Shown: piece after piece, positions 1 through 64,000 of the stretch
How the letters are laid out: each line of letters begins with the position of its first letter
Position numbering within the stretch: position 1 is the first letter of the stretch
IMG/VR virus record: IMGVR_UViG_3300032820_000005
Length of the DNA: 64,000 nt
Source of the DNA: an uncultured virus (IMG/VR IMGVR_UViG_3300032820_000005)
Lineage: Duplodnaviria; Heunggongvirae; Uroviricota; Caudoviricetes
Strand: one strand, 5' to 3'
The notes under the pieces: generated by a model
What the model saw: only the letters and a program-made list of their open reading frames with translations
Database searches by the model: none
What the model was told of the DNA's origin: nothing
Translations under genes and position numbers: made by a program

Positions 1-2
1 GA

Positions 3-752
3 AATATATGTATCTTGGTCTACATCTATAACGCCACCGAGAGATCCCCAGGCTGTACCATCATAACCTTCAAATTGAATAGATGTAGAATTGAAACGAA
101 TTTCGCCTGTTATTGCAGTGGACTCTCTTTGACCAGTTGTACCAACCGGCAACACTAAACCATCTTGTGCAGTAATATGCAAAGATCTCAATGGAGCAAC
201 AGCAGAACCCAATCTGACTTTATCTGATAATGTTGATACTCCAGTTACATCAAATGTACCACCTACATCTAAAGTGCTATCTATTACAGCACTGCCATCA
301 ACATTCAAATTAGCATCTATATCAACAGATTGCCTAAAACGAGATGTAGTCTTGACATCAAGATTTGATTCTACACAAAGAAAAGATTTTGAAGTTGTTG
401 AGCCGTCTATTACTAGATTACTTTCTACGCATAAATTACCAGTAAATGTACCAGCGCCATTTATTGTCAATCCAGCAAAGGTAGGAGTAGCACCAGTATG
501 TATATTTTGAGGGAGAGCTAATTGTATTGAACCACTACCATTAATAATATTAATTTGATTGGATGTGCCAGTAAGAGAAGTTCTAGTTAAAGAACCACCA
601 CTATTACCTATTAATATTTCACCATTAGAATAGGTAATATATCCTGTACCACCATCATCAGATCTAAGCCAATCATCAGCAGTATATTCTGCTAATGAAG
701 TAGGATTCCCATCACCATCAAATAAAGCTTTTAAAGGAGTTTTTGCGGCCAT
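3..752 (-). CDS. Tail fibre / virion structural protein, N-terminal part (runs off the window)
   Basis: Manual translation from ATG at 752: MAAKTPLKALFDGDG...VLPVGTTGQR...GEIRFNSTSIQFEGYDGTAWGSLGGVIDVDQDTYI, a motif typical of T4-like marine phage fibre proteins. Absent from the ORF track because it is truncated. Confidence 0.75.
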   Translation of the reverse strand, partial: MAAKTPLKALFDGDGNPTSLAEYTADDWLRSDDGGTGYITYSNGEILIGNSGGSLTRTSLTGTSNQINIINGSGSIQLALPQNIHTGATPTFAGLTINGAGTFTGNLCVESNLVIDGSTTSKSFLCVESNLDVKTTSRFRQSVDIDANLNVDGSAVIDSTLDVGGTFDVTGVSTLSDKVRLGSAVAPLRSLHITAQDGLVLPVGTTGQRESTAITGEIRFNSTSIQFEGYDGTAWGSLGGVIDVDQDTYI

Positions 753-758
753 ATGGAA

Positions 759-1028
759 TTACTCTCCTGTGTCAGCGCCTATATTGACTACATGAGTAGT
801 AATTGTTCCACCATCATTCCTTTTCATTTTAAAAATACCACTAGTATCAACAAATAAAACTGCTGTATTATTAGCCACTGCTGCGTCTACAGGAACAGTG
901 GACAAAAGATCAAGAGTCAATGTTGTAGCATTGGCCTCAATAGTATTGAGTTTAGTAATAATACTATTGATTGTTGTCATCTGTTCATCAAAAGTATTTG
1001 AATTTTTTAGTGCTGTTATGTCTGCCAT
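759..1028 (-). CDS. Small hypothetical protein, probably virion-associated
   Basis: 89-aa ORF with AAGGA RBS and an upstream TATAAATA late promoter; lies between structural genes. Confidence 0.6.
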   Translation of the reverse strand: MADITALKNSNTFDEQMTTINSIITKLNTIEANATTLTLDLLSTVPVDAAVANNTAVLFVDTSGIFKMKRNDGGTITTHVVNIGADTGE

Positions 1029-1051
1029 AGTGTGTCCTTACTGGTTTCTTT

Positions 1052-1059
1052 TATTTATA
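1052..1059 (-). promoter_or_regulatory. T4-type late promoter TATAAATA
   Basis: Exact match on the minus strand about 25 nt upstream of ORF 759..1028. Confidence 0.6.
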
Positions 1060-1741
1060 ACCTTTTTAAAAATTCTCTGGTATTATCCCATCCTATAGTT
1101 CTATAAACTCTTTGATTCCTATTAATCATTTCTTGATAAATACTATAATCATTTTCGCCAACTTCTGTCCTATCACCAAAAAATATATATTCATCATCAG
1201 ATAAATGATCTAAAATCTTATGCTTTCCCCATTCTGGTGGTACTATATCAATTGAAATTTGCCCACCGATTGAAGCTGAAACATCAAATTTACTTTCTAT
1301 ATCTCCAACAATTCTTTTACGTTCAGAACTTTGTAGATCCCATTCAAAGTAGTCCTTCCTATATTTATCCAATCCTCTGCCTACGATACTAAAATTGATC
1401 AATGATCCCCTATCATCAATATGCTTACCTGTTTTGTATGGGTATGGAGATTTCTCTAAATGATTTTCTAATAATATATATAAGTCAGATGGAAAAATAT
1501 AATTATAATGCCATACTGGTTTGAAGTTCTGCCACTGTTCCAATCCACTACAAGGAAATACACTTTGTGCCATTGAAATAATAGTTTTACCAAGCTGCCT
1601 TTCAATTTTCTTATAAGGACTACCAGAAACTAAGACGAAATTCTTATCACTAGCCCATTCTATAAAAAAATTCTGAAAATCTTTTTCTATTGGTTTAGAT
1701 GATGGTGTTAATGTACCATCTACATCAAATATATATATCAT
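1055..1741 (-). CDS. HAD-superfamily IIB phosphomannomutase (PMM2/Sec53-like)
   Basis: FDVDGTLT, LVSGS, DRGSLINFSIVGR, IGGQISIDI, FFGDRTEVGENDY motifs. Start placed at the TAATG overlap with the upstream stop. Confidence 0.85.
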   Translation of the reverse strand: MIYIFDVDGTLTPSSKPIEKDFQNFFIEWASDKNFVLVSGSPYKKIERQLGKTIISMAQSVFPCSGLEQWQNFKPVWHYNYIFPSDLYILLENHLEKSPYPYKTGKHIDDRGSLINFSIVGRGLDKYRKDYFEWDLQSSERKRIVGDIESKFDVSASIGGQISIDIVPPEWGKHKILDHLSDDEYIFFGDRTEVGENDYSIYQEMINRNQRVYRTIGWDNTREFLKRL

Positions 1742-2910
1742 TATATAAACTCCCAATGCGTAATATCATCTCTGTATTCTTGCATTTGTGATTTCAATTT
1801 CATCCTATTTTCCTCACTAAAATTATTATAAATTTCCCATATTTTCTTATTGCTTAAATGAGGTTTACATAATTGAGTACAATTAGAAAAACAATCTACA
1901 TTTTCAATTTTATTCATTTTTTCTTTTCTAACTGAAACATCATTCCATATTTCTTCAAATGATTTATCGTATAAAGAACCATAACTATATTCCTTATAAC
2001 CTCTCATTTGTGGGCATACATAAACATTACCATCCGCACCAACACAGGGTTGAAGTTGTGAACCTAAGCATTTCTTATAATGATTTGAATGTTCTGCGCC
2101 ATCCATTATATCTTCCATGCCTTCAATCTTTTTTTGAAATTTAGATCCCAAAATAATTTCTGCTTTATCTAAATCATCTCTAATTTTATCAAACAATGAA
2201 AAATTTCTACTATATCCAGAATCCCATCTTTGTAAATTTACACAATCTGTTTTGTATTGACAATAATCTAAATCAAAATCAGCAAATGTTTCAGCAAATC
2301 CGATAACTTGATCAACAGTCGATTCGGTGATAACAAATCCAACTCCTAAAGTTATATCAGACTCTAATCTATTTTTAGTATCAATAAGTTTTTGAACATT
2401 GTCCAACATCATTTGCCATTCTTTAGATTTTATTTGCCGTATAGTTGCATAATCTTCAGCATTACCTGCATCAACTCCGATCCTAACCCAAGTCACATGA
2501 TTTACTATACTTTCATACAAATCATATTTCTCAAACAAAACTCCATTGCTATACAATCCCATTTTAAAATTTAAATTATTCCCAGCATATTCAATAATAT
2601 CTTTCAAATTAGGATTCACCGTTGGATCACCACCGCCAGTAAAAGTAACTGCACGAACACCCATATGATCGAATTCATCAAACGTTCTTATCATCAAATC
2701 CAGAGGCATTATAGTTCTACTAAACGTATCAGATTTTTTAAACTCTGAGAAATGAATATATGAAGATAAACAAAATACACAACCATGATTACAAGCATTA
2801 CTAGGATCAAATTCAACAAGAACAGGTGGGGGATTATTTCCATTTAATAATTCATCTACTCTATCATAATTAGCAATAACTTTTAAACTAGGTACAAATA
2901 TCTTTTTCAT
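1741..2910 (-). CDS. Radical SAM protein with C-terminal SPASM/twitch domain
   Basis: CNHGCVFC triad, TFTGGGDPT, and C-terminal C...GNVYVC...GSL...FEEIW...CFSNCTQLC. Confidence 0.9.
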   Translation of the reverse strand: MKKIFVPSLKVIANYDRVDELLNGNNPPPVLVEFDPSNACNHGCVFCLSSYIHFSEFKKSDTFSRTIMPLDLMIRTFDEFDHMGVRAVTFTGGGDPTVNPNLKDIIEYAGNNLNFKMGLYSNGVLFEKYDLYESIVNHVTWVRIGVDAGNAEDYATIRQIKSKEWQMMLDNVQKLIDTKNRLESDITLGVGFVITESTVDQVIGFAETFADFDLDYCQYKTDCVNLQRWDSGYSRNFSLFDKIRDDLDKAEIILGSKFQKKIEGMEDIMDGAEHSNHYKKCLGSQLQPCVGADGNVYVCPQMRGYKEYSYGSLYDKSFEEIWNDVSVRKEKMNKIENVDCFSNCTQLCKPHLSNKKIWEIYNNFSEENRMKLKSQMQEYRDDITHWEFI

Positions 2911-2911
2911 G

Positions 2912-4021
2912 TTAAATTTCTATATTTAAATTCAAAAATTGATTTTTAATATCACCCCAAACGTTATTCCTGTAAGAATAATCCGATTGCAATTCCCAAT
3001 AATTATTATAAATAAATCTGCCATTTTCACCCGCCTCTAAAATTTCTTTTTCATTGTCTAAACAATAAGAACAAGTTTCAAGAAAATCACTTAAATCTTC
3101 ATTAAAAAAATATATCACCTTTTCTAATTGATCTTTATATAAAAAAATTTGATCAGGTAATTTTTCTAACTTTGAACTAATAATTGCAGATCCAACCATT
3201 ATAGATTCTATATGCCTATATGATATTGTGTTCCACCACTGGCCAGGGCATAAAGAAATAAGACTTTCATTGATTCCTTTAAAATAGTCATCTTGGGATA
3301 TTCTATCAACGAATATTTTTTTATTCTTTTTCATGTATTCATCAGAACCAAAAACAGTTGAATTTTTATCCTTAGTTGTAACAGAATTATTAAGTTTAGT
3401 AATTCCTCCTTCAAAATATTTTGCTAAAGTACTATTTTTTATTTCATCAATTATTTTTGCTCTAAATGGATCATAGCTCCCATAAAAAAATATTTTTTTA
3501 TTCTTTTTCGCCTTATTTGGTTTCTGATAAAATTTATTATACAATCTTATATATTTAGGAAGAAAAATAATTTTTCTATAGAGTTCAGGTATATCATCTC
3601 TAACTTCCCAAGAAGCACTGAGGGCTAAAAATGCATCAATCCTATCAATAAAATCCTTAGGCCATGGCCAAGATCCTCTAATACCATCATCAAGATCGTT
3701 TACATATAATATTTTACCTTTATAATCAAAAAAATATTTCTTATTAAGGCAAAGAAATCTATGTGTTATTTCTGTAACCTTTTTCCAATCTGATACATAT
3801 CCATTTAAATATGGATAAATAGAAGAAAAAATTATAAAACTATTATGATCTTTCCAAAATGGCCAATTATCATCTAATAAAAGATTTTCACTATCAACTT
3901 TCAATTCTATCCAATTGTATTTTTCAGATAAACTTTTTTCTAATGATTTTTTCCAACGAGTAAGGGTTTTATGGTGATCATTGTGAAAGGAAAATTTTAT
4001 ATAATATATATTATTTTTCAC
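2912..4021 (-). CDS. Putative GT-B glycosyltransferase (CgeB / Glyco_trans_1-like)
   Basis: IFFYGS, YFKGINESLISLCPG, SYRHIESIMVGSAIIS, EAGENGR pattern of GT-B C-terminal domains. Confidence 0.65.
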   Translation of the reverse strand: MKNNIYYIKFSFHNDHHKTLTRWKKSLEKSLSEKYNWIELKVDSENLLLDDNWPFWKDHNSFIIFSSIYPYLNGYVSDWKKVTEITHRFLCLNKKYFFDYKGKILYVNDLDDGIRGSWPWPKDFIDRIDAFLALSASWEVRDDIPELYRKIIFLPKYIRLYNKFYQKPNKAKKNKKIFFYGSYDPFRAKIIDEIKNSTLAKYFEGGITKLNNSVTTKDKNSTVFGSDEYMKKNKKIFVDRISQDDYFKGINESLISLCPGQWWNTISYRHIESIMVGSAIISSKLEKLPDQIFLYKDQLEKVIYFFNEDLSDFLETCSYCLDNEKEILEAGENGRFIYNNYWELQSDYSYRNNVWGDIKNQFLNLNIEI

Positions 4022-4023
4022 AC

Positions 4024-4974
4024 TTATACCCTTTCTCCATCACTAAATCTACTTGATGAATCTTGTAGATTAACTACCGTCAATTCTTTAATTATGTTTC
4101 TCATTGGATCTGGGTAATCTTCAACAGAAGAAAAATGAGCATCTCCTACATTACCTATTAACGGAATTAATGCAAAAGTTACTCCTATTCCATCACACCA
4201 TTCTTTATATTCATGAGCTAAACTAATTTGATCAGGATGTCCTACGAAATTTACACTAACATGATAACCAAAACTAGCTAAAGATTGTACCCTAGATTTA
4301 AACATTGTCCAATTAAAATTTTTATCAGTTGGATGAAGGCTGCAATTTATCCCTACAGAATCCCAATCAGTTGGCAAAACTGTTATAATTTTATCATATA
4401 TAGGATATGACAAATTAGTAGTCAAGCATATTTTAAAATTTTGTGAATTAAAAAATGAAAATAACTTATATATATCTTTAAAATACAAAGGCTCTCCGCC
4501 ATTAGTATGCCAGATACCACCATCTATATTATTAAGTTTTAAAAATCTGGAAAATGCACCAATCCATTCCTCAGCAGTAAATTCATCACATGCATTTGAT
4601 ATATCAGGATATAATTCTTTTCGAGGCAAGCCACAATATGAACAACTATAATTACATTTCCACGTTGGAGCGAATAAAATAGAAGTTGTATTTTCAAATA
4701 AATTATAATAATTTGGATCTGCAACATCTTGTTCGTCAATAATTACTCCATCTTTATAAACTCTTTTCTTGCTCCAATGTCTATCACAAATTTGGTCACA
4801 TGACTGAATTGGACATCTTCTAAATTTAGATCCTAAAATAATATCATCCGTAAATAAATTCCCAATAGAATATTCATTTTGGTATATAAACGTATTACAA
4901 ATATACACATTCCCTTCACTGCCGATACTCATCCATTTGGAGCCACCATCGCAATATAATCCATCTTCGATCAT
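4024..4974 (-). CDS. Radical SAM protein with N-terminal SPASM-like Cys domain
   Basis: CNYSCSYC triad, GGEPL, LTTNLS, SLHP; N-terminal C...GNVYIC...IGNL...CPIQSCDQIC. Start placed at the ATGA overlap (track gives 4986). Confidence 0.85.
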   Translation of the reverse strand: MIEDGLYCDGGSKWMSIGSEGNVYICNTFIYQNEYSIGNLFTDDIILGSKFRRCPIQSCDQICDRHWSKKRVYKDGVIIDEQDVADPNYYNLFENTTSILFAPTWKCNYSCSYCGLPRKELYPDISNACDEFTAEEWIGAFSRFLKLNNIDGGIWHTNGGEPLYFKDIYKLFSFFNSQNFKICLTTNLSYPIYDKIITVLPTDWDSVGINCSLHPTDKNFNWTMFKSRVQSLASFGYHVSVNFVGHPDQISLAHEYKEWCDGIGVTFALIPLIGNVGDAHFSSVEDYPDPMRNIIKELTVVNLQDSSSRFSDGERV

Positions 4975-7190
4975 TTCATTTTCCATTTTTCATACCTTTC
5001 TCTTAAAAGCTTTTTAGCATGCTTCATATCAGGGTAAGCCCATGTATGCCCTTCATAATGAGGACTAAAATCTTTCATCCCTTTGACTTCTCCTAATTTG
5101 TAATCAATCAAATTATCCTTTTCTAAAAATTCTATTTGACCACCATAACCAGTTACAATTACATCATTTCCATAATTTTTAGCATCGTAAATAGGTAAAC
5201 CAAACCCTTCAGAACGGCATGGTGCATAATAACAATCCCCATAAGCATGTAATTCTAATATCTCCTTTTCTGTCAAATGATTCAAAATCAATTTAATACT
5301 GGGAATATTATCATACTTATCTATAATTTTTTCATATGATTTATTGATAAATTTAATATTTTCTGATAAATATTTTTGATAATGAGTTTTTAATATCAAT
5401 TCCACCTTATCATCCCTAGTAAATTCTTCACAAAAGCTCTCTATTAAATCATAGATCCCTTTCCTTTCAATAAATTCTGAAATATTATAAAAAACATAAT
5501 TTTTACTTTTTTCAACACTTGGTAAAATTTTACCCATCCAAACATGTGGTACAACTCTAATGTTTTTTTCAACACCTGATTTTTTAAATACTTCTTTATT
5601 ATATTCTGTTGGGCACCAAATTTCATCAATAAATCTAGCGTTCATTGCATCAACCCAACTTTCTGGTAAATCTTCAGTTTCCCATACTGTAAATCCTATT
5701 ACCTTTTTGATATAAAAATCTCTATGTTTTTTATATAATCTTTCCCAATCCAAAGGTGGCTCATGTATAATCATAACATTATTATTAATTTTTATATCTA
5801 TTAATGATTTTATAGCCAAGCTATAAACACAATTATCCAGTGTTTCACTACCAGTTCCATGTTCAATTGGACTCCAACTAATAGGTATATCCTGTTGAAA
5901 CATATCAAAAATATATCCCTTAGCCGCAATTGCATAGCCAGATGTACCACTTTGGCCAACATATTTCACTCCAGTAATATAATTCTTATCAAAATAATAT
6001 TGAGAATATTCTCCTTTAGAAAAAAATGAACTGGTTAAATAATTCTTATATCCATATGATTTTGGAATAAATGAAGCATTAGATAATTGTATTTTTATAT
6101 TTTTTTCATATACTTTTAGGACTGTTGCAACATCTATTTCTTTTGTACACCACTTTTCATGTTTTTTACCAATACAATTATGAACCTGACTATCCCAACA
6201 AGTACGAATATGGCAGTATGGCTTCTTCCTATATTCATTTGGATCATAATCTTTGGTTTTAGTTTGTAAAGGGAAAACAGTTTTATAATTAGAAATTCTA
6301 TATTCGGGTTCAGTCACGTTTCCAAATAAAGCTATAGATGGAACGTTCAAAGCACCTAATAAATGCATTATTCCACTATCAGGAACTATTCCAAAATCAG
6401 CATACTTACAAAGAGTTGCACATTCTAAAATATCAGTTTTACCTGAAACATTCCATACATTTTTACTAGAAGTAAACTCAAGTAAATTAATATTATGTAA
6501 AATTATATAATTCCATTCAGGCATTTGACCAATCAATTCTAATTCTTTGTAATAATCTTTTTTATTATTATTCCTATACCCCCACATTCTAAAATAAGAT
6601 TTGCTTTTAGGTGCAAGTATAACTTTATTTCCATTATATGCCATTAATCGTTTTCTCATCAATAACGATTCTTCAAATGGCAAATCAAACTCATAATCTA
6701 AAGGGAAGGAACAATCAATCAAAGAAGATAATACACCTTTGACTTTATCCTCATAATAAAAAGTCCTATGTTGATTTTCTCGGCCATCTTTCTCCGCAAT
6801 AAAATCTCCTATATTACGCAAATCAATTTCATATTCTGATACCATAGGTGTATTGAAACCAGTAACAGAACTAAAAATAGGATTGTCAATAAACAATGGT
6901 ATTAGCCGTTCATCTGTTTGGAGAGCTATTTGCAGATAGGGATACTCTTTTTTTAGGCTGGAAATTACTGGCATCAACATCAAAACATCACCAAGAGCAT
7001 CACGTTGAAATACTATATCAAATGCAATTGTTTCACCTAAAATACCTAAAGAATTTAATTCTTTTAGAATTTCAGTTTCATTAGTTTCATTAGAAATGTG
7101 TACTTCATAATCTGATGTACTTTTTAATTTTTGACCTTCAACAATACTAATAATTTTTTTAGTATTTCTATCAACAAGAACTGATACCAT
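4971..7190 (-). CDS. Fused glycosyltransferase: GT9 (heptosyltransferase-like) plus GT4-like domain
   Basis: ALGDVLML and PDSGIMHLLGALNVPSIALFG (GT9); SGYAIAA, TVWETEDLP, ERKGIYDLI, RSEGFGLP, VIVTGYGG (GT4). Confidence 0.85.
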   Translation of the reverse strand: MVSVLVDRNTKKIISIVEGQKLKSTSDYEVHISNETNETEILKELNSLGILGETIAFDIVFQRDALGDVLMLMPVISSLKKEYPYLQIALQTDERLIPLFIDNPIFSSVTGFNTPMVSEYEIDLRNIGDFIAEKDGRENQHRTFYYEDKVKGVLSSLIDCSFPLDYEFDLPFEESLLMRKRLMAYNGNKVILAPKSKSYFRMWGYRNNNKKDYYKELELIGQMPEWNYIILHNINLLEFTSSKNVWNVSGKTDILECATLCKYADFGIVPDSGIMHLLGALNVPSIALFGNVTEPEYRISNYKTVFPLQTKTKDYDPNEYRKKPYCHIRTCWDSQVHNCIGKKHEKWCTKEIDVATVLKVYEKNIKIQLSNASFIPKSYGYKNYLTSSFFSKGEYSQYYFDKNYITGVKYVGQSGTSGYAIAAKGYIFDMFQQDIPISWSPIEHGTGSETLDNCVYSLAIKSLIDIKINNNVMIIHEPPLDWERLYKKHRDFYIKKVIGFTVWETEDLPESWVDAMNARFIDEIWCPTEYNKEVFKKSGVEKNIRVVPHVWMGKILPSVEKSKNYVFYNISEFIERKGIYDLIESFCEEFTRDDKVELILKTHYQKYLSENIKFINKSYEKIIDKYDNIPSIKLILNHLTEKEILELHAYGDCYYAPCRSEGFGLPIYDAKNYGNDVIVTGYGGQIEFLEKDNLIDYKLGEVKGMKDFSPHYEGHTWAYPDMKHAKKLLRERYEKWKMK

Positions 7191-7207
7191 TCACATTCTC
7201 CCATAAA

Positions 7208-10200
7208 TTATTTACCAAATAATATAACTACCGCCCTAAAATTATTAGTACCACTGCTACTAGAAAATCTAACTGTACACCCTGTACTATTTATAGTATT
7301 AGATGATGTAATAGTACCGTCTGAACCTCTAACAATTGTGACTGTTCCATTAGCAGTATAACTACCACCACCATCATAATCAATAAAAAATGCATTACCT
7401 TGTTGAACTTTGAAATCAGTAGGTATCACATGATCAACATCAGCTCCTGATACAACACTAGATCTAGTAACCGTAACAGTCAATGCCTGCAAAGGTTTCA
7501 ACTCATCAGACTTCTTATTAGCAATGGCTATCAAATTGCTAATTCTAGGAACTTTGGCTCCATTGGAACTTTTCATAGCCAGCTTAAGCTGGAATGTAGT
7601 AAATGTAGGTAATAGATCTTTCAAAAATTCTATAGTCACTGGCTTCTCTGTTTCAGCCATGCTCAAGTTAGTCAACTGTGAAACAGCTGTCCAAGCTGCA
7701 CTATCCGAAAAAGCTTCATTACTACTGGTCAAATCTACATCGTTATTAGTCCTGACATAAACATTAACAGTCGCTTCTTTTGGTATAATAGCATCGAGTA
7801 CAACTTTTACTGAATTAGCAGATCTGTTCAAATTAACCTTTCTTGAAATATAATTACTAATTTCATTTGTGTCATCTACTCTATTAGCTATGATAAATGT
7901 TTTCAACAATGATTTATCAATCACAGGCGAAACCCTATCATACTCTGATGAAAAATAATTCTGAAGTTGATCTTCAGTGGAAATCAAAAAAGAAGAATCC
8001 AAATGTAAATTAGTACCCGTAACAATATCTTCCCAAATTGAACCTCTTTTTCTGGCCCATGTCAATCTAGTTGATTCTGGTTCAAGATATGCACTAGTAT
8101 AGTAAAGTATATCAGCCTTTTTATAAGGGCCATTGCTCCCAGCTGCATTTGTACTAATAATAACTGAATCTTCACCTTCAGCCACTCCAAAATGCTGTGC
8201 TACTACACTAGGTGTATCTGTATTTCCAATACTATTTGATGGATGGGTATGTACAACATTACCTGTGGCAGTTCTTGCCACTAATACAGTATCATGCGTA
8301 ACCGCCTCAACATCAAATTCATTTGATCTAACATCAGAAACGTAAATTGTAGCTAAAGTAGTTCCACCCAAAATAGTAATCAATTCATTATCAGCGTATC
8401 CATAGCCAGGATTTACAATTCTAACTCCACCTATACCTGTTGATGAATTAAAATCATCTATAACTCCAGTACTAACAGTATCAACCAAAACAGTCAACCC
8501 TTTACCAGATATGCTACTAGTAGTAGCATAAACAGTACTAGCAGTATACCCTGTACCACCACTAACTAAATCTTTGTCATTGCCGGCACCATCATCTAAT
8601 GAAATAACTGCATTGTTATTAATATAATCAACATCTATTCCATTGACCATTCTTTTGTACTTATTTACTCCAGAATAGTCATTAGTTGACTGTAAGGTAG
8701 CTGTTGCTCCACTAGTTACTCCCCATATAGCAGCACTTGATGAAGCAAATCCATCCCTTGATAACATATGAACCTTAAATGTTTTAGGGCTACTAGTTCC
8801 ATCATAATCAACTAGTCTACCATGTGGATAATTAAAATAATTAGCAGCATCGGCCGATGTAGTTTTTTGATAAACTATTTCTCCAAGAGTAAAAGTACCA
8901 GATGATGATAAATCCGCCTCTATTCCATTCGTGCCTTCTACACCCTTAAATGTCAATTGATCATCCACACTATATCCATGACTATCCAGTTTGACTGTAA
9001 TTTGAAATTCCGCATCCGTACCTACATTAGAAGTTGACAGAGAATTAACCTTATCAACAGTGGAATCACTCAGTGCACTAGTTTCCCATTCTAACTTATG
9101 ATCTGTACCAGTTAAAGATGTATTGAATACACATCGCCATAAAGAAAATTTTAATATTTGATTTCTAATTTCATCACGGCCCTGATATGTACTATTGACA
9201 CCTGTCATTTTACTACCATCTAATCTATTAACATCTAAGGCTTTGAGTTGATAATCCCTAGATCCTGTAATCAATGTAATACAATATTCACCTTTAGGTA
9301 AATAAACATATTCATCAAAAATAAATGGTGTAGCTGTTCCATCTGTAGGAATAGCAACAGCAGCTCCAGCCTCATCGACTGTATAAGTTTGTGAAGTACC
9401 ATTATTCACTACTTCATTTCCTACAAACTGGCCTCTCATTGGCCGAATTGTGGCCACTGATACACTAGGTTTATCAACAATAATACCCTTAGCTCCAGAT
9501 GTTTGACCAGTTAATACATCATTAACTGAAAAATTAGTAATAGTAGCTGTGAAATTCAAAGTATCTGTTGGATATTTTGTAACAGTAGAAAATGGTAAAA
9601 CATCATTTGAAGGATGATCACCATCCATTTTTCTCAATTGTAAAATCAATGGCCTGACACTACCCCATGAATCTTTTTGAGTAAAATAAAGATCAACCTT
9701 TGAAACAAAACAATCCTGATTAATATCAAAAGCTTGATGATAAGCATCTCTGGTTTGTTTATCCCATGACCGTTCTAAATTTCTAGTAGAAATTTTATTA
9801 TCCACGTAACCAACTGCATTAAAGATACTTTCTGCATAAGAATCTACACCATTTGCTGTACTATCTAATATAACTTTCTTTTTACCTGTAGTAAATTTCT
9901 CACTTCCAACACCTTCATCTACATTGGGTATAGTATATGATCCAACAAATGTACCAAAATCATCAGTTTTTAATACTGCAGCTGTTGTTTGTTTATATGT
10001 AGATGCAGTTGCTGTATTGTTATAAACTTCTGTGGTTATATCTTTTCCATCAAATCTAATTCTTAAATTACCTACATTGGGCTTCAATCCATAAGCACTG
10101 ATAATAATAGTTTGACTTTTAATATACGGCGTATAATCTTGTAAAACTCTTTTGGAAGAATCTATTTCCAATGATCCAGCTTCTATGTCATAAGATTTTT

Positions 10201-13200
10201 TCAACGATTTAATCAAACCATCATACGATAATCCACTATCATCTTTTTCAAATTCTGTTTTGCTATGGCCAGTCCAATGAGTTTGCCAATCATTCCAAAC
10301 AGAACGATGTGTTTCATACCCATCTTGATGATGCTTAATAGCATCAAATTCACCATTTTTATTTGTATTCAAATGTGGCCTAGATTTTACAGATTTCCAA
10401 CAATCGTAATCTGGCGTGAGTTTCATATATCCATGATATTCAAACTCATGCGTAGTTCTAGGTTTGACTTCTATATTACTTTCTACATTTTGAACTTCTA
10501 CTTTCTGTCCACTAGAACCATTGAGTACTGGTAGGGTAACTAAATTTTTAGAAGTGCCGACTCCTTGAAGTGATCCATAGACATCAGGTGTAGAATCCCA
10601 TGTCAAAGATTCTATTTTAAATTCTGGTCGTAGTTCATTATTCTCCCTGTCTACAGATGCATTATAATAAGTATCAGATGTATCTGCATTATTATGCCCA
10701 TCAAAAGAATCTGTGAAATATCCAATCTTTTCTCGACCTGAACCAATGTCATGGGCACGTGCCCTGTCATCTACTGGATTTTTAGAAACATGCTTTTGCA
10801 ATTCTTCTACTACTTTTTCTATTTTTGATATATCAGTTTCTTTTCTATGTAAAGTAGCAGCTGGTTTAACATCTACATCAGATGTACTGAAAGTATATCC
10901 TGGCACTCTGACTTCAGCAATTACCACTCCATTTTCAGGATCATCTGGAACAGCTGGTTGATAATCATATGGTGCACCTTTCAGTACTCTGACATTACCT
11001 TCCGCTTTAGTAGCCGTTCCTGTACCTGCAACTGAACCAGTTGCTCTAAAAATGACACCTTGCTTATTTTCAGATGCTCCAACATCATCGAAATCACTAG
11101 TACCAACACTAACAATTTTATAAATTTCTCCAACTTCTAATTTACTAGAAACAACCTGTTCATCATCTGTTGAACCTTGTGTTATATAAATTTTATCAAC
11201 CCTAGGCTTAAAATACTTCAGAGTTCCTATATCAACAGTAGTATGGAATGGAGTTCTTGATCCTTTGATTATATTATCACTTGTACCCTTAACTGGCCTG
11301 AAATCTATACAATCAGATAATCTAAGTTTTTCACCCGTTGAAGTAGTATAAGTAGGAATATCTTCATATGTAAATGCGAAGCCGTCAACCGTATCACCGA
11401 TTGGATAAGAATCAACTGAAATATAATCGTTAATTCTATATGTTGCAGCTTGTTGTCCATCAGTACCATGCTGTAAATAAAAATATTCAATTCTTAAAGA
11501 TCCAGTTGGAACTGGCTCATTATCTTTCAATTCAATAGACGCAATATCGTACAGATTATCTCGTTGTCCTGTGTCTAATTTATACCTATGAGTAATATCT
11601 GTATCAGTATCGGCAGCTGTTGTGGAAAAACCAGTTCCATTTTCATAAACTTTCCAATTTTTATCCAATACATCAGCATGACCCAAATTAACTCTAGTTT
11701 CTATAGCTGTAGCATAAGTCGTAACATTTTGTGTAATAGATTTGAGTTCTTTATCAATTTTTGCAGCTGATGTTTTTTTAACAGAAGCAATAACTATATA
11801 AGGTTTACCACTTTGTATTTCACTATCTTCAATTTTCAAAGTACCACCAGAATAAGTAATTGATAATTCACTAGCTGTAAACATTTTTGCATCAGAAGCA
11901 GTAGATGCACCATACAAAATAACATCCCTATTAACAGTTCCGTTTAAATTTGTCGTATCCCATGATTCAGGGCTACTCACTGCAACGCTTACAAAATTGG
12001 TAGCTGCAGCTTGGCCAGTCGCAAAAAATGTAGTTCTAATACTATTGATAGTAACACTCCCGACACTAGCCCCATCATGACCCACTGCATCTTTGGCGAT
12101 TGGGAAAACATTTATATCCTTAAATGAATCTGATACACCTGTAAAAGTAGTATCTATTCCAAGTTGGTCATCAGCAGCTGAAGGTGTATTAGCAGCTAAA
12201 GTAGGATTAGTCACATCAAATTCTGTATTGAGATCACATATTTTTACCGCAGTTGTTGTTTGTAATTCTTCAACATCTTCCAGTTTAGAACCAGCCACAG
12301 TAAAGTCTATATTAAATAAATATATCCTATATTCATCATCATCAGCTGTCCTTTCTATATCTCTTATCCTAGCTGAACCAAGAGTAGTAGCACTGCCGGC
12401 AACACTTTTTACTAAATTGACTTTTGTGAAAATAGCATTATCTGTAGCACTGCTTGGAGAAAAATTAAGCCAATCTCTTTTTGTATCAGCATTTGTAGTT
12501 GAAGCTTCACCTGTACCCAAATCAATCCCATTATCAGTTACTACAAATGAACCCAAATCTGCTGAAACAGAAACAGAACTACCAGCAGTAGACAAAGTTC
12601 TTTGTTTATCAATATTAGCAAATTGCTTCACTGGTACAGAAATTTCTTCACCTTTTAAAACCACACTACCAGAATCTACACCCACAACTAACTTCTCAGA
12701 ATCACCCGATCCATAATATCCCGCAATACCATTAGAATCTGTCTGGCTACTATTATGCTCTCTTACTTCAACGTCAAAAGGCTTGTTGACATAATTACCA
12801 AAAATTTCTGTATGATTTAATTTATAATCATCTTCTGTAAATAGCTGATCCAAATATCTATCTTTTCTAGCTACATGCCCATCAGTTACTCTCATCAATT
12901 CAATAAAAGATTCATTAGCTTCTGTTGTAACTGATTTTTTAGCTAAAGTCAGAGTAAATTTATACCTATCAGCTCCAGGCGCGCCAGAATTAGGAGTCTC
13001 AATTGAATTATCCAATAAAGTAGGATCATCCATAGCTGTTATTATATTTTCTTCTACAGCCAATCCAATTCTATACGTTGGAGTAGTACCAAATTTTTCT
13101 AGGATTAAAGTTTGTCCTGAAATTGGTATAGCTGTTCCATTTATATAATAAATACCAGATTTAATTTGAGCTAAAGAACCTTGGCCAACTACAGCATTTG

Positions 13201-13747
13201 AATTAGGATAAGTTTTACTAGAAGGTTTGCCAACAACACCAATCTGATCACCCCGTGTTCCATCTTCTCTTAATTCATAAAGATCATCACCAGAAACAAA
13301 TGTAATATTTTGAGTACTCTGATCTCCATCAGAATAACTATATGCTAAATACAAAACAGCAGATTCTGACCTGGCCACATTAGAAGCAGCACCAGTTATG
13401 ATATAAGCTTTTACTCTAGTATTCCCATCTGTAATATGTTTTCCAATTAAATAACCACTAGCGTTTCTTCCAATCGGATTAAAATGATAATTATTCCAAG
13501 GCGAGGCAGTAGCTAATGTCACGTAATCTGCTTTATCACTATAAATCAACTGACCTGGCTTTAACAAATCGCCATTGTCTAAAATAACATTTGAAATGTT
13601 TTTGGTATTTTCTCTTAAAATACTTTGAAATTGATTTAACTCACGTGCCTGTACAGCAACTGCCGGTTTAAAAAGAATCTTCTGAAACCTTTTACTCGGC
13701 ACGTAGTCATCATAATAAGGCGGTTCATTAAAATTTATCTTAGCCAT
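7208..13747 (-). CDS. Large VrlC-like (DUF4815-type) virion/baseplate structural protein
   Basis: N-terminal NFNEPPYYDDY...ILFKPAVAVQARELNQFQS, APGADRY, CIDFRP, DSFDGH, VSKVDLYF motifs; position next to gp8. Confidence 0.85.
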   Translation of the reverse strand: MAKINFNEPPYYDDYVPSKRFQKILFKPAVAVQARELNQFQSILRENTKNISNVILDNGDLLKPGQLIYSDKADYVTLATASPWNNYHFNPIGRNASGYLIGKHITDGNTRVKAYIITGAASNVARSESAVLYLAYSYSDGDQSTQNITFVSGDDLYELREDGTRGDQIGVVGKPSSKTYPNSNAVVGQGSLAQIKSGIYYINGTAIPISGQTLILEKFGTTPTYRIGLAVEENIITAMDDPTLLDNSIETPNSGAPGADRYKFTLTLAKKSVTTEANESFIELMRVTDGHVARKDRYLDQLFTEDDYKLNHTEIFGNYVNKPFDVEVREHNSSQTDSNGIAGYYGSGDSEKLVVGVDSGSVVLKGEEISVPVKQFANIDKQRTLSTAGSSVSVSADLGSFVVTDNGIDLGTGEASTTNADTKRDWLNFSPSSATDNAIFTKVNLVKSVAGSATTLGSARIRDIERTADDDEYRIYLFNIDFTVAGSKLEDVEELQTTTAVKICDLNTEFDVTNPTLAANTPSAADDQLGIDTTFTGVSDSFKDINVFPIAKDAVGHDGASVGSVTINSIRTTFFATGQAAATNFVSVAVSSPESWDTTNLNGTVNRDVILYGASTASDAKMFTASELSITYSGGTLKIEDSEIQSGKPYIVIASVKKTSAAKIDKELKSITQNVTTYATAIETRVNLGHADVLDKNWKVYENGTGFSTTAADTDTDITHRYKLDTGQRDNLYDIASIELKDNEPVPTGSLRIEYFYLQHGTDGQQAATYRINDYISVDSYPIGDTVDGFAFTYEDIPTYTTSTGEKLRLSDCIDFRPVKGTSDNIIKGSRTPFHTTVDIGTLKYFKPRVDKIYITQGSTDDEQVVSSKLEVGEIYKIVSVGTSDFDDVGASENKQGVIFRATGSVAGTGTATKAEGNVRVLKGAPYDYQPAVPDDPENGVVIAEVRVPGYTFSTSDVDVKPAATLHRKETDISKIEKVVEELQKHVSKNPVDDRARAHDIGSGREKIGYFTDSFDGHNNADTSDTYYNASVDRENNELRPEFKIESLTWDSTPDVYGSLQGVGTSKNLVTLPVLNGSSGQKVEVQNVESNIEVKPRTTHEFEYHGYMKLTPDYDCWKSVKSRPHLNTNKNGEFDAIKHHQDGYETHRSVWNDWQTHWTGHSKTEFEKDDSGLSYDGLIKSLKKSYDIEAGSLEIDSSKRVLQDYTPYIKSQTIIISAYGLKPNVGNLRIRFDGKDITTEVYNNTATASTYKQTTAAVLKTDDFGTFVGSYTIPNVDEGVGSEKFTTGKKKVILDSTANGVDSYAESIFNAVGYVDNKISTRNLERSWDKQTRDAYHQAFDINQDCFVSKVDLYFTQKDSWGSVRPLILQLRKMDGDHPSNDVLPFSTVTKYPTDTLNFTATITNFSVNDVLTGQTSGAKGIIVDKPSVSVATIRPMRGQFVGNEVVNNGTSQTYTVDEAGAAVAIPTDGTATPFIFDEYVYLPKGEYCITLITGSRDYQLKALDVNRLDGSKMTGVNSTYQGRDEIRNQILKFSLWRCVFNTSLTGTDHKLEWETSALSDSTVDKVNSLSTSNVGTDAEFQITVKLDSHGYSVDDQLTFKGVEGTNGIEADLSSSGTFTLGEIVYQKTTSADAANYFNYPHGRLVDYDGTSSPKTFKVHMLSRDGFASSSAAIWGVTSGATATLQSTNDYSGVNKYKRMVNGIDVDYINNNAVISLDDGAGNDKDLVSGGTGYTASTVYATTSSISGKGLTVLVDTVSTGVIDDFNSSTGIGGVRIVNPGYGYADNELITILGGTTLATIYVSDVRSNEFDVEAVTHDTVLVARTATGNVVHTHPSNSIGNTDTPSVVAQHFGVAEGEDSVIISTNAAGSNGPYKKADILYYTSAYLEPESTRLTWARKRGSIWEDIVTGTNLHLDSSFLISTEDQLQNYFSSEYDRVSPVIDKSLLKTFIIANRVDDTNEISNYISRKVNLNRSANSVKVVLDAIIPKEATVNVYVRTNNDVDLTSSNEAFSDSAAWTAVSQLTNLSMAETEKPVTIEFLKDLLPTFTTFQLKLAMKSSNGAKVPRISNLIAIANKKSDELKPLQALTVTVTRSSVVSGADVDHVIPTDFKVQQGNAFFIDYDGGGSYTANGTVTIVRGSDGTITSSNTINSTGCTVRFSSSSGTNNFRAVVILFGK

Positions 13748-13759
13748 AATTTTCCTCTA

Positions 13760-15358
13760 TTAAAACTCTATAATTATTCTAACTGTTTCTGTTTTACCTG
13801 ATTCTCTGGTAATTTGTCCTCTGTTATCTAAGTATATAATATCGCCAGAAAATGGCAAGATATCATTGGGTTTAACTGCATTGATTGTAAAATAATTCCC
13901 ACCCACAGGTGCACCCGAACTATGAAGAAAAACATAAGATCCTACATCTGCTTCAAACTGTGTATGCGTAGTTGTTCCAGCATAAGGAATAACATACAAA
14001 TATTTATTACTTGTATCAATATCGACTACTCGACCTATAGCTTGAAAAGTAGAATCTACACTAGTTCCATCGACCTGCATCACTTCTTTTTCTATCCAAT
14101 CAGTATCATTGACTATATTTGAACCATCCTTAACTGTAGTAGTATAAGTCAGCCTGGCCACATTAGTAGCATCTGGCTCAAGCTGACGATCACCTGTCAT
14201 CACTACTTCACCTTTAGTAGATCCATTGACAATATTGTCATACAATCCTCGACTCTTAATAGGATCAATCAATAACCCAACCGTTTGATAGTCGGATGCG
14301 TATGTATGTTGATATCCAGCTCCTTGCTCACCAAAATTTGTACTGCCTGGTAATGTAGTATAGATCATCATTCTATGGCCACCTAATTCTTCTACTGCAT
14401 CCCAACCATGCCCACCAATAGGAGCTAGTATAACACTCAAATTACTATCAGCTGTAAAATTAGTTGGGTATACACTGGCTCCACCTGAAGCATCTTGCTT
14501 CATCACTCGCCTAACATATGTATAATCTTGGCCAGGATCATCAATCCGCACATAATAGTGAGTAGTTGCACCAATAACCACAGAAGATATAGTAGCTTCA
14601 AAACCTGTTCCATCACCATCTAGCCTTACCAATTTTCCATCATCAGCACTAGTGATAGCAGAAGTCGGTTTAACAAAATGAACTCCACCATGCACCGCTT
14701 GACGCTGAACATCCCATTGTGAAGTTGTACTGTTATTATCTACAGCTGATGGTGCACTAAATAAAGTTTTAACTGGCATCCATTTCTTACTATTGATAGT
14801 AACATTACTGCCACCAAATTTCTGATATTGTGTATTACTAATACTATACATATATTTCCAAACAAATCCATCATTGATAACAGTACTTTTAATATGCTTA
14901 TCACTCAATCCAGATGTAATAGTTGGTTCAACTGTTGAAGATACCCCACTGAGATTGCCTAAGCATTTCCAAACACTCCAATCAGTACTATCTTCTTGTG
15001 TTACCACATAAAAAGGCTGCGTTGGACTACCATCTCTATCAAAAATATCAGAATCATTATGCTCCCATATGGTATAACCCGTTCCTGTAGTCCATTCGTA
15101 AGCAGGTACTACAATAGAAACATCACTAGCTGATAATTTTTTAAGAACAATTATATCATTATATACATCCATTTCATCACTTAATGAGGTCAAAGTATTA
15201 GGCGTATCTGGACTATTATTATCTGTCCATGCACGATTTCTTGCTATAAACAAATAAACATGATGCTTCAAATTTCCTTTATCATCTACATCATGAAACA
15301 ATCCTCTGACTGATGTTGCATTTTTATATTTAAACTTGTATGTTAAAGTTGTTGCCAT
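13760..15358 (-). CDS. gp8: Baseplate wedge subunit gp8
   Basis: FYVVT, VWKCLGN, DGFVWKYMYSI, GGHGWDAVEELG, SGDIIYLDNR...RIIIEF. Confidence 0.85.
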   Translation of the reverse strand: MATTLTYKFKYKNATSVRGLFHDVDDKGNLKHHVYLFIARNRAWTDNNSPDTPNTLTSLSDEMDVYNDIIVLKKLSASDVSIVVPAYEWTTGTGYTIWEHNDSDIFDRDGSPTQPFYVVTQEDSTDWSVWKCLGNLSGVSSTVEPTITSGLSDKHIKSTVINDGFVWKYMYSISNTQYQKFGGSNVTINSKKWMPVKTLFSAPSAVDNNSTTSQWDVQRQAVHGGVHFVKPTSAITSADDGKLVRLDGDGTGFEATISSVVIGATTHYYVRIDDPGQDYTYVRRVMKQDASGGASVYPTNFTADSNLSVILAPIGGHGWDAVEELGGHRMMIYTTLPGSTNFGEQGAGYQHTYASDYQTVGLLIDPIKSRGLYDNIVNGSTKGEVVMTGDRQLEPDATNVARLTYTTTVKDGSNIVNDTDWIEKEVMQVDGTSVDSTFQAIGRVVDIDTSNKYLYVIPYAGTTTHTQFEADVGSYVFLHSSGAPVGGNYFTINAVKPNDILPFSGDIIYLDNRGQITRESGKTETVRIIIEF

Positions 15359-15371
15359 TTCTTGTCCTCTA

Positions 15372-18300
15372 TTAAGCCTGTGTTACATCGCTATGAGATG
15401 TACTCGCTGCACTAGTTGTAGTATTTATATAATAAGTTGGGAATATCTTTGTGCCAACAGGATGTGCAATTTTGGAAATTGGGCCCACCCATTCCTCATA
15501 TTCCATATCTGAACCTACTACATATGACCATGGCGTATATAATCTTCCATCCTGTACAACTGAATCTCCACTTAAAAATCCCCTACTGTCTAAATATTTT
15601 CCATCAAAATCTACTATAATATCTGTTCTTGCTATTCCCTTAGCTGTTGTCCATGGCGTTGTTTTCTCTTGACTTGAAACTGTTGTATTTTTCCCATAAT
15701 TAACACCTGGCGTTACTGCTATTGCTTTTAGAATCCCACCTATCTTTGATCCGAATGGAGTAAAATTGGCACCTTGGCCAACTCTCCTTGCTGTACCAGT
15801 TCCAGTACCAGCACCTGTTGCTGTAAAAGTTTCACCTACAGCTGGAGAAGCATCAGCGCCAATCAGATTAAAATTTGTAGTGCCTATAGAAACAATTGTA
15901 TATTCTATATTAGTATCAAATGAACCCGCAGTAACAATACTATCTGAAGTTATTTGCAAATATGGTGATTCTTCAAATCCAGATCCACCGTGATGTAATT
16001 CAACTTCTTCAATTGCCCCTGTACTAGCATTGACTTTAACAACTTCACCTGATCCTATAGTAGAATCTTCACTGACTACCCATCTACATCTACCAAAAGT
16101 TGTTCTTGGAATTGCAGCTCCTGTGTTATCAAATAATTCAGCTGTGCCTGTTTGGCCCATTGTGCCAACACCTGTAGCTGTAAACACAGTACCCACATTG
16201 CTATTAGCTGCACCAATAAGAGTAAAATTTGTATTGCCAGCAACAGTAATTGTATATTTTGTACCAATTACAAAATTACCAGCCGTGTATGAAATAGAAG
16301 AACCTGTGCCAGTAGCTGTAAATATTGTACCTACATCACTATTATCTGCACCTAATTGAGTAAAATCTGTACCATAATTATATCCATAATATTCATTGGC
16401 ACCACCTCTTGAAATATAATAAGATGTACCAACTACAAAATTGCCAGAACTGACTTCTGTTTTTGTTCCATCTGCATTTTTAAATTTTAAGATATTTTCA
16501 CCTTCATATTCACCCAGCCTATTTTTATCAGTATCAAAATTTCCTCTAATAGTATCTATATATAATTTATTGCCTACAATACCTCTAATTCTGGCTGTAG
16601 CTCGTGATTTTTCACCTATGATATATTCATCTACTGCAAAAAGTGCACCAGATGTTTCAGTAATCTGCAAATAAGTTCCAATCAATTGAAACTGATCTTC
16701 AAATGCATAATTTGCGCCACCGTCATTGATAAGTATATCATCAACTTTCCCTTTGGTCAATCGTTGAATCCTACCGTATGCTCCACCCTGATTATCTACA
16801 CCTGTAATCTTAAAAGTACCGCCACTTCCAGTTCCATCTCCATCCAAATCTCTTATACTATGATTTTCATTATTTCCACCATATGCGGTCAAATCAATAG
16901 CTGATCCTCCGCCATCTGGCTTTAATTGTATTGTATCATCATCAACCTTGATAACATCATAATCAGTATCATTGACCAATCCACCGATAACAGTATCAGC
17001 AACTCCTATTGAATCACTCTCTTTTATGGTATGATTTTCATTAGCATCACTGAGTCCAGTTAGGTCAACAACTGTTCCCGTAGTAGAATTTGCCCATGAA
17101 GTAGCCAATTTAATAGTATCAGCCGATACCCTAACTATATAATATGTATTACCAGTTGTTAAGCCCGCTACCACTGTACCAGAACCTTTAGTATAAACAA
17201 CTTTATCTGTATCATAAAATCCATGATTAGGAATTCTTATAGAATCACTTTCTATAAATACATCATCTTGTGCATTAAATGTTTTACTAATAAAATTAGC
17301 AGCGGCTCCAATCTTATAATTAACTGTATCATCTGTACTCAATCCATGCGAAGGTATAGTAATTCTATTATTAGTCAGATCAACAGCTGTTTGTGCATTG
17401 AAATCTTTTTGGTTATCATCCACAATTACAATATCATTATCAGCATATCCTAAACCTGCAGCTGCAATACTTCCACTACTGATAGCATTACCCGAAACAG
17501 TAACAGTGATTCTAAGTCCTGTTCCTGATCCACCAACAGTAGCATAAGTGCCTACTGCATAATTGCTACCCGTTTCCATCAAAGTTATATTTGTCGCACT
17601 ACCATAGTTACTTACAACTAAATCATCATCTAGTGTATGCCCGCTACCATGTAATTGGAAATGTATCTCTTTAATACCAGCCAGGCTTTTTACTCTTATT
17701 TGTTCTGTGGTATCTGGCCTAGTTATGGCAGTCACAGTTTCAGTAGCTAAATCAATATTATCTGCTGTTATGACTGTACCCGTTCCAATCCCAGCCTTAA
17801 TAAGTATAAATTCATGCCCAATAGTAGCTTCAGCCGCACCCATACTTTTCCAAGTTTCTGTTGTAGTAGTTCCCAAAGCATGAATTTTATATCTATTATT
17901 GACTACAATATTAGTAGAATCCGAAACAGGAATTTCTTGCAGTGACTGAATGTAAACCCCTTCCAAATATTCATCATTAGCAAAATCACCTGTAATATCA
18001 TTCTTATCTAATACTAATTCAGTGACCCTATAAGTTTTTACATAATAGTGATTTACATCCAACACTCTAGCCGTAGCACCAGAAACTTCACCCCGAACAT
18101 GATACCCAATCAGATAAGATAAATCAGATTCAGTAGTATCTTCTGTTGATATTAATTGAACTCTCATCAATATTGGCTTTCTCCATTTAGCAGAAGATGG
18201 CACCATTAATTGTTCTTCATATGGAATTACATCTACATTCTTATTATACAATACACGAAACATAAACTCAAAAGCTTTTTTAGTACCTTTTCTGGTATTA

Positions 18301-18698
18301 AAATCTCTTATCAATTTCATAGTATTACGAACATCACCTGATATTTGCTCAGGTACATCAGGCATCAGTTGGCTTCTAAGATATTTCAAATAAGTATATG
18401 GTATATTATCAATATCCCCAAAATCCAATATCCTATTCAGTGCATTGAATAAATTAAATTTCTCATTGACAACCTGATTGATATTTACAGTTCCCAAACC
18501 TTTAATAGAATATCTATCATAATCTTTAATAGTCAAATCATATTCTTTTTCTAGCCACTTATAATAGAATTCCAAAAATTTGACAATCTTGGTTTTATCA
18601 CCACTATCAGCCAAGTCGAACTGTGTACGCACAAACCATGGCAATTGACCTTCAACAAAAGAAGATATATTATTTTTAGTTTTATCTGTGTATTGCAT
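15372..18698 (-). CDS. gp7: Baseplate wedge initiator, gp7-like
   Basis: ISSFVEGQLPWFVR, KFLEFYYKWLE, KGTKKAFEFMFRVLY, C-terminal QDGRLYTPWSY and HPVG; synteny between gp6 and gp8. Confidence 0.75.
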   Translation of the reverse strand: MQYTDKTKNNISSFVEGQLPWFVRTQFDLADSGDKTKIVKFLEFYYKWLEKEYDLTIKDYDRYSIKGLGTVNINQVVNEKFNLFNALNRILDFGDIDNIPYTYLKYLRSQLMPDVPEQISGDVRNTMKLIRDFNTRKGTKKAFEFMFRVLYNKNVDVIPYEEQLMVPSSAKWRKPILMRVQLISTEDTTESDLSYLIGYHVRGEVSGATARVLDVNHYYVKTYRVTELVLDKNDITGDFANDEYLEGVYIQSLQEIPVSDSTNIVVNNRYKIHALGTTTTETWKSMGAAEATIGHEFILIKAGIGTGTVITADNIDLATETVTAITRPDTTEQIRVKSLAGIKEIHFQLHGSGHTLDDDLVVSNYGSATNITLMETGSNYAVGTYATVGGSGTGLRITVTVSGNAISSGSIAAAGLGYADNDIVIVDDNQKDFNAQTAVDLTNNRITIPSHGLSTDDTVNYKIGAAANFISKTFNAQDDVFIESDSIRIPNHGFYDTDKVVYTKGSGTVVAGLTTGNTYYIVRVSADTIKLATSWANSTTGTVVDLTGLSDANENHTIKESDSIGVADTVIGGLVNDTDYDVIKVDDDTIQLKPDGGGSAIDLTAYGGNNENHSIRDLDGDGTGSGGTFKITGVDNQGGAYGRIQRLTKGKVDDILINDGGANYAFEDQFQLIGTYLQITETSGALFAVDEYIIGEKSRATARIRGIVGNKLYIDTIRGNFDTDKNRLGEYEGENILKFKNADGTKTEVSSGNFVVGTSYYISRGGANEYYGYNYGTDFTQLGADNSDVGTIFTATGTGSSISYTAGNFVIGTKYTITVAGNTNFTLIGAANSNVGTVFTATGVGTMGQTGTAELFDNTGAAIPRTTFGRCRWVVSEDSTIGSGEVVKVNASTGAIEEVELHHGGSGFEESPYLQITSDSIVTAGSFDTNIEYTIVSIGTTNFNLIGADASPAVGETFTATGAGTGTGTARRVGQGANFTPFGSKIGGILKAIAVTPGVNYGKNTTVSSQEKTTPWTTAKGIARTDIIVDFDGKYLDSRGFLSGDSVVQDGRLYTPWSYVVGSDMEYEEWVGPISKIAHPVGTKIFPTYYINTTTSAASTSHSDVTQA

Positions 18699-18709
18699 TT
18701 GTTATAATC

Positions 18710-21628
18710 CTAATAATCGTACATACCACCATCAGATTCCATCTGGTACATACCACCAGAAGATTCTAATTGATTTGCGCCAGGTGGTGTACCGCCAGGA
18801 TAAGGATTATCAATAGTAGCAGGCGTTGCAGCTGCATTAGAAAATCCCAATTCTGTACCTTCTGAAGTAGTAGCGAAGGAATCTGTATCATACACTCCAC
18901 CATATGGATCTTGTTTAGTCTCATCCTTTACCCATACCTTCATATTATCATCCCAAATTTCACCCAATGTCTGCTTTGCATAATCTTGTGCAGTTTTAGA
19001 TGGAGTTTCAGGAGTAGTATAATCAATAGTTGTTTTTACTTCTGGTTGAAAATCTGACATTGTTGAATCATGATCCGGCGGAACAGAACCTTGCATAAGA
19101 GATTCCTGATGCATCGCACTCATAATTTCTTCATCAGTTGGAAGTTCTTTTTCCAAAGAAGGAACATCGTCTTCTTTGGCTACATCTTTACGTTCTTCTA
19201 TTTCATATTGATTTTCAGCTTTAGATATTGGTGGCTTATCTGTTGTGCGAACCATTGTTATACCAGAATTCAAATAAGTAGAATCAATCTGTAATATTTG
19301 ATTACCACTTGAAGTATATCCACCCAATCTAACATCCATATCTGAATATTGTTGTGAAGAAAACTTAATACCTAAATTTTTACTATTAAGTGTAATAGAT
19401 GTATATGGATTCCCACCCATAGAATACATTTGCCAAACTGAGTTAAGCGAAATTGATAATGGAGTTATACCTTCTGCGAATTCCACAACATCATCTGAAG
19501 TAGACAGAATAGAAAGGGGCTTTATTTTAAAAATCTGACCTGTTCTATAATCCACTGTGCCCCAAGATTCATAATCTAATATTTCAGGATTGATAGTTCC
19601 AACTCGATTTCCATCTTTATTATTTTTATAATCCCTTCTAAAACTAGCATCTGTTATAGACGATTTTGCTCTAGCATGGCCTCCTTCCGAAGCACCATAT
19701 TCACCTATTCCTGTAACCTGTGTTTCTATCCAACTAAAATTACTTGATTTATAACTATCCTTCAAATGAAAATAAGGTATCTTATAATTATTGTTTGCAT
19801 TAGCTAACTCTAAACGTCCTTCGCCATCATCTCTGAAATAACATTCAAGAATTTTACCAGCATGTACTTCATTTACAGATTCAGCTGCCGTATCCGTTTT
19901 TATCATTGACCAAGCAAATAATTTCGATCCCTGTACCCATTTTTTTTCTTCTGGATAATCATTTTCATCTACATCTTTTTCACTTCTAATAACAGTATCA
20001 AAATTAGGTAAAGAATAAGCCCAAATATAAAACTTATTACTCTGAACTGTTCCCCTATCAATTCCCATTCCATAATCAATTGAAGAAAATTTCATTCGAT
20101 GCCAATTTCTATTCTCATATGGATGTTCATCAAAATCATCAGCTGGGCCAGGCTCCATCCGTTGTAATTCACTTGGACTAAAATTCATTTCTTTTTGATA
20201 TTTAACTTTTATATTATTTGCCACCACTGATTTATCTGTTTCATTGACTTTAGCAGTAAGAACAGAATGTCTATATTTTCCATCAAAATTTTCTAAATCA
20301 GTTACACTATATTTTTTTACTTGATTTATTATATTTTGCTTCAAAGTATCTTCTGGTAATTCAGTTTCCGATGGATTGTAAATAGCATTAATAGTAACTA
20401 ATAAATCAATGTAATTTGGATCGACTATCTGATTTTTGATACCTAAAATTTTATAAGGAGCTAAAATAGACTGTAAGATATAGTCCTTAGTAGCTGATGG
20501 CAGCCTTTTACCATATTTGGGCAAAATAGAAATATATGCGGTTCCACTAGCATTTTGTAATCCACCATCAGGTGCTGAATCACGCAATTCATTTGGATCA
20601 CCACCCCAAATCTTCACACCTCTTGTATTACCATAATTACTTAAAATTATATTTTTGTAATCATTAGCAGTAACTGCTCTATCTTGAGCCGCATATGACA
20701 ATGGTGCATTAAACTTAATAGATTCAGCTGATTCCCTATTAGAACCTCCACCAGCTTGACCATCTGTGGCCAATGTCAATGTATCAATGGTTGTATCATC
20801 TGGTAAACTTTCTAATGCAAATGGATTATTGCTATCAAGTCCAGCATAATTTGCAGCTGCTCCATTACTTGTCAGATATTCAATTGTGATATAATTTTCA
20901 TCTTCTAATTTTTTTCCATAAATCCCATCACCAAAATATATTTCATATCTGCCATCTTCTACTTCTTGCAAAAAGTATACATTTGATGTACTATCTAATC
21001 CTTCTAAATCTTTATATACTGTATATGTACTTATAGTACCTCCAGATTTTGATCCTTGAACTGTAACTACTAGTGTTGTAGTATCTACACTATCATTGTC
21101 TAAAATAAATCTTTGTTTTTTACCCTGGCTATTATAGATATATGTGTTTTTAACATAGACACCTTCTTTGATAGAAAGATTGTTATATGTAACTTTACCT
21201 GCTGCAGTATTAGCAATCTTTGATGAAGTCGTGTAAAATAAAAATTTATCTTTATCTACCGTTACACTGAATGGAGTCCATCTGGGCAATGTTATAACTG
21301 ATCCACTTGACACATTCAGACTGAGATTAATTTTTGCAATTGCTCCTTGAGTCGATTTTGGTGTATACCCTAACTGTCTAGCGATCCCAACTATAGAACT
21401 TCTCTGTGAAGCAGTATCCATAAACATTTCATTGGCAACCATATTGAGATAAAATGCCATATAATGTGTATTATAAGAAAGTAAATCTAAAAGAACACCT
21501 AAACCAGAACCATCAAAATCATAATCATTAAATTCAGACTGGCTTTGCAAAAAGGTTTTAAGGCTATCTTTAATTCCATAAAAATCTAAATTAGTAACTT
21601 CTAGTTTATCTGTGTTTATTATAGCCAT
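18710..21628 (-). CDS. gp6: Baseplate wedge subunit gp6, with long C-terminal extension
   Basis: DYDFDGSGLGVLLDLLSYNTHY, ANEMFMDTA, YFGDGIYGK, QDRAVTANDY. Confidence 0.92.
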   Translation of the reverse strand: MAIINTDKLEVTNLDFYGIKDSLKTFLQSQSEFNDYDFDGSGLGVLLDLLSYNTHYMAFYLNMVANEMFMDTASQRSSIVGIARQLGYTPKSTQGAIAKINLSLNVSSGSVITLPRWTPFSVTVDKDKFLFYTTSSKIANTAAGKVTYNNLSIKEGVYVKNTYIYNSQGKKQRFILDNDSVDTTTLVVTVQGSKSGGTISTYTVYKDLEGLDSTSNVYFLQEVEDGRYEIYFGDGIYGKKLEDENYITIEYLTSNGAAANYAGLDSNNPFALESLPDDTTIDTLTLATDGQAGGGSNRESAESIKFNAPLSYAAQDRAVTANDYKNIILSNYGNTRGVKIWGGDPNELRDSAPDGGLQNASGTAYISILPKYGKRLPSATKDYILQSILAPYKILGIKNQIVDPNYIDLLVTINAIYNPSETELPEDTLKQNIINQVKKYSVTDLENFDGKYRHSVLTAKVNETDKSVVANNIKVKYQKEMNFSPSELQRMEPGPADDFDEHPYENRNWHRMKFSSIDYGMGIDRGTVQSNKFYIWAYSLPNFDTVIRSEKDVDENDYPEEKKWVQGSKLFAWSMIKTDTAAESVNEVHAGKILECYFRDDGEGRLELANANNNYKIPYFHLKDSYKSSNFSWIETQVTGIGEYGASEGGHARAKSSITDASFRRDYKNNKDGNRVGTINPEILDYESWGTVDYRTGQIFKIKPLSILSTSDDVVEFAEGITPLSISLNSVWQMYSMGGNPYTSITLNSKNLGIKFSSQQYSDMDVRLGGYTSSGNQILQIDSTYLNSGITMVRTTDKPPISKAENQYEIEERKDVAKEDDVPSLEKELPTDEEIMSAMHQESLMQGSVPPDHDSTMSDFQPEVKTTIDYTTPETPSKTAQDYAKQTLGEIWDDNMKVWVKDETKQDPYGGVYDTDSFATTSEGTELGFSNAAATPATIDNPYPGGTPPGANQLESSGGMYQMESDGGMYDY

Positions 21629-22053
21629 TATCTTAACCGCTCCAAGAAAAATTCTACATTTAATCGTTCTTCACTGTTGAAAATAGAAAAATCAATTGAT
21701 ATATCATACCCATCTTGATTACTATTTTCAGAAACAGTAACTTCTCGTACAACAACTCTAGGTTCAAGAGTATTTATAACATTCGTAACACTATCCTTAA
21801 TAGAAACTGCAGTAAATGGGCTTAGAGGTTCAAATAAGTATTGATATATTCCACCAAATATTTCTGGCTCAAACAATCGTTCACCTCTATTAGTCATTAA
21901 CAAATTTTTAATAGATTGTTTGAGAGCATTTTCTCCTGATTTCTTTCTTATATCTTTAGTGGCAGGATTGATGCCAAAATTCAAATCAAGATCCTTCCAA
22001 CTTCTCCCCTGATATTTAGTAATATCTTTTGACGTTTGTGAATATATTGCCAT
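21628..22053 (-). CDS. gp25: Baseplate wedge subunit gp25
   Basis: WKDLDLNF, SIKNLLMTNRGERLFEP, LEPRV, C-terminal LERLR. Confidence 0.92.
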   Translation of the reverse strand: MAIYSQTSKDITKYQGRSWKDLDLNFGINPATKDIRKKSGENALKQSIKNLLMTNRGERLFEPEIFGGIYQYLFEPLSPFTAVSIKDSVTNVINTLEPRVVVREVTVSENSNQDGYDISIDFSIFNSEERLNVEFFLERLR

Positions 22054-22062
22054 TATTATCTC

Positions 22063-22527
22063 CTATGTACTATTAGGCACAAAAACTGTTGGTTCTGACT
22101 TATCCCCTCTTTCAGTAACAGAAGCACTACAAACATATATAGCCCCCTGATGCCCTACCGATTTACCATTGACAAAAACTGTCGGTGATCCTTCAGCCAA
22201 ATATGACTGATGATGAAAATTATAAACTGCTGCAAATCCCAAAGTAGCAATTGTTTCACATGGTACATACCCACCAGATGGTGGTATATCAATTGGCGTT
22301 GCATTACTAAAATGAGGTTGCCCTACAATATCTGACACTCTATGAACAGGCCGACTATCTGCAAAAACATCCAAGCTACCAGAGAAAAATCCCTTAGCAC
22401 CACGAGCAGCTGCTGGGCCAGCTGCACCAATAATTCTAGTTTGAGTAACAAAATAAGGCGGAGTATTATTAGCATAATGTGTACTAACAGAATCTCCAAT
22501 AACTGCAATAGGTAAATTAGCCATCAA
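22063..22527 (-). CDS. PAAR-domain spike tip protein (gp5.4-like), extended
   Basis: PIAVIGD, GSLDVFADSRPVHRVSD, EGSPTVFVNGK repeats with His/Cys residues; position between gp5 and gp25. Confidence 0.8.
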   Translation of the reverse strand: MMANLPIAVIGDSVSTHYANNTPPYFVTQTRIIGAAGPAAARGAKGFFSGSLDVFADSRPVHRVSDIVGQPHFSNATPIDIPPSGGYVPCETIATLGFAAVYNFHHQSYLAEGSPTVFVNGKSVGHQGAIYVCSASVTERGDKSEPTVFVPNST

Positions 22528-23813
22528 TGAACATCCACGTTTATATATCGTTGAATCTGAATACCCATGCCACCTTCAAATCTATTCCTCAATGCTTCTG
22601 GACTAGCATGGATAGTAATATTAAAAGCTTTTTCTTCTACCAACTTATTTTCTATTGTTTCCCTCAAACCTAGAGTAAAATCATATCTTCTACTAAACAA
22701 ATCTGTAGTTGTATTTTCATACATCACATCTTCATATCTAGCATTTACGTCAACAGTTGTGGTATACCCCCGCCAGTCATCATCTATTGGCTCTTCTATC
22801 ATTGTAGACAGAGCAAATTTACGTTTTTGTGATGCCATGAATGGTTCATAAATTTCTATATATTCACCACCCGTATTAACAGATTTTGAAATATAAGTTT
22901 TAATTTTTACTTTAAGTTTTATTTCACTAGTAGCTTCGCCTGTTCCATCGCCCCCAACACCTGTAGCTGTAAAAATCTCACCCACAGCAGGAGTAACACT
23001 AGCACCAATAGCGGTGAAATTAGTATTACCAACAAAAGTAATAAGATACTCTGTACCTGATATAAAACTACCATCATTGGTAACTGTAGCATCAGAATCT
23101 ACATATCTTTCTACAGATTCAATTTCTCTATTATCAATACTTGATTCACCAACATTGTATAACCTATCGCCAGCACTAAAGGTTGAGGGTGGATTTGTTA
23201 TAACATTTTTATCTACTAAATTGTCAATATATTCAACACCCATGAATACTGTTATTTGATTTTGCTGATTTTGAATATGCAAATCTCTATAATCATCTAA
23301 TGACAATCCAAAAAATTCATCTTTGATATTACCACTAAAAGAAATAAAATTATTTGATGTCAGTCCTGTATTAAGTGCCAGCCCTTCTGGAATTGTTCCA
23401 CTGATCATCTCTACTTGTGTAGTAGTGCTAAAGGAATTATTAAATTGTATCAATGCATTAAAATCATATTTTCTAGTATCCCCCGCATAGTCAGGCGTTA
23501 CAATCGGCTCATACCCAGCATTTTCATTTGTATTTTTAATAGTTCCTAGTCGTGTAAATCCTCCAGTAATAGGATCAATATCTGGAGGAACAAGATCACC
23601 AGTGCCTGGATCAATTTCGCTTGTGAGATATACAATAGAACCATCACGCTTTACCAATTTCACAAAAGGCATATCAAAATCATTTACTGTCAAATCATTA
23701 TACGTAGTTTCTGGCCTTTTATGAAAATCTACAAAAAGTGTAGTTTCATTAAGCAAAGTTAATGATAATGGTACAACTTCTTCAGAACGATTATTGAATA
23801 CAGCACTTGGCAT
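22524..23813 (-). CDS. Hypothetical baseplate-associated protein
   Basis: 429-aa ORF within the baseplate operon; contains a GTIPEGL Ig-like motif and a module shared with gp7. Confidence 0.6.
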   Translation of the reverse strand: MPSAVFNNRSEEVVPLSLTLLNETTLFVDFHKRPETTYNDLTVNDFDMPFVKLVKRDGSIVYLTSEIDPGTGDLVPPDIDPITGGFTRLGTIKNTNENAGYEPIVTPDYAGDTRKYDFNALIQFNNSFSTTTQVEMISGTIPEGLALNTGLTSNNFISFSGNIKDEFFGLSLDDYRDLHIQNQQNQITVFMGVEYIDNLVDKNVITNPPSTFSAGDRLYNVGESSIDNREIESVERYVDSDATVTNDGSFISGTEYLITFVGNTNFTAIGASVTPAVGEIFTATGVGGDGTGEATSEIKLKVKIKTYISKSVNTGGEYIEIYEPFMASQKRKFALSTMIEEPIDDDWRGYTTTVDVNARYEDVMYENTTTDLFSRRYDFTLGLRETIENKLVEEKAFNITIHASPEALRNRFEGGMGIQIQRYINVDVH

Positions 23814-23814
23814 A

Positions 23815-24114
23815 TTATTTGGCTATTGGTTTCCCTTCTTCATCTAAATCTGGATTTAACCAAATCGCATATGGTACATTATCATCTCTGGTTTCATCTA
23901 CATCTCGACCACTAGTCATTATTATATGCTCATCGCAATCCACATTCAGCATACCCTTACATCTAACTCTAAAATCTACATTAATAATTAAAGTATTAGT
24001 TTCTGTATCAAACTCTATTATATTCTTGTCAACTAATACTTTTAATGCATCTTTTACTTCTGTACTTTTTACTAATTCTTCTATCTTATATGGAGCTATT
24101 GATTCTGTTGTCAT
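23815..24114 (-). CDS. Hypothetical protein
   Basis: 99-aa ORF tightly packed in the operon, with GAGG RBS. Confidence 0.65.
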   Translation of the reverse strand: MTTESIAPYKIEELVKSTEVKDALKVLVDKNIIEFDTETNTLIINVDFRVRCKGMLNVDCDEHIIMTSGRDVDETRDDNVPYAIWLNPDLDEEGKPIAK

Positions 24115-24115
24115 T

Positions 24116-26158
24116 TTATTCCTCTAATAAACTTTTCAATTCTTCTGACGGTTCTATCTTGCCCGTTAGCATTTGGTAAAAATGATTAGAATAATTCTTT
24201 ACCCTTGTAGGGGTTGGGCTAATTTCTCCCTTATTATGTAAAGCCTTCAAAGCCAATTTGCCAGCCTGTACTGTAATTTTAATATTCAAACTAATTCCAT
24301 GTTTCAATACCTCTTGATACTGCTTATACTCGTTTACTTTATTGTTTACTTCAGTGATTAATTTTTCCAAAGAAGCAATTCCATTAGCCGCAGTACCCAA
24401 AGAAAGCCTTTCTATCAATTTATCAAGATCAGTTGGTGTCAAGAAATGTAAAACTTCTTCCAATGTATATTGTGCAGCACTATTTATTTCATCAAAAATT
24501 GGTTTCAGCACAGACAGCAACATTCCCCTTGAGCTTATCCTCAATAAATCCCCAATATGAATGTCAAAAACAACCTTACCTGTTGCTTCATCAAAATGCT
24601 GCTTCATTCTATCTTTCCACGGCAATGTAGCCGGCGGTGGTATAGATGGAATTGGCATTTGTACGGCTTGTTTCCAAACTTCTGCATGACCTCTTGTTGC
24701 ACTAGCTGTGCCCATACCACCAGTTGGATAAAAAGTATGATCCAATGGTGTACCATCATATGTGAATTCAGAACCTATTTTTGTTGATGTAGCTCCAAGT
24801 TCCTTCCATTTTTCATCAGGTATAATACCCAAGCTGGCAATTTTATATTTAGTTCCAGCTTTAGATGGTTTTATCACATCAGAAACTGGTGCTCTTTCCC
24901 AAATTGTTTGAGTTTCTGGATCATATAATTCTGCAGCTGCTATATCTGCATCCGTGAGTTCAGGTACTATTATTTCTCCCTTTTCTGTAAATTTAGGTTC
25001 TTTCAATTTCGCCATTTCAGATTCAGTTACTAAAATATCAAATTGTTGTGGATCTAATCCAATTGGTTTAGCAGCAGCAGTACTGCCCAATTGTTTCATA
25101 ACTTGTCTAACATTTTTCTCTGGTATACCCGCGGACATATCTGGAGCTGTAACTACAGGTAAAGGTGCCGGTACTACCATTGGTGCACCAGCCCCATGCA
25201 TAATTGGCATCCCTGTATTTGTTCCTAAAGCTACACCATTAACTAAAATAGGTGCAGTTCCTAATGCACCAATATCTTTTTCTATTCCAGCCTGTAATAC
25301 AATAGCACCAGCTGGGCCAGGTTGTTTAGTTTTTACTCTAACTTGATTTTTAACATCAAATCTTAAAGTTCCACCGACTTTGATGTTAAGATCACCATCC
25401 ACTGTTATATTAAAATCACCTGTATCCCCCTGTCCTTTTTTAGATATATGTAAATTCTTTTCACTTAGAACCATCTCATAATCTTTTTTGACAACCTTTA
25501 CAACTCTCGACCCATCTGGATAAATTTCTTCAAACGTACCTGTTCTATGCCTTCTGACTAATCTCTCTGCGCCAGGTGTATCATCAATCTCTGTTACATG
25601 TCCAGATTCACTTTCATTGACAGTGTTATATGGATACTTAGAATTATATTTCGAGCTTGGTTCATCCCAGTTTTTATTTGTTATTGCTGTAGACACAGGA
25701 TCAACAGGATCATTACTATCTATCCAAGTACTGCTCTTTTCTCCTCTTGATAATTTATGTGTATTGATATCTCCAACATTTGGCCAATCTTCTCCATCTG
25801 GCCTTTTTGGCCTACCGGCTGCATTTGGATCAGGATCATTGAACCCAACTCTAGGATTATCTGGATTTACATATCCATAATTTATAATATTAGTCATCAC
25901 TGGTTGTTGAGCGCTATTTCCATCCCTGAAAAATCCCATTATCCATGTACCTTCAACAGGCCCAACTGGTGTAGTCCTGCTTGGTGTATTGATAGGCATG
26001 GCAGGATATGCCCATGGCAATTCATCTGTAGGCATATCTTGCTTATTGTCTGTATGATATCCAAGTATACGAACTCTACAACGGCCTATCTGTAATGGAT
26101 CGTTTCTATCTTCTACTACGCCAACCCACCAAATAAAATTTTGCTCGATATTATTCAT
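24116..26158 (-). CDS. gp5: Baseplate central spike gp5 (OB-fold plus beta-helix; no lysozyme domain recognised)
   Basis: FIWWVGVVEDRNDPLQIGRCRVRILGYH, LPWA, GFFRDG, YPYNTVNESESGHVTEIDDTPGAER. Confidence 0.92.
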   Translation of the reverse strand: MNNIEQNFIWWVGVVEDRNDPLQIGRCRVRILGYHTDNKQDMPTDELPWAYPAMPINTPSRTTPVGPVEGTWIMGFFRDGNSAQQPVMTNIINYGYVNPDNPRVGFNDPDPNAAGRPKRPDGEDWPNVGDINTHKLSRGEKSSTWIDSNDPVDPVSTAITNKNWDEPSSKYNSKYPYNTVNESESGHVTEIDDTPGAERLVRRHRTGTFEEIYPDGSRVVKVVKKDYEMVLSEKNLHISKKGQGDTGDFNITVDGDLNIKVGGTLRFDVKNQVRVKTKQPGPAGAIVLQAGIEKDIGALGTAPILVNGVALGTNTGMPIMHGAGAPMVVPAPLPVVTAPDMSAGIPEKNVRQVMKQLGSTAAAKPIGLDPQQFDILVTESEMAKLKEPKFTEKGEIIVPELTDADIAAAELYDPETQTIWERAPVSDVIKPSKAGTKYKIASLGIIPDEKWKELGATSTKIGSEFTYDGTPLDHTFYPTGGMGTASATRGHAEVWKQAVQMPIPSIPPPATLPWKDRMKQHFDEATGKVVFDIHIGDLLRISSRGMLLSVLKPIFDEINSAAQYTLEEVLHFLTPTDLDKLIERLSLGTAANGIASLEKLITEVNNKVNEYKQYQEVLKHGISLNIKITVQAGKLALKALHNKGEISPTPTRVKNYSNHFYQMLTGKIEPSEELKSLLEE

Positions 26159-27430
26159 TTATTCCTCTAATAATCCTACATCGAAATATGAATCCTTTAC
26201 CATTTCTATTAAAGTAGTATGCCCAATAGTATTAATTATATGCCGCAATCCTGTTATAAGATACCTACCAGAATAAAATGGATCTGATTTATATTTCCCA
26301 TCTACCTTTACTTCTGGTGATTCGATTTCCATTTCAATAATATCACCAATTCTTCTACTGACATCTCCTATAATCGTAATATTCATTCTAAAAGATTGCA
26401 ATTGTTGTAATTGTGAAAGTCTATCTTGCACATTATTATCTAATCCTTGTGCTTCATTTGAGATAGGAATAATTTTCTGATAGCTTAATTTTTTTTCTTG
26501 AAATTTATTTCTTTCTTCAGTTGGACTCAACATCATTGAATTGCCAATATGCTTATGATTATTCCATTCTTCTGTATAATTATAATCGTTAATTGCATAT
26601 AATCTGCTAATCATATCATGATAGATTACTCTACTAGAATACATACCCATTCGCAAATTAGATAAAACATCATAGGTGAATTCTATATTATATTCTTCAA
26701 CTGTTTTGTGCTGATCCTCTTTGGGCAACATCTCCTTTTCAGGATGTGGATAATTCTTCGGTGCATGCCTATATATTTCTGCAGGTTCATTGACACTAGC
26801 CAATTCTTCAACCGATTTAAAATGATAACCATCTCTATTTTCATAGAAAAAGAAATTAGATCCAAATTTCCCTTCAGATACACTCTTAGATGCTAACCAA
26901 TTAATAGCATCAAATGGTTTCCAATTGGGTATCCATATATCTTGTATTGATCTAGTATTTTCAATTTCAATCTCTTTAGGCTTTATATAAGAATTATGTA
27001 AATAAAGTTCATCATATACTCTTTTAACTATATCAGAAATTATAGATTGAGGATATGATTTACTAATTGTCAAACCTTGATTTAACATATACTCCTTTGA
27101 AATCAAATTTAAAGTATAAACAGAAGCTTGATCAGATTTTCTAGCATAATCACTGAGTTTATAAATTTGAAAAACCAATTTCATTTCATCATCAGATGAT
27201 GGAGTATCTAATAATATAATCACATCTTCATGACCAACAAGAGGAAATTTGCTCATAATACTCCATTCATCTTCTATGATCATATTACCAGAAATTGCAT
27301 TTTTAAACATATCTTCATAAATATTTAATTCACCAACAATATCCACAATTTCAAGATAATCATCCCTAATAGAAGAATATAGACTAACTGATTCTAATTT
27401 ATATTGGCCAGGTGAACGTTCTTGTTTCAT
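26159..27430 (-). CDS. Baseplate hub protein (gp27-like)
   Basis: LNIYEDMF...SG, IPNWKPFDAINWLA, FFYENRDGYHFKS, YSGRYLITGLRH; synteny between gp53 and gp5. Confidence 0.75.
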   Translation of the reverse strand: MKQERSPGQYKLESVSLYSSIRDDYLEIVDIVGELNIYEDMFKNAISGNMIIEDEWSIMSKFPLVGHEDVIILLDTPSSDDEMKLVFQIYKLSDYARKSDQASVYTLNLISKEYMLNQGLTISKSYPQSIISDIVKRVYDELYLHNSYIKPKEIEIENTRSIQDIWIPNWKPFDAINWLASKSVSEGKFGSNFFFYENRDGYHFKSVEELASVNEPAEIYRHAPKNYPHPEKEMLPKEDQHKTVEEYNIEFTYDVLSNLRMGMYSSRVIYHDMISRLYAINDYNYTEEWNNHKHIGNSMMLSPTEERNKFQEKKLSYQKIIPISNEAQGLDNNVQDRLSQLQQLQSFRMNITIIGDVSRRIGDIIEMEIESPEVKVDGKYKSDPFYSGRYLITGLRHIINTIGHTTLIEMVKDSYFDVGLLEE

Positions 27431-28221
27431 ATTTTAATTTTTTCTTTAAAATCTCTTTCAAACTCATTAAGATATGAAGCATCTAATAATTTAACTTTCC
27501 TATTTTCATCATTCCTATTAGATTCATATTCATAATTGCCTACTTTGACCGCAGTATATGTTTCTATTACATTATTATTTATCGGATTTGGTAAATCCCT
27601 AGTTTCACCTTTAGCCACAACTAATCTTTCAGTTGTACCATCGCTCAAATCCCTTTGTATTTCCCAATGATGTATTGCGTCAACCTCTAAGCCAGGCGTT
27701 CCATTAATTGTACCTGTTATAGCAGATGTACCACCAGTAATAATTTCAGCGTCTTCAAAAGTTCCACTAACTGATTTGTATATTATTTGATTATTAGTTG
27801 TATCAAAATTGACTATTGTACCTGTTGCATTAGATGTACCACCTGTTATAGTTTCCTTAGGCAAAAACAATTTAGTAGCGCTATTAAAATGAGCATCTGC
27901 CAAAACTAAATACTTATCTGGATATTTAGTAGCTACAAAATTCTCCAATACTTTATCAATCATAACCCATTCATGATACGGATTTATAATATCATTAACT
28001 AACATCAATGGCCAATGTAAAGTAGAAACTCCATACTCTTGATATGCCAGCAATTCTGGCCTTTCTGCATTAGTTAAATCTCTAGTATAATAAGCAGATA
28101 CTAATTCTTTAAAATCTTCTCTGACTCTAACCCGCCTAAAAATATCAGTAGCTTCTTTAAGTATCCCATCCCTATTACTAACATTTATTTTAGGAAATTC
28201 TGCAAAATATTTAGATGGCAT
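27427..28221 (-). CDS. gp53: Baseplate wedge protein gp53
   Basis: YFAEFPKI, DIFRRV, ERPELLAYQEYG, HWPLMLVNDIINP, NYEYE...ND. Confidence 0.88.
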   Translation of the reverse strand: MPSKYFAEFPKINVSNRDGILKEATDIFRRVRVREDFKELVSAYYTRDLTNAERPELLAYQEYGVSTLHWPLMLVNDIINPYHEWVMIDKVLENFVATKYPDKYLVLADAHFNSATKLFLPKETITGGTSNATGTIVNFDTTNNQIIYKSVSGTFEDAEIITGGTSAITGTINGTPGLEVDAIHHWEIQRDLSDGTTERLVVAKGETRDLPNPINNNVIETYTAVKVGNYEYESNRNDENRKVKLLDASYLNEFERDFKEKIKI

Positions 28222-29130
28222 TTACAACCCCTTTGTGGCCCAATCAGCAACTGAAGCTCCAATCGAATTAACATCAGGTAACGATTTCAGAGCAGTTTTA
28301 GCTTGACCTAAAGTACCAGTGACCGTAGCTGGTGCACCTTTTTCAGCTGAGAATGAAGTGCTAGTAATTTTATGTATTTCTTGGAAAGATAAAGATATCT
28401 TTACCATTATTGGTGCTTTATTTACAAAAAGGGCATATCCTTCTCCAAAATATTCCACGTTCACATCCTTCAGAACACAACGTCCAAGCTTGGGCAAATA
28501 ATCATTTTCTTTAAGCCAAGGTCTATCATTCCTTGAATCTGCTGGCATCGCTGTTTGAAAACTAACTTCCCATTCAGCAGGATATGTAAAATGAGAAAAT
28601 TCCAAACCATTTGTTGATAAGCCTGGAGATGCAAATATTTGCAAAGCTTCTACAATATGTTTTATATCATTGGTTTCTTGTTCATCATGTGCCAATAACT
28701 CATGAGAAAATTCAAAAGCACGAAATTCAACATCATTAAAAAACCATTCTTCGTGAGTATTTTTTGCTCTTCCCCTGCGTCTATTAACAGCTTTTGTTAA
28801 TTCTTCTTTATCTATACCAGTTGTTTTCTCAGAAATTCCACCAAGAGTTTCTGCAACCTTATCACCTACTCCCGCAAGACCTCTTTTTATTGCATACCCA
28901 CCAATTTTATTTGCTGCACCCATTGCTCCGCCTGTTAAATCAGACAAACTCATACCAGTTGCAGAAATTGCATCTTCGCCTTGACTCCAATCATAACCAC
29001 GGCTATCGCCAGGAATTTCATTTGGCATTTGTATATAAATACTACCTGCACCCGCGGGCCCACCACCATGAGGAAATGGTGTATATTTCATACAATCATT
29101 TACTGCATCTGGCCATTTTAAATCTCCCAT
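28222..29130 (-). CDS. gp48: Baseplate tail-tube cap gp48
   Basis: SIYIQMP, FRAFEFS, FTYPAEW, CVLKDVNVEY, LSFQE; synteny. Confidence 0.75.
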   Translation of the reverse strand: MGDLKWPDAVNDCMKYTPFPHGGGPAGAGSIYIQMPNEIPGDSRGYDWSQGEDAISATGMSLSDLTGGAMGAANKIGGYAIKRGLAGVGDKVAETLGGISEKTTGIDKEELTKAVNRRRGRAKNTHEEWFFNDVEFRAFEFSHELLAHDEQETNDIKHIVEALQIFASPGLSTNGLEFSHFTYPAEWEVSFQTAMPADSRNDRPWLKENDYLPKLGRCVLKDVNVEYFGEGYALFVNKAPIMVKISLSFQEIHKITSTSFSAEKGAPATVTGTLGQAKTALKSLPDVNSIGASVADWATKGL

Positions 29131-29155
29131 AAAATCCTCCTATACAATCTATCTG

Positions 29156-29167
29156 TATTTATAAATA
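29156..29167. promoter_or_regulatory. Overlapping divergent T4-type late promoters (TATTTATAAATA palindrome)
   Basis: TATAAATA on + at 29160-29167 and on - at 29156-29163, exactly at the divergence between gp48 and gp4. Confidence 0.8.
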
Positions 29168-29172
29168 TATAT

Positions 29173-29610
29173 ATGGCGTATTCAGGTAAATTCATTCCCA
29201 AAAATAGAAATAAATACAAAGGCAATCCTAAAAAAATTGTGTATAGATCTCTATGGGAAAGAAGCTTTATGAAATACTGTGATAGTAATCCATCTATACT
29301 AGAATGGTCAAGTGAAGAAATAATTATACCTTATTATTCACCAGTTGACAAAAAATACAGAAGATATTTTCCCGACTTCTTTATAAAAAGTCTAAATAAA
29401 GATGGAACTATATCTAAGAAAATTATAGAAATAAAACCAAAGAAACAAACTGTTCCGCCTAAAAAACCAAAGAAGAAAAGATCAAAAAGATATTTAACTG
29501 AATCAAAAACCTATGTCACCAATCATTCAAAATGGGAAGCAGCTAAAAAGTACTGCCAGAAAAGAAAATGGATATTTCAAATACTAACCGAAGATCATCT
29601 TTATAAATAA
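29173..29610 (+). CDS. gp4: Head completion protein gp4 (TnsA-like nuclease fold)
   Basis: KYKGNPKKIVYRSLWE, WSSEEIIIPY, RYFPDF, IEIKPKKQT, KWEAA, ILTE. Confidence 0.92.
   Translation: MAYSGKFIPKNRNKYKGNPKKIVYRSLWERSFMKYCDSNPSILEWSSEEIIIPYYSPVDKKYRRYFPDFFIKSLNKDGTISKKIIEIKPKKQTVPPKKPKKKRSKRYLTESKTYVTNHSKWEAAKKYCQKRKWIFQILTEDHLYK
29602..29609 (+). promoter_or_regulatory. T4-type late promoter TATAAATA
   Basis: Exact match immediately upstream of gp2. Confidence 0.55.
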
Positions 29611-29614
29611 TTTT

Positions 29615-30199
29615 ATGTTAGCCGAAGTAGCAAGATTTTTTCAATCACAAAAACAGCCTGGAGTCAAAGCTGACGAATCAGCCAGAAAATGGTTTAGAGC
29701 ACAACTACAAAAATTAAAAGTACGTGTACCAGCTACTCTGAGGAAAAAAGCAGGTGATTTAGATCGAACAGTTAAAATTGGCCATATGTACATGTTCTTC
29801 TATGAACCTAAAACTAAATCGAGATTGGATTATTATGACAAATATCCATTGGCAATAATTATAGGCAGAAGCAGTAATGGATTTAGTGCACTGAATCTAC
29901 ATTACATACAACCAAAACACAGAGCTATGTTGATCAATAATCTAAGGCCATTGATAAGTCCACATATAAAGCTGATGGACAGAGTAAGTATTAGCTACAG
30001 TATATTAAAACAAACTGCTAAATATATGTTTTTCAGACCATGTTTCAAAAGATACTTATACGCTCAATGTAAAAGTTTATTTCTAAAAGTCGATGACGAT
30101 GATTGGTTCTCAACTATAATGCTACCCACTGAAAAATTCATTAAGGGTAGAAAGCAAGATGTGTGGAACGATTCAAGGAGATCTTTACGTGCAAAGTAA
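29615..30199 (+). CDS. gp2: DNA end protector protein gp2
   Basis: GHMYMFFYEPKTK, YYDKYPL, LNLHYI, PCFKRYL, LPTEKF, VWNDS. Confidence 0.9.
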   Translation: MLAEVARFFQSQKQPGVKADESARKWFRAQLQKLKVRVPATLRKKAGDLDRTVKIGHMYMFFYEPKTKSRLDYYDKYPLAIIIGRSSNGFSALNLHYIQPKHRAMLINNLRPLISPHIKLMDRVSISYSILKQTAKYMFFRPCFKRYLYAQCKSLFLKVDDDDWFSTIMLPTEKFIKGRKQDVWNDSRRSLRAK

Positions 30200-30797
30200 G
30201 CGAAGTAGCATTTCAACAATAAGAAGTTATTTAAAATCACAAGGTGGCCCAGCAATGGGCAACAGATACCAAGTATTGATCAATACTCCGCCAGGTTTAA
30301 TGCCTATTGAAAAGAAACCTTCAAATTTCTTTAATCCAGAAGCCCTCAGTATAATGTGCGACACTGCTTCCCTGCCAGGAATGGGTTTTGAAACTGGATC
30401 TATTCCTGATATTGGCCCAGATTATGTATATCCTTTTGAAGCCACCTTTGAGAATTTTGAATTAACTTTTAACTGCAGTGAAAATATGCAAGAAAGAATA
30501 TTTTTTAATAATTGGTTTCTCTATATACACCCAATAAATGATAGTAATTTTCCATTATATCAATTTAGAGCAAATTATGTAACAGATATGATAGTTACAA
30601 AATATAATATGCATGATGATATAACTTATAGAATAAAATTAATAGAAGCATTTCCTATCACTATGCCGAGTCAAGAACTCAGTTACGAAGGAAATGATAT
30701 TTTAAAACTTAACATTGAATTCAATTATAGTCGATGGGTAATGATGTACAACGACAAAGAAGAAGTTATACCCGGCAACGCACCAATATCAACATAG
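30189..30797 (+). CDS. gp54: Baseplate tail-tube initiator gp54 (tube-protein fold)
   Basis: NRYQVLI, MCDTASLPG, LTFNCSE, FFNNW, LIEAFPI, FNYSRW; GTG start after AAGGAG; synteny before gp26. Confidence 0.7.
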   Translation: MQSKRSSISTIRSYLKSQGGPAMGNRYQVLINTPPGLMPIEKKPSNFFNPEALSIMCDTASLPGMGFETGSIPDIGPDYVYPFEATFENFELTFNCSENMQERIFFNNWFLYIHPINDSNFPLYQFRANYVTDMIVTKYNMHDDITYRIKLIEAFPITMPSQELSYEGNDILKLNIEFNYSRWVMMYNDKEEVIPGNAPIST

Positions 30798-30809
30798 GAG
30801 ATTTTTAAT

Positions 30810-31517
30810 ATGGCTTTACCAAAACTTGATGTGCCTATTTACCAACTCACACTACCATCCAATAACAGAGAAATATCTTACAGGCCGTTCCTAGTAAAAG
30901 AAGAAAAAATACTTTTAATGGCCATGGAAGGTGAAGATCAATTGGAAATGATCAATGGTATTAAACAAATTATTACAAATTGTGTATCAGAAGAAATCAA
31001 TGTAGATAATCTTCCTGTTTTCGATTTAGAATATATTTTCCTCAATCTAAGAACCAAATCAATTGGAGCTGAAAGCGTAGTAGGATTATCTTGTCCAGAT
31101 TGTAATACTAGTAATCAAATGTCTATTGATTTAGAACAAGTAACGATAGAAAAATCTGAAAATCACAGCAATGAAATAAATCTAACAGATACAATTGGTA
31201 TCTCTATGAAATACCCTACAGTGAATATTTTAAAAAGTATTGATCCCAGCGGAGATATGAACGTTGAAGATACAATGAATATGATTCAAGATTGCGTAGG
31301 TTTTATTTGGAATGGTGATGATACACATGACATGGCAGATTATAACAAAGATGAAAAAGAAGAATTTTTTGAAGGATTGACTCAGGGGCAATTTGCTGAC
31401 ATTCAATCATTTTTTGAAACTATGCCCAAACTTTCACATAATGTAGATTACAATTGTAGAAGCTGTGATTATGATGATACAATAAAGGTAGAAGGGCTAC
31501 AAAATTTTTTCGGATAG
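30810..31517 (+). CDS. gp26: Baseplate hub assembly protein gp26
   Basis: MALPKL...YRPFLVKEEKILLMA, FDLEYIFLNLR.KSIG, FFETMPKL, EGLQNFF. Confidence 0.92.
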   Translation: MALPKLDVPIYQLTLPSNNREISYRPFLVKEEKILLMAMEGEDQLEMINGIKQIITNCVSEEINVDNLPVFDLEYIFLNLRTKSIGAESVVGLSCPDCNTSNQMSIDLEQVTIEKSENHSNEINLTDTIGISMKYPTVNILKSIDPSGDMNVEDTMNMIQDCVGFIWNGDDTHDMADYNKDEKEEFFEGLTQGQFADIQSFFETMPKLSHNVDYNCRSCDYDDTIKVEGLQNFFG

Positions 31518-31519
31518 CG

Positions 31520-31714
31520 TTGGGTCATGACAGTTTAAGTAATATGTATGTTACTAATTTTTCCATGATTCAACACCATAAATATAGCTTGAGTGAACTA
31601 GAAAATATGATGCCGTTCGAGAGAGAAATCTATATAGGTTTACTAAAAGATTACATAGAAAAGGAAAATGAAAGAATTCGCAAAGAAAATGCACGACTAA
31701 AATCCAAAAGGTAA
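31520..31714 (+). CDS. gp51: Baseplate hub assembly catalyst gp51
   Basis: NFSMIQHHKYSLSELENMMPFEREIY. Confidence 0.88.
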   Translation: MGHDSLSNMYVTNFSMIQHHKYSLSELENMMPFEREIYIGLLKDYIEKENERIRKENARLKSKR

Positions 31715-31718
31715 TTAA

Positions 31719-34094
31719 ATGGCTACAGATAGAGAAATAAAACATTTAGAAAGGCAACAACTTTTACAAACTCAACGTGATGCACTAAGCAAAGAAATCA
31801 GAGATAAGACTGCTAAAATTAAAGATGCCACAACTGAAGCTGATAAAAAATCCTTCCAATCTGAAAAAAACAATTTACTTCGGCAGAGAAAACAAGCTCG
31901 TGATCTCCAAAACCTATCTGATAATGTAAGACAATATGAAAAAAATAATGCAGACGCAACAGAACATCAACTAAATGAACGAAAATCTGTAATTCTAGCT
32001 GAGCATAAAGCCCAAGAAAAAATAAAACATATAAACAAAAAATTACAAACTGAAAAAAATAAATTATCTAAAACAGAAATAGACCATTTAAATGATGAAA
32101 AAAATAAAGCTGGAAAAGCAAGTAAATTATTAAAAGATAGACAAAAGCAAATAGAAAATAGAATAGCTGATCCACTTAACGTATTTCAAGGTTTATTTGG
32201 AAACATAGGTGAAAGTTTAACTGGTGGCCTTAAAGGTTTAGCTGAAACAACATCAGGAAAATTTAAAGAATCTGGCCTTGGTAAAACTATTGATCTAGGA
32301 TCGAAGTTATTTGGTAAAAGTGAAACTCTAGGCGATGATAAAATGTTTAGTGGTATACGAGAAATATTTACCGACCCTGCAATACTGAAACAAAAGAAAA
32401 TAGAATCAGAAATTGCAAAACAATCATTAGTCAGAGGAATGAGTGATACAGAAAAAGAAGAATTTGAAAGAAAAGAATCATTAGGTACATCAGGAAATCT
32501 AGCAGAAAATTTAATTGGTGGCATTGGAAAAGTATTTTCTCTTGGTAACATAGATATAGAACAATCCAGAAAAGAAGAAATAGAAAAAACAGATTTAGAA
32601 ACCCTCACAGAAAATACACAAGAAGCAAACTTAGAATTGGAATATGAACTAGAAACCCAAACCCAAGAATTAGAAAAAATTGATGATGCACTGCGCGGGA
32701 GTCCACCCTATCTGGAAGTAATAAGAGATACCTTAATCTTTATAAAAGATGATATATCTGCTATAAAGGATATATTTGTCACAGAAGAAAGAAAAGAAAG
32801 TGCAGGTAAAAAAGAAAAAGCAGCTGAAGAACAACAACGACATGATGAACTAGTTGCTGCTCAAGAAGGCACATCTATACCAGAAGAAGATAAAGAAATA
32901 GAAGTTAAAAGTCCTGGCTTCCTAGAAAAAATAGGTCAAGGATTAGGTGGTGGGCTAAAAGGTATTGTAACAGGAATATTTGACACAATCAAAGCTTTTG
33001 TAGATGGGATAAGCGGAGTTCTAAAATCCGCCTTAAATCTCATTAAAACATTTGTTGATGGTATTGGTAGTATTGTACAAAAAATAGCTAAAGTTATTAC
33101 CAGTACATTTATTACTTTAATGAAAGGTTTAGGTCAAGGTATTGCTTTCTTATTTAAAGCTTTAGGTAAAATAGATCCTTATACACTTACAATCGCTTCC
33201 ATAGCACTTGGTGTTTTAACTGTTGGGATGATTGGACTAGCTTTTGCATTTCGTATAATGGCCCCAGTGATTAAAATAGTAGCTGATTTATTAGTAGGTG
33301 TATTAGGTAAAATAGTAGAATTTGCAAAAGTATTAGTTCCTGTAATCAAAATAATATCAGAGACGATATTAGGCGTACTAGGTAAAATAGTAGAATTTGG
33401 TGCGCGAGTAATTGTACCTATCATCCAAACAATATCTAATACAATATTAGGACTAATGAATGGATTGATAACTTTTGTATCTACTGTAGGAAATTTAGTA
33501 ATCACTGGCATCCAAACTATCACTGCTTCTATTGTAGAATTAGCTAACATACCATTCCAAAATCTATTAGGTTTAGCTGCAGGATTTGTCACACTAGGCA
33601 TTTCACTAGCAGCATTTGGTATTACTAGTGCAATTGCGATACCATCTTTATTAGCTTTAGGTGCAGCTGCGTTAGGATTATCAAAACTACTAGACCATGA
33701 ACCTGAAAAGATAAGAAACCTAGCAGATGGATTTTTAATATTAGGTAAATCTGTCAAAGGATTCGCCAAAGATGCTAAAGCTCTTGGTGGCGTAGTACTA
33801 TCCATGGCTGCTCTAAGTGCGATACCATTCGCAGGAAAACTAATAGATCTAGCCATAGCTAAAACTGAATCATTGAATGTAGCTAGTACTGAACGAGAAG
33901 GAATATATAATACATCAGATCAAAATCAACAATTAAAAGATACAAGAACTGCTGATCAATCATCTTTAAATCAAAATAACATAGTTACTAGTAATATCAT
34001 TTCTAGCTCTAATCAAAATAACATTATCAAACCACAAATAAGAGATGAGTCTCTGCATTGGTCGATGGCTAATAACCTAGTCCAAACTATATAA
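31719..34094 (+). CDS. Tail tape-measure protein (gp29-like)
   Basis: Coiled-coil N-terminal half, amphipathic/hydrophobic repeats in the C-terminal half, N/S-rich tail; follows gp26-gp51. Confidence 0.75.
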   Translation: MATDREIKHLERQQLLQTQRDALSKEIRDKTAKIKDATTEADKKSFQSEKNNLLRQRKQARDLQNLSDNVRQYEKNNADATEHQLNERKSVILAEHKAQEKIKHINKKLQTEKNKLSKTEIDHLNDEKNKAGKASKLLKDRQKQIENRIADPLNVFQGLFGNIGESLTGGLKGLAETTSGKFKESGLGKTIDLGSKLFGKSETLGDDKMFSGIREIFTDPAILKQKKIESEIAKQSLVRGMSDTEKEEFERKESLGTSGNLAENLIGGIGKVFSLGNIDIEQSRKEEIEKTDLETLTENTQEANLELEYELETQTQELEKIDDALRGSPPYLEVIRDTLIFIKDDISAIKDIFVTEERKESAGKKEKAAEEQQRHDELVAAQEGTSIPEEDKEIEVKSPGFLEKIGQGLGGGLKGIVTGIFDTIKAFVDGISGVLKSALNLIKTFVDGIGSIVQKIAKVITSTFITLMKGLGQGIAFLFKALGKIDPYTLTIASIALGVLTVGMIGLAFAFRIMAPVIKIVADLLVGVLGKIVEFAKVLVPVIKIISETILGVLGKIVEFGARVIVPIIQTISNTILGLMNGLITFVSTVGNLVITGIQTITASIVELANIPFQNLLGLAAGFVTLGISLAAFGITSAIAIPSLLALGAAALGLSKLLDHEPEKIRNLADGFLILGKSVKGFAKDAKALGGVVLSMAALSAIPFAGKLIDLAIAKTESLNVASTEREGIYNTSDQNQQLKDTRTADQSSLNQNNIVTSNIISSSNQNNIIKPQIRDESLHWSMANNLVQTI

Positions 34095-34095
34095 C

Positions 34096-34131
34096 AAAAA
34101 AAGGGCTTCTGTTTTATCAGAAGCCCTTTTC
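34096..34131. terminator. Bidirectional rho-independent terminator
   Basis: AAGGGCTTCTG-loop-CAGAAGCCCTT flanked by an A-run and a T-run, between convergent tape-measure and gp32 genes. Confidence 0.9.
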
Positions 34132-34153
34132 TCTTACAAACTAAAACTAAATC

Positions 34154-35017
34154 TTAGTATTCTTCGTTAGCTAACTTCTGAAAATAAGAAAGTGTTTCAG
34201 TAGATTCCCCTGAAGCCTGTGCTGGAATATCAGGTTCATCGCTTTCATCAAATGGTGTAGCTATATCTTCACTATCATCAATACCAATACCCAATACTCG
34301 ATTGAGCTTGGCTTTCAATTCACCATAACTCTTAAACTTATCAGCTGCTAGGAAATCATTCAATAGATATTGCTTTTCCCATACTGATTGAAGTTCTTCA
34401 TCACTCCCGGCTAAAGGTGCAATCGGATCAAATTCAGATTTGTCATAATTGACATATCCTTCAACCATTCTGACTTTAATTTTGAAATTAGCACCTGTCC
34501 AAAAATCAAAAGGATTAACAGGCGATTCATCCTCAAATTCTGGATTCATTACATCATTGATTTTATCAAAGATCTTTTTACCATAACGAAAGATTCTGAC
34601 TTCACCTTCATTTTCAGGATTAGCTGGATCTTTAACTACTAAAATATTACTATAGTAATTCAAGCGACGTTTTTGTTTACGTGCCTGATCTTTCCCAGCC
34701 TGTGTACCATTGTTCCACAATGATGTATTGTATTCTGAAACTGGATCATTTTGTTGTAAAGTTGTCAATGAATTTTCAATGTACCAGCCACCTGGCCCTT
34801 GAAATCCATGATCCCATACTCGTATCCAAGGCAAATCTTCACCTTCACTTGGTGGTAAAAATCGAATAACTGCATACCCATTACCAGATTTATCACGTTC
34901 ACATTTCCAAATGCGATCATCCACGTAACTAGTAACCGTTTGAGTTTTTTCTAATTCAGTTGTTAAATTGGCGAGTTGAGATTGACGATTCTGCTTCATT
35001 TGTGCAAAACTAGACAT
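34154..35017 (-). CDS. gp32: Single-stranded DNA-binding protein gp32
   Basis: DDRIWK...GNGYAVIRFLP, HGFQGPGGWYIENSLTT, NPFDFWTGANFK, NYDKSEF. Confidence 0.96.
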   Translation of the reverse strand: MSSFAQMKQNRQSQLANLTTELEKTQTVTSYVDDRIWKCERDKSGNGYAVIRFLPPSEGEDLPWIRVWDHGFQGPGGWYIENSLTTLQQNDPVSEYNTSLWNNGTQAGKDQARKQKRRLNYYSNILVVKDPANPENEGEVRIFRYGKKIFDKINDVMNPEFEDESPVNPFDFWTGANFKIKVRMVEGYVNYDKSEFDPIAPLAGSDEELQSVWEKQYLLNDFLAADKFKSYGELKAKLNRVLGIGIDDSEDIATPFDESDEPDIPAQASGESTETLSYFQKLANEEY

Positions 35018-35034
35018 ATGTATCCTCTTATTCT

Positions 35035-35646
35035 TTATATTGCTGCGTGTAATTGCTTATTCATTACTACTGTATTGCGTAGTATATTACGATATTTACT
35101 TTCATCAACCTGAAGAAATTTTGAATACTTCTTGCAAGTCAAGCTTGTTTGTGGCCATCGACGTGTTTCTTTTATATCTGTGTCGAATTGCGGAATAAAG
35201 TCTAACAATTTATCCATTATAACAAATGTTTCAATAGATATATCATCAATCCTTTGTAAATCAAACAATACTGGCCATCCAGATCCATTGACAGAAAATA
35301 AACTATTGAAATTGTCAGTTACTTTATTCAATGATTTGATATCATTTTCAAATGTATAGCTCATTCTCTGTATACGTTTTTTCCATTCTTTGTATGTATC
35401 ATCTGCATCATCTCCGTACAATTTATTAAATTGTGATTCGGAAACAAAATGTGAAACAAACAAACCCAACAATTCACTTGAACGATATTTTCTACTTAAT
35501 CGCTCAAAAAAATGACAATCTTGCCTTTTATTAAATGTAGTCTCTTTACATTTAACTCCACCTGTTCCTTTAGTCATATCAAAATGTTCACTAGTAAAAT
35601 GCAACTTCACAGACAAATAAATCTTATAAACTTCAAACGCTGTCAT
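35035..35646 (-). CDS. gp59: Helicase loader gp59
   Basis: FEVYKIYLSVKLHFT, FNKRQD..FFERLSRKY, ISIETFVI; gp33-gp59-gp32 synteny. Confidence 0.9.
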   Translation of the reverse strand: MTAFEVYKIYLSVKLHFTSEHFDMTKGTGGVKCKETTFNKRQDCHFFERLSRKYRSSELLGLFVSHFVSESQFNKLYGDDADDTYKEWKKRIQRMSYTFENDIKSLNKVTDNFNSLFSVNGSGWPVLFDLQRIDDISIETFVIMDKLLDFIPQFDTDIKETRRWPQTSLTCKKYSKFLQVDESKYRNILRNTVVMNKQLHAAI

Positions 35647-35903
35647 ATTGGCAATTCAACTGTATTATCTACAATAAAATTCAATTTCTTAGCTTCAGTT
35701 TCAAGCTTATCCTTTAACTGTCTATTAACCAATTTTGGAATAATTGATGCATCAATATCTTTCTGAATGCAGTATTCCAAAACTGCATCTATATAACTCG
35801 ATTGATTTACTCTAACCATTTTCTCTATTTCAAGTGAAAAGGATTTTGAAGTATGTGAGTTAGTCAACTCCAAAAAATCTTTTTCACTTATTCCATTTTT
35901 CAT
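35643..35903 (-). CDS. gp33: Late-transcription co-activator gp33
   Basis: FSLEIEKMV, SYIDAVLEYC, LKDKLETEAKKLNF. Confidence 0.9.
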   Translation of the reverse strand: MKNGISEKDFLELTNSHTSKSFSLEIEKMVRVNQSSYIDAVLEYCIQKDIDASIIPKLVNRQLKDKLETEAKKLNFIVDNTVELPI

Positions 35904-35911
35904 TATACTAT

Positions 35912-35941
35912 ATTATACCATATCCAGCTAGCGTTTGTCAA
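35912..35941 (-). promoter_or_regulatory. Sigma70-type early promoter (TTGACA-N18-TATAAT, extended TG)
   Basis: Perfect -35 and -10 boxes upstream of gp33; one of eight similar copies in the window. Confidence 0.85.
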
Positions 35942-35950
35942 GGCTATTTT

Positions 35951-36781
35951 TTAGCCTTGTAACAATTGCAATACATTAGCAGACAATTGCTGTGCTTGAG
36001 CCATCAATGCGATAGCTGTTTGCTGTTCAATCCTGTAGCTGGTCAATTTAGCCATTTCTGAAGCTTCATCAAAATCATTGATACTAGCAATAGATTCCTC
36101 ATTAATACTAATCATACGTTCCATATGAGAAATAGTAAAATCGAACCTCTCGATTTTAGCTAACTGATTAGATCGTTCACCCTCTAATGTGGCCAAAGAA
36201 GCTTCCAATCGTGCCACTGCATCCTGAGCATCAGCAACAGTATCCAATTTTGAAGTAACAACTATAACACCCTGATCGTCAGTATAACCACCAAGTTGTA
36301 ATCCACTCCACGTAAGATCACCTAATTCAACACTAACAGATTGATCAACACTAACACCATCAATGATAAAACTCTTAGTTCCAAAAGTACCATCAATCAA
36401 TTCTGTTCCATCATATTCAGTATTTTTAGCAACATAATCAATCTCTTTAGATAGTTCATTGTATTCATCCATCAATGCTTGTCGCTGACTTGAAGTCAAT
36501 TGATCATCTTGAGCTTCAGCTGCAACTTCTTTCATTTTATTAACAACAGCTGTAATCGCATCAGTTCCTGCCAATGCTGACTCTAACAAATCCTGATTCT
36601 GTTTGACCACCTTATGGGCTGCCTGTAGAGTATGAATAGTATTATTGATCCTACCCACTCTAATTTTATCACCCGATCCTAAATCAGCTGTTCCAGATGC
36701 CAACCTAGACATAGTTTCTTCAACCATTCTAGTAGCTTCTTGATATCTACCTAAAGTTTGTGCGGTTATACCACTTAACAT
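35951..36781 (-). CDS. fliC: Flagellin-family protein
   Basis: N-terminal TMSRLASG, NKMKEVAAEA, RQALMDEYNELSKEIDYVAKNTEYDGTELIDG; C-terminal DFDEASEMAKLTSYRIEQQTAIALMAQAQQLSANVLQLL. GAGGT RBS precedes the ATG at 36781. Confidence 0.9.
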   Translation of the reverse strand: MLSGITAQTLGRYQEATRMVEETMSRLASGTADLGSGDKIRVGRINNTIHTLQAAHKVVKQNQDLLESALAGTDAITAVVNKMKEVAAEAQDDQLTSSQRQALMDEYNELSKEIDYVAKNTEYDGTELIDGTFGTKSFIIDGVSVDQSVSVELGDLTWSGLQLGGYTDDQGVIVVTSKLDTVADAQDAVARLEASLATLEGERSNQLAKIERFDFTISHMERMISINEESIASINDFDEASEMAKLTSYRIEQQTAIALMAQAQQLSANVLQLLQG

Positions 36782-36795
36782 ACAACTTACCTCTT

Positions 36796-36939
36796 TCATT
36801 TCCTATACTTACGTTTATTTAAATTATTATCTGACTTAACAGATTTAGAAATACTCTTAACTATCTTTCGATTAGTCTTTTGTCTTTGCTTAATTATTTC
36901 TTGATAATTTACATATATCCTTTCAACTCCAATAAACAT
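36796..36939 (-). CDS. Small basic hypothetical protein (47 aa)
   Basis: Manual translation MFIGVERIYVNYQEIIKQRQK...KYRK fills the gap upstream of the flagellin. Confidence 0.45.
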   Translation of the reverse strand: MFIGVERIYVNYQEIIKQRQKTNRKIVKSISKSVKSDNNLNKRKYRK

Positions 36940-36951
36940 AATCAAATACCC

Positions 36952-37161
36952 TTATGCTTTAACGTCCAAGTTACTGCCCCATTTTCTTGGGGCCATAACG
37001 TTTGAAGTTTCCGATTTAGAAACCTCATGTTTATTCCTTTCATGAGTAGATATTTGAGTTTTCATATGAGTTCTAGCAAGCTGCTTAGCTGACTGAACCT
37101 CTTGGAAAACTCTATAATAATCCATGGCACTCATTTTCTTTACACCATACGTGTCTATCAT
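36952..37161 (-). CDS. Small protein with a YjfB-like C-terminal motif
   Basis: Ends ...KWGSNLDVKA, resembling the GxNxDxxA terminus of YjfB-family putative motility proteins. Confidence 0.5.
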   Translation of the reverse strand: MIDTYGVKKMSAMDYYRVFQEVQSAKQLARTHMKTQISTHERNKHEVSKSETSNVMAPRKWGSNLDVKA

Positions 37162-37358
37162 TGTTCCCCCTCTTTCTCAATATATTCTGTAATTACTATT
37201 TTTATAGCCATAGAAATCCACTGAGAAATGATATTCGGATCATCAGTTTCCAAATGTGCAACAATTTTATTATACAAATCATCATCTAAATCAATATCAA
37301 CCTCTATCATCTTTTTCTGATCTGAATTTTTCACATAATCCTCGAACAGATCAAGCAC
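37158..37358 (-). CDS. Small hypothetical protein
   Basis: ORF overlapping both neighbours in operon fashion. Confidence 0.5.
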   Translation of the reverse strand: MLDLFEDYVKNSDQKKMIEVDIDLDDDLYNKIVAHLETDDPNIISQWISMAIKIVITEYIEKEGEQ

Positions 37359-38040
37359 TAATAATACTTTCCCATGATTTTAAATCATTCCAAGCACCAA
37401 TAGGATAGTTAAAATTATATTTTTCAGCTATTTGCTTGCCCATATTGGTAGCAGGTACTTCAACACCTTCAAAAACAAACGGAGTATTTAATTTTTTGAC
37501 ATGTTGACTATAAGCTTGAGAAATTTTACCCAAAGTTATACCAGAGCCAATACCAAAAGTTTCTCCTGACGTTTCTAAAATTTGAATTTCATCACCAAAT
37601 ATTTCCTGAATGCGAATAACAGCACCATCCTGCTTCCATTTTTTTGTAATAAATTTACATTTATTAAAGAATTCTTTAGCAGCCATAGTATCAGGTCTAA
37701 CAGCCAGATAAGATCGCTCAACTACATCAACCAGCTTATCAGCTGGGCACTGATCATAAGGAGTGTTCTCGATAGAACACTCTCGCCAATGCCCAACCAG
37801 CTGGTAAACACCCATCTTTTGACGATTGAACCAATCTCTTAAATCGCGATTTCTTTTGATATTTTCCTTTTTATCAAATTCACCACGATAAGCAGTGATA
37901 ATAATAAAATCCTCTTGATCTGATTTAACCTTCTGGATAATCCTAGATAAACCAGCTTCAGTGATTGCATTATTATTATCACTATCAGATCCCCAATCAT
38001 CATAAGTTAATGTGTTATGATATTGCTTAAATGTTTTCAT
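37351..38040 (-). CDS. Hypothetical protein, candidate capsid-internal protein
   Basis: Starts MKTFKQY (resembles the T4 capsid-targeting sequence); contains IITAYRG...ENIKRNRDL. Confidence 0.65.
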   Translation of the reverse strand: MKTFKQYHNTLTYDDWGSDSDNNNAITEAGLSRIIQKVKSDQEDFIIITAYRGEFDKKENIKRNRDLRDWFNRQKMGVYQLVGHWRECSIENTPYDQCPADKLVDVVERSYLAVRPDTMAAKEFFNKCKFITKKWKQDGAVIRIQEIFGDEIQILETSGETFGIGSGITLGKISQAYSQHVKKLNTPFVFEGVEVPATNMGKQIAEKYNFNYPIGAWNDLKSWESIISA

Positions 38041-38050
38041 TCAACCGCCC

Positions 38051-38329
38051 TCAACAACCAACCATATATTGATTATTCCTAGTATAATATTCTCGATCTC
38101 TAGCTTCTAAATACTCTGCAATTTCTTCAACCATAACATCAGTTTTAATTTCGGGAAACCTATCTAAAACAGATCCTATAAATCCATCTATTTCATCTCC
38201 ATATTCCCATCCAAATTCAGTAGACATATGAACATAAGCCATAAATTCTGGCAGACCACAATTAACTTTTTTTAGTTGTTCCCCTATGAAATCTTTCCTT
38301 GAATCTTTTTCATCTAAAAATACTGGCAT
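38051..38329 (-). CDS. Hypothetical protein
   Basis: 92-aa ORF with AGGAG RBS. Confidence 0.65.
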   Translation of the reverse strand: MPVFLDEKDSRKDFIGEQLKKVNCGLPEFMAYVHMSTEFGWEYGDEIDGFIGSVLDRFPEIKTDVMVEEIAEYLEARDREYYTRNNQYMVGC

Positions 38330-38340
38330 GATTTTCTCCT

Positions 38341-39174
38341 TTATGTTTCGAGAACTTCTACTTTATCAGCATCTTTTTCTTCTATGAATAAATGCCGTAA
38401 TGATTTACGTTGACGTTCTTTCCTACGTTCCTGTGCATCATAATAATCCGAACCATCATAAATAAATTGTAATTCATGATGCTCGAAAAACTCATACAAC
38501 CTAGATGGATGCGTACCAAATCCCATCCAAGTCATAACATCTATCCCAAACCCTAATTGGATACTAGTAATACGAGAGCATAAACCTAACAACGTACCAT
38601 TTTCACCATGAAATACACCACCGCCTGAGTTGCCAAAAATGGATGGGGCATTATACATAATATAAGACTTTTGGTCAATCATCTCTCGCAGATATGTCAA
38701 TTCACCTTTACTAGCAAAAGGATCATGTAACAAGCTACATCCACTTGTCCAAACATCATCAAATAATTGCAAATCGTCAATACCGTCTTTTGGATAAATT
38801 GTTGCAACATATTCTTGTGGCCTGCTGTTGCGTAGTTTAATCGCTGCCAAATCGTGCCCTTTATCATAAGCTATAATTTCTGCTTGTGAACTATTAGCTG
38901 AAGATATTTTAGAACCATCATAATCAAAAACTTCATTCGCAACTTCTTCTTTAATATCCTTTTTAATTTCTCTTTTCAATAATGAATCCCATTCATCTTT
39001 AACAGAAATAGCACCATCAATAACATGCTGACATGTCAATATGATATTGATATATTTTCCTTCTTCTTTTGGATCTGGTTCACTATACACTAAAACACCA
39101 GATCCGCCAGCTTTTCCAGCTTTTACTCTGGTAACTGGATACAAAATCTTTTCATGTAAATCTTTTTGATTCAT
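38341..39174 (-). CDS. Trypsin-like (S1) serine protease
   Basis: GSGVLV, ILTCQHV (His), DLAAIKL (Asp), GNSGGGVF (Ser) catalytic triad. Confidence 0.9.
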   Translation of the reverse strand: MNQKDLHEKILYPVTRVKAGKAGGSGVLVYSEPDPKEEGKYINIILTCQHVIDGAISVKDEWDSLLKREIKKDIKEEVANEVFDYDGSKISSANSSQAEIIAYDKGHDLAAIKLRNSRPQEYVATIYPKDGIDDLQLFDDVWTSGCSLLHDPFASKGELTYLREMIDQKSYIMYNAPSIFGNSGGGVFHGENGTLLGLCSRITSIQLGFGIDVMTWMGFGTHPSRLYEFFEHHELQFIYDGSDYYDAQERRKERQRKSLRHLFIEEKDADKVEVLET

Positions 39175-39437
39175 GATTTCTCTCCTTTATAAATCAACCA
39201 CATTACAACACATAAAAAAGTCATTATCAATCCTGATATATAATTGAAAAATAGCCAAAATGCATTCAATTCTTTTGTCAATACATATCCCAAACCACAA
39301 TAATAACCTATCCCATTAATTATCAACATTATCAAACTAACATCTCTTGAACTTTTTCGTCTAACCATCTTTATCATTTGTGGAATATAAGCCACACTAA
39401 ATGATACCGAAAGTACTATTCCTAAAAAATCTTCCAT
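39171..39437 (-). CDS. SemiSWEET / PQ-loop membrane transporter
   Basis: 88 aa, three hydrophobic helices, AYIPQMIKMVRRKSSRDVS PQ-loop motif. Confidence 0.85.
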   Translation of the reverse strand: MEDFLGIVLSVSFSVAYIPQMIKMVRRKSSRDVSLIMLIINGIGYYCGLGYVLTKELNAFWLFFNYISGLIMTFLCVVMWLIYKGEKS

Positions 39438-39530
39438 ATTTAAGTAGCGCCGGCCACTTGTATCTCGTAGGACGGCCGGCTATCCTTCATCACATTCGCT
39501 TGGAGTGTACTTGGGAATGTGATTGAAAAA

Positions 39531-39775
39531 TGGTCAATTTCTGTTGACAGGTATTGACCAAACCCCGGCTTGCTTGTTTCTTTTAAGCAGCCATTGGTAA
39601 TTGGTTATTGCCAATTGTTTGTTTGCAACTTTCTGGCTGTTGCCACCACAGGTAATCTTGCTCTTATCATTGTCATATCCTGTCGAATTCCAATTACAGC
39701 CCCATAATGGTGGAGCTGGCCGGAGTCGAACCGGCGTCCAAAATACCAACAACTCAAACTCAAGCGATTACAAGT
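39531..39775 (-). ncRNA. ssrA: Circularly permuted (two-piece) tmRNA; tag (A)GNNQLPMAA
   Basis: Minus strand reads GGACGCCGGTTCGACTCCGGCCAGCTCCACCA (T-arm, acceptor 3' strand, CCA ending at 39708), then TTAT, then GGGGCTGTAATTGGAATTCGAC (5' end at 39703). Acceptor stem has G3-U70. Tag ORF is 39612..39583. Outer boundaries are approximate. Confidence 0.9.
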
Positions 39776-39780
39776 CATTA

Positions 39781-40026
39781 TTAATTCTGAGGATCATACT
39801 TATTGATTGAAGATATGTAATCACTAGATGTACCATCTGAAGTAGTAATCTTCAATCCACTGCTATCATTTTCTGGTGCATCTAATTTAATATTATATCC
39901 ACTACTCGGTTCTGGCTTCAACTTTTCAATAAGAGCATCCAATAATTTTATTGTTTCATCATAGGTTGGAGTCACGACTTCAAGTTCAAATTTAGGATTC
40001 AACATATCAACTCTTGCTTTAAACAT
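39781..40026 (-). CDS. Hypothetical early protein
   Basis: 81-aa ORF directly downstream of a consensus promoter, with AAGGT RBS. Confidence 0.7.
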   Translation of the reverse strand: MFKARVDMLNPKFELEVVTPTYDETIKLLDALIEKLKPEPSSGYNIKLDAPENDSSGLKITTSDGTSSDYISSINKYDPQN

Positions 40027-40050
40027 ATATACCTTTTTCTCTTTACCTAT

Positions 40051-40080
40051 ATTATACCATATTCAGCTAGCGTTTGTCAA
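40051..40080 (-). promoter_or_regulatory. Sigma70-type early promoter
   Basis: TTGACA-N18-TATAAT, nearly identical to the copies at 35912 and 49599; upstream of the tmRNA/protease/flagellin island. Confidence 0.85.
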
Positions 40081-40153
40081 GGCTAATTTCATTCTTTTTG
40101 AAATTAGTTTCAAAATTGCATTGCGTAAAGCTATATATTGTATCATAATGTCA

Positions 40154-40348
40154 TCATTTTTCATCAGTATCACCAAATTTTATTACACCATTATCATAGG
40201 TATCAAGATTTCCTGCCTTACTTCTAGCCATTTGCTTCTGACTATCAGACATATTATTCTTCCAAACATTCTTCGCCTTGCGAATCCGTTTTTTCCTGTT
40301 CTTGACACTCCGATTCTTCATCTTCATATCCCTCCATTTCTGAATCAC
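40154..40348 (-). CDS. Small basic hypothetical protein
   Basis: K/R-rich ORF overlapping the 3' end of ORF 40254..40703; start uncertain. Confidence 0.35.
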   Translation of the reverse strand: MIQKWRDMKMKNRSVKNRKKRIRKAKNVWKNNMSDSQKQMARSKAGNLDTYDNGVIKFGDTDEK

Positions 40349-40703
40349 ACCATCCTATTGGATCATGCATATATTGAGATCTTTTTCTGGCTCTTCTTTT
40401 AGCTTTCAATTGTTTCCTTTCTTCATCTGTTTCTTCTTCATGCAAATCACTTTGTTCTTTAATCAATTCTTGCGCAACAGAAGTAACTCTACCAAATTTC
40501 AATAACAAAGCAAATACGCCAGCTGCTCCTGCACCGCCTACGCCCATCATAACTTCTTCGCCTATACCTTCAAACTCACTCAATATTGGAAGCAACAAAG
40601 ATATAGTAGAACTAACTCCTGCATATTTGTGCCATTCTCCTTTATGAGTTTCTTCGACTCTTTCCTCTATTCGTTCAGAAGACTGTGCACGATCAGCTGA
40701 CAT
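40254..40703 (-). CDS. Hypothetical protein with a hydrophobic segment
   Basis: GVGGAGAAGVFALLL hydrophobic stretch flanked by charged regions. Confidence 0.6.
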   Translation of the reverse strand: MSADRAQSSERIEERVEETHKGEWHKYAGVSSTISLLLPILSEFEGIGEEVMMGVGGAGAAGVFALLLKFGRVTSVAQELIKEQSDLHEEETDEERKQLKAKRRARKRSQYMHDPIGWCDSEMEGYEDEESECQEQEKTDSQGEECLEE

Positions 40704-40713
40704 ACAATTACAA

Positions 40714-41382
40714 TTATATAGGCAGTTCTATAAATCTTTTATATACGTCTATAACGTCTACTAATTTTTTATCCCAATTATCTCTATGCTCTATAAAAAT
40801 AATAGGATCATCACAATAAACAGCCATGATAATAACTATTTGAGTTATAGGAATTTTTGTTCTTTCCTCCCACATTATTGCATAGGCGCAAGACTGTAAA
40901 AAATAATCAGTAATCCATTCTTTCTTTTTAATTTTACTAGAGGTTTTAAAATCAATTACTGACAGCTCCCCATTGTATTCAGCAATACAATCAACTCTAC
41001 CAGCTAAACCCAAATGCTCTGAAAAAAGAGGAACTTCTAATGCATTGATATTATCTATTCTTTCTAATACAGGTAATAGGGTATTGAACATATCTGCGCC
41101 TGCTAGTTCATCCAATTCTACCTTTTCATTCTGTAAATGTTGCTCTATCATACCATGCACTTTTGTACCTTGTGTAGATGCACGTCTAGTTATAGAAGCA
41201 GCTTTCTCTTGGCCAATTCTTTTTCTCCAATCAGCTAAACCTTTCATCTTCCCTGGCTGTTTAGATAAAACAGATGTAATAGATGGCATCTTATCAATAT
41301 CACCGAATTGATAATATCGCATACCATCTTCATTGGTCACAGTAGGCTCTAAAAATTGTAATCCGTCTATATGATTAAACAT
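40714..41382 (-). CDS. PD-(D/E)xK exonuclease (Cas4/RecB-like phage exonuclease)
   Basis: PSITSVL, GTKVHGMIE, AGRVDCIAEYNGELSVIDFKTS, YFLQSCAYA. Confidence 0.9.
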   Translation of the reverse strand: MFNHIDGLQFLEPTVTNEDGMRYYQFGDIDKMPSITSVLSKQPGKMKGLADWRKRIGQEKAASITRRASTQGTKVHGMIEQHLQNEKVELDELAGADMFNTLLPVLERIDNINALEVPLFSEHLGLAGRVDCIAEYNGELSVIDFKTSSKIKKKEWITDYFLQSCAYAIMWEERTKIPITQIVIIMAVYCDDPIIFIEHRDNWDKKLVDVIDVYKRFIELPI

Positions 41383-41911
41383 TTAAATTAAAACATCTCC
41401 TAATCCAGCCCCGAATAAATTTAACTTGACTAGTTCTTTTGGTGTATTTAGCACCATCAAAAACCAAGTTCCAATAAAATCCAGATCGTTCTACCTTCAA
41501 TTCCCAATCTTTAAGATTAGCTGCAGCTTTAATTGTATTAGGGCCAATTCCACCATCAACTGCGATTTGATTCTCAGCTTTACGCTTGTTATTGCATCCT
41601 TGCTGTAATATTTTCACTGCACCACCTTGGCCGTGATTGACAACCATATCAAAATATGTTTCACGAATTTCTTCAGGTAACTGCTCGGCTCTACTTGGTT
41701 TCCAAAATTTTTCAAAATAAATCTCTTTTGCCATTTCTTCTGACATTTCTTTTATTTCTTCTTTATTACATTCATACCCTACATGATTTTCATATACCTT
41801 TTGTGTCACGCCCCAATTGGTGGCACCACCCCTATCGGCTGGATCATCTACATACCCACCTTCATGTTCTAAAACAACTTCTATAATTTCTTCAAATGTC
41901 AAATTGGCCAT
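41375..41911 (-). CDS. GH108 lysozyme / endolysin
   Basis: HEGGYVDDPADRGGATNWGVT, FDMVVNHG, VDGGIGPNT, KFIRGWIRR. Confidence 0.92.
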   Translation of the reverse strand: MANLTFEEIIEVVLEHEGGYVDDPADRGGATNWGVTQKVYENHVGYECNKEEIKEMSEEMAKEIYFEKFWKPSRAEQLPEEIRETYFDMVVNHGQGGAVKILQQGCNNKRKAENQIAVDGGIGPNTIKAAANLKDWELKVERSGFYWNLVFDGAKYTKRTSQVKFIRGWIRRCFNLNV

Positions 41912-41919
41912 AATTCCTC

Positions 41920-42180
41920 CTAAAAATACCTCGACTTCATATTACTGCCAGGCATATTACTTTTAATATCTTTCATCTTATCAATCACATCAGATTGTGG
42001 CCGTTTAATACCCAATCTGACACTGTCACCCATTCCAGGCTTCCCAATCATTAATACAATTGCTTTTTCATCACAAGTAGTACATTCAAATTTAGTTGGA
42101 TCTAACCTATTAGCAATAGGCAACGTCTGATCTAAATATAATTCACCGCATTTTTTGCATTTATAATCATAAGTAGGCAT
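41920..42180 (-). CDS. FmdB-family zinc-ribbon protein
   Basis: MPTYDYKCKKCG...CTTC. Confidence 0.85.
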   Translation of the reverse strand: MPTYDYKCKKCGELYLDQTLPIANRLDPTKFECTTCDEKAIVLMIGKPGMGDSVRLGIKRPQSDVIDKMKDIKSNMPGSNMKSRYF

Positions 42181-42181
42181 A

Positions 42182-42511
42182 TTATTCTATTCCAAATTCT
42201 GTATCATCTAAATCTTCTGTTTTAATATTCATATCAAGTACGCGCGCATCTTCTTCTTCTTCATCATCATCGCCCAATTCTATATCAACATCTCTGCCTG
42301 TTAATGCTTCTACGATTTCTTCAATAACAGCTTCAGTTACTTCTTCAATGATATCATCAACCAAATTACTTTCTTTGATTTTGTCGATAATCATCTCAAT
42401 CAATTCACTGCCTTCATCTAAAAACTGAGCCATAATTTTTTCAATGATATTATCTACTAAATTTCCCAATCCTAATTTCTTCTTCAAACCTAATCTTGCC
42501 ATAATTTTCAC
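42182..42511 (-). CDS. Acidic hypothetical protein
   Basis: 109-aa D/E-rich ORF in the operon. Confidence 0.6.
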   Translation of the reverse strand: MKIMARLGLKKKLGLGNLVDNIIEKIMAQFLDEGSELIEMIIDKIKESNLVDDIIEEVTEAVIEEIVEALTGRDVDIELGDDDEEEEDARVLDMNIKTEDLDDTEFGIE

Positions 42512-42751
42512 CTATACCCTAAAATGATTTTTCATTTCTCTACGATGCCAGTCAGCACCTTCTTCACTATACTTTACTTGATGCCTTTCTATCCACTGCG
42601 ATGCTTCTTTCTTACTACCCATAGCCGTTACAATTTTCTTTTCACCCTTATTTTCTCTAACCGTCCATAATTTACCACCCAATCCAATTTTTTCATGACG
42701 TATTTTATATTCAGGTAGAGGATCATCATCCCCTAATGAAAATAATTTCAT
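42512..42751 (-). CDS. Hypothetical protein
   Basis: 79-aa ORF with AGGAG RBS. Confidence 0.6.
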   Translation of the reverse strand: MKLFSLGDDDPLPEYKIRHEKIGLGGKLWTVRENKGEKKIVTAMGSKKEASQWIERHQVKYSEEGADWHRREMKNHFRV

Positions 42752-43014
42752 TTATTTTTCTCTCCTTTAAGTAATGTGCCATCATAGCAATGAGGGCATA
42801 TATTAATATCATCTCTTAAAAAATGATGTACTGTTTTAACTACTTCTTCTAAAGAAACATTATATCCTTTTCTATTAACACTATCATATACATTTTGGAC
42901 ATACCAACCAAACGGCATATTCCTAAAAATTCCTTGATATGTACCTAAACATTTGTGTATAACTTGCTGACTACTAACATACTTTGAATGGTGCCTAATA
43001 TTATCATTTAACAA
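42748..43014 (-). CDS. Hypothetical protein (CxxC near C-terminus)
   Basis: ORF fills the gap between genes; start uncertain. Confidence 0.5.
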   Translation of the reverse strand: MLNDNIRHHSKYVSSQQVIHKCLGTYQGIFRNMPFGWYVQNVYDSVNRKGYNVSLEEVVKTVHHFLRDDINICPHCYDGTLLKGEKNK

Positions 43015-43019
43015 TGTGA

Positions 43020-44249
43020 TTAAAGTCCGTATCTTCCCTTGTGTGCATTAAAATTTTTTAATATTTCTGCTGCTGTTAAAACTTCACTATATACCATAAC
43101 AGACGCAATTTCACCATTAAAATAGTATTGCGAGATAGTACCTCGCCTGCCAAGAGATGCTGCCGCGCCCCAATCAGCTATCGTATGAGATCTGGTAGTA
43201 CTATTTTCTAGTGAACCATTTAGCCAAACCTGAACAGTGCTTGTTGCATAATTTATAGTCATTGCTATCTGATTCCAACTACCATTACTCATAACTGTCG
43301 TTCCATACAAGCTGAAATTATTGGTATCAGCTGATTGAGTACCAAAAAAATAAATTTTCTGATTCAATACACCAAACCAATTGTCGTGGCCATTAGCATG
43401 TGGCGTATAAACAAAACCCGAATGATCAGTATCTGATTTTATCCAAGCCATTATCGTAGCTACATTGCCACTTCCCAAATCAGGTATATCCATATAATCA
43501 CTGCTTCCATTAAAATCAAAATTCTTCATGCCGGTAGTTGATCCTGAAATATCTGTTGACGAAAATGTCACAGAATCAAAATTAGCATGATTATCGTTAC
43601 CACTTAAATCTCGCCATCCATCATTAGTACTACGAGAGCCAGCAACACCTTTACTAGAATGACCTTTTAGTTCCACTTGAGGCATAAAGTACCATACTGT
43701 ATCACCAACATAAATTCCAATATAATTGCTTATTGTAAGTGCAGTTTCATTGCTAGCAGTAGTGCACGTACCTTCAATGCGTATCCACTCATTACGGGGC
43801 CATGAGCCAGTGCTGGTAGAACCACCGTATGACAAATAACCTAAATTAGTATTCTGTGTAATACCTCGCATATAAGGCGCGCCAACACCAGCTCTATTCT
43901 GTCTATAATAAACAGATAGACTATATGTTGCGGCTCCATCAGGAATATTAGTTATCCCAGGCCCCCGATGCTGGCTACCAACAGTAAGGCATTCACATCT
44001 CACAATTCTCATATCTGAATTTTTATAACCATTCGGTTTCGGTATATCTGTAGCATTAGTCTCAAGAGTAGCAGTACCGCTATTATTCCAATTCCATACT
44101 TCAACCAAATAATTTGGATTAGACCCATAATAAGGCAAAGTATAAGTTAAATTAGTAGTTGCTTCTCCCAGATAACTTTCTTCATTATACTTGTCTAAAT
44201 ATAATATTAAATTTTCTGTAATAATACTAGGGCCCCATATAACTGCCAT
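43020..44249 (-). CDS. LamG/ConA-like lectin-fold protein with a carbohydrate-binding-like insert (probable virion protein)
   Basis: GPSIITENLILYLD, WRDLSGNDNH, FDFNGSSDY, FNGEIASVMVY, NFNAHKGRYGL. Confidence 0.8.
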   Translation of the reverse strand: MAVIWGPSIITENLILYLDKYNEESYLGEATTNLTYTLPYYGSNPNYLVEVWNWNNSGTATLETNATDIPKPNGYKNSDMRIVRCECLTVGSQHRGPGITNIPDGAATYSLSVYYRQNRAGVGAPYMRGITQNTNLGYLSYGGSTSTGSWPRNEWIRIEGTCTTASNETALTISNYIGIYVGDTVWYFMPQVELKGHSSKGVAGSRSTNDGWRDLSGNDNHANFDSVTFSSTDISGSTTGMKNFDFNGSSDYMDIPDLGSGNVATIMAWIKSDTDHSGFVYTPHANGHDNWFGVLNQKIYFFGTQSADTNNFSLYGTTVMSNGSWNQIAMTINYATSTVQVWLNGSLENSTTRSHTIADWGAAASLGRRGTISQYYFNGEIASVMVYSEVLTAAEILKNFNAHKGRYGL

Positions 44250-44260
44250 ACATTTTCCTT

Positions 44261-44836
44261 TTATAAATTATTTTTTATAATCTCAATTGGATATTTTCTT
44301 GTACAAAAATAAGTCAGTGTGATCCTATTACAATTTGTACATGCACGATGCCATACCTTTTCCGAATCTATGCCCCATTTAGTAATTTTATAAGACCACC
44401 CAACAGAGTCATCTATTCTTTTTACATCACCTTCAAGATCAACATATTCAAAAAAACCATCACCTGTTTGACTATAAGTTAAAAGTATATTATATCCTAG
44501 ATGAGTAGTATTAGTATGCCATCCAATACACCCGCCAGCTGGATAAAATACTGAAAGAGGACATTCAACATGTATATCTTCTTTATTTAAATATTCATAT
44601 TTAGATCGAATAAAAGTATAAATCTTATCCACATATTCATGCGGATAATCACCTCCAATAAGCGGAATTCCTTTTAAAATTTTCGGCCTGCGCCAATTTT
44701 CAGTCAAAAAATTATCAGGTTTTTCAGGGCCCTTTTCTACAACCAAAGGAGGAAATTGAGTCAAATCCAATCCCATAAACCACGTTGAAAAATCATTAAA
44801 ATCTTCATTATCAAATGTTCCTATTTCTAATATCAC
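44261..44836 (-). CDS. Putative cupin / 2OG-Fe(II) oxygenase-like protein
   Basis: YPAGGCIGWHTN...VWH...RITL pattern (HxN...H...R). Confidence 0.6.
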   Translation of the reverse strand: MILEIGTFDNEDFNDFSTWFMGLDLTQFPPLVVEKGPEKPDNFLTENWRRPKILKGIPLIGGDYPHEYVDKIYTFIRSKYEYLNKEDIHVECPLSVFYPAGGCIGWHTNTTHLGYNILLTYSQTGDGFFEYVDLEGDVKRIDDSVGWSYKITKWGIDSEKVWHRACTNCNRITLTYFCTRKYPIEIIKNNL

Positions 44837-46044
44837 TAGTGACCATGCCTCCCTTTATGTGCATTATAATTTTGCAATACTTCTGCAGCTGATAAAGGTT
44901 TTCCATAAAATTGCAAAATAGACATATCGCCCCAAAAACTTTGCGAGTATTGATAAGAAGAAGTTCCAGTAGAACTTCCTATTCTCGCGACAGCAAAGTA
45001 CTGATTTGCTCCATCAGAAGAACCATCCATAGAAATTGTAGCATAGTTAGAACCATTATGATACCAATATGCATATCTAGGGCTTGTTGAATTATTAATA
45101 ACTAGCGAAAAATGGGCCCATCTCCCAACTAAACTACCGCCAGGTATAGTTGCATTTCCTGAAAACGAATATCCATTTCCCAATCTAGCTTCAGTCCTGA
45201 AATAAGGACTGGCTGTTCCTTCATTTTTAAACTCCATATGACCTACAGTACCATACTGCACTAGAAACCCCTGGCCATATGTCTGCGCAGATGTGATTCG
45301 ACTCCACCAGCTCCAAGTAATCCCCCCACTGCTATTATTCGGATTCATCTGAGAAGAAGTTATACCATTATCACCACCCCAACCGCCATACAAATATTCA
45401 CCTAAAGGATCACCATCCCTTTCGCCTGATCCATCAAAATGAAAATAACCATCTGAATTCCAAGATGGCATTGTTGCTGTCGTGAGTGTCATATCATTAC
45501 CATTACCAGTTAAATCAAACACATTTCTAAAATTGCCAGATGAATCTGATTCATATAATCTAAAATTTGTTATCCAAACATTGGCGCCACTATCAGTTTC
45601 ACGTCTAAAGTAAAATTTTGACCATGTAGATGCTGCAATGTTTGCAGTTTTATTATATACTTGCTTAGTTGTTGTGGCCTGAACATGATCATAAAATTGA
45701 TTATTAGTACCATTTGTACCACCATCATCATTAACTTCAACTTGAGTAGTAGTAGCACCATCAGATTGATATTCAAATACCATAGTATGCCACCCCGTCG
45801 AAGTGGTAACAAAATCAAAATTCCCTATCCAAGTATCTTCAATTGTATTATGTAATTTTACACCATCAGTTCCAATTGCAGTATGATGAGCTGTATTTCC
45901 ACCAGTATCTACCCATCCTGTAGAAAGTTCACTCTTAGATTTAGCTGGAATCGACCCAACACCAGTATAGCTTTCTCTATTAGCAGCATCTATATAAATC
46001 TTCAGCTTATCTGTAACAATATTCGGGCCACTATATACAGCCAT
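44836..46044 (-). CDS. LamG/ConA-like lectin-fold protein, paralog 2
   Basis: GPNIVTDKLKIYIDAANRESY, DLTGNGN, FHFDG, EVLQNYNAHKGRHG. Confidence 0.8.
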   Translation of the reverse strand: MAVYSGPNIVTDKLKIYIDAANRESYTGVGSIPAKSKSELSTGWVDTGGNTAHHTAIGTDGVKLHNTIEDTWIGNFDFVTTSTGWHTMVFEYQSDGATTTQVEVNDDGGTNGTNNQFYDHVQATTTKQVYNKTANIAASTWSKFYFRRETDSGANVWITNFRLYESDSSGNFRNVFDLTGNGNDMTLTTATMPSWNSDGYFHFDGSGERDGDPLGEYLYGGWGGDNGITSSQMNPNNSSGGITWSWWSRITSAQTYGQGFLVQYGTVGHMEFKNEGTASPYFRTEARLGNGYSFSGNATIPGGSLVGRWAHFSLVINNSTSPRYAYWYHNGSNYATISMDGSSDGANQYFAVARIGSSTGTSSYQYSQSFWGDMSILQFYGKPLSAAEVLQNYNAHKGRHGH

Positions 46045-47168
46045 TATATTCCAAATCTCCCCTTAGATGCATTAAAATTTTGCAATATCTCTGTCGATGT
46101 TAGAGCTGTGTCATACATTCTTACTATATAATATGTTCCATTCCATCCATATCCTGATGATGATTTACTTATATCATTCATACTATAATCAACAAAAGTT
46201 CCATTATCAAGACTACCACTAAGAGCACCAGAAGCCGTTGGGTCAACCGATCCATTTCTATATACATATGCATACAATCCAGATCTTTGTACTACTATTT
46301 GGGTAGGTGTATTATATGCCGTAATACCACCGCCAAGAGCCCCATAAGTACCATCCGTCCAGAACTGAGATATATTTATTCTATATCTAAAACTATTGCT
46401 ACTTCCTGATCCAACTCCGCTACTATCTTTAACGCAAAATCCAGTACTATCATTACCAATATTAGTGCCGCCAGCATCTGTAAACCATATTTCCCATGTG
46501 AAGTGTAAACTATTCAAACTAAAAGTGCCATTTATAGCAGTATTAGAATTTGCCTGCTCGTTTAAGGTTGTCAGACCTCCTGCATTAGTAGAGCTAAATG
46601 TCACAGCTGTTCCAATAGTTGCATTATTATCATTACTGCTCAAATCATTCCAAACAACTGAATTTCCAGCTGAATCGGATTTATATAATCTGAAGTTTGT
46701 AATAGTAATGTTACCAGTACCACCAGACCGAGCAATATACATCGTACTCGCCCCTGTTGAAGTAATATTATTAGTTTCAGTATGTATTTGCTTTGCTGTT
46801 GTAGTGGTAATCGTTGCAGTATAAGCACCAGCATTGACCCCATTATTCTGAATTTTAAAACTAGAAGACCCATCATCAGCTTGATGTTCAAATACCACAG
46901 TATAATATCCTGTAGTTGCAACTGTAGATTGAAAAGATCCAAGCCAATCATTAATAGGTGCTGTGCTATTAATATAAAGACCATCATCTCCAAGTATAGT
47001 ATAATAAGATGTATGTGCCGGTGGACTTGAATCATCTATAAATCCACCCGCAATACTCTCGCTTTTCTGCGGAATAGTTCCAGCCGGTGCATAACTTTCA
47101 ACATTAGCTGCATCCAAATGCAATACTAAATTATCAGTAACCGTATTTGGGCCATATCTCCCCGCCAT
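46044..47168 (-). CDS. LamG/ConA-like lectin-fold protein, paralog 3
   Basis: GPNTVTDNLVLHLDAANVESY, WNDLSSNDN, FTWEIWF, EILQNFNASKGRFGI. Confidence 0.8.
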   Translation of the reverse strand: MAGRYGPNTVTDNLVLHLDAANVESYAPAGTIPQKSESIAGGFIDDSSPPAHTSYYTILGDDGLYINSTAPINDWLGSFQSTVATTGYYTVVFEHQADDGSSSFKIQNNGVNAGAYTATITTTTAKQIHTETNNITSTGASTMYIARSGGTGNITITNFRLYKSDSAGNSVVWNDLSSNDNNATIGTAVTFSSTNAGGLTTLNEQANSNTAINGTFSLNSLHFTWEIWFTDAGGTNIGNDSTGFCVKDSSGVGSGSSNSFRYRINISQFWTDGTYGALGGGITAYNTPTQIVVQRSGLYAYVYRNGSVDPTASGALSGSLDNGTFVDYSMNDISKSSSGYGWNGTYYIVRMYDTALTSTEILQNFNASKGRFGI

Positions 47169-47197
47169 ATTCTATTTTTCCTCTATACTATTATTTA

Positions 47198-47851
47198 TCA
47201 TTCTCTCAATGCACTCCAAGAAACAGGAAATTCTTCTTTACCTATAGCATCAATCTTGTCCGCTACAATTCTAGTTTCCTTTTGTGCATCTGGCTTGCAT
47301 CTCAATCCACAAACTCTAGCAAATGCCATCAGCGTTCCTGACCAGTACCACTCTGTCATCATGCTTTGTGGTAATACCATTCGGGCCTGCTCTGGACAAA
47401 TATTCAATTCTTTAATCAAATAATTATACTGCTTCTTGGCTGAATTGCATATATATTGATGGCCAACAGAAGGATCATTCAATATATTATATTCATTTGA
47501 ACTTTCCCATATTTCATCACTGCTACCTTGCTTTTTATTCTCAGCTGATAATCTCCATTCTTCTGGATAATAAAATTCTGGTTCACTGTCAACATATCTC
47601 CTAGAAATTTCATTCCATACCAAGCCCACCTGATGCTTAACAAGTTGCCTGGCCACAAACACAGGAGCTACTATATGAAATTGTAAGCTACAATGGCCAA
47701 AAGGAGTCCAATGATTATGCCCAGCAAGATACTGGATAAGCTTTTCATCTTGTTTAGTAAATTTCGATTTCTTTTTCCCAAAACTAACCCTCGCTGCATT
47801 GACCACTGTAAGGTCAGTGCCCATCTTATCAATTAATGTTACATCCATCAC
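47198..47851 (-). CDS. thyX: Flavin-dependent thymidylate synthase
   Basis: DLTVVNAARVSF, HWTPFGH, VARQLVKHQVG...NEISRRY, EQARMVLPQS. Confidence 0.95.
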   Translation of the reverse strand: MMDVTLIDKMGTDLTVVNAARVSFGKKKSKFTKQDEKLIQYLAGHNHWTPFGHCSLQFHIVAPVFVARQLVKHQVGLVWNEISRRYVDSEPEFYYPEEWRLSAENKKQGSSDEIWESSNEYNILNDPSVGHQYICNSAKKQYNYLIKELNICPEQARMVLPQSMMTEWYWSGTLMAFARVCGLRCKPDAQKETRIVADKIDAIGKEEFPVSWSALRE

Positions 47852-49032
47852 TATTCATAATCCCTAAAAGTAGTAGCAAATGGAAATCTTGGAATTCCAT
47901 CTGGCGTCAAATTTGAAAATTGTACTGTAACCATTTTGCCTATATAATTATATTTATTATTTAGCAATTCTTTATACCACTCAAAATTGCCTTTAATATT
48001 ACTATTGAAAACCTTGCCAGTTTCTTCATCCTTACAGACCAAATGCTTAGCAGTACCACTACGATTACCACTGCCTTCATCTATGCCAATAACCAAATAT
48101 TCAGCATCTGAAAATTCTTTATACTTGAGTAACGATTTAGATCGCTTGGATTCATATCCTTCATTTAAACGAATCATAGAACCTTCATATCCGCCAGTAA
48201 CATGATTATCATACACCTGTGAGACTCTTTCTGCATCATCACACCACCATGTCTGAACCAAACGTAAATTATCCGGCCACAGATCTGTAATCTTAAGCTC
48301 GTGTACAAACTCAACAGTTCTAGTCCAATATTCTGTATCCATATCTTCAGGGCCATTGACCTGTGGAATATCGTATATATGATATTGAATTTTTTCTTTA
48401 GTTTCTTCTAGTATATCCATCCAAGCCTTGCTCATATTAGCAGGCTTTTTCTTTCTGACTAATGAAATAATTTTATTGAAATCTTTTTTATAGTCATGAT
48501 TATACAATTCACCATCTAATATCAAATTAGGATATTCATCAAACAGCGGAATCAAATCATCTAAAATGAGTTTCAGTGTATCAAATTCTTTACCATTGCG
48601 CGAGCGAGCTATTAGCTTGTCATTTTCTTTTTGTACAATACATCTTATTCCATCTAACTTAGGCTGTACCATCAATGGGAAATTATCTTTGACTAATTTC
48701 TCACTATACTTTTCAGCTAGCATTGGAGCAAAATGCGGCTTTTTATTATCTGCCTTTACTGCTTCTTCAATAGTGCCATAGAACCCTTCAGTTTTTCTGG
48801 CCACCCATTTCCTCATAGCTTCTTCTTCAGCTTGATCTTCGGCTGAAACATAATTTTTCTTGTCTACATTTTTTTCCACTGTTTCTGTGGCTTTGGATTT
48901 CATTACTTTATATTCATCACCTACCATTCCAGCTTCAGTATAAAATGATGCACCCGTAGTGGCAATTGTCCAATGCCTTATATTCCCCTTAATATCTACT
49001 TTGTATAAGGTAGGGAATTTTCTATCCTTCAA
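47851..49032 (-). CDS. lig: ATP-dependent DNA ligase
   Basis: PMLA, QPKLDGIRC (KxDG), LDGELY, GYEGSMIR, LLKYKEF, GIPRFP. Confidence 0.93.
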   Translation of the reverse strand: MKDRKFPTLYKVDIKGNIRHWTIATTGASFYTEAGMVGDEYKVMKSKATETVEKNVDKKNYVSAEDQAEEEAMRKWVARKTEGFYGTIEEAVKADNKKPHFAPMLAEKYSEKLVKDNFPLMVQPKLDGIRCIVQKENDKLIARSRNGKEFDTLKLILDDLIPLFDEYPNLILDGELYNHDYKKDFNKIISLVRKKKPANMSKAWMDILEETKEKIQYHIYDIPQVNGPEDMDTEYWTRTVEFVHELKITDLWPDNLRLVQTWWCDDAERVSQVYDNHVTGGYEGSMIRLNEGYESKRSKSLLKYKEFSDAEYLVIGIDEGSGNRSGTAKHLVCKDEETGKVFNSNIKGNFEWYKELLNNKYNYIGKMVTVQFSNLTPDGIPRFPFATTFRDYE

Positions 49033-49301
49033 TTATCTAATTCTCCTTTAATCCATTTTACTGTCAATTCATGATTGTGATTAATAGCTTCAATTTCCTG
49101 CTTAAGATTTTTATTTTCTTTTTCTAATTCATCAACCCGAGCTCCATATTTGACAATTCTTTTCTCCAAAAGTTCTAAATAAACTAAATCAGTTATTTCT
49201 ATATTACCAACCATAATAAAATCCCCACTATAAATGCTATTGGTATTACAACAACAAATACCAATATAAATAAACTCAAAAATATATAAACACCTGGCCA
49301 A
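49029..49301 (-). CDS. Small coiled-coil hypothetical protein
   Basis: Heptad-like segment; the true start is probably the internal MVGNIE. Confidence 0.5.
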   Translation of the reverse strand: MARCLYIFEFIYIGICCCNTNSIYSGDFIMVGNIEITDLVYLELLEKRIVKYGARVDELEKENKNLKQEIEAINHNHELTVKWIKGELDN

Positions 49302-49316
49302 ACAAACTTTTTCATA

Positions 49317-49586
49317 TTAGATATCAAAAAGCATTAGTTGATTTGGATTAGATCTCTCTTTCTCTGGATTGACCATAAATTCAACATATTTACCTTTGTG
49401 TACAACAAATATATCTGGCCAATGCATTGGCCCAATATTTTCTTCATAGCATTTAGCTAAAAACTTCTTTGACATATTAGCATAATAATCTTTTATCACA
49501 TCTCTGATCTGACTTTCTCGATCAATATAATCATAGTGCTTGTCGGCCAATTGCTTAATCATCTTCTTACGTTTAATCTTTTTCAT
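49317..49586 (-). CDS. Hypothetical early protein
   Basis: Directly downstream of a consensus promoter, with AGGTG RBS. Confidence 0.7.
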   Translation of the reverse strand: MKKIKRKKMIKQLADKHYDYIDRESQIRDVIKDYYANMSKKFLAKCYEENIGPMHWPDIFVVHKGKYVEFMVNPEKERSNPNQLMLFDI

Positions 49587-49598
49587 AATAACACCTAT

Positions 49599-49628
49599 AT
49601 TATACCATACTCAGCTAGCGTTTGTCAA
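49599..49628 (-). promoter_or_regulatory. Sigma70-type early promoter
   Basis: TTGACA-N18-TATAAT with a spacer nearly identical to the copies at 35912 and 40051. Confidence 0.85.
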
Positions 49629-49836
49629 GGCTAATTTCTTCTTCTTTTTTTGGATAAGTTCTTTGTTGATGGCGTAATTGACGCTCCATATCTGCATATT
49701 GATTCAATCTTCTACATAAGTAATCCCATCTATATTTCCAATAATCATAAGGATGATCATTGTACTTCCCCACCCATTCTTTCTTTTCAGCTACTATTTC
49801 TCTAATTTTCACAGTTTTGTGTCGAGTATGTACCAT
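49615..49836 (-). CDS. Hypothetical protein
   Basis: 73-aa ORF from the track. Confidence 0.55.
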   Translation of the reverse strand: MVHTRHKTVKIREIVAEKKEWVGKYNDHPYDYWKYRWDYLCRRLNQYADMERQLRHQQRTYPKKEEEISLDKR

Positions 49837-49949
49837 TTATTTGCATTGTCCGTGTAGTGTAATACACTACAAGGGTTGCAAGTACTGTTATATACTCCGG
49901 CTTTACCATGACTAAACAACACAGCGTTCTTATTACTTACGTTAATCAT
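49809..49949 (-). CDS. Small hypothetical protein (46 aa)
   Basis: Strong AAGGAGG RBS before ATG 49949; MINVSNKNAVLF...CNPC...DTKL. Confidence 0.45.
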   Translation of the reverse strand: MINVSNKNAVLFSHGKAGVYNSTCNPCSVLHYTDNANKWYILDTKL

Positions 49950-50050
49950 ACAGCCCCTCCTTTTCATCCTAATACAGATGTCTATCAGTTTTAACCTGAC
50001 TATTAGTATCTATTAAATTTTTCACCATACTATAGGCGAATTAAAAAAAC

Positions 50051-50368
50051 TTAACGCACTCGATACAAATGTAACATTTCAACATTTGTAAAATCTTCTG
50101 GTAAACAATATTCAATTTTGGTATAAGGATCATGATAATGCTTTTCTTTGCACTTTTCATGCTTATTCACTGGCGCCAATAGAATATCATCTACTCTAAC
50201 TTCATGAGAATCCCACAAAAATTTAGCTGTGGTCATATTCCCATCTTCTGTTACCATTCCCCAGCTCCAACCCTTGTCATAATCACCACTGCAACTCATA
50301 AAAAATAACAGTGATGCTGTTGTGCAACTTTTTACTAGTACCCTAATCAAACTTACCATCACTGCCAT
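50051..50368 (-). CDS. Hypothetical protein, possible lipoprotein
   Basis: SLLFFMSC lipobox-like segment. Confidence 0.5.
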   Translation of the reverse strand: MAVMVSLIRVLVKSCTTASLLFFMSCSGDYDKGWSWGMVTEDGNMTTAKFLWDSHEVRVDDILLAPVNKHEKCKEKHYHDPYTKIEYCLPEDFTNVEMLHLYRVR

Positions 50369-50471
50369 TCTTCACTGAATTATAAATCATGGCAGCTGCC
50401 CAAATCAATCCAATTGCCCAAAATACACAAGCGCTTATAGTTAAAATATCCATAATAAACCTTTCTTTTTC

Positions 50472-51122
50472 TTACCTACCTCTACGACCACCACGTTGAC
50501 TGCGAAATTGCTCAATCATGCGTAGCCGCTCTTCTGGCGAGGCACCTTCAAATTGTCGCGCTCTTTCCTGCCATCTTTCTCTTTGAGCAGGCGACGCATT
50601 TCGTCGGCCATTTCTACCTGACGTTTGAGCTGTTCCACGATTTGAACGTTCAGATTGACCACTTTGGCGTACCGTATCTTGAGTGCGTCCAGCTCGGCTT
50701 GAAGTTCCTTCACTAGAACCTCTAGCTCTTCCCTTTTCATTCCCCAAAAATTCAATTGCTTTTTGCTCATAACTATCTCCATTTTCCAATATCACTTTCC
50801 TATTGGTAATTTCTTTTACTATACTACCTGCGAATTCTACCCCTTCTTTAATTACAGTTATTGCACCACCCCGTACAGGGGAATCAGAACGAGTCATATA
50901 AGCCCATGTTCCTGTTAATGCATCTTTACCTACTACTTTTGTGGCCAACAATTTCCATCTTGGAGTTCGATCTGGAATTTTATATCCCAATGGCCGAAAT
51001 AAATGACTCTGTGCCATTATTGGTGCATAATGTATTTCATCTGCTTCTGTCATTTCTGCCCCAACTGCAGGTGCAGTCGAAACTGTTAATGCTATTGTTA
51101 ATGCTGCCAATTTATTTTTCAT
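50472..51122 (-). CDS. Exported protein with a GspC/PilP-like beta domain and an R/G-rich tail
   Basis: Signal peptide MKNKLAALTIALTVSTAPAVGA; LFRPLG...WKLLAT...AYM...VIKEG...IVKEITNRKVILE pattern. Confidence 0.55.
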   Translation of the reverse strand: MKNKLAALTIALTVSTAPAVGAEMTEADEIHYAPIMAQSHLFRPLGYKIPDRTPRWKLLATKVVGKDALTGTWAYMTRSDSPVRGGAITVIKEGVEFAGSIVKEITNRKVILENGDSYEQKAIEFLGNEKGRARGSSEGTSSRAGRTQDTVRQSGQSERSNRGTAQTSGRNGRRNASPAQRERWQERARQFEGASPEERLRMIEQFRSQRGGRRGR

Positions 51123-51555
51123 TCTTTATCCACCTCAAAAATTTTTTCCACTTACTTTCTTTTATTTTTTTCTTTTTCTTTAGTCTTCTAACACCAGTTC
51201 GTAAGGGTTGATTATCAATTTTTTGATCAAAGCTTTCTTTCCTGACAAAACCTCTGGCCATCAGGGCCTCCTGTAGTATATCTTTTTGCCTTCTTTTAAT
51301 CCTTTAATAAATCCCAAGTAATATCCAATTCCACCTCCACCTATTAAGTATAGAAGTAATAGTACAGATATTAAAAGTTCTTCTAATAGTGTAAATTCAA
51401 TCATAATCGCGCTGACTCCATTCTTTAAGTTTATCTAATAATTCATCTGAATATTCAGAATTGAAAATACTAATCAATCCAAGTATTGACATGGCAACAA
51501 CTCCAACAATAGTGCCAAAGATTCCTGCTAATGTAGATAATATTTGCATCTCTTT

Positions 51556-52311
51556 CTATAACCTCTTTAAGTTGGAATCCAAATTAGCTTGTGTTGTAGC
51601 TATGTCTAACTTTTGTCTAGTTTTTTTCTTGCTTAACTTTTGTCCAGATAATCTCTTGCCTAATGTTTGTCTAGGTTTTCGTCTAGTGCTGGCATAGGTT
51701 TCACAGTCCTGTATAATTTCTTCTAAGAACTTGACATATTTATTCAATTGCCTTTTTCCAGCAAATGAATACCCTTCTTTCAGTTGCTTACATTTTTTGT
51801 CAAATGACTCTAATAATTCGTCCAAATATTTCTGATAATGTTTTCCATATTTTCTGGATATATTAACACCTATTCCATTACCAGATAAAAAGGAAATCAT
51901 ATTGAATTCACTTGAAAAATCTTCTAAAAATTCATCAACTTCATGCTCTACTAAACCCAATACTGAATCGACTTTTGGGCCATTGAATACTATTTTTGTT
52001 GTAACGTTGTCTTCATATTTTTTTACTAGACCATTAATAGTTTCTTGAATATTTTTATTAAAATATTTCAATGACGTATATGGAATACTAAAACCTTGAC
52101 TGAGTAACAAAGAAACAAATCCATCTGTAGGAATAAAATCAAAATCTTGCTTTAAATATTTATCATCACAAAGTTTGTTAGATTTTATATAGTTGACAAA
52201 TTCTTTTTTGGCAAATCTAGTTGTTCTATTAGAGTTGAACCAATTCAAAGATCTAATTAATCCTGATTCATCTAAATCATTCGGCCAATCGGGTTGTTTT
52301 GCTATTGCCAT
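51556..52311 (-). CDS. T4-like phage hypothetical protein
   Basis: 251-aa ORF; RSLNWFN and QLKEGYS...RKPR pattern recalled from T4-like phages. Confidence 0.65.
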   Translation of the reverse strand: MAIAKQPDWPNDLDESGLIRSLNWFNSNRTTRFAKKEFVNYIKSNKLCDDKYLKQDFDFIPTDGFVSLLLSQGFSIPYTSLKYFNKNIQETINGLVKKYEDNVTTKIVFNGPKVDSVLGLVEHEVDEFLEDFSSEFNMISFLSGNGIGVNISRKYGKHYQKYLDELLESFDKKCKQLKEGYSFAGKRQLNKYVKFLEEIIQDCETYASTRRKPRQTLGKRLSGQKLSKKKTRQKLDIATTQANLDSNLKRL

Positions 52312-52312
52312 A

Positions 52313-52561
52313 TTACTGCTCTTTATTCCCTACTAAATGCTTGATTAATATATTTAAATTGTTGTTATCATCTTCTAAATCTTCATTCTCTTGCTGTAAT
52401 GAATCGACTTCAACTTTTAAATTTTCAACTTCAATTTCTAATTCTTCTATCTTTTCTAGTTGTTCATTACACAATTGTTCAAATCCAGTACTATTTTTGA
52501 CTAAAATTTCAAATTGCCTAGAATCAGGATAATGTTTCCCTTCAGCCACTATTTTTTGCAT
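52313..52561 (-). CDS. Small coiled-coil protein
   Basis: Clear heptad repeat IEELEIEVENLKVEVDSLQQENEDL. Confidence 0.6.
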   Translation of the reverse strand: MQKIVAEGKHYPDSRQFEILVKNSTGFEQLCNEQLEKIEELEIEVENLKVEVDSLQQENEDLEDDNNNLNILIKHLVGNKEQ

Positions 52562-52962
52562 GATGCTATTCCTTTGTTTTTCAGATAGTATTCTTTTTTA
52601 TACTGAATTCTAGCTGGATCTTTTTCCTTGGCCAAGACTTTCTGTCGATTATCTTGATACCACTTTTGCTTATATTCTTTTCTATATTGATTACGTTGTT
52701 CATCAGTCATTATTATTCTTTTTCACCTTTTTTCTGTGATTTCTTAAATTTCTGTACATGTTTTTGTAAACGGATTCGATTTTTTCGATTTCTAATTTTA
52801 TTCTGCTTCATTTATGTTATAAGCTCCTGAGCTTTTTCAATTTCTAATAATTCTGCATCTGTTGGTTCATCTAAATCATCCAAAAATTCTGCTGTTGTCA
52901 ACATATTGGCTAACACTATTTCAACTCCGAAATCGTCATCAAAAAAGTTGACTAAAATTTCT

Positions 52963-53154
52963 TCAATACTTTTCATTTTCCCACCTCTGTAAAATTAATA
53001 ATGCGGTTAAAGGTTCAACATAGTTTACAAAATTGTATACAATTTTTGATTCCAATACTGTAGTTTCTTGTAAAATTGGAAGTAGACGCCTACAAAATAT
53101 TGTAAACACTTCTGTTTCCACTTCATCCATTAGGTCTATAAAATTAATCATCAT
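52963..53154 (-). CDS. Hypothetical protein
   Basis: ATGA overlap with the upstream vWA gene. Confidence 0.5.
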   Translation of the reverse strand: MMINFIDLMDEVETEVFTIFCRRLLPILQETTVLESKIVYNFVNYVEPLTALLILQRWENEKY

Positions 53155-55373
53155 GCTATGGCCTCGATGAATTTATTCAGGATTACTCTATTGGTAACTT
53201 TACCTTTTGTGTGCTTTTTAAATGCTGTTGTCAACTTGGCTTTTGTCATATCACCATCTGGACTGAATTTTTCACTACCTTCAAGTTCCAGATGTTTACC
53301 ACCCCTTATCAGGAAAAACTGATCATATCCGAACTGTTCTACCATAATATATCCATCTTTTCTATAAACTTTAGTAACCTCTTTAAGGTCAATTTGTCTG
53401 GTGTTTATCTGAGTCTGGATGGCATATTTGAAATCATTATTATTGTTGACAATGTAATAACCGATTACATTAACATCATGACAATCACTTACACTTTTCA
53501 GTAATGCTTTTGTCAAATCATATTGCGTGTCGATTCCATATTCTCGCCGTGTTATTGGGTCAACGATAAAAGCGTTATTATAATCATTCTGATTTTTCTT
53601 ATAGTACCATGGCGCACTATAGCGAATACCAGCGTTTCTGGTTTTTCCATCAATGGTATCATCCCAAATCAGATCACTTGAATTACTAGCCCCATCTGTT
53701 AGATAGATAGCATTTACTTTTGAAATACTATTATCAGTTTTAAACTTTTTAATTATATCTCTACTTATTATGATAGCGTCATTTAGTGGTGTACCACTTA
53801 AGCCCCAAACATAAGGAAATCTTTGACTAGATCGCCAGCAATTGCTATTTGCTCCAATACAGGAACCAATACAATATAGATAGTAGCTACATTTTTCATA
53901 ATCTCTGCTGTTCATTCTACTAGACAATAAATTACGTAATTCAAAATCATTTACTATCAAATCACCAGTTTCATAATCTCTATATTTTCTATCAATATTA
54001 TCAGAGATAGTCAGATCATTAAAGCTGTATACTTCAAATGGGATTCCAACTTTTTTACAAAACAGAGTTAGATTCAATAGTTGTTTAATAGTCTCAAAAA
54101 TGCTATTACTGAATGAGCCGCTCCAATCCAGAAACAATATCAAACCATGATTCTTTCCGCCTGGAATTTCAGTTATAGATGAAAATATATCTTCAGTGTA
54201 CTTATAACTGTGAAGCTTATTAACGTCGATGCGACCTGTCTTGGAAACTTTAGCTCGAGATAGTTGCTCTGCGTTTTTCTTTAGTTCAAACTCTTTGACT
54301 AGATAATTGACAGTTTTAGTAGAATCTTTACGAAATGTTTTATATAGATCTTTATGATTAGACTGAATTTCACCCAAATCAAAAAGCGTTTCTATATTCT
54401 GAACCCAATCTTCAGCTGAAAATTCATTTGAATCTTCACCATGTTGGTAAACATTTTTGTAGTCAAGAATATACCCTTTACTGTTAAGATTTGGTATAGT
54501 CAAATATTCAATTTCCTTGCGATCTTGGTCTACTAGTTCTTCACTATTTTCTTCAAAATTTTCTTGGGTTTCACTCTTTTCTGGTCGGCCACCATTAGCA
54601 CCTTTTCTACCAGTTTTATCAGATTTTGAATTATCATTTCCATCTGAATTTTCGTCGGCTTTACCTTGCTCTGAATCATCTTCAGCTGAATCCTGATCTG
54701 TTTTTTGTCCTTGATCGGAATCACCTTTTACTTGACCATCTGCTGGCGAGCCGTCACCTTCTGTTGCATATTCCATATCATCTGGTAATTTGAAATCATT
54801 TCTATCGCCACCTGAAGCTTCATATACATCTCTGGTTAGTTTTACAACTTGCTCAAAAGTTTCTGCATTTTCGATTCTTTCTACTAAAACTTTTTCATCA
54901 GCTGAAAATGGAACATCTATCAAATTACCAATTTTAAAGTATAGATTGATTCTATCAATAAATGAACATTCTTTGACTTTTTTCTTGGATAGACCAAAGA
55001 AATCTTGGTCTACTAATTCTTGATAGCCGATACGAAAATTTTTCCTTAGTCCATTAAACTTGCGTTTGATTTTCTTTTCGATTCTTGCATCTTCAATCAC
55101 ATTCAAATATGATTTTATGACGGTTGAATGCTCTTCTGAAATACTTTCACAAATTTCATGTAAATCTTTTTGTGGAGTAAAAAGTGCGTGTCCTACTTCA
55201 TGCCCCACTAGTAGATCATAGACATCACTTGAAATATTTTCCCATGTGGGGAGTATCAGCCGTCGATTCAAAATGTCAAAAGCTGCTGTTGATATATTTC
55301 TATGTTCAACTATAAGATTTTCAGTAGCTAACAATTTTGCTAGATTATTTTTGGAAAGTTTATTGACTGTCAT
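53151..55373 (-). CDS. CobT-like protein: N-terminal HExxH peptidase-like domain plus vWA domain
   Basis: LAKLLATENL, GHEVGHALFT, NVIEDARIEK, FLDWSGS (MIDAS), GTPLNDAII, YLTDG. Confidence 0.88.
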   Translation of the reverse strand: MTVNKLSKNNLAKLLATENLIVEHRNISTAAFDILNRRLILPTWENISSDVYDLLVGHEVGHALFTPQKDLHEICESISEEHSTVIKSYLNVIEDARIEKKIKRKFNGLRKNFRIGYQELVDQDFFGLSKKKVKECSFIDRINLYFKIGNLIDVPFSADEKVLVERIENAETFEQVVKLTRDVYEASGGDRNDFKLPDDMEYATEGDGSPADGQVKGDSDQGQKTDQDSAEDDSEQGKADENSDGNDNSKSDKTGRKGANGGRPEKSETQENFEENSEELVDQDRKEIEYLTIPNLNSKGYILDYKNVYQHGEDSNEFSAEDWVQNIETLFDLGEIQSNHKDLYKTFRKDSTKTVNYLVKEFELKKNAEQLSRAKVSKTGRIDVNKLHSYKYTEDIFSSITEIPGGKNHGLILFLDWSGSFSNSIFETIKQLLNLTLFCKKVGIPFEVYSFNDLTISDNIDRKYRDYETGDLIVNDFELRNLLSSRMNSRDYEKCSYYLYCIGSCIGANSNCWRSSQRFPYVWGLSGTPLNDAIIISRDIIKKFKTDNSISKVNAIYLTDGASNSSDLIWDDTIDGKTRNAGIRYSAPWYYKKNQNDYNNAFIVDPITRREYGIDTQYDLTKALLKSVSDCHDVNVIGYYIVNNNNDFKYAIQTQINTRQIDLKEVTKVYRKDGYIMVEQFGYDQFFLIRGGKHLELEGSEKFSPDGDMTKAKLTTAFKKHTKGKVTNRVILNKFIEAIA

Positions 55374-55429
55374 TTTTATCCTTGTTTTTGGTTGTATCTA
55401 TATCGCTTCCTGCGGTTATAACTATCTAC

Positions 55430-56593
55430 TCAAAATGGTTGTTCTGAAGTTTCTTCCAAATCACCGTCTATCTTTTCATACAATTCTTTGAATGCAATTT
55501 TGGTTTCTTCATCAAATCGAGCGATACATAGATTAATAGATTTTATTCTATCTTTGAAAATACTATATGCTTTAGCGATATGTACTAGACGCCGTGTTGA
55601 TATAATTTCATCAACGCCGCCATCAAAATAGGTCTTACGGATAATATCAGCCCAACGAACCAACTTATCACCAAATTCTTGCGATTCTTTTTCATCAACA
55701 TTTGCACTTTCAAATACACCTTTGACTATTCTTAATTCTACAGTATTTTTAGGATACTCTTGCTCAAGAGTAATAGCGAATCTTTCCAGAAATGCTTCAT
55801 TGAGAATATTTGTACCAATGAAAGCCCCACTATCACTGCCTTTACCTTTAGTATTAGCTGTAGCTACTACTGTAAAGCCATCTGCTGGTTTGATCCATTG
55901 ATTGATTTTTTTCAGGTATACACCCTTGCCCTCGAGCACTGGTTGTAGACATAAAATTTTATTTGATGCTAAATCTACTTCATCTAATAACAGTACAGCC
56001 CCGCGCTCCATTGCGTCTACTACCGGCCCTTTGTGAAATACTGTTTCACCATTCAATAGTCTAAAGCCGCCCAGCAAATCATCTTCATCTGTTTCGACTG
56101 TTATGTTTACTCTGACGCATTCTCTTTTTAGTTGTGCACATACTTGCTCAACCATGTATGTTTTTCCATTACCAGAAAGTCCAGTAATAAAAATGGGATA
56201 GAATACAGCAGATTTGACTATACTGGAAAGATCCTTGTGATGGCCCCACGGCACATAATTTTCTTCAACATCTGGTATGAAACTAATCTCTTTAGCTACT
56301 ATACTTTCGGCTGTAATCACACTAGCCACAGATGGTGCACCTTTGACTGCACTTTGAGATATTTCAGTTGGTTCTGTTTCTTGGTTCAAAAATTCTGGTA
56401 AATTATCAATAGGTAGTTTGAATTGACCTCTTTTGAGTCTATAGTTATCAGTAAACCAACGAAAGCTTTTTAACGGAAGCTCATCTTTTAGGTCAACTAA
56501 TGCCTTGTCTAATTCTGCTTTACTGATAACAACTTTACCAAGATGGCCGTGAAGTAATTCAACTGCTTTTGCTCTTTTTTCTGCGCTTGTCAT
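55430..56593 (-). CDS. cobS: CobS-like MoxR-family AAA+ ATPase
   Basis: GLSGNGKT (Walker A), ETDEDDLLGGFRL, LLLDEVD (Walker B), TANTKGKGS, NEAFLERF, ISTRRL. Confidence 0.92.
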   Translation of the reverse strand: MTSAEKRAKAVELLHGHLGKVVISKAELDKALVDLKDELPLKSFRWFTDNYRLKRGQFKLPIDNLPEFLNQETEPTEISQSAVKGAPSVASVITAESIVAKEISFIPDVEENYVPWGHHKDLSSIVKSAVFYPIFITGLSGNGKTYMVEQVCAQLKRECVRVNITVETDEDDLLGGFRLLNGETVFHKGPVVDAMERGAVLLLDEVDLASNKILCLQPVLEGKGVYLKKINQWIKPADGFTVVATANTKGKGSDSGAFIGTNILNEAFLERFAITLEQEYPKNTVELRIVKGVFESANVDEKESQEFGDKLVRWADIIRKTYFDGGVDEIISTRRLVHIAKAYSIFKDRIKSINLCIARFDEETKIAFKELYEKIDGDLEETSEQPF

Positions 56594-56609
56594 TATATAT
56601 ATCCTATCC

Positions 56610-56786
56610 TTAACTGTTGTTGTAACCTAATGTGGTAAAATCATCATCATCTTGATGATATCTGCTAGCCGATACTAATCTTTCGACACTATCGTTGAGT
56701 ATCAATATATTGAATTCAACGTCAACATCTTTACCATGAATGGTAGCTAATTCCTGTAAATCTTCGATCAGGTCTGATAATTTCAT
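56610..56786 (-). CDS. Small early protein (58 aa)
   Basis: Manual translation MKLSDLIEDLQELA...; sits behind its own promoter and AAGGA RBS. Confidence 0.6.
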   Translation of the reverse strand: MKLSDLIEDLQELATIHGKDVDVEFNILILNDSVERLVSASRYHQDDDDFTTLGYNNS

Positions 56787-56821
56787 ATCTGTTTCTTTTT
56801 TCCTTAATTGTCTAATAGTAT

Positions 56822-56851
56822 ATTATACCATTTTTTGGGGGCTAATGTCAA
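56822..56851 (-). promoter_or_regulatory. Sigma70-type early promoter
   Basis: TTGACA-N18-TATAAT with TG extension. Confidence 0.85.
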
Positions 56852-56891
56852 GGTTATTTTCACTTTTTTTCATTCTTTCTTTAGTTTCTTG

Positions 56892-57047
56892 TCAACTAAC
56901 TTTTTTTACAGTAGATGTCCAAGCGTGAATTCTACTGATTTCTCGCCGTGTTGCTCTTCTGAGTCTAAATTCCCAGCTGTTTGATTTTTTCCTAGAAAAT
57001 TCTTTTTTTCTTTGATCTCTGTAATTCTCTGAAGTTGCTTGTTTCAT
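56892..57047 (-). CDS. Small basic early protein (51 aa)
   Basis: Manual translation MKQATSENYRDQRKK...; has its own promoter and RBS cassette. Confidence 0.5.
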   Translation of the reverse strand: MKQATSENYRDQRKKEFSRKKSNSWEFRLRRATRREISRIHAWTSTVKKVS

Positions 57048-57079
57048 ATCTGGTTCTTTTCCTTGATTGTTATAGTGTA

Positions 57080-57109
57080 ATTATACCATTTTTTAGGGGC
57101 TAATGTCAA
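57080..57109 (-). promoter_or_regulatory. Sigma70-type early promoter
   Basis: TTGACA-N18-TATAAT, near-duplicate of the copy at 56822. Confidence 0.85.
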
Positions 57110-57153
57110 GGTTAAATGAGCTTTTTTTCGATTTATTTTCACTTTTTTCTCAG

Positions 57154-57396
57154 TTATCCAAAAGCTGGCCAGCATGGTTTTTGATTTCTCAGAGCTAGTT
57201 CTTTTCGTGATTTTGACTCTTTATCTAGCATTTGTCTGATTTCTGAAAATGTCAAGCTTGGATGTATCCATACAAACCATTTTTCAGTTTCTGTTAAATT
57301 TCGTCCAGCTTCCAGTTCAGCTGTGGCTAATAATTGTGCTTCTGTCATCATAATCTGTGCTTCTCTGTTATTGTTTTTCATCTTTTCTTTTCCCAT
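57154..57396 (-). CDS. Small early protein
   Basis: ORF downstream of tandem promoters; the start may be the internal MKNNN. Confidence 0.55.
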   Translation of the reverse strand: MGKEKMKNNNREAQIMMTEAQLLATAELEAGRNLTETEKWFVWIHPSLTFSEIRQMLDKESKSRKELALRNQKPCWPAFG

Positions 57397-57411
57397 TTTT
57401 GATTATAGTAT

Positions 57412-57441
57412 ATTATACCATTTTTCCTTGACCATTGTCAA
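57412..57441 (-). promoter_or_regulatory. Sigma70-type early promoter
   Basis: TTGACA-N18-TATAAT. Confidence 0.85.
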
Positions 57442-57512
57442 GGCTAATTTCACTTTTTTTCGATTTATTTTTGATTTTTTTCTTTGTTTCTTTTCTCGAT
57501 TGTTATAGTGTA

Positions 57513-57542
57513 ATTATACCATTTTTTGGGGGCCAATGTCAA
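57513..57542 (-). promoter_or_regulatory. Sigma70-type early promoter
   Basis: TTGACA-N18-TATAAT. Confidence 0.85.
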
Positions 57543-57851
57543 GGTTAATTTCACTTTTTTGACCTATTTTACCAAAAAAAATAAAAAAATATTTTTCTGA
57601 TGGTTTTTTGAAAACTTCTGCAGTCGTTTGGGCGCGTCTAGCCGAACTTGGGGGTCGATTTTTGTGAAGATCTCATATGACTGTCCTTTTGACATATTTG
57701 AGAAATCTCAAAAATCATGTGAAAAGTTAAAAATCGAGCATTTAGCTAAAAATGTGTCAAAAAGCGCTTTTCTGTGAAATTTCAGCTTTTCACCGATTTC
57801 CCAAATATGCCCAAAAAGCGTGCAATTGCTCATTTTTTGTGCATTTCCTCG

Positions 57852-58012
57852 AATCACAAACCATGCCAAGTCGAAAATCCACTTTTTTGAGCTTTTCTGT
57901 AAACATTTTGTAAAATTCTGTGAATCACAATGCGTGCCAAGTTTTTTCAGCTTTTCTGAAAATATTTTCAGCTGCTTTTCAGTCGAAATACCCAAATCAC
58001 AAACTGTGCCAA
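57852..58012. repeat. Three regularly spaced direct repeats AATCACAA-N4-TGCCAA
   Basis: Copies start at 57852, 57923 and 57995 (periods 71 and 72 bp) among A/T tracts. Confidence 0.75.
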
Positions 58013-58164
58013 CTTTTTTGTTGAAATCGAGCTGCTCATGAGCTGAAATTTCATTTTCGACTGAAATACAGCTGTTTTGGTCTGTTTTGAGTATTTTTAT
58101 GTCATTTTTGGTCATAATTGATCGCTTTTGGACTAAATGTCTTTTCTGAATGATGTACAGAGTA

Positions 58165-58194
58165 ATTATACCATACGGCGCTACCCTTTGTCAA
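58165..58194 (-). promoter_or_regulatory. Sigma70-type early promoter
   Basis: TTGACA-N18-TATAAT, pointing into the repeat region. Confidence 0.8.
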
Positions 58195-58278
58195 GGCTAT
58201 TTTCACATTTCGACCAAATTAATTTGAGATATTGTAAAATAGGAAATGGTCAAGCTGTCAGTGGTTTTTGGTGGGCAG

Positions 58279-58318
58279 AGAAAAAAGTTGACACGGCTCT
58301 AATGCTATGTCAACTTCT
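58279..58318 (-). terminator. Probable rho-independent terminator
   Basis: Minus strand AAGTTGACAT-loop-GTGTCAACTT followed by a T-run; G-U pairs favour the minus strand. Confidence 0.55.
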
Positions 58319-58459
58319 CGATTTTGGATGTTGGGTATATGTCAAATCCAGTGGTGGCGTGTGTTTGAAGGTGTCAACAAAAGTTTTCCTGTGTGTTGGG
58401 AACATCAAGAGTACTGCCACCAAGACATTCCATCCGATAAAACCACCTAAACAGGTTTT

Positions 58460-58858
58460 TTACGCCTTTTTTAATTTTCCTTCTCTGCTATACACTTTTA
58501 CACTTTTATCAGGTTTTCTCAAAAATATATCACCAGGCTCCCAATCACAATATTTTGACAGTCCTTCATTTCGTTTGACATTCAACGAAAATGCTGTCTG
58601 CTTTCCTGTAACCTTAGTATCATTAATTAAAATCCTTTCATCATTGCCTAAATTATACAATATCATATCATACTCTATACCATTCTTGGCTAATGCTTCT
58701 TCTGTAGACTTACCTTCTGAATCATGCCTAGCTGTTGTCAAGATTATCATATCATCATTTTCATAGATATTGTCTAAAAACTTTTTAGCTCCATCTAATA
58801 GTTCATTTGTGTCATGTTTAAATATTGTGCCATCTATGTCTATAAAATAAGTCTTCAT
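58460..58858 (-). CDS. Small HAD-superfamily phosphatase-like protein
   Basis: YFIDIDGTI, ILTTAR, ILINDTK motifs. Confidence 0.8.
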   Translation of the reverse strand: MKTYFIDIDGTIFKHDTNELLDGAKKFLDNIYENDDMIILTTARHDSEGKSTEEALAKNGIEYDMILYNLGNDERILINDTKVTGKQTAFSLNVKRNEGLSKYCDWEPGDIFLRKPDKSVKVYSREGKLKKA

Positions 58859-58870
58859 ATTTGTATACTA

Positions 58871-59338
58871 TTATGTTCTAGCAATTGCGTCCTTGCCTGG
58901 TAATAAATCTGGAAATGCTTGATTTACTAATCTACTTGTTAATCCCTTATAGGGCAATTTCTTTTTAACTACATTTAGCAGCAATTTTGCTTCTGTTGGG
59001 TGTAATCCTTCTAATAGTTGAATAAATTGATTTTCTGCTTGTACTTGTGTTATGTTCTGTGATTGATTTGTAGGTCGATTATCAAAATTAGCAAAGCGGC
59101 CGATTCTTAGTGCTTCTCTTTCTAATTGTAAATCTGCTAAATCCCAATCTGGCGCGTCGTGTTCCTCATAAGGCGGCGGAGTTGATGGAATATTCCATTG
59201 TACCCTTGAATCATATGCTCCCCGCAAAACGGCTTTTAGACCATCGGTTTCATATTGCTGCAAGACTTCTGCTTTTTCTGCTACTTTGGACGCTTCTTCT
59301 ACTTTTGTAAATATTTCGTGTAATGATATATCGCTCAT
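58871..59338 (-). CDS. Conserved T4-like phage hypothetical protein
   Basis: FIQLLEGLHPTEAKLL...YKGLT..LV..AFP motif, commonly found next to rnh in T4-like phages; AGGAG RBS. Confidence 0.75.
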   Translation of the reverse strand: MSDISLHEIFTKVEEASKVAEKAEVLQQYETDGLKAVLRGAYDSRVQWNIPSTPPPYEEHDAPDWDLADLQLEREALRIGRFANFDNRPTNQSQNITQVQAENQFIQLLEGLHPTEAKLLLNVVKKKLPYKGLTSRLVNQAFPDLLPGKDAIART

Positions 59339-59386
59339 GTGAATAATTTCTCCTTCTGTGTGTGTCTAACTTTATGTTGACGACAA

Positions 59387-60238
59387 CTAGAATTCTCCTA
59401 GATGTTCAGTTAGATTTTTCAAATTGAATTTTGTAAAATACTTGATTAGGTATTTTCTTGACTTGTCTAGTTTTTGTATAGATAATTGCTCTAGGCACTC
59501 TTTTTTTAATATAGAGGGCGTTTTCGATAAATCTATTAGCATTTCGTTTCGATGAAATTTCGGTAGTGTCTCATAGTCGCAGAAAATTTCTGGTTCTAAG
59601 TCCAACCACTGCTTGACTTTGCCAGCTGATAATGGCGTTTGTCTGACGCCATTGACAAATGAAGTATCTTCTGATAAAATGTTAGGAATCCCATCGCCTC
59701 GATCACCACGTAAGATTTGCTCTTTTAAAAATTTGACAGGATCGGGTTGTCTAATAAATTCTTTCCGCATGGGATTAAATTGATGCACGTTGTCAAATTT
59801 TTGTAATTGTTGAAAATCCTTGTCACCTGATAAAATCAGATTGTCTAGTTTTTCATCTTTTTCTGCATAGCATATGGTGCCAATTAAATCATCGGCTTCT
59901 GCTCCTTCTACCTCGATTACTGGATAGGGAAAATATTCATATAGTTCATCCTTGATTTGGTTTAAATTTTGAAATAGTAAATTCCAATCTACGTTAGTGC
60001 GTTGACGGGTAATTTTACGGTTAGCCTTATAATGCTTGAAATATGACTTTCGCCAATTTTGCCTTGAGTCGCAGCATATCACCAATTCACCATATTGCGA
60101 ATTGAATTTTTGTCTGTGACTACGTAGCGAATTTAGCACCATATGTCGGATTAAGTCTGTTTCGATATCTCGATTTTGGGAAGGTTGAGCCATAATGTTA
60201 GATATGAACACCTGGCTATAGTCAACTAATATACTCAT
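59387..60238 (-). CDS. rnh: T4-type RNase H (5'-3' exonuclease)
   Basis: ILVDYSQV, IRHMVLNSLR, YKANRK, AEADDLI, ILSGDKDFQQLQ, GDRGDGIPNILS. Confidence 0.95.
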   Translation of the reverse strand: MSILVDYSQVFISNIMAQPSQNRDIETDLIRHMVLNSLRSHRQKFNSQYGELVICCDSRQNWRKSYFKHYKANRKITRQRTNVDWNLLFQNLNQIKDELYEYFPYPVIEVEGAEADDLIGTICYAEKDEKLDNLILSGDKDFQQLQKFDNVHQFNPMRKEFIRQPDPVKFLKEQILRGDRGDGIPNILSEDTSFVNGVRQTPLSAGKVKQWLDLEPEIFCDYETLPKFHRNEMLIDLSKTPSILKKECLEQLSIQKLDKSRKYLIKYFTKFNLKNLTEHLGEF

Positions 60239-60242
60239 AATT

Positions 60243-60572
60243 TTATTTTTTAATCAATGGATGCTCTAATCCAATTTCACGATACATCAATGCTCTTAGA
60301 AAATCCACTAGTGCATTGAAATCTTTAACAAATCCATCACTCTCTATATCGAAATTATTTTCTTTAAGTATAACTAAAGTATGCGTACAACATTCAGCTA
60401 AAACCTGCTCGACATATGGTTCTGGCTCATCTGGATATACTAGTGGAATTTCAACTTCCTCATAATTGCAACTTGGATGGATTATAATTTTATCATCATC
60501 CATATAATTCTCCATATACAAATATTTATTCCATTTGATATAAGCTATAGCTGCAAGTAATTTCATGGCCAC
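60243..60572 (-). CDS. Hypothetical protein
   Basis: ORF between the SET gene and rnh; the true start is probably an internal Met. Confidence 0.55.
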   Translation of the reverse strand: MAMKLLAAIAYIKWNKYLYMENYMDDDKIIIHPSCNYEEVEIPLVYPDEPEPYVEQVLAECCTHTLVILKENNFDIESDGFVKDFNALVDFLRALMYREIGLEHPLIKK

Positions 60573-60876
60573 ATTTTATATCTTGGATTGTAAACAATTT
60601 CTTTACTATCAAAAAAATTGTAGAAGATTTGACTACTGGTTCTAACTGATAAAGTTCAGTACCTTCAATCAATGTACAATTTGGTTCATCACTATGATTG
60701 TAAAATCCGCCTAATGGTGTTCTACAATATCCTTGTGGAAATCCAGGCAATTTGACATGGGCAATACCCAAATCACAACCAGAGTATATATTAGATGTAG
60801 CAAATATACCTAAACCATGTATATCAGATTTTTTAATTGTAAGACAGGGTGGTAATGGTGTATACATTTTTGTCAA
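60526..60876 (-). CDS. SET-domain protein (lysine methyltransferase fold)
   Basis: SDIHGLGIFAT, GFYNHSDEPNC, QDIKCGHEITCSY signature motifs. Confidence 0.88.
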   Translation of the reverse strand: MTKMYTPLPPCLTIKKSDIHGLGIFATSNIYSGCDLGIAHVKLPGFPQGYCRTPLGGFYNHSDEPNCTLIEGTELYQLEPVVKSSTIFLIVKKLFTIQDIKCGHEITCSYSLYQME

Positions 60877-61139
60877 CGTTGGCCATTTATCAGATTGTCT
60901 ACTTTTAAGTTTAAAATTCTGATGGTACGCAGCAATGAAGTAATATTTTCCTTCAATTGTTGATTTTCATTCTTCAGTTGATGGACTTCACCTCGCAATG
61001 TAGATGATTCTCTCAAATTTGATCTTTTGACCAATCCTAAAATACCCGTATCGGTTCTTCTTTTTAGCATCTTTTTTACGCTCCGCATACAACTATACAT
61101 AATCCCAATATTATAATAAGTCCGATTCCTACTATCCAA
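60873..61139 (-). CDS. Small coiled-coil hypothetical protein
   Basis: Heptad segment; start uncertain. Confidence 0.45.
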   Translation of the reverse strand: MDSRNRTYYNIGIMYSCMRSVKKMLKRRTDTGILGLVKRSNLRESSTLRGEVHQLKNENQQLKENITSLLRTIRILNLKVDNLINGQR

Positions 61140-61161
61140 TAATATCCTTCAGTAACCATTT

Positions 61162-61509
61162 TTATTTCCTTGCATATAAATCATACTGTTCTGGCCATCC
61201 CGTCTGCATTTTAGCATGTTCTTCTTCTGTGCAACTTCTGTCTAATGGAACATTGCTAGTATCATCTTTATATTCATATCCATTGGCAACCAAATAAGTT
61301 TCTAATTCTTCACCGCTAATATCGGAAAGTATCAGATTGTCATCTAATTGTATACAAGGCTGATTTGTCTGCCCTGTTTTTTCCACCATTTCATGAAAAT
61401 TTACAGGATCGTGTATTTGGCGCTCTTCATATTGTATGCCATACTTTGACAGAACTTCTCTTACTCCGCGACTCCAACCACACTGCTTTTTTAAATATGC
61501 TATTGTCAT
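61162..61509 (-). CDS. Glutaredoxin-like protein (CGWS active site)
   Basis: CGWS, YEER.I, EMVEKTGQ..QP thioredoxin-fold pattern; AGGAG RBS. Confidence 0.8.
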   Translation of the reverse strand: MTIAYLKKQCGWSRGVREVLSKYGIQYEERQIHDPVNFHEMVEKTGQTNQPCIQLDDNLILSDISGEELETYLVANGYEYKDDTSNVPLDRSCTEEEHAKMQTGWPEQYDLYARK

Positions 61510-61524
61510 TGTTGTTCTCCTTAT

Positions 61525-61785
61525 TTAAAACCCCCTAAAATTCACATCTCTAAATGGAATTATAGTATCTACTGGTTTTGCTGATAATTTCTTTCTTAAT
61601 GATTGTATCTCTGAATTCAAAAAATTAATTTTATTTTGGGTATTAGCAACATTTGATAAACGATCATTTTTAATCGTTTCCGCCAGCTTTACTACTTCTT
61701 CTCTTTTACTAATTAACAATTTTCTAATTTCACCTTTATTCATTACAATTCCCTCATGTATAGTATGGATTTTCGCCTTCTTCAT
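61525..61785 (-). CDS. Hypothetical protein
   Basis: ORF between nfuA and the Grx gene; probable start at MNKGE. Confidence 0.5.
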   Translation of the reverse strand: MKKAKIHTIHEGIVMNKGEIRKLLISKREEVVKLAETIKNDRLSNVANTQNKINFLNSEIQSLRKKLSAKPVDTIIPFRDVNFRGF

Positions 61786-62344
61786 GTTCTGTTATATCAT
61801 CAATTCTTGTTATCTCTGGAAATTCTGCTAATATCTGCTGCTCGACTCCATATTGTAAAGTAGTACCAGATGATGAACAACCTTGACATCCACCTTTCAT
61901 TTCTATATACAGTACACTGGCCTCTACTCTAATCACATCAATTTTCCCGCCATGAGAAGCTATCATAGGATTAATAGTAGAATCTAAATGCTTAGTAATT
62001 CTTTGCTCTATTTCACTGATTTCTGGTACATTAGGATTTGTAATTACAAAACCTTCATTATTCAAATCTGTCTTATAATCAATAGTAGCACCATTCACTT
62101 TCTCTAAAGAATTTTCATCAATTACCATATCAAATTTTTCTAAATTGAAAAAATTGTCATACCGATGCTCTATTTCATTTTTTCTAATATCCAACCCCAT
62201 CTGATAATCAAACTCAGTAGAATTTTGACCCGTTACCTTTAATCTGAATAAGGTATCTTTTGGTATCATGTTTTCAGATTCAATTACACTGAAAATTTTT
62301 GCAATTGCTGTTTCAGTTACTTCTAATTCAATATCTGGTATCAT
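61754..62344 (-). CDS. nfuA: Fe-S carrier NfuA (degenerate A-type domain plus Nfu domain)
   Basis: [15 protein letters not shown]...[37 protein letters not shown]. Confidence 0.9.
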
Positions 62345-63720
62345 CCTACACTACCTTCCATTTGTAGTTGAATTAATTTATTAAGTTCCATTGCATATTC
62401 CATTGGCAATTCCTTGACCAACGGTTCTATAAAACCATTAACGATCATAGCTGATGCTTCCATTTCTGAAATACCCCTACTCATAAAATAAAATAATTGT
62501 TCTTCACCTATTTTGCTAACAGTAGCTTCATGCTCTATGTTGACTTGATCATTGTCTATCTCTATATACGGATATGTGTCAGATTGTGATTCTTCGTCTA
62601 ATATCAATGCATCACATACTACGCTAGATTTTGAATTGTCCGCATTTTCACTAACTTTAACCAATCCGCGATAACTAGTTCTACCACCGCTTTTGCTAAG
62701 AGATTTTGATACAATTTTAGATGTAGTATTTGGTGCATTGTGTACAATTTTGCCACCAGCGTCTTGATGCTGATTTTTGCCAGCAAAGGCTATTGACAAA
62801 ACTTCACCGTGTGCGCCTTCTCCATTTAAATATACACTAGGATATTTCATTGTTACCCTACTACCCAAATTACCATCTACCCATTCCATTACTGCACCTT
62901 CTTCGGCGATAGCTCTTTTGGTTACAAGATTGTATACATTATTAGACCAATTTTGTATAGTTGAGTATCGTACTCTTGAATCCTTCATGCAAATAATTTC
63001 GACTACTGCACTATGAAGCGACGCAGCTGAATAAGTTGGAGCCGTGCAGCCTTCCACATAATGTACTTGTGAACCTTCGTCGGCTATAATCAATGTTCTT
63101 TCAAATTGCCCCATATTTTCAGTATTGATGCGAAAGTATGCTTGTAACGGATAATCTATTTTAACTCCTGGCGGTACATAGATGAAACTTCCACCTGACC
63201 AAACTGCAGTATTCAATGCTGCAAATTTGTTGTCTAATGGCGGAATAACAGTACCGAAATATTTTTTAAAAATTTCTGGATGTTCCTTGATGGCTGATTC
63301 TGGATCAGAAAAAATAACGCCCTGCCTGCTCAATTCTTCTTTCATATCATGATAAACAACTTCTGAATCATATTGACCGCCAGCACCAGCTAAGAATTTC
63401 TGTTCTGCTTCTGGAATACCCAACCTATCAAAAGTATTTTTAATGTCATCTGGTACATCATCCCAATCGGTGGCTGATTTTTCAGAGTGCGATACATAAT
63501 ACCTTATTTGATCAAAATTCAATTCTGACAAATCTGCACCCCAATCCAAATCATTTTTCTCTAAAAATATTCTATATGAATTTAAGCGATAATCCAACAT
63601 CCATTGCGGCTCATTTTTCAAATCAGATATTTGCTTAATAGTGGCAGATGTTAAACCTTTATCAAATTGAATTTTTGGCTTGACATCATCTGAAAATCCG
63701 TATTTGTAGTTATCTAACAT
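62341..63720 (-). CDS. sufB: Fe-S cluster assembly scaffold SufB
   Basis: [81 protein letters not shown]. Confidence 0.97.
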
Positions 63721-63729
63721 ATTATGGGA

Positions 63730-63755
63730 AATGGGCGCTTATATAAGCGCCCATT
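63730..63755. terminator. Perfect hairpin between hsp20 and sufB (terminator or regulatory stem)
   Basis: AATGGGCGCTT-ATAT-AAGCGCCCATT; only a short U-run follows on the minus strand. Confidence 0.55.
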
Positions 63756-63762
63756 ATTTCCT

Positions 63763-63999
63763 TTATCCGTTTAGTATCTCTTTTTTTGTACTAATTGGAA
63801 TTTCTTGCGGTTTCTTAGATTCAGGAATGGCATTTAGTAAATTAATTGTCAACACTCCGTCAGCGAAAATCGCATCTTTGATTTCGATGGTATCAGCTAA
63901 CTTCCACTCAGTTTCAAAAGCGCGTGATGCTATACCCTTGTGTATATATTCACCATCATGTCTATCTTTGCTGCCTTTGACCGTCAGTTTACCTATCTC
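63763..63999 (-). CDS. hsp20: Small heat-shock protein Hsp20, C-terminal part
   Basis: Manual translation: KLTVKGSK...YIHKGIASRAF...LADTIEIKDAIFADGVLTINL...IPESKKPQEIPI. Confidence 0.9.
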   Translation of the reverse strand, partial: EIGKLTVKGSKDRHDGEYIHKGIASRAFETEWKLADTIEIKDAIFADGVLTINLLNAIPESKKPQEIPISTKKEILNG

Positions 64000-64000
64000 A

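Follow-up and report, generated by a model that had tools for sequence, protein, structure and literature searches.

A short flagellin gene of uncultured marine T4-like phages, a possible early mimic in the host flagellin pathway

Flagella are among the costliest bacterial structures and bear on how marine bacteria reach nutrient patches. What, then, does a flagellin gene do in a T4-like phage? The question is raised by a 64,000-nucleotide stretch of DNA from an uncultured virus (the window). Within it, the initial annotation had described a 276-aa ORF with its own ribosome-binding site, N- and C-terminal flagellin helical domains and a very short middle, placed in a phage context upstream of gp33. 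The ORF and its ribosome-binding site are present, and gp33, gp59 and gp32 lie directly downstream; FLA, as the gene is called here, is on the minus strand, and the placement upstream of gp33 is therefore true in the direction of transcription. The features of this segment are as follows:

35951..36781, minus strand: FLA, phage flagellin gene, 276 aa, D0/D1-only type (ORF with both Pfam domains)
36790..36795, minus strand: ribosome-binding site AAGAGG, 7 nt ahead of the ATG at 36781
35643..35903, minus strand: gp33, late-transcription co-activator (phrog_254, 3.9e-18; PF16805, 66.6 bits)
35035-35646, minus strand: gp59 helicase loader (phrog_269, 6.8e-56)
34154-35017, minus strand: gp32 single-strand DNA-binding protein (phrog_224, 8.6e-110)

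FLA is a true flagellin homologue and an intact gene for a short, D0/D1-only flagellin. Its translation opens MLSGITAQ. The frame is likewise open from 36799, which would give 282 aa; the 276-aa start is preferred because AAGAGG stands 7 nt upstream of it and because MLSG/MLNS is the aligned start in six of eight clade members (alignment A1). The remaining starts in that alignment are those of P0121, as called with a 6-residue extension, and P0124, which begins MIQG. Both terminal domains read from the sequence pass their Pfam cut-offs in the profile check, Flagellin_N (PF00669) with 45.6 bits against 26.6 over residues 9-132 and Flagellin_C (PF00700) with 45.7 bits against 23 over residues 196-274. 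A phmmer search of PDB sequences matched 69 distinct flagellin sequences (best 3.4e-20). The protein falls below the cut-off of the named NCBIfam flagellin equivalogs (FliC, FlaA, LafA, Hag etc.) in all 22 families listed, the best being NF009444 with 93.8 bits against 332.

The AlphaFold2 model of FLA (pLDDT 74.8) predicts a filament-subunit fold made of the D0 and D1 helices; about 60 residues separate the D1 helices, in keeping with the very short middle first described. Its predicted elements are:

FLA residues 2-29: ND0 helix
FLA residues 30-35: short linker
FLA residues 36-90 and 97-120: ND1 helices
FLA residues 121-180: small beta region
FLA residues 182-275: CD1+CD0 helix

A Foldseek search with this model returned 90 PDB matches at E<=1e-3, filament flagellins among them at TM 0.74-0.80. 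Short filament flagellins of 270-282 residues match at TMq 0.71-0.80 and share 19-24% identity with FLA in the structural alignments.

The departures from cellular flagellins are concentrated near the N-terminus. A missing INTN start and a replaced RLSSGLRINSAxDDAAGL segment had been noted at the outset, and an alignment of 55 sequences confirms both: FLA begins 4-10 columns after the cellular flagellins, without INTN, and RLSSGxRINSAxDDAAG (the flg22 region) is replaced by RLASGTADLGSGDKIR with a 4-column gap, the D0-D1 linker being 4 residues shorter than in cellular flagellins. The string RLASGTADLGSGDKIRVG, quoted at the outset as the replacement, is present in the FLA translation. In Salmonella, the linker region carries an export signal. 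Regional identity in the linker is 0.69 among 36 cellular flagellins, where it is the most conserved region, and 0.35 among four phage subtypes, where it is the least conserved. The best-kept region among the phage subtypes is CD0 (0.59), and the C-terminal D0 is also where FLA comes closest to cellular flagellins, with a mean identity of 0.38 against 0.19-0.33 elsewhere, which agrees with the earlier description of a C-terminus near consensus. Of the three subtypes examined, two (window/P0121 and P0123) have lost the linker motif and have the shortened linker. In P0124 the linker is of canonical length and Flagellin_N scores 84.8 bits, so the remodelling is not clade-wide. In the 55-sequence alignment 24 positions are invariant or reach 90% conservation, and FLA keeps all of them, including R100 and E106 in ND1.

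That the window comes from an uncultured assembly is the one point in favour of dismissing FLA as an assembly chimera, host contamination or a decaying passenger gene, and this explanation is hardly credible. The same gene stands in the same place and gene order in 16 viral loci of the window's subtype, and 12 loci of two deeper subtypes bring the viral loci to 28 in all. Dozens of independent marine assemblies have FLA in this slot. Independent contigs from RNA libraries bridge both junctions, FLA/gp33 and, on the other side, orf69/orf49/FLA. GC content is even across the region, the reading frames contain no stops, and dN/dS is 0.06-0.20 over 36 pairs (dS 0.09-3.1). An artefact is refuted by these loci, bridging contigs, even composition and dN/dS values taken together; neither the chimera nor the pseudogene-like evolution that the initial annotation had named as grounds for refutation was found. 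Two studies have the FLA stretch in their RNA libraries, at 98-99% identity, and DNA carry-over is possible there. These data comprise four runs, all of them contigs, with stretches free of contig cover such as 37.7-38.3 kb in X1, and as contigs they therefore give no reading of strand or timing.

Placed on a sequence tree, FLA belongs to a phage-only flagellin clade, which answers the earlier proposal to look for one: all 14 sampled phage rows form a single clade (SH-aLRT 99). In a search of 1.84 billion representative proteins, six of 9096 matches fell below E 1e-30; beyond the phage subtypes identity drops to 30-35%, and it reaches at most about 35% to any cellular flagellin. Among 185,579 species genomes there were only two close matches, both small phage-like contigs binned into metagenome-assembled genomes (MAGs). 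The remark that flagellin is not a standard T4-like gene also stands, since 50,697 phage records yielded one weak match only, a Bacillus record, and FLA was not found among the cultured T4-like phages they contain.

The gene occupies a fixed slot. In the window the order is FLA-gp33-gp59-gp32, with a 47-nt gap from the FLA stop to gp33. In 13 of the 16 window-type loci gp33 follows FLA directly, and in the other three a 3.6-kb insert separates the two; in all eight P0124-type loci examined gp33 is again the next downstream gene, adjoining FLA in seven and lying beyond an 820-nt gap in L066. The T4-like core found in the window comprises gp32, gp59, gp33, baseplate hub/wedge, tail tube and DNA end protector genes (PHROG matches of 1e-18 to 1e-110). 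Baseplate, tail tube and tape measure genes adjoin, the virion module lying at 1-34 kb, and no integrase family turned up in the scans. FLA is under strong purifying selection in this slot upstream of gp33, across a large group of uncultured marine T4-like myophages. Its type is independent of the core genes: FLA can be 84-89% identical where gp32 is 54-57% identical and, conversely, 35-38% identical where gp32 is 64-69% identical. Such uncoupling is the pattern expected of a host-matched module.

The surroundings of FLA on its upstream side, and the promoters that flank the gene string, are given below:

36796..36945, minus strand: orf49, small basic ORF between orf69 and FLA (tblastn; no Pfam family)
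36952..37161, minus strand: orf69, 69-aa orphan with motifs THEREKH and C-terminal G-x-x-L-D-V-K-A
38341..39174, minus strand: trypsin-like peptidase, 277 aa (PF13365, 48.8 bits)
40051..40080, minus strand: exact sigma-70 consensus promoter with TG, TTGACA-N18-TATAAT, the nearest upstream of the FLA gene string
35912..35941, minus strand: exact sigma-70 consensus promoter in the 47-nt FLA-gp33 gap, at the end of the FLA transcription unit

Where 0.30 exact TTGACA-N18-TATAAT sites would be expected, the window has eight, every one of them on the minus strand and within 35.9-58.2 kb. Below the 40051..40080 promoter runs a string of orf81, tmRNA, PQ-loop, peptidase, several small ORFs, orf69, orf49 and FLA. 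The 30-mer at 35912..35941 is repeated downstream of FLA in five further loci (L001, L002, L005, L006 and L007), and L008, L014, L015 and L019 have similar promoters 580-930 nt upstream of FLA. On the coding strand no TATAAATA was found from 29.2 to 64 kb, and none within 6 kb upstream of FLA; these motifs are confined to the virion-gene half of the window. We infer that FLA would be an early gene, because it sits in a tight co-directional string between two exact sigma-70 promoters without a coding-strand TATAAATA.

A constant neighbour of FLA is orf69, which stands directly upstream in 15 of 15 viral loci that reach far enough (the rearranged L008-L010 included) and also in L019. It is probably a partner of FLA. 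It matches no Pfam family at E<=1; an Atlas search yields unnamed viral clusters only, and a profile search 93 unnamed metagenomic proteins. Its C-terminal motif may resemble the end of FlaG proteins. Co-folding of FLA with orf69 scored 0.00 against a mark of 0.32, the fold of orf69 itself being uncertain. A 102-aa ORF just upstream of FLA in L077 is alike by eye and was rejected as orf69 (E>10 with the orf69-family HMM), and an orf69-FLA adjacency in G407 was dropped because the HMM matched another ORF 14 kb off. Matches to orf49 by tblastn are limited to the closest relatives (L001, L002, L005, L006, L007 and L017).

As a separate observation, the peptidase is, like FLA, unusually conserved across diverged phage backbones: its identity is 90% in L004 and L011, against 54-57% for gp32. 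In L008-L010 it adjoins FLA. The link between the two genes is one of association only.

A search for other flagellar genes gave one candidate. G407, a 104.8-kb contig of a non-T4 phage with a P0123-type FLA, also has a gene for a protein of 119 aa that bears an FlgM (anti-sigma-28) domain (30.9-31.7 bits against a cut-off of 25). FlgM was found in this one of five FLA-bearing records, the other four being 23-34% complete. A possible homologue in the window (P0333 against the ORF at 57708-58115) was discarded as a weak, low-complexity tblastn match (E 0.42) with no Pfam match. The phage sequences scanned contained no gene for FliS, FliW or CsrA.

Clues to the host are sparse. The window's gp32 is equally distant from phages of cyanobacteria and of SAR11, at 60-64% identity to cyanomyoviruses and to Pelagibacter phage HTVC008M. 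Neither cyanobacterial nor SAR11 hosts are known to have flagella. The two MAG-held contigs with FLA are 8.5 and 6.7 kb long, in bins labelled Chromatiales and Pacearchaeota, and were set aside as host evidence: SufB of the window is only 43% and 52% identical to SufB of the two genomes, and the contigs are therefore judged to be probably misbinned. The bacterial one of these MAGs contains no FlhA and no flagellin of its own. When the tmRNA region was compared by BLAST with 401 genomes from a single phylum and with phage records, only the universal 30-45-nt tRNA-like arm was recovered. The family of nearest cellular flagellins, P0132, carries the labels of Poribacteria and Gammaproteobacteria MAGs, on contigs of 40% GC against 33% for the phage, and can serve as a lead only to a donor or host.

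We tentatively favour, at rather less than an even chance, the reading that FLA is an early interfering flagellin mimic acting on the flagellin pathway of its host. FLA would be made early by host RNA polymerase, and its well-kept C-terminal D0 and D1 surfaces would let it into the host flagellin-handling pathway. FliS binds the C-terminal D0 region of flagellin, and the entry points could be a FliS-type chaperone, FliW/FlaF-type regulators, the export gate and possibly the filament tip. With its shortened N-terminus and remodelled, 4-residue-shorter linker, FLA may not behave as a normal subunit; it might block or cap flagellin export or assembly, or imitate surplus unexported flagellin. By either route, costly host flagellin production would be shut down during infection. 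The actions suggested at the outset (a decoy or dominant-negative flagellin, exclusion of flagellotropic phages, titration of FliS or FliW) are likewise hypothetical.

Nearly as likely as an interfering mimic, if on the doubtful side in its own right, is a working replacement subunit that leaves the cell through the host's flagellar type III system and is built into the filament, either keeping up growth after host shut-off in the manner of cyanophage psbA or changing filament properties as the prophage flagellin FliCP does. The full D0/D1 architecture is kept, selection runs along the whole length of FLA and not just a chaperone-binding stretch, and the positions conserved at 90% or more are retained, so that the data suit a polymerising subunit no less well than a pure decoy. 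Flagellins of this size, 270-285 aa, build ordinary filaments, and chains from Caulobacter, Shewanella, Leptospira and Roseburia are top fold matches. There is also a precedent in FliCP, which takes the place of host flagellin in the filaments it forms, the host gene being repressed by TldR (PMC13418256); the FlgM-domain gene of G407 could act as TldR does, switching off sigma-28-dependent host flagellin. However, stand-in auxiliary genes are usually close in sequence to the host copy, whereas no non-phage protein among 1.84 billion representatives exceeds about 35% identity to FLA. The most conserved flagellin motif is lost in the two subtypes with a shortened linker (not in P0124), lytic infection leaves little time for filament rebuilding, and no TldR/TnpB-like domain was detected among the ORFs scanned at 34-64 kb. 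psbA itself (PF00124) was found in none of five FLA-bearing viral records, which are 23-73% complete.

It is rather improbable that the flagellin fold serves a structure of the phage's own, as a self-assembling virion fibre or decoration or an intracellular polymer independent of host flagella. As a coiled-coil the fold assembles by itself, and the closest cultured relatives, judged by gp32, infect the hosts mentioned above, which are not known to have flagella. Yet FLA lies among early-type promoters, outside the virion module and with no TATAAATA close upstream, a context that makes a virion role less likely; no phage structural domain was found fused to it; no Maf-type flagellin glycosyltransferase (PF01973) was found in the five FLA-bearing viral records, all fragments; and a flagellin-like fold was not found among predicted viral structures, the one match at E<=1e-3 having a TM of 0.44. 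A little less probable again is a version for a host without a flagellum, in which FLA, perhaps with orf69, would polymerise by itself into a phage-specific structure, either inside the infected cell or on the particle; the shortened N-terminus and linker would suit it to assembly that bypasses the type III export channel. Some explanation other than all of these is unlikely, though less so than a structure of the phage's own.

An interfering mimic or a replacement subunit would each engage the host flagellum, and the phage probably tampers with the host swimming apparatus. Descriptions of phage flagellin have so far been limited to prophages of gut Enterobacteriaceae, in which it alters the filament of the lysogen. 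Our literature search turned up no account of flagellin in lytic or marine phages, and the string 'flagell' does not occur in the pelagimyophage paper PMC7029224. What is new here is a much shorter and different flagellin, fixed in what appears to be the early region of abundant and diverse ocean T4-like phages and held more constant than their replication proteins. If FLA blocks or rebuilds the host flagellum in lytic infection, viruses would directly change the motility of marine bacteria, and FLA would represent a new class of host-takeover gene. It also offers a natural, strongly selected linker (flg22) variant for studying export and polymerisation.

Among cellular proteins, Caulobacter FljK/L/M/N, Shewanella FlaA/B, Leptospira FlaB and the flagellins of Roseburia and Kurthia share the length class, the predicted fold and both Pfam domains of FLA. 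Unlike these short filament flagellins, FLA is phage-encoded, shares 19-24% identity with them and lacks GxRINSAxDDAAG and INTN. Campylobacter FlaC is a flagellin paralogue that is not an ordinary filament subunit. The cell-surface flagellin homologues 3k8v and 3k8w offer another comparison, the match of 3k8v to FLA (E 1.4e-7) being weaker than those of filament flagellins, and Caulobacter has a regulatory flagellin paralogue (PMC7591256). Such paralogues reuse the flagellin fold for regulation, surface binding or secretion; all are cellular genes, and none is specifically related to FLA in sequence. The best-kept part of FLA is the region that FliS binds in flagellin. The homeostasis module of FliS, flagellin and FliW is the pathway that an interfering mimic would enter (PMC6070490), and its PDB entries 6gow and 5maw are among those matched by FLA with phmmer.

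The nearest precedent for FLA is FliCP with the RNA-guided repressor TldR, from the temperate lambda-like phage FR-phi of Enterobacter, termed the first known prophage-encoded flagellin (PMC13418256). FliCP likewise is a phage-carried flagellin, highly divergent from host flagellins and built on a D0/D1 core; that core is conserved and highly similar to the one of the host flagellin. FliCP is long, with outer domains D2-D4, whereas FLA is D0/D1-only with a remodelled linker. It belongs to a temperate siphovirus, where it stands beside tldR and benefits the lysogen, in contrast to the early-region location of FLA in T4-like, presumably lytic marine phages. The TldR system uses an adjacent TnpB-derived gene and a guide RNA against the host fliC promoter, whereas the scanned ORFs between 34 and 64 kb contain no TnpB/OrfB domain. 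The FliCP-TldR phage interferes with host flagellin expression (PMC13418256), and the FlgM-domain gene of G407 is a possible counterpart of that activity in a phage that carries FLA.

The window encodes an intact, phage-specific flagellin (FLA) that is under selection and lies in an early-type gene string. The ORF proved real, running from 35951 to 36781 on the minus strand (276 aa). A longer frame is open from 36799 (282 aa), and the shorter form is preferred because AAGAGG lies 7 nt ahead of its ATG and because its start methionine is common to six of the eight clade members in alignment A1. The exceptions are two phage FLA subtypes, P0121, whose called form has a 6-residue extension, and P0124, which starts with MIQG. 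The profile check proposed in the initial annotation placed FLA above both Pfam cut-offs, at 45.6 bits for Flagellin_N (cut-off 26.6) and 45.7 bits for Flagellin_C (cut-off 23). FLA matches 69 distinct solved-structure flagellin sequences (best 3.4e-20) and falls short of every named NCBIfam flagellin equivalog (best 93.8 bits versus a cut-off of 332). Its AlphaFold2 model (pLDDT 74.8, pTM 0.55) has helices at 2-29, 36-90, 97-120 and 182-275 with a small beta region in between, and this predicted structure aligns to filament flagellins of the D0/D1-only kind at TM 0.74-0.80. Predicted viral structures searched with the model gave one match at E<=1e-3 (TM 0.44) and no comparable fold.

A 55-sequence alignment bears out the remodeling first described for the N-terminal region. 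FLA begins 4-10 columns later than cellular flagellins and lacks the usual INTN start, and RLSSGxRINSAxDDAAG is substituted by RLASGTADLGSGDKIR and a 4-column gap. The D0-D1 junction, or linker, shows the strongest conservation of any region in a set of 36 cellular flagellins (mean pairwise identity 0.69), and across four phage subtypes it is the region conserved least (0.35). Best kept within the phage clade is the D0 domain at the C-terminus (0.59), which, in line with the near-consensus C-terminus originally noted, is also the part of FLA most like cellular flagellins (0.38). FLA retains each of the 24 alignment positions with full or at least 90% conservation, R100 and E106 in the N-terminal D1 domain among them. 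Since P0124 has a linker of canonical length (RLASGSRIPKFSDDSVASASVV; Flagellin_N 84.8 bits), the remodeling arose within the phage clade.

Scored against 1.84 billion representative proteins, FLA gave 9096 matches, only six of them below 1e-30. It is 71% identical to P0121, 43% to P0123 and 39% to P0124, falling to 30-35% beyond the phage subtypes. A phage-specific clade, which the initial annotation had proposed searching for, was recovered as 14 phage rows (SH-aLRT 99) in a 66-row maximum-likelihood tree. The nearest cellular rows, P0132, P0134 and P0137 (supports 93-96), are flagellins from marine metagenomes, 314-381 aa long, a sister position that is only a lead because the rows were picked from best hits; MAG labels in the P0132 family are Poribacteria and Gammaproteobacteria, on contigs of 40% GC. 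P0124-type genes occur in 11 viral loci, and gp33-gp59-gp32 come next downstream in all eight of those examined that reach that far (L070, L071 and L076 stand outside this count), directly in seven and, in L066, beyond a gap of 820 nt. The P0123 type sits on G407, a 104.8-kb contig that is not T4-like (HK97-type capsid, Phage_portal family portal, DnaB, primase). Species-level genomes (one per species, 185,579 species) hold two close copies, both on small phage-like contigs in MAG bins. One MAG holding such a copy lacks both FlhA and a flagellin of its own; its phage contig is probably misbinned.

FLA is neither an assembly chimera nor a decaying gene, two of the failures initially considered. 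RNA-library contigs from two studies cover it at 98-99% identity and bridge it on both sides, spanning the FLA/gp33 junction (35551-36277) and the stretch from the small upstream ORFs orf69 and orf49 into FLA. As DNA carry-over is possible in such libraries, these contigs are good evidence against a chimera and weak evidence for expression. Among nine copies (36 pairs), dN/dS is 0.06-0.20, with dS spanning 0.09 to about 3. By word-indexed search 284 relatives turned up; the best 120 have 70-99% identity and a length of 253-291 aa, and are drawn from many marine assemblies. Window-type FLA is present in 16 IMG/VR loci; gp33 follows directly in 13, and the other three have a 3.6-kb insert (endolysin, peptidase, exonuclease) in between.

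The window belongs to a T4-like phage, with gp33, gp59 and gp32 directly after FLA, genes for baseplate, tail tube, tape measure, head closure and DNA end protector at 21-34 kb, and ThyX, DNA ligase, RNase H and a CobS-like ATPase further along. Its GC content is even (28-37%). Its gp32 shares 60-64% identity with cyanomyoviruses and equally with Pelagibacter phage HTVC008M, and the phage has no close relative among cultured phages. In agreement with the initial annotation, to which flagellin was not known as a standard T4-like gene, tblastn of FLA gave a single weak match (a Bacillus record, 25.8% identity) in 50,697 phage records. psbA was found in none of five FLA-bearing records, four of them 23-34% complete. 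The early gene string that holds FLA also contains a permuted, two-piece tmRNA (39583-39772, minus strand; ARAGORN span 39492-39800; tag peptide GNNQLPMAA by ARAGORN), which scores 83.8 bits with Rfam RF04321 (gathering score 47). Permuted tmRNA is found in Alphaproteobacteria and in part of the Betaproteobacteria and cyanobacteria. Other genes of the window include:

37351-38040, minus strand: 229-aa protein, S-adenosylmethionine lyase family at a sub-threshold 25.3 bits (cut-off 28)
38341-39174, minus strand: trypsin-like serine peptidase, cytoplasmic-looking (PF13365, 48.8 bits)
39171-39437, minus strand: PQ-loop protein, 88 aa (PF04193, 41 bits)
60526-60876, minus strand: small SET-domain protein (PF00856)
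within 61162-63720, minus strand: SufB, 459 aa (PF01458, 298.6 bits)
within 61162-63720, minus strand: NfuA-like fusion of Fe-S_biosyn and NifU domains, 196 aa
within 61162-63720, minus strand: glutaredoxin

The 229-aa protein is 86-100% conserved in close relatives and 67% in L068. The PQ-loop protein has the size of a SemiSWEET-type transporter half and is kept in related loci and G407. The SET-domain protein is shared with the P0124-type phage G406 (L081:6547-6840, minus strand), the two scoring 29-33 bits. The 61162-63720 segment carries iron-sulfur cluster assembly genes, of which the NfuA-like gene is present in G407 as well.

FLA type is out of step with the core genes gp32, gp59 and gp33 (L004 and L008-L013 versus L066-L075). 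Some loci carry an FLA 84-89% identical to that of the window, yet their gp32 (54-57%), gp59 (35-39%) and gp33 (40-46%) are far less similar; others have a gp32 64-69% identical, yet their FLA is of the P0124 type (35-38%). Synonymous divergence of 0.7-1.2 between similar FLA copies argues against very recent transfer. In L004 and L011-L013, the trypsin-like peptidase (90%) and a GH108 endolysin (81-85%) behave likewise. The peptidase, with 90% conservation between phages that share 54-57% identity in gp32, is contiguous with FLA in L008-L010; cultured phages hold no relative of it (one weak match in 50,697 records). These sequence comparisons suggest that FLA, peptidase and endolysin form a host-matched gene set that passes between different phage backbones or is selected jointly in them.

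Three small genes accompany FLA in one or another phage type:

36952-37161, minus strand: orf69, 69 aa, conserved motifs THEREKH and G-x-x-L-D-V-K-A
L073:6756-6944 and L074:6775-6972, plus strand: cysteine-rich ORF of 62-65 aa
L086:18363-18719 (G407:C1:98363-98719), minus strand: 119-aa protein with IF2_N and FlgM (anti-sigma-28) domains, adjoining the portal gene

orf69 precedes FLA in all 15 loci that reach upstream, rearranged neighborhoods included, and is also present in L019. It has no Pfam family, and its 93 metagenomic relatives are all unnamed. With the orf69-family HMM, G407 yields a single copy, which lies 14 kb away from FLA, and P0124-type loci yield none, all 69.7 kb of G406 included, a pattern indicating that the family goes with the shortened-linker subtypes. 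Directly upstream of FLA, P0124-type phages have the cysteine-rich ORF (CxxC ... C ... C), which in L073 and L074 is no orf69 homologue and has no PHROG family. The FlgM domain of the G407 protein scores 30.9-31.7 bits (cut-off 25); FlgM was not found in four other FLA-bearing records (23-34% complete).

Exact TTGACA-N18-TATAAT sites number eight in the window against 0.30 expected, all on the minus strand at 35.9-58.2 kb (35912-58194), and most have ATGGTATAAT in common. Three share a near-identical 30-mer (TTGACAAACGCTAGCTG..), and four cluster at 56.8-57.5 kb. One lies inside the 47-nt FLA-gp33 gap and the next upstream is at 40080; the genes between overlap or follow one another closely, and a search of the minus strand there gave no terminator-like site. 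Promoters of similar kind stand 580-930 nt upstream of FLA in L008, L014, L015 and L019. TATAAATA is not enriched overall (11 found versus 14 expected); on the coding strand it is confined to the virion-gene half, with none at 29.2-64 kb. From this promoter layout we infer that FLA is probably transcribed early by host RNA polymerase.

What FLA does can be stated only tentatively, and an interfering mimic of host flagellin is the reading we lean toward. Its well-preserved C-terminal D0 and D1 surfaces would engage the host's chaperone for flagellin, its regulators, the export gate or the tip of the filament, while the shortened N-terminus and linker would keep it from normal subunit behavior. 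FLA may then block export and assembly, or imitate surplus unexported flagellin, so that a costly host pathway is switched off. In Salmonella flagellin, the mapped export signal and the linker region overlap. That FLA has lost the most conserved flagellin motif and stands so far from all cellular flagellins favors a mimic, and the same two features speak against a working subunit by which the filament would be maintained or altered in infected cells. That alternative, close to the mimic reading and somewhat less likely, draws on the selection seen over the entire D0/D1 fold and follows the logic of the sole known precedent, the prophage flagellin FliCP. A place for FLA in the phage's own structure is less probable, given the early gene context.

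As far as main texts go (supplements may hold gene lists), phage-encoded flagellin appears in the literature searched only in the TldR/FliCP work, whose text calls FliCP the first known prophage-encoded flagellin (PMC13418256); the main text of a pelagimyophage survey has no mention of flagell*. A flagellin carried by a phage is thus already known, and what is new here is a short form with a remodeled linker that has become fixed within the early region of marine T4-like phages of the lytic type. In the published account, FliCP takes the place of host flagellin while TldR, an RNA-guided repressor, keeps the host gene repressed (PMC13418256). In G407, the part of TldR could fall to the gene with the FlgM domain.
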